From positions 1 through 39,965 of IMG/VR virus record IMGVR_UViG_3300028840_003139: a stretch of 39,965 nucleotides of DNA; one strand, given 5' to 3'. Under the pieces are notes generated by a model. The model searched no databases, was not told the DNA's origin, and was given only the letters and a program-made list of their open reading frames with translations. Positions 1-39,965 of the stretch are shown here, one piece after another. The number at the start of each line of letters is the position of its first letter. Within the stretch, counting starts at the first letter, position 1. This DNA is from a virus. Lineage: Duplodnaviria > Caudoviricetes. A program made the translations under genes and the position numbers.

Positions 1-17
1 CGGGACGTAACAACGGT

Positions 18-413
18 CTAGCCCCTCAAGTCCGGTGACAATCTCACCCCCCCTCCCCGGTGGGGTTGCTCGGTCGTTTGGCCCTCCTGGGCGGTCTGCC
101 GGCTGTGACACGCCTTGCACAAGGCCCGCCAATTCGTCTGATGCCAAAACAGGCCGCGATCCCCGCGGTGTGGTCGCAGGTGATGCACCTCCGTAGCCGG
201 CTCAGTCTGCCCCGCCTCGGCACAATCCTCACAGAGCGGATGCTCGCGGAGCCAGGCCTGCCGGGCCCGCTGCCATCGATAGTTGTAGCCACGGGCGGTG
301 CTCCCTGGCCGGCCGTCTGCCCGGCCGCAGTGCCGAGAGCAACGCCGCTGGTCGGCCTCGACCAGCTCCCCGCAGCCCGGCCATCCGCACGGCTTGCGTG
401 CCCGCCTCGCCAT
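18..413 (-). CDS. HNH endonuclease (packaging-associated, HK97 gp74-like)
   Basis: CxxC...EVHHLRPHRGD..LFW...NWRALCKACHS motif; likely start MARRARKPC at 413; directly upstream of terS across the junction. Confidence 0.92.
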   Translation of the reverse strand: MARRARKPCGWPGCGELVEADQRRCSRHCGRADGRPGSTARGYNYRWQRARQAWLREHPLCEDCAEAGQTEPATEVHHLRPHRGDRGLFWHQTNWRALCKACHSRQTAQEGQTTEQPHRGGGVRLSPDLRG

Positions 414-495
414 TGCTATTTCTCCGCGCGCTCCTTCTCCTGGTAAAGGCAACTGGCCAGCTTCTCTCTTTCGCCTTCTGTCAATCTCATTTCCC

Positions 496-1917
496 TCAGC
501 TCGCCGCCAGCCTCTTGATCACGGTCACGTCCCCCTCGGCCACCGTCTCGACGTGCCCGCCGTCACCGGCCAGGGTGATCCGCAACTGATACTTGTACAG
601 CTCGCCGCAGTCGGTGAAATCGTCCGTGTCGGCCGTGCCCAGCTCGACGCGGACCTTCTGCGTGCCCGTGGCCGTCACCACGGTGCCCACCTTGGTCTTG
701 ACCGCCGCCCCAGTGTGCTTGTGATTGATCTGCAAGCTCACCGTGGCCCCGGTGATATCGCCCCCGCCCCAGTCGCCGTCCGAGTTGGTCCACTCCAGCG
801 AGCGGCCCTCGGCGTCGTAATAATCGTCGTACTGGTAGATGACGATATCCAGGTCCTGGGTGACCGGGGCCGAGACGGTCATGTCGCCCGCAATCGTGTC
901 CGTCTTGGCCTGGATCGCGTCGAGCTGTGGCGGGGCCACCAGGATCTTGACCGCATCGCCCACGGCGAGCGTGAAATCGGGCGCCGAGTCCAGCGTGACT
1001 CTCTTGGTCGAGCCGACGTAATCCGTGATCTCCCGCACGCTCGGGTAGTCCGAGTCGCTGGCGTCGTACACGACGGCCGTCTGCCCGTTGTAGGCGTCGT
1101 CGTCGTTCGATCCGCCCGTCAAGGTGAACGAGGTCTGCGAGGCCAGCGTGGCCACGGTCGTCGAGACCAGCAGATTGGGCGTGCTGGCCTCGCCCGAGGG
1201 CCCCTGTTCGAGGGCGTTAGTCGTAAACCGCCAGTTCGCCCCATCCGCCTCAATCATGTCGTCCAGGCGAGTCTGAAGCTCACCCGTGTCCTCGAGAATC
1301 GTCGCCAGGTCGCTGAGCGCCCCGGCGTCGGGCAACGCATCTGTCACCGCCTTGATGGCCCCCACTTCCGTATCGATGATATCCTGCTTGGCTTCGGTGG
1401 CCACATTGGCGGTAATCCGTCCCAGAAGCGTATCCAGATCCAACCCGCCGGCGTCGCTGATCGGCAGCCCCCCGGCCGCATCCGCCGCGGCGCCGGGCAA
1501 GGCCGTGCCGGCCAACCCCCGATAATCGTTGTAGGGACCATCACAGAGCTTATCGTTCAGCGCAGCCGGTCGGAATCCGATCCTCGGGCCGCACCAGGGC
1601 AGCACGCCGTCGCAAAGGCCCGTAAACCAGCCGAAGCCGACAGTATCATTGTTGACATCACCCCCGCTGGCCGGAATCTCGATGTTGTAGATGCCATTGC
1701 CCTTGTGGCTCCAGTCATGGAGGCCACCGGTGGTCGGCGTAACGCTCGTCTGGGTCTGAACTCCGGCCGTCGTGACGAAATTCCAGACCAGATCCATCCC
1801 ACTGGCGTTATAGGCCACCGCCTCCTCGATCGACTTGAAGTCGGTGTCGTCCAAGAGCGGTAGCACGTTCACCGGCACGGTCACGGCGCTCAAACTATTT
1901 ACCCAGATATCTGGCAT
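496..1917 (-). CDS. Putative virion structural / fibre-associated protein (473 aa)
   Basis: Acidic, Thr/Gly/Ala-rich. C-terminal ~130 aa resemble BppU-like beta-sandwich domains (YQLRITL...TVAEG). Follows the LamG gene. Confidence 0.6.
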   Translation of the reverse strand: MPDIWVNSLSAVTVPVNVLPLLDDTDFKSIEEAVAYNASGMDLVWNFVTTAGVQTQTSVTPTTGGLHDWSHKGNGIYNIEIPASGGDVNNDTVGFGWFTGLCDGVLPWCGPRIGFRPAALNDKLCDGPYNDYRGLAGTALPGAAADAAGGLPISDAGGLDLDTLLGRITANVATEAKQDIIDTEVGAIKAVTDALPDAGALSDLATILEDTGELQTRLDDMIEADGANWRFTTNALEQGPSGEASTPNLLVSTTVATLASQTSFTLTGGSNDDDAYNGQTAVVYDASDSDYPSVREITDYVGSTKRVTLDSAPDFTLAVGDAVKILVAPPQLDAIQAKTDTIAGDMTVSAPVTQDLDIVIYQYDDYYDAEGRSLEWTNSDGDWGGGDITGATVSLQINHKHTGAAVKTKVGTVVTATGTQKVRVELGTADTDDFTDCGELYKYQLRITLAGDGGHVETVAEGDVTVIKRLAAS

Positions 1918-1929
1918 TCGATCGCTCGC

Positions 1930-2733
1930 TCACAAGCTCTGTTGCGCGTAGGCGTACGAGGGGTTTCCAGCCGGCGGCGCCGCCGCGGCCGGCAGGATCA
2001 GGCGGCGGGGGCGGATGAGGCGGTGGGGGTCCGCGGCCAGCAGAGGGAAAACATCCGGCCGCGCCGCGTCCCACACCGCGATGTACGACAACAATCCGTT
2101 CAAAGGCTGTGTGGTTGCCGCTGGATGATTGCCGATGCGCACGTTGTTGGTTGCTGTCACGAGACTGTCAAGTGATGCTTGGGGCTCTCCGTCCGGGAGC
2201 CCGTCCACGTAAAACCGAATGTTCGATCCGTCATAAGTAACACCTACTTGATACCATTGGCCGGCCACAAAATTAGCATTGCCAAATTTCACGTCATTTT
2301 CACGTGTCAGCCTGAGTGTGCCGGGTGCCGTGTTCCACAGCCCGAAGGCCCAGCCATTCGCTAAGCTGGGCTGATCGCTGTTCCCAATAATCGTGCAGCG
2401 ATCGTTGTTGTGGGCAAAAGCCAATAAGGCCCAGAACGTAAAAGGGGCACGTCCGTCAAAATCCATCATCCCTCCGAGATCCGAAACCTGCACGAGATCA
2501 TCCAGGTTGTCAAAATCCAGCACAGGTCCATGCGGAGTCGCCACCCAATCCGTGGCCGGGTCCATGTTGATCAGCGTGCCGTGGTTGCCGAATAGCGAAC
2601 CGTCATGGTAGTGCTCGGAACCCGGATGCTGGCCAACATGGGCAAAGACCAGATCCTTGGCAAGCGGGCTGCCAAAATCCAGATCGAAGTCGCCGCAAGG
2701 ATGCGGATGCGCAATTCCCAATCCGCCGAGCAT
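1930..2733 (-). CDS. LamG / concanavalin-A-like domain protein (putative receptor-binding)
   Basis: LDFD...WYQVGVTYDGSNIRFYVDG...IG...LNG.LSYIAVW jelly-roll pattern; start overlaps the upstream stop (TGATG). Confidence 0.8.
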   Translation of the reverse strand: MLGGLGIAHPHPCGDFDLDFGSPLAKDLVFAHVGQHPGSEHYHDGSLFGNHGTLINMDPATDWVATPHGPVLDFDNLDDLVQVSDLGGMMDFDGRAPFTFWALLAFAHNNDRCTIIGNSDQPSLANGWAFGLWNTAPGTLRLTRENDVKFGNANFVAGQWYQVGVTYDGSNIRFYVDGLPDGEPQASLDSLVTATNNVRIGNHPAATTQPLNGLLSYIAVWDAARPDVFPLLAADPHRLIRPRRLILPAAAAPPAGNPSYAYAQQSL

Positions 2734-3236
2734 CAGACCACCGTTGCGTAAACAGGAGTTTGCCAAATCGCCTGATCGGCCGCGTTGTTTTTCAAGTTGA
2801 CGCCTGTATCGTGCGTGACAAAGACACCCCAGCGCTTCGGCACGACGCCGCCGAAGAGCGAGGCGATCGAAACCGGTCCAAACCAATAAGTCCGATCGCT
2901 TGTGTCGTTCGTGTGCATCACCGCCGCCAGCTTCACGCAGGCATTACGAATGTCTGCGCTGGTGATTGTCTCGGCACTATCCGTACCGTCAAATACGTCC
3001 GGGTAAGTGGGTGTATCCTCCAACTGCGCGTAGACGTAGACGCGAATCTGCTTTGCATCAGTCGGGTTCGTCCCCGTGGTCACCTTCCCAGCCAAAAGGT
3101 AATCCGGGTATTTGTTGGTTGTGTTGTCGACTGCCGCGCTTTCTTGGCCGGTCAACAGACTCGCATCCTGAGTGAGATTGGCCAGCGTAATCGTCAGTGC
3201 CGCCGAGGCAGCGTATTCAATCTTTTGATTCGCCAC
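2733..3236 (-). CDS. Putative virion protein (167 aa)
   Basis: GTG start with GGAG RBS; beta-rich composition; coupled to the LamG gene. Confidence 0.6.
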   Translation of the reverse strand: MANQKIEYAASAALTITLANLTQDASLLTGQESAAVDNTTNKYPDYLLAGKVTTGTNPTDAKQIRVYVYAQLEDTPTYPDVFDGTDSAETITSADIRNACVKLAAVMHTNDTSDRTYWFGPVSIASLFGGVVPKRWGVFVTHDTGVNLKNNAADQAIWQTPVYATVV

Positions 3237-3245
3237 TGCGATCTC

Positions 3246-4241
3246 CTATCTCGCGCCTTGCCCCGCGTGATCGATCAGATGTTTCGGCAGCCACTCCGGC
3301 GGATACCAGTCCCGATCGCGGTAGAGCTGCACCCGCTCCGGATCAGCTCGGCAATCCCGAAGGTCCGGCTCGAAGCGCACGATCGCATCCGTGCACCACG
3401 TGGCGACGACCGAGCCCACATCGGTACTGCGACAATTCTTGAGCAAGATGCCGACTTCCACCGGAACATTCTTAGGGCCGCCCAGCGAGACGTTATCCAC
3501 CCGACACAATCGGCAATCCGTCAATTCGACCTGTACCGCAGCCCGGTTTTGCTCAAAGTGCAACTTGTCAAGCGTCCCTAGAGACGTAGACCAACGCACA
3601 ACCGGGCCGCTTCCGCACTCGCACTTCTCGATGGCCAGGTGCTCGGCGTTTCCCGCAAGCAGCTCCAGGATCGGGCCGTCTCCGGTGCAGCGGACGACGC
3701 TCAAATGCCGGAGTTGCGGGACTGCTTGCAACTTGATCAGCGGCCCGGTGTAACGGCAATCCTCGGCCCGGATATGCAATAGCTGCATCAGCCAGCCCGA
3801 TTCGACTACTAGGGCCTGCGGCGTCGAGTAGCAGAATATGCGCTCGACGACGCAGCAGTGGCAGTTGTCGATGAAGAGGCCCTTCGCCTTGTGCGAGCCG
3901 ATGAAGCTGAGCCCCTTGATCCGACAACGCAGCAGCCCGCGCACGGTCATCAGCCAGCCGTCATAGTTGCCCGCCCGCTGAATCCAGACCCGCCCCGCGG
4001 CCTCGATCCCGCACACGTCGGGACCGATCACTACGCCGCTCTGACAGCGGTATCGCCCGGCAGCAAACACCAGCCGCTCGCCGCCCTTGGCCCGATCGGC
4101 GGCGCGTTGAATCACAACGGCATCGTCCGCTTCATCGCGGCAATGGAACTGGGCCCGCTCCTGCCACTCGGGCGAGGAGTTGTCGGCGGCCACGATGATC
4201 TGACCGGGACAAAGGAGCAAGGTTAGAAGAACTGCGCTCAT
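3246..4241 (-). CDS. Right-handed beta-helix (pectin-lyase-like) protein with N-terminal hydrophobic/signal segment
   Basis: DDAVVIQRAAD...LVFAAGRY cap motif, Cys-rich beta-helix periodicity, N-terminus MSAVLLTLLLCPG; ATGA overlap with the upstream gene. Confidence 0.7.
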   Translation of the reverse strand: MSAVLLTLLLCPGQIIVAADNSSPEWQERAQFHCRDEADDAVVIQRAADRAKGGERLVFAAGRYRCQSGVVIGPDVCGIEAAGRVWIQRAGNYDGWLMTVRGLLRCRIKGLSFIGSHKAKGLFIDNCHCCVVERIFCYSTPQALVVESGWLMQLLHIRAEDCRYTGPLIKLQAVPQLRHLSVVRCTGDGPILELLAGNAEHLAIEKCECGSGPVVRWSTSLGTLDKLHFEQNRAAVQVELTDCRLCRVDNVSLGGPKNVPVEVGILLKNCRSTDVGSVVATWCTDAIVRFEPDLRDCRADPERVQLYRDRDWYPPEWLPKHLIDHAGQGAR

Positions 4242-6361
4242 GGGTTATCCCGTTCGGTGTTCGCCGCCGCCGCCCCGTCTTCGGCCAAGCCGGTGTTGCA
4301 GTCGTGCTGGCAGTTTTGGAGGATGTTGCTGGCCGAGTTGGCCGACCAATAGAGCCCATAGTTGGAGTTGGCGGCGCCCTTGAAGAAACGGCAGTTGGTG
4401 ATCCGGTTGTTGTCGCCGTCGATGTAGTTCTGCCGGCTGTTCGCCCCCGTGCAATTCTCGATGATGAGACCGTTCAGCACGTTGTAATCGCCGTAGAGGA
4501 AGATGCCGTAGGTGCTGCCCGTGCCGTTGTGATTGTAGATTCTGCCCGTGATCGTCGAGTAAAGCAGCCTATTGCCGCTGGCCGCATCCATGATCCCCTG
4601 GCTGTCGTTGTCGTGGATATCAACGGTCAAGTCGGCATACGAGGCACCTGTGCAGAAGATTCCGTCCTGAGTGTTGTAGGTCGACTTGATACTGCCCTTG
4701 AAATAGTCGCCGGACAAGGCTACGCCATTCCCCGCGTTGTGGTGCGCATAGAAGCTCTCGGCGATTACATGATCGCCAACCACATCCAGTCCCTCATCCC
4801 CGTTGCCCGAGGCTTCGCAATCAGTCAGCCGCGTCTTCGCACGCACATTGAAACCGTCTACCGTGTTGTCTCGCGCCAGGCAACGGATCAAGCGCCCGAG
4901 GTCACACCAGTAAAACCCGTGATTCGTCCAGTTCTGCACCGTAACGTCCACACAACGCCCGCCGGCGGCCGCAACCACTCCCGACATCAGACCGGTCGCT
5001 TGATTCGCCTTGTTGCCATCGAGAACCAAATCACGCACCACTGAGTCATCGCAGACGCTCAGGAACTGAGGGATCGCGGCATCGTGAGAGTCCGGGATGG
5101 TGATCTTGGCCCCGCTTCCCTCGACAACCGTCCCGTACCAGAAATCGAGCGAGGTGTAGCTCGTGGACAACGTGTCCGGATCAACCTCGAAAGTCCCCGG
5201 AGAGAAGCGGAGTGTGCCGGCTCGGGGGACCGAGACGTTCGCCACGGCGGCCGTGACGGTCCCGCCGGTCAGATAGAACATCTTGTAGCCGGTCTCTCTC
5301 GTGCTGGTCAGGAAAAGTTGGAGTGTGTCGGTCCCAGCCAGTGTGCGAGTCACGTCGTCCGTAATCACACAGGGCGTGTCAAGTTGCCCGGTCGAGTCGT
5401 AGACGACGATCCCGTCGAACCGCCGGCTGGATGGCGCGAACGTAGGGGCCGTGTCCGACCACAACTCCAGTACGCCTTCCGTGGCCGCGTTGTAGAACCT
5501 GGCAATCAGCAGATAGTACCGCGAATCGGTCGAGTTGTAGAACACGTCGGCACAAAACCGGTAGCCCGTAAACAAGGGATCTGGGCCGACCTTCGCCCAC
5601 TTCGTGTGGTCCGTAACGTCCGTCGTGGTGTAGGCGACCAACTGCCGATTGCCGCTGGTCGAATTGCAGTAGAGATAGTAATCGGACCCAACCTTGATGA
5701 TCCCGCTGGGATCTTCGTTGAGCGTGTCGTTGATCACGCGCCCGGTAGCCGTTCCACCGCCGGCGGTAGTTCGCGTGAACGCTCCCGCCGGATCGGCGTT
5801 GACGCGAGTGGCGAGCCCGATTCCGCCCGTCGTACCCGAAGCCCCGCGATAGAGCAAATACCAAGTCGTGCTCCCCGAGTCGTACCAAGCCGTGGGGACC
5901 CCCACGAGGCTCGCGTCCCACTGTCCGGCGGCGGCCTTGTCCAGAACGGTTGTCGAGCCGGTCCACGTGATCCCATCGCTCGAAGTCGAATGCTTGATTG
6001 CCGTGCCATTGCCGTAGAACATGTGGTAGGTTGTACTGACCTTCACCACCCACCCGAAGTCGCCGGTGTGGATCGAGGCCCCGCCGTTCTGCCAGGTCCA
6101 CTTGTTGCTAAGGTTGTGAATCGACTTACATGCCGCCCGGATCTGGGCCTTCTCGTTCGTCCCATCGCAGCGGAAAATTCTATTGGAACCTCCACCACCA
6201 ACGTGGCCTGCGAACTCGCTCGAAACCACCAGCCAGACCGCATCCGTGCCCTGTCCGCCAGAGTGGTAACGATCCCGCTGAGCGTTGGCCGCAGAGGGCC
6301 AAAGCATCAAAGCCAACAGGATGGTGAATGCTGAATGCTGAATGCTGAATGCTGAATGCAT
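4238..6361 (-). CDS. Glycosidase-like beta-propeller + parallel beta-helix protein (putative depolymerase/tailspike-like, 707 aa)
   Basis: Propeller-blade motifs (VPTAWYD..WYLLYRG, EDPSGIIKVGSDYYLY) and C-terminal Asn/Gly beta-helix repeats. Start at 6361 overlaps the upstream TGA; signal-like segment ILLALMLWPSAANA. Confidence 0.72.
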   Translation of the reverse strand: MHSAFSIQHSAFTILLALMLWPSAANAQRDRYHSGGQGTDAVWLVVSSEFAGHVGGGGSNRIFRCDGTNEKAQIRAACKSIHNLSNKWTWQNGGASIHTGDFGWVVKVSTTYHMFYGNGTAIKHSTSSDGITWTGSTTVLDKAAAGQWDASLVGVPTAWYDSGSTTWYLLYRGASGTTGGIGLATRVNADPAGAFTRTTAGGGTATGRVINDTLNEDPSGIIKVGSDYYLYCNSTSGNRQLVAYTTTDVTDHTKWAKVGPDPLFTGYRFCADVFYNSTDSRYYLLIARFYNAATEGVLELWSDTAPTFAPSSRRFDGIVVYDSTGQLDTPCVITDDVTRTLAGTDTLQLFLTSTRETGYKMFYLTGGTVTAAVANVSVPRAGTLRFSPGTFEVDPDTLSTSYTSLDFWYGTVVEGSGAKITIPDSHDAAIPQFLSVCDDSVVRDLVLDGNKANQATGLMSGVVAAAGGRCVDVTVQNWTNHGFYWCDLGRLIRCLARDNTVDGFNVRAKTRLTDCEASGNGDEGLDVVGDHVIAESFYAHHNAGNGVALSGDYFKGSIKSTYNTQDGIFCTGASYADLTVDIHDNDSQGIMDAASGNRLLYSTITGRIYNHNGTGSTYGIFLYGDYNVLNGLIIENCTGANSRQNYIDGDNNRITNCRFFKGAANSNYGLYWSANSASNILQNCQHDCNTGLAEDGAAAANTERDNP

Positions 6362-6810
6362 CAGTAGCTCCAGTCGTTTTGGTTGAGGTCCGCGGAAGAC
6401 TCTTGGATGAATTGGGTGGTCGCCAGCTCGGTCCGGCTGAACCAGCGAACGTCGCCGGCATAGAGGATCATCCCGCTCGAGGCGGTCGGCGACGTGCCGT
6501 CGGACCGCCAGCGGATGTTGCCGCCGAGGGCCTGGACCTCGGTGAGCTTCGTCCCCGCCGAGGGCGTCAAAGCGACCGCCGAGCTGAGATCGGTAACCAC
6601 CGTAAAGCCCACGTTGCTCAGTTGGCTGGGGCTGGTGGTAACGTGCTGCGAAGGCCCGGCACCCACCATCAGAGGCAAGGCCTGCGGAAGCGTCGCTTCC
6701 ACGCCTGCCGTCGATCGATCCACCGATATCAGGCAGCAGACTGCTACGTAAATCACGGCGATGATCGGTGGTGTGAAGATCATCCACGGCGACAGGAGCA
6801 TCTTCTTCAT
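6361..6810 (-). CDS. Hypothetical protein with N-terminal transmembrane/signal segment (149 aa)
   Basis: GAGGAG RBS, hydrophobic N-terminus, C-terminal IRWRSDGTSPTASSGM motif. Confidence 0.7.
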   Translation of the reverse strand: MKKMLLSPWMIFTPPIIAVIYVAVCCLISVDRSTAGVEATLPQALPLMVGAGPSQHVTTSPSQLSNVGFTVVTDLSSAVALTPSAGTKLTEVQALGGNIRWRSDGTSPTASSGMILYAGDVRWFSRTELATTQFIQESSADLNQNDWSY

Positions 6811-6828
6811 GGCGGCATCTCTCCTCTT

Positions 6829-6969
6829 GCTGAATGCTGAATGCTGAATGCTGAATGCTGAATGCTGAATCAGAAATCCCTGACCCCTGACCCCTGACCC
6901 CTGACCCCTGACCCCTGACCCCTGACCCCTGACCCCTGACCCCTGACCGCTGAATGCTGAATGCTGACT
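6829..6969 (+). repeat. Composite heptamer array (GCTGAAT)6-CAGAAAT-(CCCTGAC)10-C-(GCTGAAT)2
   Basis: Directly counted; occupies most of the intergenic spacer. Confidence 0.97.
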
Positions 6970-7200
6970 TCAGAGCTTGTCGTGGACCAGCCGCGACAGC
7001 TCTTGGATGGCGGCCGTGTTCCGCTCGATCACCTGGTTCGTCTCCCGCTGGAAGTCCAGGATCTTATCGAAGCGCCGGTCGGCCCCGCGCTGCATCCAGC
7101 GGATCATCGCCAGCAGCAGAACGGACAGACCGGCAAAGCCGTATTGGATCACCGGCTCGAGGATCGGGCCCAGCTGGCCGAAGGGGAGGGAGTTGCTCAT
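6970..7200 (-). CDS. Holin-like small membrane protein (76 aa)
   Basis: One TM (YGFAGLSVLLLAMIRW) followed by a coiled coil, as in BhlA/UviB-type holins; start MSNSLP. Confidence 0.6.
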   Translation of the reverse strand: MSNSLPFGQLGPILEPVIQYGFAGLSVLLLAMIRWMQRGADRRFDKILDFQRETNQVIERNTAAIQELSRLVHDKL

Positions 7201-7201
7201 T

Positions 7202-7322
7202 GATGAATGCTGAATGCTGAATGCTGAATGCTGAATCAGAAATCCCTGACCCCTGACCCCTGACCCCTGACCCCTGACCCCTGACCGCTGAATGCTGAAT
7301 GCTGCCTTCCGCCTTTCCCCTT
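7202..7322 (+). repeat. Composite heptamer array (GCTGAAT)4-CAGAAAT-(CCCTGAC)6-C-(GCTGAAT)2
   Basis: Directly counted; intergenic. Confidence 0.97.
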
Positions 7323-7325
7323 TGT

Positions 7326-8294
7326 TCAGAGCCATTCGTCGATCCGCCAGTCCACGGTCTTGGCCGGGATTCCCTCGATGTCGCAGTACGCGAAGATGCT
7401 CCGCGAGCCGACGAACCAGTCGATCCAGTCCGAAAGCCGGCAGATGATCAGGCCCTTGATCGGCGGGCCCCAGAGCTGGCGTGGCCACCAGCTCGGCGGC
7501 GAGTTCCAGTCGCCCCAGGAGTTCGGCACGGCGGCAAATTCCTCGGGGCAATACTGACGCGTCCGATCGTAACCGACCGTCGCCATGTCGTGATTCCACC
7601 GCTGGTTGAGCGGATGGTAGCCGCGGCTATTGCAGTTGGGCGAGAAACCGGCCATCTGCCCCGAGTGGATCGCGTAGCCGGCGGCCAGCAGGTCGAGGGC
7701 CTCCTCGCCGGTCTCGGGAAACACCCAGCGGCCGACCTTGTGCCGGCCCATCTCGTCGCGGATCGCCTGCGTGATCACGCCGTCACAAAAGCGGCTGTTC
7801 TGCGCGGAGAGATCCCCGAAGGGGTATTGTCGCCGCCAGAGAAAACCGATCTGGCTGTCCACCTTGGCCGCCAGGGCCGGATCCATGCCTTCGCCGCGGT
7901 GACCGCGAAACAGATACGTGCTCTCCCAGGCCTGCCGCTCGTACTTCTCGGCCTCGCCCTTGTTGAGGATCTCGACGCTGTTGGTCGTGCAGCGGGCGTT
8001 TTGCGAGCCACGCGCTACGCAATTGCCCCGCGGCTGGGGCTCGCCCTCATAGACGTCGCGGTCGTGCTTCAGCTGTGGCAGCCAGAGTGCGGCCCGCTCG
8101 ACCGACTTGTGCAGGCCGCGGAGGTGCGGGCAGGCGTCCCCGAATCGCAGCACGTTCGGGACGGCCGGATCGTCGAGGACGTCCTGGGCCGTCTGCGGAT
8201 TGATGAAGCAGCCCGGGAAGCCCGACTTGTAGAGCCGATGAATCTGCTGGGGCGAGGCGTCGGGGGCCAAGGGCCAGTCGTATTGTTCGCGCAT
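7326..8294 (-). CDS. Papain-like (C1-type) cysteine peptidase
   Basis: QPRGNCVA (oxyanion Gln plus catalytic Cys), HDMATVGY (His) and NSWG (Asn), in canonical order. Confidence 0.8.
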   Translation of the reverse strand: MREQYDWPLAPDASPQQIHRLYKSGFPGCFINPQTAQDVLDDPAVPNVLRFGDACPHLRGLHKSVERAALWLPQLKHDRDVYEGEPQPRGNCVARGSQNARCTTNSVEILNKGEAEKYERQAWESTYLFRGHRGEGMDPALAAKVDSQIGFLWRRQYPFGDLSAQNSRFCDGVITQAIRDEMGRHKVGRWVFPETGEEALDLLAAGYAIHSGQMAGFSPNCNSRGYHPLNQRWNHDMATVGYDRTRQYCPEEFAAVPNSWGDWNSPPSWWPRQLWGPPIKGLIICRLSDWIDWFVGSRSIFAYCDIEGIPAKTVDWRIDEWL

Positions 8295-8295
8295 G

Positions 8296-8410
8296 GCAGA
8301 ATGCTGAATGCTGAATGCTGAATGCTGAATGCTGAATTGAATCAGAAATCCCTGACGCCTGACCCCTGACCCCTGACCCCTGACCCCTGACCCCTAACCC
8401 CTAACCCCTG
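8296..8410 (+). repeat. Composite heptamer array (GCTGAAT)5-TGAAT-CAGAAAT-(CCCTGAC/CCCTAAC)~8
   Basis: Directly counted; a CCCTAAC variant supplies the TAG stop of 8394..9152. Confidence 0.96.
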
Positions 8411-9152
8411 TTTCCCACACGGCCCAGGCCAGCGTCTCGCAGAGCCGGGCCGCCTTCGGGCGATCCAGCGGCCCCTCGGCCCGGCCGAGGACCGTCTCGA
8501 ACAGGCCTTTCACGGCTGCGCCGAGACCCGGATATTTCCCGCGCAGGCCCATCGGCACGCCCCGGCGGGCCATCTCATCGGCGAAAGATTGGCAGGAGCG
8601 GAACGGATCGTCGCGGATAGCAGATGCCGCCTTGGCACTCGTATTGAGGTCGTTGCTCAACTCGTGGAAGAGCACTGCCAGCCGGCTGGCGTCCGCTCGG
8701 CTCAGCCGTAGCGCGGTTACCGGACCCGTCTGCGTTTGCAGCTCCGGGTCCGGCCGGTAAGGGTTTTCGACGGGCTCCGGCGGTTCGGGCGGTGTGACCG
8801 GCTCAATTACGATCTCCTTTTGCGACTGCTCGATCCCGCCGCCTTCCAGGACGATCATCAGCATCACCGCGTATTTCCCCGGCGGTCCGGTGAAGACGAT
8901 CTTCGCCCGCCCGTTCAGTGCGGCGTAGCTCTCAAACCCCCGCGGGCCCAGCACCCACCAGCCATAGCCCGTGCCGACGGTCGCGGTCGACGCCACGACC
9001 AGGGTATGCTCGGGCACCTTGTCCGGCGCGTCGATCTCGGCACAGGGGAGGTTTTGCGGCCGCGGGGCCAGGACCGGAATCTTCGGCGCGGCCGCTTCGG
9101 CCGCTGTGCAGACGAGGATGGCCAAGGCCGTCAAGGGCAAGAGGCATTTCAT
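8394..9152 (-). CDS. Exported protein with Sec-type signal peptide (252 aa)
   Basis: MKCLLPLTALAILVCTAAEA; beta domain (FTGPPGKY), Pro linker, helical C-terminal domain. Confidence 0.75.
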   Translation of the reverse strand: MKCLLPLTALAILVCTAAEAAAPKIPVLAPRPQNLPCAEIDAPDKVPEHTLVVASTATVGTGYGWWVLGPRGFESYAALNGRAKIVFTGPPGKYAVMLMIVLEGGGIEQSQKEIVIEPVTPPEPPEPVENPYRPDPELQTQTGPVTALRLSRADASRLAVLFHELSNDLNTSAKAASAIRDDPFRSCQSFADEMARRGVPMGLRGKYPGLGAAVKGLFETVLGRAEGPLDRPKAARLCETLAWAVWETGVRG

Positions 9153-9180
9153 TGTGCGATCCGGTGGAAGAAGTTGATTG

Positions 9181-9237
9181 AGCAGTCGGCAGTCAGCAGT
9201 CAGCGGTCAGCAGTCAGCGGTCAGCATTCTGCATTCA
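9181..9237 (+). repeat. Heptamer array (CAGCAGT/CAGCGGT)n grading into CATTCTG/CATTCAG
   Basis: Visible 7-nt periodicity in the intergenic spacer. Confidence 0.9.
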
Positions 9238-9522
9238 GGATGGTGTGACCTGGTCGAAGAAGCTGGCGATCACCTCGATGATCGCCATGATGAACTCGAC
9301 CATTTTCTCGATCCAGGCGATCACCGCGTCCCAGTCGATCTCGGGATCCTCGAACGCGGCGGGGTTGGCGGCCTGCAATTCTCCGAGGACCTCCAGGGCG
9401 ATCTCGCGGGAACTCCTGCCTTCGAGCTGATCGGCCTCGCGCATCGCGAGGACCACTTTGGCGATCTTTGGCAGCGTGAGGCCCATCGCCAGCCGCTGCC
9501 GGAGAGTCAATGCCTTTGGCAT
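9235..9522 (-). CDS. Small membrane-associated protein (95 aa)
   Basis: GGAGGA RBS; amphipathic/hydrophobic C-terminal helix IDWDAVIAWIEKMVEFIMAIIEVIASFF. Confidence 0.7.
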   Translation of the reverse strand: MPKALTLRQRLAMGLTLPKIAKVVLAMREADQLEGRSSREIALEVLGELQAANPAAFEDPEIDWDAVIAWIEKMVEFIMAIIEVIASFFDQVTPS

Positions 9523-9532
9523 AGCTTCCTCC

Positions 9533-9576
9533 CAGGGGTCAGGGGTCAGGGGTCAGGGGTTAGGGGTCAGGGATTT
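9533..9576 (+). repeat. (CAGGGGT)~5-CAGGGATTTC array, an inverted copy of the GAAAT-(CCCTGAC)n element
   Basis: Reverse complement matches the gaaatccctgac-(ccctgac)n segments of the 6829, 7202 and 8296 arrays. Confidence 0.93.
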
Positions 9577-9597
9577 CGCGTTTACACCTAACCCCTG

Positions 9598-9951
9598 TCA
9601 AATCGGAATCAGCAGCTTCTCGTCAAGCCAGGCGGCCTGATCGAACAGCCAGGCGGCGATCACCGGGAGGCTTTGGCGGATCCAGGGGTCCAGCAGGGCG
9701 TCCGGTCCGGGCAGATCCAGCGGCTCGAGCCGCTCGTCCCAGAGCCGGAGCGTGGCCTGAATCACCAGCCGCTCGCGCTCCTCGACGGGGACGGACAGCT
9801 TTCGCGCGATTACCGTGGCCGAGACGATGAACTCGGCCACGATCAGCCGCACGTCACGCAGCGACAATTTCCCGTCCGCGATCCGCGAGCTGATCTCGTC
9901 GCCCAGGCGCTTGTACTGCGCCTGTATCGTGTCATAGAGGTCGTCGCTCAT
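9598..9951 (-). CDS. Hypothetical phage protein (117 aa)
   Basis: AGGAG RBS and ATGA overlap with the upstream gene. Confidence 0.7.
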   Translation of the reverse strand: MSDDLYDTIQAQYKRLGDEISSRIADGKLSLRDVRLIVAEFIVSATVIARKLSVPVEERERLVIQATLRLWDERLEPLDLPGPDALLDPWIRQSLPVIAAWLFDQAAWLDEKLLIPI

Positions 9952-10451
9952 TCTTGCTCCTCGCGTTCGAGCTCGGTCAATTCCCAATCAGTCGGCTCCC
10001 GGTCGTCGGTCTCTTCGGCCCGGCGAAGCATCCGGCCGAACCATTGCTGTTCTTTCCGGTGCCGGATCGCCAGGTAGCGCTCCGGCGCCTCGTCTCGCAG
10101 GTCGATCGTCAGGGCCTCGTCGTCCGCCGGATCCGCCAGCAGGCTCAGACCGATGCGCCCAATCGCCAGCAGATCTCGGGTACGACAGGCCCGGCAGGGC
10201 AGCTCAACCCGGGCGCCGCAGGTTGCGCATCTGCGGACCAGTGCCGATTCCGGATCGCCGGTCGGCTTTCGCGGCCGGCGGGCCAAATCGGCCGGGCGTC
10301 TGCCGCTGGCAATTCGCTCCACAGTCGATCGCGCCACGCCGAGCCGGCCGGCGATCTCCCGCTGGGGGACGCCGTCGGCTAGGAGCCGCTCGATCTGGGC
10401 CTCAATCTCGGGGTCGATCACGGCCTGCCCTCCGCCGGATCGCCGCCGCAT
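9948..10451 (-). CDS. HTH plus Cys-cluster DNA-binding protein (candidate late regulator)
   Basis: LLADGVPQREIAGRLGVARSTVERI helix-turn-helix; CATC...PCRAC; first gene after a promoter-like motif. Confidence 0.7.
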   Translation of the reverse strand: MRRRSGGGQAVIDPEIEAQIERLLADGVPQREIAGRLGVARSTVERIASGRRPADLARRPRKPTGDPESALVRRCATCGARVELPCRACRTRDLLAIGRIGLSLLADPADDEALTIDLRDEAPERYLAIRHRKEQQWFGRMLRRAEETDDREPTDWELTELEREEQE

Positions 10452-10666
10452 CTTCCTTACTCTACCGGAGCTTGGCCCGCGATTCGTGGCCAATATCAGG
10501 GCATGGCCCCAAGAACTGGGGGCTGGATGCGGGGTGGATGGGGGTGGATAGGGTGGGTTTTTTGCCGATTAGAAGGCCGGCCGGCGGCTTGCGGCGACGA
10601 GTACGGAGTTGCTGGTCGACCGCCGGCCGGCGGGCCAGGATCGGAAATCCCACCCAGCTTGCCCTA

Positions 10667-10675
10667 ATTATACCA
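10667..10675 (-). promoter_or_regulatory. Extended -10 promoter candidate (TGGTATAAT)
   Basis: Perfect TGnTATAAT in high-GC noncoding DNA upstream of the leftward late block; no clear -35. Confidence 0.5.
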
Positions 10676-10710
10676 GCCGGCCGCCCCCAGGGGGAGGGAG
10701 AAATCCCGCC

Positions 10711-10865
10711 CAGCCGCCCGCTCCGCAGCACAGGTCAATCGCGTCAATCGTGGCCATTGTTCGCCCTTGCTTTGCGAGCCGCCCGCTGACAGCCGGCCAA
10801 GGCCCGCGCTCGCGTCCGCTGGCGGCTGATCACCGTCCAGCCGTGCTCGTCCCGGCACTCCGCGC
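10711..10865. repeat. 155-bp direct repeat, copy 1 (copy 2 at 11481..11635)
   Basis: Manual alignment: 5 mismatches. Confidence 0.95.
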
Positions 10866-10882
10866 CGCCGCCGTGCCACAAG

Positions 10883-11428
10883 TCATAGCCTCATCGGGTC
10901 GGCCTCTCGTTCTTCCTCCTCAATCGCTTGGCGTGCGAGCGCCGCAAAGTTGAGCGATATTCCAGCCAGGGCCAGGTCCTCTACTAGGCGGGCCGCCGCC
11001 AGGGCCAACATCAATTCCGGCCATAATGCCTTCCGCCGCAAGAGCCCTATCTGAGCCGATAGGGAATAGGCCGCAGGTTCAAGCAATTTGGTTTGCCTCA
11101 AGCCCAAAGCAATAAACCGCACTCTGGCTGCGCAGGGGAAGTCCGGTAACGGGATTCGTCTGAGAGTCTTCAATCTCGTACAGCCGACCTTCACGCCATA
11201 AGCATGAATCCCGACGTCACCTTCCGCTTCCCAGAGATGCGCAGCCCCTAAGTCGAAGTTCGCATGCACGGGATTGAACAGGACCGCCAGCAGCGGATCG
11301 GTATACGCGTGGATCCAGGCGGCCGTGCAGAGTTCGCCACCACCGGGGGCGGTGTGTTCCGCGCCCTCACCCCACTGGCAACCACCGTGCGTCCGGTCGT
11401 ATCTGTTAGTGATCTTGTAGAGTTTCAT
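10883..11428 (-). CDS. Hypothetical phage protein (181 aa)
   Basis: GAGGAG RBS; KLYKIT...QWG...LC...IHAY pattern typical of phage accessory proteins. Confidence 0.75.
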   Translation of the reverse strand: MKLYKITNRYDRTHGGCQWGEGAEHTAPGGGELCTAAWIHAYTDPLLAVLFNPVHANFDLGAAHLWEAEGDVGIHAYGVKVGCTRLKTLRRIPLPDFPCAARVRFIALGLRQTKLLEPAAYSLSAQIGLLRRKALWPELMLALAAARLVEDLALAGISLNFAALARQAIEEEEREADPMRL

Positions 11429-11440
11429 TCTCTTCGCTCC

Positions 11441-11527
11441 TCAAAACAGTCTCCTTTGCAGCGACTTGCCCCGCGGCTGCCAGCCGCCCGCTCCGCAGCA
11501 CAGGTCAATCGCGTCAATCGTGGCCAT
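11441..11527 (-). pseudogene. Remnant of a DNA cytosine-5 methyltransferase N-terminus (28 aa)
   Basis: MATIDAIDLCCGAGGW resembles SAM-binding motif I, followed by QPRGKSLQRRLF-stop. A second copy lies at 10668..10757. Confidence 0.55.
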
Positions 11528-11635
11528 TGTTCGCCCTTGCTTTGCGAGCTGCCCGCTGACAGGCGGCCAAGGCTCGCGCTCGCGTCCGGTGGCGGCTGAT
11601 CACCGTCCAGCCGTGCTCGTCGCGGCACTCCGCGC
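11481..11635. repeat. 155-bp direct repeat, copy 2
   Basis: Matches 10711..10865. Confidence 0.95.
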
Positions 11636-11843
11636 GGAACACCTCGGGGATCGCCTGCCGCCCGGTCCGAGGGCCGAACAAACACTGCGACCAGACCACG
11701 CGGAACCGCCCGCAGGCCGACCACCAGAGCCGCCGCCGGCTGGTCGAGCTGGTTTCGCTTCGGCAACGTGTTGAGAATTCGAGTTTAGTCACCGGGTCTC
11801 GGCAGTCGACACAGATTCGTCGGCGAACACGACTAGCCGGCAT
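11514..11843 (-). CDS. Hypothetical basic protein (109 aa)
   Basis: ATG at 11843 overlapping the upstream gene; CxxC motif. Confidence 0.5.
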   Translation of the reverse strand: MPASRVRRRICVDCRDPVTKLEFSTRCRSETSSTSRRRLWWSACGRFRVVWSQCLFGPRTGRQAIPEVFRAECRDEHGWTVISRHRTRARALAACQRAARKARANNGHD

Positions 11844-12048
11844 TATTTCCCTTCTCCGCCTCCAGGGCTTCGCATTTACACTCAAACTTTCGGAAGTTAC
11901 ACCAGCGCAATCCGGAGTCCAGCGCACAACTCATCCGACAGTTATTGCTGAACCGGTGAGGCTTGCGGTGGTGACAGCCCACGCCGTAGTTCGCCCGCTC
12001 ACAATCCTCAGCAGCAGCACTGCACCGGACGTAGGTTGCTCGCATCAA
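11833..12048 (-). CDS. Small Cys-rich protein (71 aa)
   Basis: GGAGG RBS; multiple Cys/His. Confidence 0.55.
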   Translation of the reverse strand: MMRATYVRCSAAAEDCERANYGVGCHHRKPHRFSNNCRMSCALDSGLRWCNFRKFECKCEALEAEKGNNAG

Positions 12049-12184
12049 GTCCCCTCCGTCTCAGCGGCTGTCATCTGTTGCGGCTCCTCCGCCTCGCCGC
12101 TCTCTTAGACCAAAAGCACCGTCCGATCCGGCAGACCTCTAACGTTATATCGATGGCATCCTTTCATCGCACAATCCGGTCTGA

Positions 12185-12309
12185 CATGTACATGGTACAT
12201 GTGCCATGCATGCATGGGTCATGGGTCATGGGTCATGGTTATGGGATAGTTAAAAACTATCTACATGGGTCATGGGGGCGCGGCCCGAAATGCGCATTTT
12301 GGGCCGCGC
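12185..12309. other. Candidate replication origin: CATG cluster, (CATGGGT)n and palindromes
   Basis: 11 CATG in ~90 bp, GATAGTT-AAA-AACTATC inverted repeat and a near-perfect 32-bp palindrome, immediately downstream of the initiator-like gene. Confidence 0.45.
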
Positions 12310-12325
12310 GGACCGGCCGGGCCGG

Positions 12326-13114
12326 TCAGGTCGTGTCTCCGTATCGAGGCCACGGGATGCCCCGCTGCTTGCACGCACGCATGATTCGCGCCGTATAGTA
12401 GGCGCCGGGTGATGTCGTAATCTCGCCGGCCTCGCGCTTGCGCCGCGTCGCGTTTGCGATGTACTCGACCTCGGCCATGGGGAAATCGTACTCGATCACC
12501 GCGTCTGCGGTCCGCTCTGCGACCGAGGGGAGCATCCCGGGGTCGGCTACGACGCGGCTCACGTACTCCGCGATGTCGCCCTTACGGCGGCGGATCGCCT
12601 CGTCAGCCGCCCGCCCGGTCGGCATCGTCCGCACGAGCTCGCCGATCACCTCACCGATCGGCACGCTCTCCTCGGCGGCGATTCGCGGGTGGCCTATGGT
12701 ATCGGGCGGCGGCGTCGGCGCCGGGGCCTCATCGGGCCACATCTCACGCTGTGGATCCGGCCGCCGCATCCGCGCCCGGGCCGCCTCGGCCGGGTCGGCC
12801 ACGTCCAAATCTATGGTGCCGCGCGGGCCGACCCGCAGCACGCCGTCAGGCCCGCGCTGCGGGCTGGTGACCAAGCCAGCGCTGTCCAGGGCCTGGATCG
12901 CCTTGCGCACTGTGCGGGCGTCGATCCCGCCGACCTCATCGGCCAGCCGATGTGTCGTCGTGGTCACCCGCCCGGGCCGGCCGCCGGCAGCGGCCCAGAG
13001 CAGACACGCGATGATGCGTGCAGTCATCGGCAGCCCAGGCCACCGCATAATCTCCGGCACCAGCTCGACAGTCAGGCCCCGGGCAGTCTCCGCCCTGCGT
13101 GCCGGATCAGCCAT
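12326..13114 (-). CDS. Winged-HTH replication initiator-like protein (262 aa)
   Basis: LPMTARIIACLL...RLADEVGGIDARTVRKAIQALDSAGLV wHTH; C-terminal SPGAYY motif. Confidence 0.65.
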   Translation of the reverse strand: MADPARRAETARGLTVELVPEIMRWPGLPMTARIIACLLWAAAGGRPGRVTTTTHRLADEVGGIDARTVRKAIQALDSAGLVTSPQRGPDGVLRVGPRGTIDLDVADPAEAARARMRRPDPQREMWPDEAPAPTPPPDTIGHPRIAAEESVPIGEVIGELVRTMPTGRAADEAIRRRKGDIAEYVSRVVADPGMLPSVAERTADAVIEYDFPMAEVEYIANATRRKREAGEITTSPGAYYTARIMRACKQRGIPWPRYGDTT

Positions 13115-13225
13115 GGTCTACGCTCCGTCGTCCCGCCGCGGTCTGACCCCCGATCGCCTCGGTCAGGCCCCCGATCGCCTCGGTCAGCTCTCGATAGGCT
13201 CCGTCCACTCGGTCTCCTCACTAGA

Positions 13226-13591
13226 TCAGCTCCCGGTGATCAGCGCACGGACGTCCGCGCGGTCCGCCACATCGCGACAATAACAGTAGGCCGCCGGCCC
13301 GTTGCCCGAGGCGATCAGGGCCGTGCGGACATCCGCGCGGTCCGCCACAAAGCGGCAATAACAGTAGGCCGCCAGCCCGTTGCCCGAGGCGATCAGGGCC
13401 GCGGTCCCTTCGTCGACCAGTGCGGCCGGGATTCGGCCCTGCCGCACAGCCCATCCGATCGTCTGCCAGCAATCGTACGACTCGCTGAATCTGATAGCGC
13501 ATGCCCGCGCAACCAAAAATCTGTTGAGCCAGTCGATGCTCGGCTCAAACTTTTCGGTTTCTGCATCCTGCGTTCTGCATTCAGCATTCAT
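13226..13591 (-). CDS. Protein with tandem 23-aa repeats (AAYCYCRxVADRADVRxALIASGNG)
   Basis: 69-bp tandem repeat across 13236..13400; start lies within a heptamer array. Confidence 0.6.
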   Translation of the reverse strand: MNAECRTQDAETEKFEPSIDWLNRFLVARACAIRFSESYDCWQTIGWAVRQGRIPAALVDEGTAALIASGNGLAAYCYCRFVADRADVRTALIASGNGPAAYCYCRDVADRADVRALITGS

Positions 13592-14000
13592 CTTGATCCT
13601 GCCTCGCTTCAAAACGGTGCAAGAGGCGCAGTTGGGCGAAGACGCAGCGGACCGCCTCGTCGCGGCTGAGGCGGGGGCCGAGCCGACGCCGGTGGCCCGC
13701 GCAGTCCAGACCGAAAATCCAGCCCTGATCGACGTACAGCGTCTCGATCAGGATCTGCCGCGGCCCCACCAGCCGCTCTTGCTGCCGCAGGTAATGCTCG
13801 CGGCACTCCCGATTGACCGGCTGGCCCAGGTGCAGACACAATCCCGCGGCCACCGAGAACAGATACTGATCGAGCCGGCCGATCGTCGCCCCGCAGCAGC
13901 GGCAATAGGTGTTCTTCCACTGCCCCTCAGCCGGCCCGTCGCGGACCAGCCGGGCCAGAAGCCCGGGGCGCATAGTGGGGGTGTGGCTGTTTCCGTTCAT
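13581..14000 (-). CDS. Hypothetical protein (139 aa)
   Basis: ORF tiling in the early operon; stop supplied by a GCTGAAT unit. Confidence 0.5.
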   Translation of the reverse strand: MNGNSHTPTMRPGLLARLVRDGPAEGQWKNTYCRCCGATIGRLDQYLFSVAAGLCLHLGQPVNRECREHYLRQQERLVGPRQILIETLYVDQGWIFGLDCAGHRRRLGPRLSRDEAVRCVFAQLRLLHRFEARQDQDEC

Positions 14001-14007
14001 GGCTGGA

Positions 14008-14060
14008 TAGGGGTTAGGGGTTAGGGACGAATACTGAATGCTGAATGCTGAATGCTGAAT
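14008..14060 (+). repeat. (GGGGTTA)~3 plus (GCTGAAT)~4 heptamer arrays
   Basis: Visible; intergenic. Confidence 0.9.
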
Positions 14061-14067
14061 GATGCAA

Positions 14068-14322
14068 TCATTTGCGTTTGCGGGGCTTCTGTGCGTTGGC
14101 CCTCCGCATGATCCGGCTGGCGGGTGCATTGTGGGATTCGAGCAGTTCCCGGATCTCTTCGGCCGTGTCATGACGGGCCAGGGCTTCTCTCGCCGAGATC
14201 ACCTTCTCCGGATTGTCCGGATCCCGGACCGCCTCCCGGCACTCCCGATCGGCCAGCCGCGAATAGTCGGCTACGATCGTACCGAGCACCTGGCCGAACT
14301 GTTTTAAGAGTGGAGTCGCCAT
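14068..14322 (-). CDS. Hypothetical protein (84 aa)
   Basis: GGAGG RBS, ATG start. Confidence 0.7.
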   Translation of the reverse strand: MATPLLKQFGQVLGTIVADYSRLADRECREAVRDPDNPEKVISAREALARHDTAEEIRELLESHNAPASRIMRRANAQKPRKRK

Positions 14323-14414
14323 GGGTTTGCCTCCCGTTATATTTCAAATGGAATCCAAATCGGAGCAAAGCTCCCGCCAGGGCTTCGATCACCGGGACCG
14401 TCAGAAGCGATCGC

Positions 14415-14738
14415 TCAGTCATCGAAATCCAGGCTCGTCTGTTCGGGGTCCAGCGGCGACATCGGCGAGAACTTCAGACCGTTGTTGACGGTCGCCATCA
14501 TCTTGTACCGTTCGGCGGTACGGGTCGGCAGACTGTTCTTCGTCTGGATCGTCACGATTACGTCTTCGCCCTTTTCCTCGGGCGCGAACTCCAGCAGCAG
14601 GGCCATCTTTCGCTTTTGACGCAGGCCCGGGCGGTCACGGCAGTCGCGAACCATCGTCTGGAGCGTGGCGTCAAAATCGGATTCCAGACCGGCGATCTTC
14701 GCCAGGCTCTTCAGCGTAAACAGCTCCTGTTTGGCCAT
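14415..14738 (-). CDS. Conserved-type phage early protein (107 aa)
   Basis: AAGGAGG RBS; DCRDRPG...KRK..LLLEF.P pattern; ends QTSLDFDD. Confidence 0.75.
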   Translation of the reverse strand: MAKQELFTLKSLAKIAGLESDFDATLQTMVRDCRDRPGLRQKRKMALLLEFAPEEKGEDVIVTIQTKNSLPTRTAERYKMMATVNNGLKFSPMSPLDPEQTSLDFDD

Positions 14739-14798
14739 TGCAGCCTCCTTATTCAGCAGTCAGCATTCTTCATTCTGGATCCTGCATTCTGCATTCTC

Positions 14799-15068
14799 CT
14801 AAGAGGTCGGCCAGCCGCGTTCTGCGGCCAGCGCGATCATCCGGTCGAAGGCACCTTTCCCCAGGTGGGGAATCGCCTCCCTGGGCAGCCCGTGAGCCTC
14901 GCAGAAGATTTGGGCGGCGAAGAACACGCAGATCTGGGTCGCCGCCTTGGCCTTTTCCCTCGAGCTGGGCTGATCGTCGTAGACCGCCGCCTGGACCCGC
15001 CGGAGGTAGTAATCCACGTACACCTCCACGAGGTGCTCGTCGATCGGCGGTTGGTTCCTGGTGACCAT
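14799..15068 (-). CDS. Hypothetical protein (89 aa)
   Basis: Tiles between two degenerate heptamer arrays. Confidence 0.6.
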   Translation of the reverse strand: MVTRNQPPIDEHLVEVYVDYYLRRVQAAVYDDQPSSREKAKAATQICVFFAAQIFCEAHGLPREAIPHLGKGAFDRMIALAAERGWPTS

Positions 15069-15096
15069 TCAGCCCTCTGCATTCTGGATTCTGCAT

Positions 15097-15324
15097 TTAG
15101 AATTGAAGGTACGGATTGTATCTGCGGTCGCGTCCGCATCCGGTTACCACGAGCTTCAGCAGCACCCAGCTCCGGTAACCGCAGGATTTGCGGACGATTT
15201 GCCTCACTGGCTTGCCGGACCGGGAGTCGAAGACCAGGCTCACCTCTTCGATCAGAGGGTGACCGCAAAAGCTGCAATACCTGTCGTCCCACCCATATCG
15301 GCCTAGGTATTGTCGTTCCAGCAT
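15097..15324 (-). CDS. Small Cys-containing protein (75 aa)
   Basis: AAGGA RBS; CSFC motif. Confidence 0.55.
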   Translation of the reverse strand: MLERQYLGRYGWDDRYCSFCGHPLIEEVSLVFDSRSGKPVRQIVRKSCGYRSWVLLKLVVTGCGRDRRYNPYLQF

Positions 15325-15333
15325 GATCTTTCC

Positions 15334-15528
15334 TTAGCATTCTGCATTCTGGATTTTGCGTTCAAGTAACTCGCGTTCAAAGCTGCTGCAATCCCGATCG
15401 GAGCGAACGGCAATCGCACAGACGTAGACGAAGCAGTCGATTCCCTCGGCGGTCAATCCCTTCCAGACGCGGACGGGGACCCCGTTGATCTCAATTAGAT
15501 GGTCCGTCGAGTGGATCTTGATTTCCAT
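15334..15528 (-). CDS. Hypothetical phage protein (64 aa)
   Basis: MEIKIHST...VPVRVWKG.TAEG pattern; ends NAEC-stop in a heptamer array. Confidence 0.65.
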   Translation of the reverse strand: MEIKIHSTDHLIEINGVPVRVWKGLTAEGIDCFVYVCAIAVRSDRDCSSFERELLERKIQNAEC

Positions 15529-15893
15529 GTGGGTCTGTCTTTCCGGAAGGCTTGTGTTTTCATGAGCCGGCAAGTGGGCCGCAATGGCCCTTTCCATCGT
15601 CTTTGCGCACCCCGATTACTCCTGGCTCCGTGCGGGGGTTTCTGCGCCGGAAAGTGTCCGCGCGATTGATCGAGCAGAGGGGCCCGGCGAGCAAGCCGTG
15701 TGTCGGCGGAACGCCGGGCCCCGGCCACCTGGCCATGTCGCAGCAAAGGTGGACGGGGGAAGGCGGCGGCGGGACCGTCCCGCCTCGATCCAGACGTGAT
15801 GTCGACAGACCTGCATTCTGCAAACCTACCTGCGAGTTTCGGGGCCAATCTGACCAGAAAATCCGCCTTCCCCCATCCACCCTCGCGGAGAGC

Positions 15894-16009
15894 AAAACCG
15901 CGCCGGCCCGGACCAGGGGGGGAAAGCGGACCGACGCGGCCATCACGGACTCTGAGAAGGCGCAGCCGCCGCGGCGATTCCGTCCCGGCTGCGCCCCACT
16001 CCTCGTTTG
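15894..16009 (-). repeat. 116-bp two-hairpin + U-tract element, copy 1
   Basis: Matches 16704..16819 with 9 mismatches; stems preserved. Confidence 0.9.
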
Positions 16010-16016
16010 CGGTAAG

Positions 16017-16610
16017 TCAGAAGAGCGGCGCGGTCTCCGCCTTGCCACCGATACGTTCGATCCGGACGGGTGTAACACCCCGCTTCGCCAAGCGTTCCAG
16101 CTCCTCAGCGGATTCGTCACCGCGGACGACGTATTCGATCGCGCTGGGGCGAAAGACCCGGAAGATCGCCGCAGCGAAGCTCCCGTCGGCGTTTCTGGTC
16201 GCCTGCTGATGGGCGACCAACACCCACGTCTTGCCGGACTCAAACCCCTTCGGCACGGCGGGGATCCGTCGCGAAATGCCCTGGATCTCGGCCTCGCGCA
16301 GCCAGGCGTCGGGCGTAGGATAGTAGCGGACACCGATCCACAAGAGGCCAGCGCGTCCCAGATTGCCGGCCAGCGGACAACGACCGCTACAGTTTGGATT
16401 CCGGCACTGCCGCCCGGCAAATAGTGCCGTGGCATTGACCCACGTCCAGGCCCGGGCCGGCTTGATGCCGTTACCGCAGGTCGGGCAGATCTCCAGCGGC
16501 AAGGGCAGCTTGCCGCAGGGCTGAGACGGCCCGTCAGCAACCAGGTATAGGCCCGGCTTTCGCCAGCCACAGCCGCGACGACTATCGCGGCGCAATTCGA
16601 CTTGGACCAT
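16017..16610 (-). CDS. Cys-rich conserved-type phage protein (197 aa)
   Basis: GGAGG RBS; RGCGWRKPGLYL, CPTC motifs. Confidence 0.8.
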   Translation of the reverse strand: MVQVELRRDSRRGCGWRKPGLYLVADGPSQPCGKLPLPLEICPTCGNGIKPARAWTWVNATALFAGRQCRNPNCSGRCPLAGNLGRAGLLWIGVRYYPTPDAWLREAEIQGISRRIPAVPKGFESGKTWVLVAHQQATRNADGSFAAAIFRVFRPSAIEYVVRGDESAEELERLAKRGVTPVRIERIGGKAETAPLF

Positions 16611-16703
16611 GACCTCCCTCCCTTCGAGGAAATATGGTGATACTCAGTCAGATTTCTCTCTTTTGAAAATCCAGCTTGCATCTTTCACCTTCCAGGCAAA
16701 CAA

Positions 16704-16819
16704 AAAACCGCGCCGGCCCGGACCAGGGAGGGAACGCGGACCGACGCGGCCATGAAGGACTCTGAGAGGGCGCAGCCGCCGCGGCGATTCCCTCCCGGCT
16801 GCGCCCCGCTCCTGATTTG
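16704..16819 (-). repeat. 116-bp two-hairpin + U-tract element, copy 2 (terminator-like)
   Basis: On the minus strand CCGCGTCGGTCC pairs with GGGCCGGCGCGG, followed by TTTTTTGTTT. Confidence 0.9.
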
Positions 16820-17000
16820 TAAGCGGCTTTTGTTTTCGCGGAGCCGCTACCGCGCTCGATTCGATCTTCACGGACCGCAGGGCCCGACTTAGCCGTGGTG
16901 AACCGAGAACTACCGCGCGACACGGCCGCGCCCCGGGCGATCCTATAGGTCGGATTTGCTGCGCAGGACCTCACGCTGCGCCCCCGGGATAAAAGGTAAG

Positions 17001-18023
17001 TCAGAAGAGTCGCCGCTGCACAAGACGTCCGGGTTGCGGCAAGCGCGAGAGGGCATCGCTGAGGATGGATTCGCGATCGATATAGTGATCGATCATCATC
17101 GCCATCCCGAGGCCGCGGTGTCCCATCATAATCTGGGCCGCCAGCGGGTTGATCTTGCCCAGCTCCGAGCAGAATCGGCGGCGCAGGCCATAAAGGCTGA
17201 ATGGCTGGATCCCGGCGCGCTGCTGCGTCCGGCGGCGGTGCTTGCGGAAGGTCGTCTCGGCCCGCGGCCAGCCTTCCCAGGCGAAGACCAGACCGGCCGC
17301 GCGCCGCAGTGGAGTGATCGCCCGCAGTGCCGGCTCGTTCAGCCAGATGCGATGATCCTGCTGCTGCCCCTTGTAGTCCACGGCCGCGATCTGAATCCAA
17401 TGCCCGTCGAGATCCTCCCATCGCAACCGAAACAGGCTGCCTGGGCGCAGCCCGGTGTTGTAATCGAAGAGGATGAGCGCAGCCCACCAATCCACCGGGT
17501 CGATCCCGCCGAGCTTCAAAATCGGGCGGGCGCCCAGCACCAGGCCTTCCAGCCAGGAATTGATCTCGTCCAGACGCGGCCCTTCCCGCGGCGAGACTTT
17601 TTGTTTTCGGGGCCCCTGGGTCCAGGCCGGGACTTCCACCAGCCCGATCCCCTCTCGATTCTGTCGGCTGGCCGGGCCGGTCCAGCGAATCAAGCGCTCC
17701 ACGTTGACCCAATGCTTGTAGACCGTGTTGCGGGCCAAGGGCAGGCCCGCCAGGCGTCGGACGAATTGCGAAAGCGTTCGCTTGGTGATTCCGCCCACGG
17801 GCGGATTGTCGGTCAAGATCACCCAATAGTCGAGCGATTTCGCGTAATCCTTTCGCGTCCGCTTCGAGTCGCCCTTCGGGGCGAGGCAATCCGGCCAGGC
17901 GTACTGCCAGAAGAACTCGGGCAAGCTCATCTCGGCCGACAGCTTTGATTCGCCGTGGAGCCGGCCGGCTCTCGCTACGGCGTCCTCGGGCCAGAACACC
18001 GCGAGGCTCGACTGATCGTTCAT
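17001..18023 (-). CDS. int: Tyrosine recombinase / integrase
   Basis: YNTGLR (Arg I), YGLRR (HxxR position with Tyr), MMGH, DHY (catalytic Tyr); GGAGG RBS before MNDQSS. Confidence 0.9.
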   Translation of the reverse strand: MNDQSSLAVFWPEDAVARAGRLHGESKLSAEMSLPEFFWQYAWPDCLAPKGDSKRTRKDYAKSLDYWVILTDNPPVGGITKRTLSQFVRRLAGLPLARNTVYKHWVNVERLIRWTGPASRQNREGIGLVEVPAWTQGPRKQKVSPREGPRLDEINSWLEGLVLGARPILKLGGIDPVDWWAALILFDYNTGLRPGSLFRLRWEDLDGHWIQIAAVDYKGQQQDHRIWLNEPALRAITPLRRAAGLVFAWEGWPRAETTFRKHRRRTQQRAGIQPFSLYGLRRRFCSELGKINPLAAQIMMGHRGLGMAMMIDHYIDRESILSDALSRLPQPGRLVQRRLF

Positions 18024-18194
18024 GCTTTCGATCCTCCAAACGCAACTGAGTGACGGCCTCCGTGCGCTTGGAGACAAGGTCCGTCGCTACAAGTCTTGCC
18101 GCGCGGGGTGACTGACGGTTGTCACCGCGGCGGACGCTTTTGATCGAATGGCTTACGGGGTCAGCGGATGATCGGGTGATGGGGTGAGGGGGTG

Positions 18195-18291
18195 AAGAAA
18201 AAGGGGCGGCCGCGAGGTCTTCCATCCGCCAGGAGAACTGCCCTTGCCCGCAACGGCCGGCAGTTATTGGCAGTACCTCGGACCGCCCTGT
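18195..18291 (-). terminator. Large hairpin plus U-tract upstream of the integrase
   Basis: GGGCGGTCCGAGGT pairs imperfectly with ACCTCGCGGCCGCCC, with an inner AACTGCC/GGCAGTT stem, then TTTTTCTT. Confidence 0.5.
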
Positions 18292-18743
18292 ACGGATCGT
18301 ATCGTCCATGCCACGACCGGTGGATAGCCGGGATCAGATCGGTAGTTCCGCCAGCCGCGCGCGAGAAAGACGCCTCAAAAGACCCGGGCGTGGCGGGTGG
18401 ATTTTGATTTACGTAGCGTCTGGCAATCTAGCAGGTGGACCCGGGGCGTCAAGAGAATTTCCCTCGATGCCTGAATTTTGCGCGGCGAAAGCCCATAATG
18501 CCCAAAGAACGCGCACAGGTTTTCCGCAAATGCACAAGAAATCAGCACTACCCGGAGTCGGGGTTTGTGGAAAACCACAAAGATGCACCAGAATGGTGCA
18601 GAGTGGTGCAGAGTGACGCAAAAGGCACCGGGCCCGGAGATTTGCTACGGCGTTCAAAACCCACGGCGGGAGACTCCCGCTTCAGGAGAAAAGCCCCCCT
18701 AGCCTCACGACCAGGGGAATCTCCGGGCGCCGGTGCCAGTCGT

Positions 18744-18923
18744 TCACACGTGTTCCTCGGTTCGGCGCACCTCCTGGGCCAGAAGTGTCAAGAAGGTGCC
18801 AAGATCATCCAGGTATCCAGCCAGCTCCTCGGCCGCTTGGACAGTTAGGCCCCCGTCTCGGAGCTTCATCCCCAACTGCCCGGCCTCGATGATCAGCCGT
18901 GTGAGTTGCTCTTCGGCCATCAT
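18744..18923 (-). CDS. Small helical hypothetical protein (59 aa)
   Basis: GGAGGAGG RBS before MMAEEQ. Confidence 0.7.
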   Translation of the reverse strand: MMAEEQLTRLIIEAGQLGMKLRDGGLTVQAAEELAGYLDDLGTFLTLLAQEVRRTEEHV

Positions 18924-19014
18924 TTTTCCTCCTCCCCGGCAGAAGGGGGCGGCGGGATTGTATCCCGCAGTCCCCTCTCCGCCCTCATTTCGGGTTAGTC
19001 CCAAAAACCTCGAT

Positions 19015-19034
19015 TGGAGGCGGCGGGAATCGAA
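19015..19034 (-). other. attP core candidate matching a tmRNA (ssrA)-type 3' end
   Basis: Minus strand TTCGATTCCCGCCGCCTCCA = T-loop, 3' T-stem, acceptor strand and discriminator A; about 1 kb from int, at a strand switch. Confidence 0.75.
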
Positions 19035-19264
19035 GCGCACGCATGTATACTGTTTGGGGGCCCGGGCCGGTTGCCTGACGGGAGAGTTTCCCTGTGCCGC
19101 GCGGCCAACGCGCCATACAGCCGCCTGGATCGTCAGACTCGCCCCAGACGCGACGATCGGCAGGATCGGGCCAATTCCCTTTGACCGGCCGGGCGGCTTT
19201 CCCTGGCGTCGTCTGGCGTGAGGATTGGGCTCTGTGCTAGAATGGCTCCCGGGGGAATCGGTCG

Positions 19265-19798
19265 ATGGCCCACGAGCAGAAACAGGCGCTCTGCTATCGC
19301 TGTCTGCGGGACACACTGCACACCCGGCAGACGCTCGACATTCCCCAGGCGACCTACGTAATCGCCGTGATCGTCCTGTCGGTCTTTGTGCTTACGCTGC
19401 CTCTGGCCTTAATCGTCCTGCTCGTCTGGGCCGTGCATGGGATCGATAGGGATATTCGGAATCGGCGGATCCCGTTTCGGTGCCAGCACTGCGGCCAGGC
19501 CGAGGGCGAGCTGACGCCCCGGCAGCAGGTGGCCTATGAACAGGACCTGGCGGTCGCCCGGACTGAACAGAGACGGCAACAATTGATCGACCGGGCCCAC
19601 CGCCGGGAAATCCGCCGCGGGCGGCGGGTGAGGCGGTGGCGACGGATTGACGATCTCGTGGCCCGACTGGTCGGTCGCGAGAACGAAATCCTCTGCGACG
19701 TGATCGGCGGCTTCCTGCGGACGATGGTTTGGGCCTTGCCGCTAGGTGCCATGGCCGCCGCGGCAATCGTCGTCTGGAGCTATTACGGCGCCCGCTGA
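19265..19798 (+). CDS. Membrane protein with LITAF-like split Zn-ribbon (177 aa)
   Basis: CYRC - long hydrophobic stretch - CQHC; additional C-terminal TM. Confidence 0.7.
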   Translation: MAHEQKQALCYRCLRDTLHTRQTLDIPQATYVIAVIVLSVFVLTLPLALIVLLVWAVHGIDRDIRNRRIPFRCQHCGQAEGELTPRQQVAYEQDLAVARTEQRRQQLIDRAHRREIRRGRRVRRWRRIDDLVARLVGRENEILCDVIGGFLRTMVWALPLGAMAAAAIVVWSYYGAR

Positions 19799-19877
19799 CG
19801 CACTCTGGGCTAGTTTCCCGGCAGGATGCAAGCTAAGCTGGTCTTTTCCATTGCGCCCCGAGCCAAAGGAGGTTCTG

Positions 19878-19997
19878 ATGGCCAAGAAAAGGGGCCGCCC
19901 CGCGAAGGCGGCCAGGAAGGCAAAGCCGGCCGGCAAAAAGCTCAGCCGCAAGAAGCCTTCCAAGACCAAGCGGGCCGCCGCCAAGCGGCCCAAGTGA
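19878..19997 (+). CDS. Lys/Ala-rich histone-like peptide (39 aa)
   Basis: AAGGAGG RBS; MAKKRGRPAKAARKAKPAGKKLSRKKPSKTKRAAAKRPK. Confidence 0.7.
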   Translation: MAKKRGRPAKAARKAKPAGKKLSRKKPSKTKRAAAKRPK

Positions 19998-20049
19998 GGC
20001 GGGGCCGGCTGAGCTGCCTCCCCCCGGCCTTCAGCCGGCCCTATCTTTT

Positions 20050-20081
20050 GAATGCTGAATGCTGAATGCTGAATGCTGAAT
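20050..20081 (+). repeat. (GCTGAAT)~4 array
   Basis: Immediately precedes the ATG at 20083. Confidence 0.95.
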
Positions 20082-20082
20082 C

Positions 20083-20322
20083 ATGCGATTCCGAAGACGA
20101 ATTTACAAAGTAGGCGACGAGATCCTGCGGAGGAGATTCCTTTGGTGGCCGGTCCGCGTCGGGGATGAGGTTCGCTGGCTGGAGAGGGCCACGGTGCGGT
20201 GGCGACGGCAAGAGCGCCGTTCTGAAGGTCGGCTGGAGAGCTATCATCCCGTGGCATACTGGGAGCCGGTAGCCTTTGTCGACGAACCAAGTCTGGACGA
20301 TGCAACGGAAATTGCGGCCTGA
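20083..20322 (+). CDS. Hypothetical protein (79 aa)
   Basis: RRFLWWP....EVRWLE pattern typical of small phage proteins. Confidence 0.65.
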   Translation: MRFRRRIYKVGDEILRRRFLWWPVRVGDEVRWLERATVRWRRQERRSEGRLESYHPVAYWEPVAFVDEPSLDDATEIAA

Positions 20323-20360
20323 AACCCCGGCTTTCAGGCCCAAATCCGGTGCGCGGATCC

Positions 20361-20804
20361 TCATTCAGGCGCATTCCGCCTTCCGCCTTCCCCCTTCCGC
20401 CTTCTCCTGCCCTCTCGCCGCGCCGCCCGCCGCTCGGCCTGGCTGCGCGTCGGCCCTTCCTCGTGCATCCGCGCGATGCGTCCCAAGAGCTCCTCGGCGC
20501 GGCGTTGTTCGTCGGCGTCGGGCCGGCTCGCGTGCAGCCGCTCGCGCAGCGGCGAGGCGGTGGACCAGCGGGGGCAGTAGAGATCTACGCGGGTGAGGAG
20601 CTGGTGGAAGGCCGGGCCCTCGGGATGTAGCTCGATCTCGGCGCACGTATCGGCGCGGAACTCGCGGCAGTTGCGGCAGACGGCCAGCCGACGCTCGACC
20701 TCGCAGGCCGGGCGGGTGGCTCGGCCGGTCCGAAACTCCTGGTTGAGCTGGGCGCAGAGTCTCGCGCCCGCTTTCCACTTCTGCCTGAGTTCTGCGATGC
20801 TCAT
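20361..20804 (-). CDS. Cys-rich hypothetical protein (147 aa)
   Basis: RRLAVCRNC...C...CPRW; last gene of the tail block. Confidence 0.6.
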   Translation of the reverse strand: MSIAELRQKWKAGARLCAQLNQEFRTGRATRPACEVERRLAVCRNCREFRADTCAEIELHPEGPAFHQLLTRVDLYCPRWSTASPLRERLHASRPDADEQRRAEELLGRIARMHEEGPTRSQAERRAARREGRRRRKGEGGRRNAPE

Positions 20805-20809
20805 GATCC

Positions 20810-20847
20810 TGAATGCCGAATGCTGAATGCTGAATGCTGAATGCTGA
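20810..20847 (+). repeat. (GCTGAAT)~5 array filling the intergenic gap
   Basis: Visible. Confidence 0.95.
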
Positions 20848-21753
20848 TTATACCGGAGGGGCCCAGGGCGGATATTTCATGTCGACCGTCGTGGTCGTCT
20901 GCTCGGCGAAGTTCACCGACGTCACGACCGTCTGGGTGAGCCAGCCGCGATCGTTCGGCTCGACGGCCATGATCACGTAACGGTTTTCGCGCATGTGCCA
21001 GCGGCAATAGACCACGTCGCCCGCGTGGCCGGCGAATTGATAGCCCTCGAAGCTGCTGCCGTCCCAACTGCCCTTGGGGTTGTAGACCTCGATGGTCGTG
21101 CCGTGCAGAGGGCCAAAGACGTCATAGCCGAACAAGGTATAGTGGCCGGTGCCCCACATCCGGAAGGCGGTCACGTCGACGGCCGCGTCGTCGCGATCCA
21201 ACGGCAGATCGAGCCGGCCCCAAAAGTCGCCCGGCGTCTGCATGCTCAAGACTTCCCAGACCGCAAAATTCTTGCCCACCGGCGGCAGATCGTAATAGCC
21301 GCTGTGGTCCCAGTCTGTGAGCACGGGCCCATCCTGCGGCTTCCACGCAATTCCATACGCCCCCACGTCGCCTTCGGTGCCCGAGGTCCTGGTGAGCATC
21401 TTGGAGTGCTTGCGCAGCCCATCGACCAGGATGATCTTCTCCACGTGGTTATCGGGCGCGAAGCCGCCCGTGTAATCGCCGTACCACTCTTCACCGGGGA
21501 TCCCCAGAAACGTGTCGTAATCCCAGCCGACGTGCGAATCGTCGCGCGACCACCGCAGCCGGTGGGCCCAGGAGACGCCCGGGCCGTTCTGGGGCAGGTT
21601 GAGCGCTTCGGTCATCTCGAACCGCGTAATCTCGATCGGCACGGGCCCCCACTTGCGGAAGCGCCGCGTCAAGTCCCGGGGATCGGCCTCGACGCGGCGG
21701 ACCGCGTCGGCGATCCGCCGGGTCTCCTGGTCGGGAAAGACGTAGTTTGGCAT
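20848..21753 (-). CDS. Putative minor tail protein (301 aa)
   Basis: Position after the tape measure block; RRIADAVRRVE N-terminus. Confidence 0.6.
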   Translation of the reverse strand: MPNYVFPDQETRRIADAVRRVEADPRDLTRRFRKWGPVPIEITRFEMTEALNLPQNGPGVSWAHRLRWSRDDSHVGWDYDTFLGIPGEEWYGDYTGGFAPDNHVEKIILVDGLRKHSKMLTRTSGTEGDVGAYGIAWKPQDGPVLTDWDHSGYYDLPPVGKNFAVWEVLSMQTPGDFWGRLDLPLDRDDAAVDVTAFRMWGTGHYTLFGYDVFGPLHGTTIEVYNPKGSWDGSSFEGYQFAGHAGDVVYCRWHMRENRYVIMAVEPNDRGWLTQTVVTSVNFAEQTTTTVDMKYPPWAPPV

Positions 21754-21754
21754 C

Positions 21755-22987
21755 TCAGATCGCGGAGGGGGTGAGGGTCTGGTGCTGGCCGATGTTGAGC
21801 GTCACTTCGCTGGGCGAGCAGCGGTGGAGATCCAGACCGTTGGTCCACGTCACGGTCTTGAACGGATCATGGATCGCGGCCCCCTGGTAGGCGTTGAGAT
21901 TCGCCACGGTCCGGGCCTGCATGTCGCGGCGGAAGTCCAGGACGCCGCCGCCGCCGACGTTGATCAGCGTGGCGGTGCCGCTGGAGCAATAGTAGGCAAT
22001 TCCGCCGTCGAGGTTCCAGGTCGTCACCGTGGCCGAGCCGCGGAGATTCACGCTCCCGCCGGTCTGGGTGATGGTCGTCACGTTGCTGTTCAGCTCGACC
22101 TGGCCGCCGCGCACCTCGACCGTGGTCAGCGTGGTCCCGCTGCCGCAGACCACCGACGAATCGCCGGACTGGTTGGACAGATAGCCGACCTTCAGCGTGG
22201 CGACCGTGGCCGTCTCGCCGCCGAAGAAGGCGACGCCCACGTCACCTTTGATCACGTTGAGCGTATTGTCGGCGTGGGTCCCTTTCCAGAGCAGACAAGC
22301 AATGCCGGTCTCCGCCCGCGTGGCCTTGTTGTGCACGTTCAGGGCAGCTTGATTGGCGCCGGTGTCGAGCTTGATCCGGCCCGAGCCGTTTCCCTCGCCC
22401 TCGCCGACGTTGATCGTCGTGGCGGAGATTGCGAGGAACGTCTCGCGGTACTCCACGTAGCCGTTGGCGTTGCTCCGCGGCAGACCGATCTTGCCCGTGA
22501 AGCTCTGGCGGATCGTCAACACGGCCAAGGTGACCGCGCTCTGGTCGAGGCCGTAGAGGATCTCCGAGCTCGAGTTCTCGACGATCACGGTATCGCCGTT
22601 GGCCGGTAGTGCCCCGCTATCAAAATTGTTGGCCGCCCAGACGTTCGGCCCCGCGTTGGCCGTGGCATTGGTCACGGCCCCGATCGTCCCCCCACCGCCC
22701 GAGACGCTGGAGACGGCCGTAAAGGGAACGCCCGCGGTGTCGGCCGTCAGCGTGACCGTATCGGTCGAGGCGCTGGCGGTGATCTCCTCGAACTCGGGGA
22801 TGGTCGAGGCGTTCCAGGCGGCGGCCAGGGCCGTAGCCGTCCCGTTGGCATCGGTGGTCCCCGGGACGGAGACGGTCTTGCCGTTGATCATGATGATGTA
22901 GGTCGTCGCCGCGTCGTACCCGGTGATCTGGACGGTATCGACCTGGGCGACCGCCGGGGCGTCGCCTCGCCAAATGTGCGTAGCCAT
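21755..22987 (-). CDS. Putative tail-associated beta-rich protein (410 aa)
   Basis: Thr/Gly/Ala-rich, beta-solenoid-like; lies in the tail operon. Confidence 0.65.
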   Translation of the reverse strand: MATHIWRGDAPAVAQVDTVQITGYDAATTYIIMINGKTVSVPGTTDANGTATALAAAWNASTIPEFEEITASASTDTVTLTADTAGVPFTAVSSVSGGGGTIGAVTNATANAGPNVWAANNFDSGALPANGDTVIVENSSSEILYGLDQSAVTLAVLTIRQSFTGKIGLPRSNANGYVEYRETFLAISATTINVGEGEGNGSGRIKLDTGANQAALNVHNKATRAETGIACLLWKGTHADNTLNVIKGDVGVAFFGGETATVATLKVGYLSNQSGDSSVVCGSGTTLTTVEVRGGQVELNSNVTTITQTGGSVNLRGSATVTTWNLDGGIAYYCSSGTATLINVGGGGVLDFRRDMQARTVANLNAYQGAAIHDPFKTVTWTNGLDLHRCSPSEVTLNIGQHQTLTPSAI

Positions 22988-23005
22988 GATGATTTGATCC
23001 TCGTG

Positions 23006-23980
23006 TTATCCCAGGGGCAATTGCAGCGCTTCGAAGGGACGCTCCTTATAGAGGCGGAATTCAATCAGGTGTGGGTTCCCCGGCGGCGCCTGATGCAAGG
23101 GCAACCCCGTGATCGGATCGCTGCCTCCCTCTCCGCCCGGCCCGCCGCCCGGCTCGCGGGCCGGATTGAAAAGCGGAAACCCGTTGCCGTCCAGCAGGAG
23201 CTGGCCATCGAAGGTTACGTCGTTATCATCCTTCGGCAAAAAGAGACCCTCCTGGCCTTGCACTTTGTGCCGCGGTCCGCGGTCGATCTCCCGCCAGGGA
23301 TACCAGAGCTGCGGGTTGAACTCGATCACGTAGGTTTTCCGCCAAAAGGGCTCGCCGCCGGAGAGGAAATCCTGCACGGCGTCGTACTGGTTCAGGCGGC
23401 CGGCATGCGGTGGATACGTGGTCCTATCGACCGTGATCGGATCGGCGTTGATGCTATTTTTGTATTCGCGGACCTCGCCCTGGTCGTGACTCAGTCGGTT
23501 GACTTCGATTGTGAGCACGTCGTGCAGCTCGAAGATAGGGGGAGGGGGATCAAAGGGATCCCCCGCGCTATTCCGGAAGGCTTTGCCGTCGAGGTCTGCG
23601 ACGGGATAGATCCGGTAGGCGATCGTCGACCAGCTCCGTCGCGGCGGGTAGGACAGCACGTCACCGCTCTGCCCGCCCCTACCGATGCTGGCCGACGTGT
23701 AGCGGATCTGGACCTCCCAGAGCTGCCCGTATTTTGCCCCGCGGACGATCGGATCCTGATCGGATTCCTGGGGATCGATCTCGTCGACCACGGCCGCGGA
23801 GTCCTCGGGATAGCCGTGGCCGATCTGCGGCAGTCCGGCCGCCTTCTCCACGACCAACCCGTCGTCGTCGGGATCGTTCGTCCGGACCAGGTAGATCTCG
23901 TAGTACGATCGCCCGCCGTCGCGGCGGCGGACCGGTCCGCGTCGAGAGCCCGGCTTCAGGTGACAGGAGATCACGGCCAT
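23006..23980 (-). CDS. Putative distal tail / tail-tip protein (324 aa)
   Basis: Directly follows the tape measure gene; NSAGDPFDPPP and LLDGNG motifs. Confidence 0.6.
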   Translation of the reverse strand: MAVISCHLKPGSRRGPVRRRDGGRSYYEIYLVRTNDPDDDGLVVEKAAGLPQIGHGYPEDSAAVVDEIDPQESDQDPIVRGAKYGQLWEVQIRYTSASIGRGGQSGDVLSYPPRRSWSTIAYRIYPVADLDGKAFRNSAGDPFDPPPPIFELHDVLTIEVNRLSHDQGEVREYKNSINADPITVDRTTYPPHAGRLNQYDAVQDFLSGGEPFWRKTYVIEFNPQLWYPWREIDRGPRHKVQGQEGLFLPKDDNDVTFDGQLLLDGNGFPLFNPAREPGGGPGGEGGSDPITGLPLHQAPPGNPHLIEFRLYKERPFEALQLPLG

Positions 23981-23982
23981 TT

Positions 23983-24020
23983 CTGAATGCTGAATGCTGA
24001 ATGCTGAATGCTGAATGCTG
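23983..24020 (+). repeat. (GCTGAAT)~5 array forming essentially the whole spacer after the tape measure gene
   Basis: Visible. Confidence 0.95.
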
Positions 24021-25361
24021 TCAGAAGTGTGCTTCCTGGAGATCGGGGCTCGGGCCCATCAGCTCCTCGATCCGCCGGGCCGTTTGCCGTTCTAGCTCGA
24101 GCTGCTGGCGGAGGATTTGGAGGATCTGCTGGTCGGTCCGCTCGCGCTTCTGCGTCGGCCCCATCATGTGGCGGACCAGGATCGAGTAGGCCTCGGCCGA
24201 TTGCTGGCCGACCGCCCCGGGCAGGCCCAGTCTGCCGCCATCGCCGCCGGCCGCGCCCAGAATCGATTCGAGCATCCCGCGGATCCGCTGCCGGCGCTCC
24301 GCGATCGCCTCCGCTTCGGCTTCAGCCGCGGCCATCATGGATTGCCCCCAGGCGTTCTCGATCTCCTCGCGCTGGCGATTCATCTTGGCCACGGCCTTCT
24401 GGGCCTCCTCGCCGTAGAGCTCCTCCATTAACCGACGATGGGCCACGATACCTGCCGGAGGTGGCGGAGGTGCGAGCCTTTCGAGCGCGGGAGGCGGTAC
24501 GCCAAAAATTCCCGTGACTATTGCTTCGCCGTGGCGCTTCACGTTGGCCCACGGATCTAGGAATGCCGCCCCTGGCCCTGTTCTCTCACGCTGAAACAAT
24601 TCCACTAACTCTCTGACCTTGTCGACCGCGGCTTTGATATTGGGGGCCAATTCCCCGGTCTTCGTCGTGATCAGCCCCGTGAGGCTTGCCTTCAGCCGGG
24701 TGATCGCATCGTTTGCATCCTCTGCTCCTTTGGCCACTTCGCGCGTGAAGCTTATCCCAAGACGTTCGGCTTCCGCCCGCATTTCCCGCAAGCCCTCACT
24801 GCCGAGCTCCAGCGTGTTCACCAGGGCCATTCCGCTGCGGCCGAAGAGCTTGGTGGCGACGTAGCTTTTTTCGGCTTGGGTATCCAAAGCCCGGAATCGA
24901 TCGGCAATGAGCCGGACCGCCTCTGCCAAGGGTAATCGACTGAGTTCCTCAGCGCTCAGCTTGAGTTTCTCCAGAGCCGCCTTTCCTTCGCCGATACCGC
25001 CGAGGGCTTCGCCGAAGGTCTTGCTCAGGAATTGGAGGCTCTTGTCCAGGGTTTCCGTGCCGGCCCCGGTGATCTCGGCCGCATGGCGCAGGCCTTGAAG
25101 CTCCTCGGTGGCGATTCCGATCCGGTCTGAGAGCTTGCCGGTCGAATCCATCAGATCGAGTTGCCGCTTGATCATCGTCGCGAGCCCCCCCACGCTCGCA
25201 ATCCCCAGCATCGTCCCGCCCCAGGCCGCCACGCGTCTTCCGGCCGTCTCGATCCCCTTTGACCACGTGCCGACCTGCCGGCCCGACGTTTGCAGTCCGC
25301 GGTTGAACTGCGCCGTCCGGGCGGTTAGATTGACCACCAGCTCGCCGACGGTTGCTGCCAT
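24021..25361 (-). CDS. Tail tape measure protein (446 aa)
   Basis: MAATVGELVVNLTARTAQF start, helical Ala/Gly/Leu-rich, KLFGRSG motif; follows the tail chaperones. Confidence 0.88.
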   Translation of the reverse strand: MAATVGELVVNLTARTAQFNRGLQTSGRQVGTWSKGIETAGRRVAAWGGTMLGIASVGGLATMIKRQLDLMDSTGKLSDRIGIATEELQGLRHAAEITGAGTETLDKSLQFLSKTFGEALGGIGEGKAALEKLKLSAEELSRLPLAEAVRLIADRFRALDTQAEKSYVATKLFGRSGMALVNTLELGSEGLREMRAEAERLGISFTREVAKGAEDANDAITRLKASLTGLITTKTGELAPNIKAAVDKVRELVELFQRERTGPGAAFLDPWANVKRHGEAIVTGIFGVPPPALERLAPPPPPAGIVAHRRLMEELYGEEAQKAVAKMNRQREEIENAWGQSMMAAAEAEAEAIAERRQRIRGMLESILGAAGGDGGRLGLPGAVGQQSAEAYSILVRHMMGPTQKRERTDQQILQILRQQLELERQTARRIEELMGPSPDLQEAHF

Positions 25362-25634
25362 CTATTTGGTCCGTTTCGCTCGTTTCGCAAAGGCGGCCTG
25401 GGCCAGGGCAAATTGCGCCTTCGCCTCCTGGATCGTCTGGCGGGGCGCGGCGGGCGGTCCGCCGCCGAGACCCAGCCGGATTAAACCGCCCGCAGCGGCC
25501 AAGGGACTCAGCCGATACCACGCGGCCCAGTCCTCGATCTGCCGCATCGTCAGGCGACGCAGCATCAGATCGGGATGCCCGAAGCCCAGCTCGCGGGCCA
25601 ACAGGAATTGGAACTGCCGGCCCGCCTCTTTCAG
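25362..25634 (-). CDS. Tail assembly chaperone, frameshifted C-terminal part (gpT-like)
   Basis: The -1 frame reads LKEAGRQFQFLLARELG...IEDWAAWYRLSP; no strong start of its own. Confidence 0.8.
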   Translation of the reverse strand: MKEAGRQFQFLLARELGFGHPDLMLRRLTMRQIEDWAAWYRLSPLAAAGGLIRLGLGGGPPAAPRQTIQEAKAQFALAQAAFAKRAKRTK

Positions 25635-25969
25635 TTTTTTCCCCGCTCCTCCTGCGCCGCCTTCGTCATGGCGTTATGGTCTTGCGCGGCATCCGAGATC
25701 CGCCGCAAGGTTGTCTGATTCTTTTTGGCCAACGCCTCGGCCTGCTCCCGCGTAAACAGCGGCCGGCCCAAGCCGTCGCGGGACACCAAGGCGACGAATC
25801 GCCCCAGAAAGTTCGGCTCCTTGTCGATCCCCTGCAAGCCTTCCGCCTCCTCGCCGGTGAGCGTGGCCACGTAGACCACGGCGTCCTCGCCCCACTCGGG
25901 CACGGCCACTTCGCGCAGCGGCAGATCGTCGGCCCCTAAAATATCTTCCGCAGTCGGCACGCGCGTCAT
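25631..25969 (-). CDS. Tail assembly chaperone (gpG-like)
   Basis: EDILGADDL..REVAVPEWG motif; ends RGKN-stop. Confidence 0.85.
   Translation of the reverse strand: MTRVPTAEDILGADDLPLREVAVPEWGEDAVVYVATLTGEEAEGLQGIDKEPNFLGRFVALVSRDGLGRPLFTREQAEALAKKNQTTLRRISDAAQDHNAMTKAAQEERGKN
25634..25644 (-). other. Programmed -1 frameshift slippery site (G GGA AAA AAC)
   Basis: XXXYYYZ heptamer just before the stop; frame arithmetic joins the two chaperone ORFs. Confidence 0.85.
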
Positions 25970-26703
25970 ATCAGCACCTCCTCTTGGGTCAGCCCTGCCC
26001 GGAGCTCGTCGATCAGCTCGTCGGCCAGGTCGAAATGGTAGCTCCGATAGCGGAGCCCGTTGGTATCCGAAAGCCCTTCGCCATGGTGAACCATCCAACG
26101 CCAGGGCGTGTAAGTCCGCAATTCGCCCATCGGCCGATCCGGCCGTCGCTCAAGAGATTGCAGCGAGCCGAAGATCCGATCGACGTTGAATTTCTCCTCC
26201 TCCAGACAGTGCGGGAATCGATCGATTGTGTCGCGCAGGGCATCGATGGCCCGACCGCGCAGGGCATAGGCCCAGGTGCCCAAAACACAAAAACCCTGCA
26301 AAACCTCCCGATTCACCGATACCGGGCAACGATCTTTCTCCCAATGCCGGCCGCCCAGGTAGAGCATCTCCCAATCGTCGGGGACCACGTCCAGGAATCG
26401 CCGCGCCCGCAGATCGAAATCCGGCAGCAGCAGCGCATCGTCCTCGAAGATCAGCAACGACTCGACGCCGTCGCGCAGCGCCGCGTTGCAGACGGCCAGG
26501 TGCGAGCGAAAGCAGCCCCAAGCCCCGGCCGTCCCCCCAAAACCTTCCGGCGGCGGATGATCGCGGCCGTCGAAGGCCGCGACCCGCTCCGGCTGGCGGT
26601 CGAAGGGCCAGTCGATCCGGCGGAGATTGGCCCGGATCCGCAGCCAGCGGTCGGGCCGCCGATCGAGATTGACGATCACAATCCGGTCGAAATCGATCAT
26701 CAT
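25966..26703 (-). CDS. Glycosyltransferase family 25
   Basis: VNLDRRPDRW, GCFRSH, LIFEDDA, WEMLYLG and TWAY motifs. Confidence 0.88.
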   Translation of the reverse strand: MMIDFDRIVIVNLDRRPDRWLRIRANLRRIDWPFDRQPERVAAFDGRDHPPPEGFGGTAGAWGCFRSHLAVCNAALRDGVESLLIFEDDALLLPDFDLRARRFLDVVPDDWEMLYLGGRHWEKDRCPVSVNREVLQGFCVLGTWAYALRGRAIDALRDTIDRFPHCLEEEKFNVDRIFGSLQSLERRPDRPMGELRTYTPWRWMVHHGEGLSDTNGLRYRSYHFDLADELIDELRAGLTQEEVLI

Positions 26704-26734
26704 TCAGTATTCAGCATTCAGAATTCAGCATTCA
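26701..26734 (+). repeat. (CATTCAG)~5 degenerate array joining the tail tube and GT25 genes
   Basis: Contains the upstream TGA and abuts the downstream ATG. Confidence 0.9.
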
Positions 26735-27088
26735 TGCTGCTGGGGTCGGCACCAAGGTGATCGACGAGAGGGTCTCGCCGTCCATCGAGCCGTCGGTGCC
26801 TCGGTCGACGATCACCGCGTTGGCCAGAGTGCCGTCGGTCGAGCCGTCGTTCCAGGCCACGACCAGGGCGCCGGAGCTGCCGATGTCGGCGCTGGTCGCC
26901 GGCAGACCGCCGACGAAGTTCACGACCAGCTCGGGATCGGGGATCCCCGCCTCGTACTCGTGATTCGTTGATCCCGCACCACTCACTCGGACCCGCGCGC
27001 CGCTCTCGCGAAAGCCGAACGAGCGGAGGGGGCCGAGGGTGACGCTCGCAAAATCCAGCGTCGAGCCGTTGAAGCCATCGTCTGCCAT
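26732..27088 (-). CDS. Major tail (tube) protein, small (118 aa)
   Basis: AGGAG RBS; lies between the tail terminator and chaperone genes; EYEAGIPDP loop motif. Confidence 0.7.
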   Translation of the reverse strand: MADDGFNGSTLDFASVTLGPLRSFGFRESGARVRVSGAGSTNHEYEAGIPDPELVVNFVGGLPATSADIGSSGALVVAWNDGSTDGTLANAVIVDRGTDGSMDGETLSSITLVPTPAA

Positions 27089-27114
27089 TGGTGTTACTCC
27101 TGTTGCTGTGCTTG

Positions 27115-27198
27115 GGGGCGAGGGGTGAGGGGCGAGGGTCTGGTTGTTGTTCTCGGCTGCCGATCTCTCGCCCCTCGCCCCTCGCCGCTCGCTCCTCA
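27115..27198. repeat. Inverted pair of heptamer arrays (GGGGCGA)n ... (TCGCCCC)n
   Basis: The two arms are reverse complements and can form a hairpin in the spacer before the tail tube gene. Confidence 0.85.
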
Positions 27199-27600
27199 CT
27201 CGCTATATTGGATCAGGTAATCCTGCGAAATCCGGTACTCCGTCGCCTCCTCGCCGCTGTCCGGCCCCTGCGGCAGATCCTGTTCGTTGAGGAAATGGCA
27301 CATCGACACGGCCGGACTGCCGTCGGTGTCCCTCCAGCCGTTCAGCGCCGTGCGGACGGCGTTGGCCAAGGCCCGGGCGCCCAGGGGCGTGCTCGACCAG
27401 AGATCGAGCTGGATCCGGGCAAACGCCGTCGAGCTGTTCTTGTCCGCCCCGTTGACCCAGTCGGTCGAGATCCGCTGATAGGTGATCGCGTCGGACTGGC
27501 CCCAGTCCGTCTTGCGGTGGTGCTTGCGGATCCGATCGCCGACCAGGTCGGTGACGGCGGTCGTGGCCAGCAGTTTCGCAAGCATCCGGGTCTCGGGCAT
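27196..27600 (-). CDS. Tail terminator / completion protein (DUF3168-like)
   Basis: LVGDRI...ITYQRIS...RIQLDLWS...LANAVRTAL pattern. Confidence 0.82.
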   Translation of the reverse strand: MPETRMLAKLLATTAVTDLVGDRIRKHHRKTDWGQSDAITYQRISTDWVNGADKNSSTAFARIQLDLWSSTPLGARALANAVRTALNGWRDTDGSPAVSMCHFLNEQDLPQGPDSGEEATEYRISQDYLIQYSE

Positions 27601-27604
27601 TTTG

Positions 27605-28240
27605 CTATCTTCCCCGCGCGTGGATCCATTGCCAGGTCCGGCCCGTCAGCCCGGCCCGGGCGTGGTAGCTGGCCTGCTGGGCCTCGCGCTCGACCCGAGC
27701 GCGGTGCTCTTGGATGGCGATTGTCAAGGCCTCGCGCTTGTAACAGTCAAAGGCCTCGCGCATAAATGGTCTACCTGGAACGAAGTGCGCTCCCCGTTGG
27801 CTCGCATACCAACCGCTCGGCTCATGGCCGAACTCCAGCAGATGGCCATGCGCCCCCTGCGGCCAGCGAGGCCCTACGGCCACGAAGACTACGCCTTGCG
27901 CCGTGTAGCTCTTCAGCCGGTACCCGATTGACCGTTCGAGCTGCCGGGTTCGAATGCGCTCTTTTCGGGTGCGGTAGCTAGGCACCCGGCCCTTGCGTCG
28001 GCGATGGAGTAAGCGGCCTCCATAAAACTCCTTCAAGGTGTGGCGGGTGTCGTACTGCCTCACGAGCGTCCGCTCGGAGCGATGGCCGAAAAGCCGGTGG
28101 CAATTTGCCTTCGCCGCCCGAACGATCGGACGCGCAGCCTTGATCATCGCCCCCCTCGTCACCTTCCGCTCAATCCGTGGGCCCAGCTCTTTCAAGAGCC
28201 CTTCTAGCTGACGAACACCCTCTACGTTGCACCCGATCAC
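27605..28240 (-). CDS. HK97 gp10-like tail component
   Basis: VEGVRQL...HLLEFGH...PGRPFMREAF. Confidence 0.82.
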   Translation of the reverse strand: MIGCNVEGVRQLEGLLKELGPRIERKVTRGAMIKAARPIVRAAKANCHRLFGHRSERTLVRQYDTRHTLKEFYGGRLLHRRRKGRVPSYRTRKERIRTRQLERSIGYRLKSYTAQGVVFVAVGPRWPQGAHGHLLEFGHEPSGWYASQRGAHFVPGRPFMREAFDCYKREALTIAIQEHRARVEREAQQASYHARAGLTGRTWQWIHARGR

Positions 28241-28560
28241 GACACGTCCTCCACGCAGAGCAAGAGCAATTCGTGATTCCGCTCCTCGACGTTTTCAACC
28301 GCGACGACGTACAGGTAGCGTGTCCCGAGCTTGATCCGCAGCGTGGCGTTGATCCCCGACCGGTAGCGGATTGAGAGCAGGTGCGTCAGCTCGGCCCTGA
28401 TCTGCTGGGCCCGATAAAACTCCCGGCCGCTCTGGGGCAGGACTGCGGCCCACACCTCGACCACGTCGGACCACGTGACGGGTTTTTGGCCCAAAGCGTC
28501 GGCCGAGCCCTCGACCGGCTCCTGGATCGTCACTCGGTTTCGCAACGTGCCTGCGCGCAT
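28237..28560 (-). CDS. Head closure / head-tail adaptor (SPP1 gp16-like)
   Basis: MRAGTLRNRVTIQ...VWAAV...SGRE...IRYRSGI. Confidence 0.9.
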   Translation of the reverse strand: MRAGTLRNRVTIQEPVEGSADALGQKPVTWSDVVEVWAAVLPQSGREFYRAQQIRAELTHLLSIRYRSGINATLRIKLGTRYLYVVAVENVEERNHELLLLCVEDVS

Positions 28561-28566
28561 TGATCA

Positions 28567-28800
28567 TCAGACCTCCCGATAGCCGCCCGCGTTGATCTGG
28601 CGGACCAGCTCCTGGAGCGTGCCCACCAGCCGGATCGTCTCGCCATCGTCGGTCACCGCCTCGATCACGGCCTTGCCTTCGAGCGAATCGCCGGTCGGCA
28701 CCATCCGATGGATGCTGTCCGGATCGATCGCCACCTCCCGGCGCTGAATGTCATTGGGCCCCGCGCCCCGCCGTCGGCACTCTTGGAAGATTTCCAACAT
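28567..28800 (-). CDS. Hypothetical protein (77 aa)
   Basis: GGAGG RBS; inserted between the connector genes. Confidence 0.65.
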   Translation of the reverse strand: MLEIFQECRRRGAGPNDIQRREVAIDPDSIHRMVPTGDSLEGKAVIEAVTDDGETIRLVGTLQELVRQINAGGYREV

Positions 28801-28824
28801 TTCGTTCTTCCTCCTTCGGCCTGC

Positions 28825-29412
28825 TTAGGGAAACTCGGCCAACAGGTCCGCACAGCGATACGGTGCCAAGAGCGAATCGACCGTCATCGGGATGAGCGTC
28901 GAAGTCGTCCCCAGCGCGACCGGCTCGCGGTTCTCGAACCAATGACCGGCCAGCAGCAGGATCGCCTGGCGGATCGGCCGCGGCACGCTCGCCGCCGTGG
29001 TCCCGTAGCCGGCTTTGAACTGGATCACGATATCGTCCTCGTGGCCTCGGCAGGTCGGCCAGGACTGGCCGTATTTCAGCCGCACAAACCCCGGCTCGCT
29101 GGCCGTGTCCAGCTCGTACACCGTATCGGCCAAGGTCTGCTGGACGCCGGCGGTGTCGTAATACTTGATGTGGGTGACCGAGATCAGCCGCGGCCGCGGC
29201 ATCTTGATCGGATTCTTGAACTCGCTCAGGTAGAAATCCCAGCTCTGGCTGATCAGTGCCCGCCAGGTGATCTCCTCGACGTGCTCGCGGGCCGCCTCGA
29301 TCAGGGCGGCGAGATACGCGTCCTCGTCTGTCCCATCGATCCGCAGATGGCTTTTGAGCTCGTCCGCCGAGACGGGCTCCACGGTCGGCGCGGTGGCTAA
29401 TTTCCAGCTCAC
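28825..29412 (-). CDS. Head-tail connector (HK97 gp6 / phiE125 gp8-like)
   Basis: EPVSADELKSHLRID...AILLLAGHWFENRE...SLLAPYR. Confidence 0.92.
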   Translation of the reverse strand: MSWKLATAPTVEPVSADELKSHLRIDGTDEDAYLAALIEAAREHVEEITWRALISQSWDFYLSEFKNPIKMPRPRLISVTHIKYYDTAGVQQTLADTVYELDTASEPGFVRLKYGQSWPTCRGHEDDIVIQFKAGYGTTAASVPRPIRQAILLLAGHWFENREPVALGTTSTLIPMTVDSLLAPYRCADLLAEFP

Positions 29413-29420
29413 TTCTTAGC

Positions 29421-29457
29421 TCTCAGCATTCAGCATTCAGCATTCAGCCTTCAACAT
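29421..29457 (+). repeat. (CAGCATT)~5 array
   Basis: Visible; intergenic. Confidence 0.92.
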
Positions 29458-29679
29458 TTACTCGGCGGCCATGGCCTTGATCTGCTGCTCGGCCTCCTCG
29501 GCGGTCCCCACAAACGGCTTGGAGCGGCGGATGCGCCGCCGATCCGCCTTCCGCCTTCCGCCTTCCGCCTTCTCTTCGGCAATGCCGCGCTGAATCAGCA
29601 GGTTGGCCATCCCGTCGGGCAAATCGTGTTCGGTCCCCTCACGCAACGCCCGCCAACGGCTCTTCATAAGGACGCGCAT
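29458..29679 (-). CDS. Small head-region protein (73 aa)
   Basis: AAGGAG RBS; contains an in-frame (GGCGGAA)n heptamer tract. Confidence 0.7.
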   Translation of the reverse strand: MRVLMKSRWRALREGTEHDLPDGMANLLIQRGIAEEKAEGGRRKADRRRIRRSKPFVGTAEEAEQQIKAMAAE

Positions 29680-29736
29680 AGATTCTCCTTGGCCCTTTGG
29701 GCCTCGCGGCTTCCGGCTAGTCTCCAGCGCGAGTTC

Positions 29737-30192
29737 TCATACGCGGAGAATTTCCTCGACTCCGGCCTGCGCGGCCGTCAGAGGCGCGATCTCGCCGCGG
29801 CTGAGTCGCGCAAACACCACGACGTAGGCTCCGGTGGTTCCGTCTCCGACGGTGATCACGGCGTCGATAAACCGCTTGCGCTTGCGGAGATCGAGCTGGA
29901 AGAGCCACATCTTGTTGTCGTCGTCGGCCGCCGGGAGGCTCGATGTCGTGCCGGCGATGTTCGCATCCGTGCCGATCACCGTCCCGCTGATATCGACGTG
30001 ACCGGATCCGGTCGCGTCGGATTCGGTGAGTTTCAACGCGCTCAGCGCGATGTCGAGGTCTCCGATCGCCACCAGCAGCTCCAGATAATCCCAGCCAGCC
30101 GTGTCCAGTTCAGCGACCGTCACCGAGGCGTTGTCGACCTTGGCGGCCGGGGGAGTCAGCATCAGCCATTTGGCCTTTTGTGCGTGAATCAT
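29737..30192 (-). CDS. Putative head decoration / structural protein (151 aa)
   Basis: Directly downstream of the capsid gene; beta-rich. Confidence 0.6.
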   Translation of the reverse strand: MIHAQKAKWLMLTPPAAKVDNASVTVAELDTAGWDYLELLVAIGDLDIALSALKLTESDATGSGHVDISGTVIGTDANIAGTTSSLPAADDDNKMWLFQLDLRKRKRFIDAVITVGDGTTGAYVVVFARLSRGEIAPLTAAQAGVEEILRV

Positions 30193-30302
30193 TTCTATCT
30201 TTCCTTGTTCTTTCTTGGCGTCTGATCTGAGTATCAAAAGCCCCGGCGGCCCCGGCCCGGGGTAGTGACCAGGACCGCACGGGACCGGAGACTGTCGGTT
30301 CG

Positions 30303-31688
30303 TTACGCGGCCGGCAGAGTCATCGAGATGATCGGGCCGGCGTTACTCGCATCCCCTCTGCCGTGGACATTGATGTCCATCCGCTCGGTGCCCAGGATCC
30401 CGATCTGATCGTACTCGAAATAGCGATCGGTCGAGACCTTGACCCGCACTTGCCGTCGATCGCCCAAGAGTGCGCCTAGCCGGAAATCGCCGAAGTAGAC
30501 CTTGCCGGTCGCGTTTGCGTCAGAAGTCAAAACCTTGTTCATCTTCTGACTGATCTTGACCGGGTAGCCCAGGAAGACCCGCCGACGTGTGCCATTCTCC
30601 AGGATCTCCATCGTGTTGCCGCCGGCGGCGGCCGCCAATCGGAGCATGGAGGCCGCCCAGCCGGCCTTCGAGATCACCCACACCGGATCGATCCCCGGGA
30701 ACTCCGGCAATTGTCCGATCATGCTCTCGAAGTCCTCGAGATCGAGACTCCCAAACGTCAGATTGCCGGCAATCGCCGTATAAACGCTCCCGGCCGCGAC
30801 GGCATTTTTCACGCCGATGATGCCGTGGTAGGTGCTCGTCCCATCGCCGAGCAACAGGCAGCCGTCTTCGGCCGACGCGAAAGCATAGGAGATTTCGTCG
30901 GCGAGATCGTCGGCCAGGTTGATGATGGCGTCCTCATCGAGCTCCGAAGAGTGCTTGGTCAGCACTCCCCATTTCCGGGCCACCAGCCCAACATCGTCCC
31001 AGCTCTTCTCCGATTCGGTGATGGCCTCGTTATCCCCGATGGGATAGGCCGTCAGTCCGGTGGACCGACGCGGAAAGGTTTTTTCGTCACTGCCCATGGG
31101 TTTCACCGCGCAGATCTGGCGGGCCAGACCATACTCTTCTCGCAATGAGATCACGGCGCTCTCGAACTCTGGGATCACGAGGGCGCCGCCTTTCGGATTG
31201 CTGTCGGTGCCCATCGCCAGGCTTTCAATCCCATGCTCGCGGCACCAGAGCATGGCTGGCTCGTGACCGTAGAGCACGGCCGCCAACCATTGCCCCGACC
31301 GATAGGCATTCTCGGCAGCGCCCGGCCCTTCAAAGCCGCGGAGTTTCCCGGCTCGGTGATGTTGCCGACGGACTTCCGCCCGCTCCTCGGCATTCCACTC
31401 GCCGGGCAAACTGAGATCGTCGCCCGGATCGGGCGGGGTCGTCTGCCGCGGCCGGGGCTTTGCGAGCCGCTTTTGGCGGGCCGCCTGGCGTTGCCGCCGC
31501 TTCTGGTCGGCGTCGATCCGGTCGATCTCCGCCTGGAGCTTGTCGGCCTGGGCCTCAAGCTCGTCGTAGCGTTTGGTCTCCTCGTCGGACAGCGGCCGGT
31601 TTTCCCCCTCGGCCGCCTTGAGGATCTGGTCCAGCTCGGCCGTCGCGCCGGCGAACTGCGTGGAGAGTTCATCAATCGTTGTCGGCAT
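30303..31688 (-). CDS. Major capsid protein, HK97 family, with N-terminal coiled-coil delta domain
   Basis: GGALVIPEF, SSELDEDA, FLGYPV, VYFGDF and ERMD motifs; GGAG RBS before MPTTID. Confidence 0.95.
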   Translation of the reverse strand: MPTTIDELSTQFAGATAELDQILKAAEGENRPLSDEETKRYDELEAQADKLQAEIDRIDADQKRRQRQAARQKRLAKPRPRQTTPPDPGDDLSLPGEWNAEERAEVRRQHHRAGKLRGFEGPGAAENAYRSGQWLAAVLYGHEPAMLWCREHGIESLAMGTDSNPKGGALVIPEFESAVISLREEYGLARQICAVKPMGSDEKTFPRRSTGLTAYPIGDNEAITESEKSWDDVGLVARKWGVLTKHSSELDEDAIINLADDLADEISYAFASAEDGCLLLGDGTSTYHGIIGVKNAVAAGSVYTAIAGNLTFGSLDLEDFESMIGQLPEFPGIDPVWVISKAGWAASMLRLAAAAGGNTMEILENGTRRRVFLGYPVKISQKMNKVLTSDANATGKVYFGDFRLGALLGDRRQVRVKVSTDRYFEYDQIGILGTERMDINVHGRGDASNAGPIISMTLPAA

Positions 31689-31945
31689 CTTGGTTGCATC
31701 TCCCGCGCCGGCCGAGTCGCGAGAGCGCAAAGCAAAACGCCGCCGCGGAGACCCGCTGCCGGCGACACTGTGAATGGGGTGTCGTCGAGTAGCGAATCCC
31801 CGCGACGGCGTGGATTTTCGGCTACGTCCCGCCCGATGGGTCCGAGGCCACGGCCCCGGCCTCATCGGGCAGCTTGTCAGCCCTCCAGCCTACCGGATCG
31901 GCTGGCCCGATTGCAAACGGAATTTGGGCAAGAAGCGGGGGAGGG

Positions 31946-31975
31946 GGAATGCTGAATGCTGAATGCTGAATGCTG
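31946..31975 (+). repeat. (GCTGAAT)~3.5 array abutting the island boundary
   Basis: Visible. Confidence 0.92.
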
Positions 31976-32064
31976 CACTAGGAGCTGCCGGGGCCGCACC
32001 GCCCGGTAACCCCCCCCTAACGGGCCATTTTGCCGCGAATCCGGAAAATATACGATCATATCTA

Positions 32065-32092
32065 TTGACGGCCGGGCCGAGATATATATAAT
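32065..32092 (+). promoter_or_regulatory. Sigma70-type promoter TTGACG-N16-TATAAT
   Basis: Near-consensus boxes in an AT-rich patch upstream of the XRE gene. Confidence 0.75.
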
Positions 32093-32115
32093 CATGTATA
32101 AATGGAGACACGACC

Positions 32116-32361
32116 ATGATGACGACAATCGCACACACGGAGGGAATCGGGCGGCAGATCCGGGAGTGCCGAGAGGCGGCCGGACTGAGCCAGGCGGAGT
32201 TGGCCGAGCGGGCTGGGCTCTCGCAGCCACACGTCTCGCTGATCGAGGCGGACGGCCGACCGGAGCTGTCCATCCGTACATTGATGCGGTTGGCCGACGC
32301 GCTGAATGCGGACTGGTGCTATGACGGCCGGCGGATCGTCTTCCGCCGACGGAAACCATAG
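32116..32361 (+). CDS. XRE/Cro-CI-type HTH regulator (81 aa)
   Basis: IRECREAAGLSQAELAERAGLSQPHVSLIE...TLMRLADAL. Confidence 0.93.
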   Translation: MMTTIAHTEGIGRQIRECREAAGLSQAELAERAGLSQPHVSLIEADGRPELSIRTLMRLADALNADWCYDGRRIVFRRRKP

Positions 32362-32424
32362 CCGGGCGACCGGGCTGTCAGGTCGCACGTTGGCCGCGAG
32401 CGGATCGCGAGGAAGGGAAACAAA

Positions 32425-32658
32425 ATGACACGGCAGACTGAATCGGAGGCTGCGCCACGCAGCCATTTTCTGGATTTGGTGGATTCGGGTAAATGCCCGG
32501 CCAGCAGCAGTGGCGAGAAACGTGCAAGGCGAATCGCCTTGGTCCTCCTCGATGAGCTGCCCGGGCTAGACGCCGAAGCGGTCGAGGGACTACACGATTT
32601 CCTTGATCTCGTCGAGGCCATGCCGAGCACGGCAAGGAGTTTGGTCGAGGGGCCTTGA
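32425..32658 (+). CDS. Hypothetical protein (77 aa)
   Basis: Purine-rich RBS, ATG start. Confidence 0.6.
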   Translation: MTRQTESEAAPRSHFLDLVDSGKCPASSSGEKRARRIALVLLDELPGLDAEAVEGLHDFLDLVEAMPSTARSLVEGP

Positions 32659-32705
32659 GGCCGCAGCCACGCCACCGGCCGACGGTGGCAGAAAGGGAGC
32701 GATCA

Positions 32706-33077
32706 ATGCAATTAGATGATTTGGATGATCTTGCGGGTGAGATTTTGCGTGCCATTGACGTAGACGAGGACAACAATCAAATCCTCCTGACTACGGAGAG
32801 CGGCAGAGAGATCCTCCTGCACCACTGCCAAAGCTGTTGCGAGAAGGTCCGCATTCTCGACACTGAAGGGGAGTGGCGTCAACTGCTGGGTAAGCCGCTC
32901 TTGGATGCCACGCATCACGAGCAACAGGCCGATACCGCGCGAGGCTCTGAGACGCGAACGGCACTGACGTTCTGCGTCGATGGAGCAACGGTAATTTCGA
33001 GGTGGATCGGAAAATCCAACGGATATTACAGCGAGTCAGTCCATATCCGCGAATTGACGGAGCCGTGCCAGCCGTGA
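32706..33077 (+). CDS. Conserved-type phage protein (HxQxCCExV...SNGYYSE family)
   Basis: HCQSCCEKV and RWIGKSNGYYSESV motifs; GGGAG RBS. Confidence 0.8.
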   Translation: MQLDDLDDLAGEILRAIDVDEDNNQILLTTESGREILLHHCQSCCEKVRILDTEGEWRQLLGKPLLDATHHEQQADTARGSETRTALTFCVDGATVISRWIGKSNGYYSESVHIRELTEPCQP

Positions 33078-33147
33078 TTCAGTATTAGCCGGGCCACCGG
33101 GCTGTCAGGTGGCGAATTTAACCGCCTCTCGAGGCAGGAGCTTTACG

Positions 33148-33648
33148 ATGGAAGATTGGACGAAACAACTCAAGGAGTGGGGTCAACACCGGCAGTGGCG
33201 ACCCTTGCCGCGACGTGGCGCGCTGCGAGAGTTCTGCAACGCCAACGGCTTTGGGGAAAGGGGAGTGGCGGCCGATCGCGCCTTTCGGCTGGGTTATGCC
33301 GCACTGGCTCGCGCGACCGCCGAGGAGCGGTCCGCCTGTCAGGACTGGCAGGCCGTCCTGGAGTTGCAGCAGCGGCAAGTAAAAAATGAGGCTGATCGCC
33401 TAAAGGCAATCGCCGAAAAGCGGCAACGATCGCTCGCAGCAATGGCAGAGAATCCGGGCTGGAAATTGCTTGCCGGCGAAAAGACCGAGATACTAGCCAC
33501 AGGCACGCGGCGAGAGGTCGAGGCGAATCTCTGGCGTGTCACCAAATGTGCTCGTGAGCCAAGCACGGGACGTGGCTGCTGGATGATTCTCGCGCCGGAT
33601 GGCACTGAGGCCACGCGCGGCGGTTTCGACGGCGAGATCTACTGGTAA
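33148..33648 (+). CDS. Hypothetical protein (166 aa)
   Basis: AGGAG RBS. Confidence 0.7.
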   Translation: MEDWTKQLKEWGQHRQWRPLPRRGALREFCNANGFGERGVAADRAFRLGYAALARATAEERSACQDWQAVLELQQRQVKNEADRLKAIAEKRQRSLAAMAENPGWKLLAGEKTEILATGTRREVEANLWRVTKCAREPSTGRGCWMILAPDGTEATRGGFDGEIYW

Positions 33649-33745
33649 TCTCCTCGCCGATAAACGGCAGAAAGGGTGAAACGATGGCTTATCACGGAAC
33701 GGGGCACTAGTGACTCACGTATATCAATGCCGAAAGGAAAGTGAA

Positions 33746-34141
33746 ATGAAGGCAACAGAATACCGAGCATGGGCGCACCAAAACCAAGTCGCTCACGGCT
33801 CCATGTCCGCTGTCGAGTGCGAGACGATCGCAGAGGCCGAAAGTTACGTAACGGATTTTCCGACGTGCCAGCATGGATTCGCCACGTGCGGGCAGATCGC
33901 GTTGGCCCGGACCGACGACGCCGAGGTCGCCAACAGGGCACGCGAGCTGCTGATAGCTGCCGGTTATCGCTGGGATGGGGCGGATGGTTATTGGCTCAAA
34001 CCGCAATTCTGCGCATGCGCGAGGATCCATCGTAGCCTAAAATATGCACGGATCTCCGTCAGTGCAGCCGAGGGGCCAATCGCGTACCGTTTGGGGCCAG
34101 GCGGTTATCTGCCTCCCGGCGATCGCCCGACCTTGGGTTAA
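33746..34141 (+). CDS. Hypothetical protein (131 aa)
   Basis: AAGGA RBS. Confidence 0.6.
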   Translation: MKATEYRAWAHQNQVAHGSMSAVECETIAEAESYVTDFPTCQHGFATCGQIALARTDDAEVANRARELLIAAGYRWDGADGYWLKPQFCACARIHRSLKYARISVSAAEGPIAYRLGPGGYLPPGDRPTLG

Positions 34142-34161
34142 GGACGCCGACCCGGGCTGCA

Positions 34162-35151
34162 CTAGGAGCTGCCGGGGCGGCGCTGCAAGCGGGATTGGAG
34201 GCGGCGGCGGCGGGACCGGAGCCGGGGATCTGTCATCGCCGTAGACTCCGGGCCATAACGCCACTGAAGGTAGCGCTCGAGCCAGCCGAGGCAATGGGCC
34301 CGCAGCTCCTCGCGGCCGAGTCGGGGGAACTGCCGGTCGAGCAGCTCGGCCCCACGGCGGACGATTTCATCGGGCAGATCGCCGGCCGAAAGGAAGCTGT
34401 CGACGGCATCGCCGGTATCCACCACGTCGGAGGCGTGCAGCTCGGTCGGATACCACAAGGGCGGCAGCTCTTCCCCGTTCTCGTCGCGGACCCGCCGGCC
34501 CTTCTTGTCCAGCCGATACAACTCGTCCGCCTTCAGGACGAGCGACGAGGCAAACGCCTCCGGGTCGGACTCGGCCAGGCGGAGGACGTAACCGCCGAGG
34601 TCGCCGCTGGGCGTGTCGAACGAGGTCGGATCCAGGTGCAGGTCCGCCCGGACGCGATCGGTCTCCAGCCGCGCGTTATGGGCCCGGCCCAAGAACTTGC
34701 CGATCCCGTCGTCTGAGAGGGTCGGGTGGGCGAAGCGCGACTTGAGGCCCTTCGGCGTGGCATTCATCAAGCGGACGATCTGCTTGAGCCCCTTCTGGTC
34801 GAACTCGCCCCGTCCCTCGGTCTTGAATGCCCCCTCCTGGGCCACGACATAGCCGCGGATCACGTTCTCATCGTGGTCGACGCCTATCGGCGGTGCGGTG
34901 ACGTTCGACCGCAGCCAGGCCGTTGCCGATTCGAGCGGCGGCGAATGCCAGAAACGACCCGCATGTGCAGGCTGCCTGTTCGTGCTGGTGTTGCTCATTG
35001 GTGCTTGCTCCTTTTTTCGCTCCCACTGGGTTTGACAGACAGCCCGCCGCTGGGCGGGGTCCTCGTATTCGTCGACCATCACCGGATCGCCCATGCAGCG
35101 GTCGATGAAGTCGGGCTCGCTTTCATTGGGGCGGGGGGTTGGTAAAGGCAT
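34162..35151 (-). CDS. Putative prohead maturation protease with a small N-terminal domain
   Basis: Lies between portal and capsid; KSRFAHP, FASSL and LHASDVVDTGDA resemble the His/Ser and C-terminal motifs of HK97/herpes-fold proteases. Confidence 0.6.
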   Translation of the reverse strand: MPLPTPRPNESEPDFIDRCMGDPVMVDEYEDPAQRRAVCQTQWERKKEQAPMSNTSTNRQPAHAGRFWHSPPLESATAWLRSNVTAPPIGVDHDENVIRGYVVAQEGAFKTEGRGEFDQKGLKQIVRLMNATPKGLKSRFAHPTLSDDGIGKFLGRAHNARLETDRVRADLHLDPTSFDTPSGDLGGYVLRLAESDPEAFASSLVLKADELYRLDKKGRRVRDENGEELPPLWYPTELHASDVVDTGDAVDSFLSAGDLPDEIVRRGAELLDRQFPRLGREELRAHCLGWLERYLQWRYGPESTAMTDPRLRSRRRRLQSRLQRRPGSS

Positions 35152-35159
35152 GGATCTTA

Positions 35160-35190
35160 ATTCAGCATTCAGCATTCAGCATTCAGCATC
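35160..35190 (+). repeat. (ATTCAGC)~4 array
   Basis: Supplies the stop of 35176..35343. Confidence 0.93.
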
Positions 35191-35343
35191 CTGGAGGAAC
35201 TTCTGCTCCATCGCCCGCAATCGCTCCACCTCGACGATCATCCGCTGCAAAATCTCTACTGCGGAACCTTTCTCCGGCGATTCGCCCCCGGTCCATTCCA
35301 GACCGAAAGCCACCGCTTTCCGGGCTTCGTCGACTATGTCCAT
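35176..35343 (-). CDS. Small inserted ORF (55 aa, MDIVDEARK...QDAEC)
   Basis: Translated by hand; fills the space between two heptamer arrays. Confidence 0.5.
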   Translation of the reverse strand: MDIVDEARKAVAFGLEWTGGESPEKGSAVEILQRMIVEVERLRAMEQKFLQDAEC

Positions 35344-35349
35344 GATCAA

Positions 35350-35383
35350 TCAGCATTCAGCATTCAGCATTCAGCATTCAGCA
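35350..35383 (+). repeat. (CAGCATT)~4.5 array
   Basis: Supplies the stop of 35371..35655. Confidence 0.93.
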
Positions 35384-35655
35384 GTGCGGCGGCCACTCGC
35401 CCCGGCAGTTCTGCAGGGCGGCCCCGTCACATTCGATCGTAGCCACGCCCTCGGCGCGAACTGCCAGAAATGACTCCTGTTCATGGTAGCGGTGTTGCTC
35501 ATCGGTGCTTGCTCCTCTTTTCGCTCCCACTGGGTTTGACAGACGGCCCGCCGCTGCTCTGGATCGTCGTAGTCCTCGACCATCACCGGATCGCCCATGC
35601 AGCGATTGATGAAGTCGGGCTCGGTTTCGTTGGGGCGGGGTGAAGGTAACGGCAT
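35371..35655 (-). CDS. Truncated paralog of the protease N-terminus (94 aa)
   Basis: MPLPSPRPNETEPDFINRCMGDP... versus MPLPTPRPNESEPDFIDRCMGDP...; shared AWLRSNVT. Confidence 0.7.
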   Translation of the reverse strand: MPLPSPRPNETEPDFINRCMGDPVMVEDYDDPEQRRAVCQTQWERKEEQAPMSNTATMNRSHFWQFAPRAWLRSNVTGPPCRTAGASGRRTAEC

Positions 35656-35669
35656 TTAGCGGCCTTGGC

Positions 35670-37385
35670 TTAGGGCGCAGAAAACACGGCAGCTACTCGG
35701 TTCGGCAACTCGGCTGGGCGGCATTCGGCGGCCGTCAATAGGCTCTGGCGGCTGGCGTTGCAGATGTTGCCGGCGAACCGCCGAGCTGCGGCCGCGGCAT
35801 CGGCCGTCTTGTCCTGGGCCGCCAACAGGGCGGCCATCGGGTTGTGCAGGGCCTCGGCCAAGGTCCGCTCGTGGTGGGCGTAGAATCCGTCGAGCCAGGC
35901 CAGGAATCGCTCCGGATGATGGGCGGCCCGCTCGGCCGCCTTGCGCTCCTTGGTCCTCAGCCGGCCCATCACATCGGCGATCACCTGCCGGGCGGCCTGC
36001 TCGTTGCGCTCCTGCCGTCGTCGCTTCAACTCGTCGTATTCTGCGCGGATCTCGGCCAGCAAGCGGCCCATTTGCTCTTCGTTGGCTTTTGCCTCTTCGC
36101 CCTTCGACTCTTCTTCCTCTTTCTCCTCCTCTTCCTTTGGAGCAACGGGCGGCGGAAGCGGCGGAGGTGGCTTCGGCTTCTCCGGCTTGATCGCCTTCTC
36201 CAGCGGCTGGATGTTCAGCGGGACGAAGCGAACGTCCCCTTCCGGCCCGATCGGGTCTTCGTCTTCGAGCTCCAAAATCTGGTTGATCGTGATCCCGCCA
36301 CAACTGAAAAGCTTGGTATAGAACTCCGCCCGGGCGGCATGATCGGCCTGGAGAAAGCCGCGGGTGTTGAACTTGCAGAAGTGTTTTTCGTCCAAGAGGC
36401 GGCGATTGATCTGTCCTTCCCACTTGCGGATCCAGGGCATCAAGGTGAAGACCAGGAATTCCCTCCCCAGCTCGACGATTGAGGAGTAGCTGGCCGCACC
36501 CTCCGTGAAGAGCTGCAAGAGGTGCTGGCTGATCCGATAGGCGCGGGCAATCTCCTCGACGCCGAAGCGGCGGGCCTCGATCATCTGCACGTCGTCCGGG
36601 TGCATCGAGGTCTTGGCGAACTTTGTTCCCTCCTCCAGGATGAGCGTGCGATGCCGTTTGCCGTGCTCGGCCCGCGCGGCCTGAGCATCCTGCAACCGCT
36701 TATAGGCCCTGTCCGAGAGGGGGCCGGGAACTTCCAACGCGCCCGCGTAGGCCGCATCGTTGGCGAACAGCTCCGAAGCGTAGCGCTCCCCCGCCTTGTT
36801 GTATGCGATCGCGTTTTTGAGCTTCCGGATCGGCGAGTAGCCGACCAGGCCGTCAAAACCGAACCCGGGAACGTGCAGGACGTCATCTGCCGCCAGGATT
36901 TCCTTCTCGCCGGCCTCGGTCCGGTGCTCGTATTTGATTGTCCCATCGTCCTCCCGGAATGGCCTGGTCCGCTTGGGCGAGAGCGGCCAAAGGGCCACGA
37001 CTTGACCATTGACTGCCCGCTGAATCTCGCTGTAGGCATTGCCGTAGGTGCAGAGGTGTCCTTGGCCGGCCTCGCGCCACGTGTAGCTGTCCATCTCGGG
37101 GTTCGGCTCGTCGTGCAAGACCCGATAGAGCGAATGGTCCTCGGCAGCCCGGCGGCGGCCATCGGGCAATCGCTCAAAGAGCTCCAGGGGCAAAGAGGCA
37201 ATTCCCTCGGAGAGGATCCGCACGGCGGCGTAGACGGCCGCGCAGGTCAGGGCCGTCTCTTCGTTGATCGTCTCGCCGCTGGGCGTCATTTGGCCGTCGC
37301 GGACCCAATCGATCAGCCACTGGTCCGGGTTGGCCGTCCCGCTCAGTCGGGCAGGCAAGAGTGCGTCGAAGATCATGGCTGCCAT
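35670..37385 (-). CDS. Portal protein, HK97 family, with C-terminal extension
   Basis: AVYAAVRILSEGIASLPL, EPNPEM, GNAY, DVLHV..GLVGYSPI, ILEEG and EIARAY motifs. Confidence 0.95.
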   Translation of the reverse strand: MAAMIFDALLPARLSGTANPDQWLIDWVRDGQMTPSGETINEETALTCAAVYAAVRILSEGIASLPLELFERLPDGRRRAAEDHSLYRVLHDEPNPEMDSYTWREAGQGHLCTYGNAYSEIQRAVNGQVVALWPLSPKRTRPFREDDGTIKYEHRTEAGEKEILAADDVLHVPGFGFDGLVGYSPIRKLKNAIAYNKAGERYASELFANDAAYAGALEVPGPLSDRAYKRLQDAQAARAEHGKRHRTLILEEGTKFAKTSMHPDDVQMIEARRFGVEEIARAYRISQHLLQLFTEGAASYSSIVELGREFLVFTLMPWIRKWEGQINRRLLDEKHFCKFNTRGFLQADHAARAEFYTKLFSCGGITINQILELEDEDPIGPEGDVRFVPLNIQPLEKAIKPEKPKPPPPLPPPVAPKEEEEKEEEESKGEEAKANEEQMGRLLAEIRAEYDELKRRRQERNEQAARQVIADVMGRLRTKERKAAERAAHHPERFLAWLDGFYAHHERTLAEALHNPMAALLAAQDKTADAAAAARRFAGNICNASRQSLLTAAECRPAELPNRVAAVFSAP

Positions 37386-37570
37386 CTCCCAGGTTCGTTC
37401 GGCCTCCCGCGTTCCGCCTTCCGCCTCCCGTCCAGAATCCGCCAGCAGGCCGCCACCAGCAGCGTGGCCAGCCCGGCGTAGATCCAGGCCGCCGGCGGGT
37501 AGATCGACCAGCAGCCGAAGCCCACCAGGCCCAGCCCCGCCAGCTCGACGATCGTCCGCAGTCTGCTCAT
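37373..37570 (-). CDS. Small two-TM membrane protein (65 aa)
   Basis: LAGLGLVGFGCWSIYPPAAWIYAG; a common type of gene just before HK97-like portals. Confidence 0.75.
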   Translation of the reverse strand: MSRLRTIVELAGLGLVGFGCWSIYPPAAWIYAGLATLLVAACWRILDGRRKAERGRPNEPGRWQP

Positions 37571-37767
37571 TCCATCCGCAGCTCGAATTCCAGGGCCGCA
37601 GTCAGCTTATGCAACGCCGCGGCCAACTCTTTCGGCTCATCCCGCCAGGCCAGGTCCTCGGCCAGGCTTTCGATGAGTTCTGCCATTGTGCCGATTGCCT
37701 CGACGGCCTGCCGTGCCCGACGGTTGATCTTCACCTCGACCAGAATGGTACGGGGTCTTAGAGCCAT
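37567..37767 (-). CDS. Hypothetical protein (66 aa)
   Basis: Overlaps both neighbours, consistent with translational coupling. Confidence 0.6.
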   Translation of the reverse strand: MALRPRTILVEVKINRRARQAVEAIGTMAELIESLAEDLAWRDEPKELAAALHKLTAALEFELRME

Positions 37768-39386
37768 CGCACATCCCTTTCGTCGTAGACCGAGCCCTTG
37801 CTTTTGCGGACGATGGCCCGCGAGAGCGCGATGATCAGGGCCACCAGGCCGTCGATCTTCTCGCCCGAGTGCTCCTTGTCGGGCATCACGTTCTCGGCAT
37901 GGTCCACCCGGCCGGCCGCGTTGGCCGCATTCCAGCGGAGGACCTTGTGGCCGCCATGGCGGATCTTCCCGTCGAGCAGCAGGCGCAAGAGGACCTTGGT
38001 CGGCGGGCTCATCGAGAGCATCCCCTGACGCACCTGGACGATGGTGAAACCGTCCTCCTCCTCGAGCTCGGTGATCAGATGCGAGGCGTTGTAGGGGTCC
38101 GCTCCGATCTCCTCGATCCGGTACTGCGTTCCGAGTTCATTGATCCGTTTGCGAATCAAGCGGTAATCGATCGAGTTCCCGTCGGTCAGCTCGATCAAGC
38201 CCTGCCGGGCCCACGTCAGATAGGGCACGCGATCCTTCCGGTCCCGCTTTGCAGCCTCGTCGCGCGGACACCAAAAAAAAGGCAGGACGTCATAGCCCTC
38301 CTCGGCGTTGCCGAATAGCAGGACCAGCGCGGCCAGGTCCTTCACCGTCGCCAGATCCAGCCCCGCCACACAGGGCTGCCCCTTGAGGGCCTCGGGATCG
38401 ACCAGGCCGGCGCAGGCCTCCCATTGGTCCATCGCGATAATTCGCACGCTCTGCTCGGTCCGCATGTCCAGGTGCAGGCGCTTGAACGTGTTTTCAAAGG
38501 CCGGCGTCTCGATGGCCTTCCGGCACTTCTCGGCGATCGCCTCCTCCGAGATCGTCACACCCAGATTCGGATTCGCCTTGTGCCAGATTTTGGGGTCCCG
38601 CCAATCGTCATCGCGCTGGGCCTCGTAGATCACCGGCAGGAACTTCGGATCGTCGATCAGGCCGTCGCGGACCTTAACCGCGTAGTCGTATTTCTCGTTA
38701 CAGATCGAGGGCCGATCATAATCGGCCGTGGTCAGATGGATGATCAACGGCTGGTCGCGGGCGATCGTCGAGGTCTCCAGCACGTCGACCAGCTCCCGGT
38801 TCGGCTGGGCATGGAGCTCGTCGATCACCGCCGCGTGGGTGTTCCCGCCATGCTCCGTGGTGGCCTCCGCGCAGATCGCCTTGTAAGTCCCGTCGCCCAC
38901 GACGATCGAATACTTGTAGATCTGCGCGCGGGCAGCCAGCTCGGGCTCGCGCTCGATCATCTTCCGGACCGGCTGAAACACGAAACCCGTCTGGTCCCGC
39001 TTGGCGGCGGCCGAGTAGATCTGGGCCCCGGGCTCGCCATCGGTATAGAGGATCAGGCAGACGATCGCTGCGGCCAATTCGGATTTGCCGTTCTTCCGCG
39101 GCACGTAGATCAGGCATTCGCGGTAGCGTCGCGTTCCATCCGGCCGCTTCCATCCGAACAGATTGCCGATCACCGCCTGCTGCCAGATCTCCAGATGGAA
39201 GGGCTCGCCGCCCTTCGGTCCGGCCGAGAACGTGAGGCACTCGCGGACAAAGTCGATCGCCAGTTGCGCGGCGGGCTCGTCGAAGTAGCAGTCGCCCGCA
39301 TCCCGAAACGGATCGTACCCGGGGATCTGCCGGATCGTCCGCTGGAGATCGTAGCTGAGTGTCTTGGTTTTTGTCGGTGCCATCAT
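37758..39386 (-). CDS. terL: Terminase large subunit
   Basis: Walker A VPRKNGKS, Walker B AVIDELH, nuclease GLDLA and KIDG; ATGA overlap with terS. Confidence 0.97.
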   Translation of the reverse strand: MMAPTKTKTLSYDLQRTIRQIPGYDPFRDAGDCYFDEPAAQLAIDFVRECLTFSAGPKGGEPFHLEIWQQAVIGNLFGWKRPDGTRRYRECLIYVPRKNGKSELAAAIVCLILYTDGEPGAQIYSAAAKRDQTGFVFQPVRKMIEREPELAARAQIYKYSIVVGDGTYKAICAEATTEHGGNTHAAVIDELHAQPNRELVDVLETSTIARDQPLIIHLTTADYDRPSICNEKYDYAVKVRDGLIDDPKFLPVIYEAQRDDDWRDPKIWHKANPNLGVTISEEAIAEKCRKAIETPAFENTFKRLHLDMRTEQSVRIIAMDQWEACAGLVDPEALKGQPCVAGLDLATVKDLAALVLLFGNAEEGYDVLPFFWCPRDEAAKRDRKDRVPYLTWARQGLIELTDGNSIDYRLIRKRINELGTQYRIEEIGADPYNASHLITELEEEDGFTIVQVRQGMLSMSPPTKVLLRLLLDGKIRHGGHKVLRWNAANAAGRVDHAENVMPDKEHSGEKIDGLVALIIALSRAIVRKSKGSVYDERDVRWL

Positions 39387-39850
39387 CCGCAGATCTTGAA
39401 AAAGCGTTTCTTGTCGGCTTGGGCGGTCGGCGGTCGGGCCGTTACTCGGGATCGGCTCGAGGGCGTCATGCCCAGCTCGGCGGCGTAGCCGACCATCGCC
39501 TTCATCGCGGCAGTCATCTGGTTGTGGTAGGGGCTCGCATAGGGCGTGCCCTTGCTGCTGATCAGGACGGAGCCTTCTTCCGCCACCTTCTCCCGCGCCT
39601 GCACGTACAGGCTCCAGCTCTCGCAGTAGGCGATCAGCACGGCCCGATCCAGGTCGGTCAGGATCCCCAGCTCGAGCAGCTCGCGGCAGAGGCGCCGCCA
39701 TTCCCGGCGGGCGATTCGGTCAAGGTGTCTCGGGCAGGGCGGGGCGCGAAGCGCGGGCGTCGGCTCCTGGTCGTTAAGCTTCCGCCGGCCGGGGTTCCCG
39801 GCCCGCCGCTTCAGCTCCGTCGGTTTCGGTTTTCTGCCTCGCCTTGCCAT
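39383..39850 (-). CDS. terS: Terminase small subunit, P27 family
   Basis: GRKPKPTELK...GNPGRR...ELGMTPSSRSR. Confidence 0.95.
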   Translation of the reverse strand: MARRGRKPKPTELKRRAGNPGRRKLNDQEPTPALRAPPCPRHLDRIARREWRRLCRELLELGILTDLDRAVLIAYCESWSLYVQAREKVAEEGSVLISSKGTPYASPYHNQMTAAMKAMVGYAAELGMTPSSRSRVTARPPTAQADKKRFFKICG

Positions 39851-39889
39851 GATTTCTCGCCAAGCCCTACCGACCGCCATTCGGCCGCG

Positions 39890-39965
39890 ACGCCGCCGCC
39901 CCCCTCCCCAGTGGGCGGGTCCTCGCTTGCCCCCCCCTCGAATTTCGCGCAAAAAAACGCGGGAC
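39890..39965. other. Probable cos region (continues into 1..60)
   Basis: Noncoding interval between HNH and terS with G-runs and GACCG...CGCGAAATT, the usual position of cos in HK97-like phages. Confidence 0.55.

What the first reader, a model, noticed from the sequence alone, without database searches (positions are those of the whole stretch)
32359..33113. 28-nt motif repeated in island spacers with a perfect compensatory base change
Seen: TAGCCGGGC[G]ACCGGGCTGTCAGGT[C]GC (32359-32386) versus TAGCCGGGC[C]ACCGGGCTGTCAGGT[G]GC (33086-33113). The only two differences swap a G-C pair for C-G in the stem GCsACC/GGTsGC, around an invariant GGGCTGTCA loop. Each copy follows a stop codon and precedes an RBS. 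Inference: a selected hairpin such as a boxB-like protein-binding site, a processing site or a cassette recombination site.
Basis: partly seen in the sequence, partly recalled or inferred. Interest (0 to 1): 0.72.

Follow-up and report, generated by a model that had tools for sequence, protein, structure and literature searches.

The report
Uncatalogued hairpin spacer in phage islands
A 26-base sequence able to form a hairpin sits between small genes in four otherwise unrelated phage-type gene islands and matches no Rfam family; it likely works as folded RNA, possibly a small pseudoknot, that marks and protects gene-sized pieces of the message.

Summary
The copies lie in a 2.2-kb island with its own promoter and five small genes, inserted with a 23-nt duplication between the protease-like and capsid genes of a probable Planctomycetota phage. 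The 26-nt core recurs in spacers of three other islands (L003, L008, L056 twice). It is the only DNA the window's island shares with them, and it always lies on the sense strand before a ribosome-binding site. L056 carries an intact type II hammerhead in a sister spacer. The stem forms in all six copies, but the loop is not invariant. The fixed part is the 5' half, which fits an H-type pseudoknot, as does a third, diverged window copy at 32666. Pseudoknot covariation was not found, and an unbiased enrichment test was negative. Rfam has no match. Most likely it is a structured mRNA spacer that protects or punctuates the message (0.5); boxB and recombination-site readings are weaker. The scan reported similar spacer settings on other DNA before, but not this sequence.

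The parts
32359..32386 (+). Motif copy 1; overlaps the XRE stop codon; stem GCGACC/GGTCGC
33086..33113 (+). Motif copy 2; stem GCCACC/GGTGGC; 26-nt core identical to the L003 and L008 copies
32666..32689 (+). Probable third, diverged copy: same stem, shorter loop, GCC kept two bases upstream; fits the pseudoknot reading but not the alternative 5' hairpin
   Evidence: weak model score 14.3 bits, E 0.36
33656..33668 (+). Weak 4-bp hairpin in the fourth spacer before a ribosome-binding site; relation to the motif not shown
32065..32092 (+). Sigma-70-type promoter match (11 of 12) heading the island
32116..32361 (+). XRE-family helix-turn-helix gene, 81 aa; 47% identical to the last gene of the L003 island
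32425..32658 (+). 77-aa ORF, no Pfam or PHROG match
32706..33077 (+). DUF7448 / phrog_2650 gene, 123 aa
33148..33648 (+). 166-aa ORF; 41 unnamed relatives; no credible family
33710..34141 (+). Last island ORF (143 aa from GTG, or 131 aa from ATG 33746), no family; preceded by an 8-codon ORF at 33684-33710
31972..31994 (.). Left copy of the 23-nt direct repeat bounding the island
34156..34178 (.). Right copy of the 23-nt direct repeat; holds the stop codon of the protease-like gene on the minus strand

Best explanation
The repeat is a spacer module shared by four otherwise unrelated phage-type gene islands, and it likely acts as folded mRNA that marks and protects gene-sized pieces of the island message. 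Shown: position between small genes, sense orientation, a ribosome-binding site downstream, and an intact hammerhead in a sister spacer of one island. Predicted: a 6-bp stem in all six copies. Inferred: the GCC just upstream pairs with GGC in the loop to give a compact H-type pseudoknot (3-5 bp first stem, 2-nt first loop, 6-bp second stem, 4-5-nt last loop). Inferred: after host nucleases or a neighbouring ribozyme cut the long transcript, this structure shields the new end, so each gene's message decays at its own rate. Inferred: the module spreads by being copied along with gene ends, and repeated copies help genes shuffle as a side effect.
For: Six copies lie in four islands, all in spacers, all on the sense strand, all before a ribosome-binding site. 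The motif is the only DNA the window's island shares with the other three, and the only DNA L056 shares with any of them (blastn). The stem is predicted in 6 of 6 copies with mean pair probability 0.71-1.0, against at most 0.12 for the alternative 5' hairpin; both L056 loop variants keep a hairpin. L056 has a type II hammerhead of 57 bits in another spacer, the only one in 41 virus records searched. Hammerheads in 12 of 151 genomes of the probable host order mostly begin at a stop codon and precede a ribosome-binding site, the same slot. Hammerheads flanking single genes in prophage operons are published and were shown to cut (PMC3088659, passages). For the pseudoknot: GCC and GGC are invariant in 6 of 6 copies while the last loop varies. 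The third window copy keeps both while changing the 2-nt linker. A crude energy estimate favours the knot over the hairpin by 0.6-1.7 kcal/mol.
Against: There is only one compensatory change in all, and 88 of 500 shuffles reach the observed covariation score. The pseudoknot's first stem never varies, so it is not tested by covariation. Among spacer hairpins not used to define the motif, only 2 of 13 fit the geometry (p 0.43), and 465 spacers of related phages show no excess at the expected linker length. One L056 copy has an A-C mismatch on the sense strand that would be a G-U pair on the other strand, so the working strand is not fixed by pairing. In nested-fold predictions the motif does not free the downstream ribosome-binding site (0.53 unpaired against 0.75 with the motif shuffled for copy 1). 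The window phage has no hammerhead match, and the model found no motif beside 19 host-genome hammerheads. L003 and L008 share other spacer modules, so they are not independent of each other.
Confidence: 0.5

Rival explanations
1. A sequence-specific protein-binding site on RNA, either boxB-like for antitermination or a translational operator read by a phage protein.
For: 14 of the 15 bases of the 5' half are invariant in 6 of 6 copies, more than a plain stem needs, although my search patterns fixed part of them. L003 and L008 carry a short upstream module that loosely resembles boxA.
Against: The 3' half of the loop varies. No boxA-like sequence precedes the window or L056 copies (read by eye). 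The only protein shared between the window's island and another is the XRE DNA-binding protein. The two plus-strand terminator-like hits in the island lie inside ORFs and are at shuffle level.
Confidence: 0.17
2. A functionless relic carried along with gene ends, perhaps a hammerhead that lost its catalytic core, with the compensatory pair made by template switching rather than selection.
For: The start (A/C)GCCG at a stop codon matches how host-order type II hammerheads begin, and the stem resembles stem I of the L056 hammerhead. L003 and L008 spacers look by eye like altered hammerheads. The non-stop TAG and TGA in second copies show that flanks were copied along. Template switching can repair stems (PMC8794818, abstract).
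Against: The 26-nt core is identical in three islands whose flanks and genes differ from the window's. The hairpin survives two different loop changes. Rfam did not score the L003 or L008 spacers as hammerheads.
Confidence: 0.15
3. A DNA-level shuffling site: short homology that lets the genes between copies be excised and inserted, as with PeSL cassettes.
For: The genes beside the motif differ in every island. PeSL recombination makes mini-circles (PMC2839356, passages). This phage has several genes bracketed by direct repeats.
Against: The island's junctions are a different, perfect 23-nt repeat. The motif has no promoter or terminator part. A compensatory change lowers homology between copies and is not expected if homology is the job. 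No recombinase gene was found in the island.
Confidence: 0.13
4. A ligand-binding or catalytic mini-RNA; its fixed 15 bases resemble the P3 hairpin of the ZTP riboswitch.
For: The L008 spacer's best Rfam hit is ZMP-ZTP, with the fixed half aligned on P3 (19.3 bits, E 2.1). P3 forms the floor of the ZMP pocket (10.1101/521930, passages).
Against: The score is far below the family cut-off of 39 and at chance level. The window copies lack the 5' aptamer domain and have no hit. No ZTP riboswitch was found in 101 genomes of the probable host order, while the control genomes rang. At 26 nt it is smaller than known self-cleaving RNAs (recalled).
Confidence: 0.05

Closest known systems
Hammerhead ribozymes flanking single genes in prophage operons (Perreault et al. 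2011, PMC3088659; Rfam RF02276)
   Same: Same slot between small, variable genes, from a stop codon to a ribosome-binding site; an intact one lies in a sister spacer of L056.
   Different: The motif has no catalytic core or third stem and no Rfam hammerhead match.
PeSL promoter-stem-loop cassettes of T4-type phages (PMC2839356)
   Same: Repeated intergenic stem-loop modules around variable small genes.
   Different: PeSLs each hold a strong promoter and a terminator stem-loop; this motif has neither, and the island has one promoter match on its strand.
Lambda nut site, boxA-spacer-boxB (PMC2724277, introduction)
   Same: A short GC-rich hairpin in a promoter-driven phage operon.
   Different: No boxA in the window copies, a partly variable 8-9-nt loop, repeated between genes, and no shared N-like protein found.
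ZTP (pfl) riboswitch P3 hairpin (Rfam RF01750)
   Same: A 15-nt GCCG...GGGC element whose inner bases pair outside the hairpin.
   Different: The partner strand lies downstream, not upstream; the 5' domain is missing; the score is below cut-off.
Phage moron: a gene block with its own promoter inserted among late genes (recalled)
   Same: The island sits between protease-like and capsid genes with its own promoter; 19 of 21 related loci lack an insert of this size.
   Different: It runs against the late operon, holds five genes and is bounded by a 23-nt duplication; no terminator was found at its end.

Membership tests
Hammerhead ribozyme (type II) | Catalytic core CUGAUGA, GAAA, UH with three stems | tested here: not met
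   No Rfam match in the window; the core letters are absent from the motif
Hammerhead ribozyme (type II) | Position between small prophage genes, from stop codon to ribosome-binding site | tested here: met
Hammerhead ribozyme (type II) | Self-cleavage in vitro | not testable with these tools
   needs a transcription assay
Lambda-type nut site (boxB) | boxA upstream of the hairpin | tested here: not met
   Absent by eye before the window and L056 copies; only a loose likeness in L003 and L008
Lambda-type nut site (boxB) | Short, fixed purine-rich loop (recalled) | tested here: not met
   The loop is 8-9 nt and its 3' half varies
Lambda-type nut site (boxB) | Cognate arginine-rich antiterminator protein | tested here: inconclusive
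   No shared island protein except XRE; such small proteins are easily missed
PeSL cassette | Sigma-70 promoter plus terminator stem-loop in each copy | tested here: not met
PeSL cassette | Excision circles between copies | not tested
   No reads were laid on the island
ZTP riboswitch | Full aptamer above the Rfam cut-off of 39 bits | tested here: not met
   Best score 19.3 bits in L008; none in the window
ZTP riboswitch | Upstream of purine or one-carbon genes (recalled) | tested here: not met
   Downstream ORFs that were scanned have no family match; the gene after the first L056 copy was not scanned from its own start
H-type pseudoknot | Two crossing stems with workable loop lengths | tested here: met
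   52 of 53 cells paired in six copies; the third window copy fits
H-type pseudoknot | Covariation in both stems | tested here: inconclusive
   One change in stem 2, none in stem 1; enrichment tests negative

The most novel reading that the evidence does not exclude
The element is a minimal 26-nt pseudoknot with a ZTP-P3-like pocket that phages place in hammerhead slots, and it senses a small molecule or stops a nuclease to tune accessory genes one by one: a new class of phage-borne mini-switch.
Probability: 0.06. Interest if true: 0.8.

Novelty: new variant of a known kind. Interest (0 to 1): 0.4.

Why it matters
Phage accessory operons punctuated by hammerheads are known, but what the non-catalytic spacers in the same slots do is open. 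This one is very small, is shared by islands with unrelated genes, and comes with natural variants (a swapped pair, two loop variants, a shortened copy). That makes a four-mutant probing and reporter test easy. It would show whether such spacers protect message ends, bind a protein or are relics. It also documents a compact inserted island in a phage of probable Planctomycetota hosts. The family found so far is small (six or seven copies), which limits its reach.

Tried and rejected
Collection scans with no true copy: viral 20-base pattern, 0 loci; stem-free pattern, 2 loci read as chance; 15-base core, 36 loci, none with the full stem; genome collection, 0. The ribosome-site module pattern gave 5 unrelated loci. 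Dropped rows: of 6 metagenome loci, 2 are this phage itself and 2 (L004, L005) were set aside as lying in coding DNA, L005 by eye only; both dropped hits nevertheless had a complementary free pair. Of 104 loop-free hits I kept L056 and left L123 as ambiguous: it fits every invariant base but lies between an HNH-like and a terminase-like gene. Genome searches: 0 of 50 related records, 50 of the 77 I wanted; 3 of 267 host-order genomes against 4 control hits; model R1 found strong hits only in G001 among 40 records and 0 of 151 class genomes, with no positive control. BLAST against phages and plasmids gave only chance-level pieces. Relatives of the 166-aa protein were not found in viral contigs. 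The alternative 5' hairpin was rejected as the main fold. An inversion between the arms was rejected because the loop is not inverted. The idea that the motif keeps the ribosome-binding site open was not supported. No reads were laid, so variant or empty-site forms in the source population are unknown.

Full report
Observation. Both copies are present as described, with no other match within 3 mismatches and none in shuffles. The two differences exchange one pair of a 6-bp stem, which is the predicted fold; the chance of that pattern is about 0.5%. Copy 1 begins at the stop codon of an XRE gene. Copy 2 begins 8 nt after the stop of a DUF7448 gene, so its TAG was copied along and is not a stop.

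Setting. The window is a whole 39,965-nt virus record with terminase, portal, capsid, connector and tail genes on the minus strand. The gene at 34162-35175 has no family match itself; two of its listed relatives carry PF04586, which I recall as the prohead protease family, and its position fits. Its relatives in genomes lie mostly in records labelled Planctomycetota or its subgroups (14 of 25 by title), so that host is probable but not shown. Between this gene and the capsid gene lies a plus-strand island with a near-consensus promoter and five ORFs, bounded by a perfect 23-nt direct repeat that duplicates the end of the protease-like gene. Of 100 related loci, 21 held both genes. The gap was at most 852 nt in 19 of them (some are near-duplicates), 1867 and 4302 nt in two with other inserts, and 2563 nt here. 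The island is therefore an insertion, and its junctions are not the motif.

Relatives. A metagenome scan gave 6 loci: two are this phage, two were set aside as coding, and two (L003, L008) are spacers in arrays of small genes. A loop-free viral scan gave 104 loci, of which L056 is a third such array with two copies; L123 is ambiguous. All six copies are on the sense strand, in spacers, upstream of a ribosome-binding site. The motif is the only DNA the window's island shares with the other three; L003 and L008 also share other spacer modules with each other. Searches of genomes, related phage records, cultured phages and plasmids found no further copies, so the family is small as far as I could see.

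Structure. The stem is predicted in 6 of 6 copies and outcompetes an alternative hairpin in the 5' half. The fixed GCC upstream and GGC in the loop can pair, giving an H-type pseudoknot; 52 of 53 cells pair, but that stem never varies and 88 of 500 shuffles reach the covariation score. A diverged copy in the spacer between the two (32666-32689) keeps both triplets and the stem while changing the linker, and a crude energy sum favours the knot slightly. Against this, the geometry is common by chance: 2 of 13 other spacer hairpins fit (p 0.43), and 465 spacers of related phages show no excess. One L056 copy has a mismatch that would pair only on the other strand. I regard the hairpin as likely and the pseudoknot as about even odds.

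Mechanism. L056 has an intact type II hammerhead in another spacer, the only one among 41 virus records. Hammerheads in the probable host order (12 of 151 genomes) mostly start at a stop codon and precede a ribosome-binding site, although none of those 19 loci holds the motif. Published work shows clustered hammerheads cutting prophage transcripts into gene-sized pieces (PMC3088659, passages). The motif occupies the same slot without a catalytic core. I infer that it is a structured spacer that protects or marks the ends of such pieces (0.5). It does not appear to work by keeping the ribosome-binding site open. The rivals are a protein-binding site (0.17), a relic whose pair was repaired by template switching (0.15; PMC8794818, abstract and opening of the introduction), a PeSL-like shuffling site (0.13; PMC2839356, passages) and a ligand-binding or catalytic RNA (0.05). 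The last rests on a chance-level ZTP alignment in L008 (10.1101/521930, passages) and is not helped by the absence of ZTP riboswitches from 101 host-order genomes. No expression data bear on any of this.

Known families. It fails defining features of hammerheads, nut sites (PMC2724277, introduction), PeSLs and ZTP riboswitches. Rfam has no match at cut-off in the window, L003, L008 or around the L056 copies. I found no description in the full-text searches, which used context words, not the sequence. PMC5737381 (passages) notes that bacterial self-cleaving ribozymes lie near certain gene classes; its supplements, which list many motifs, were not read and could hold a relative. Earlier notes of this scan describe other structured spacers in hammerhead slots and a widespread pseudoknot after stop codons. 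They give no sequence, liken that knot to luteovirus or preQ1 types, and a look-up by sequence found nothing, so I cannot say it is the same family.

Verdict. A real, small, uncatalogued spacer motif in a known kind of setting; function inferred, not shown. Interest 0.4.

Noticed in passing
window 34987-35151 and 35491-35655; 10710-10865 and 11480-11635; 15894-16009 and 16704-16819: Three more long direct repeats (147/165, 151/156, 107/116 identical); the first two bracket small genes and the first duplicates the start of the protease-like gene. They suggest repeated insertion by recombination.
   Followed up: partly
window, many intergenic sites: Runs of several 7-nt tandem repeat units fill many spacers on both strands.
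   Followed up: no
window 32047-32100: Two imperfect AT-rich repeats flank the island promoter's hexamers, a possible operator for the XRE protein; L003 has a 10-nt direct repeat in the same place.
   Followed up: no
L003 4195-4280, 5020-5095, 5415-5525 and L008 1155-1240, 1500-1591 (minus strand): A repeated long-hairpin module that looks like a type II hammerhead with a consistently altered core, followed by a shared ribosome-site module. It could be decayed ribozymes or a variant class; Rfam does not score it.
   Followed up: partly
L056 2339-2364 (minus strand): A second possible pseudoknot with a different stem sequence lies just upstream of the second motif copy.
   Followed up: partly
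L009-L013, around the pattern match: A conserved intergenic element after a short ORF that resembles a hatchet ribozyme (resemblance recalled, not tested).
   Followed up: no
L303 6950-8790 and L366 10900-15090: Related phages carry other, unrelated inserts between the protease-like and capsid genes, so this junction takes inserts repeatedly; L366 has long runs of 6-nt repeats there.
   Followed up: partly
L426-L444: Type II hammerheads in genomes of the probable host order often precede genes that start with lysine- and threonine-rich peptides.
   Followed up: no
window 25966-26703 (minus strand): A glycosyltransferase family 25 match among the tail genes.
   Followed up: no
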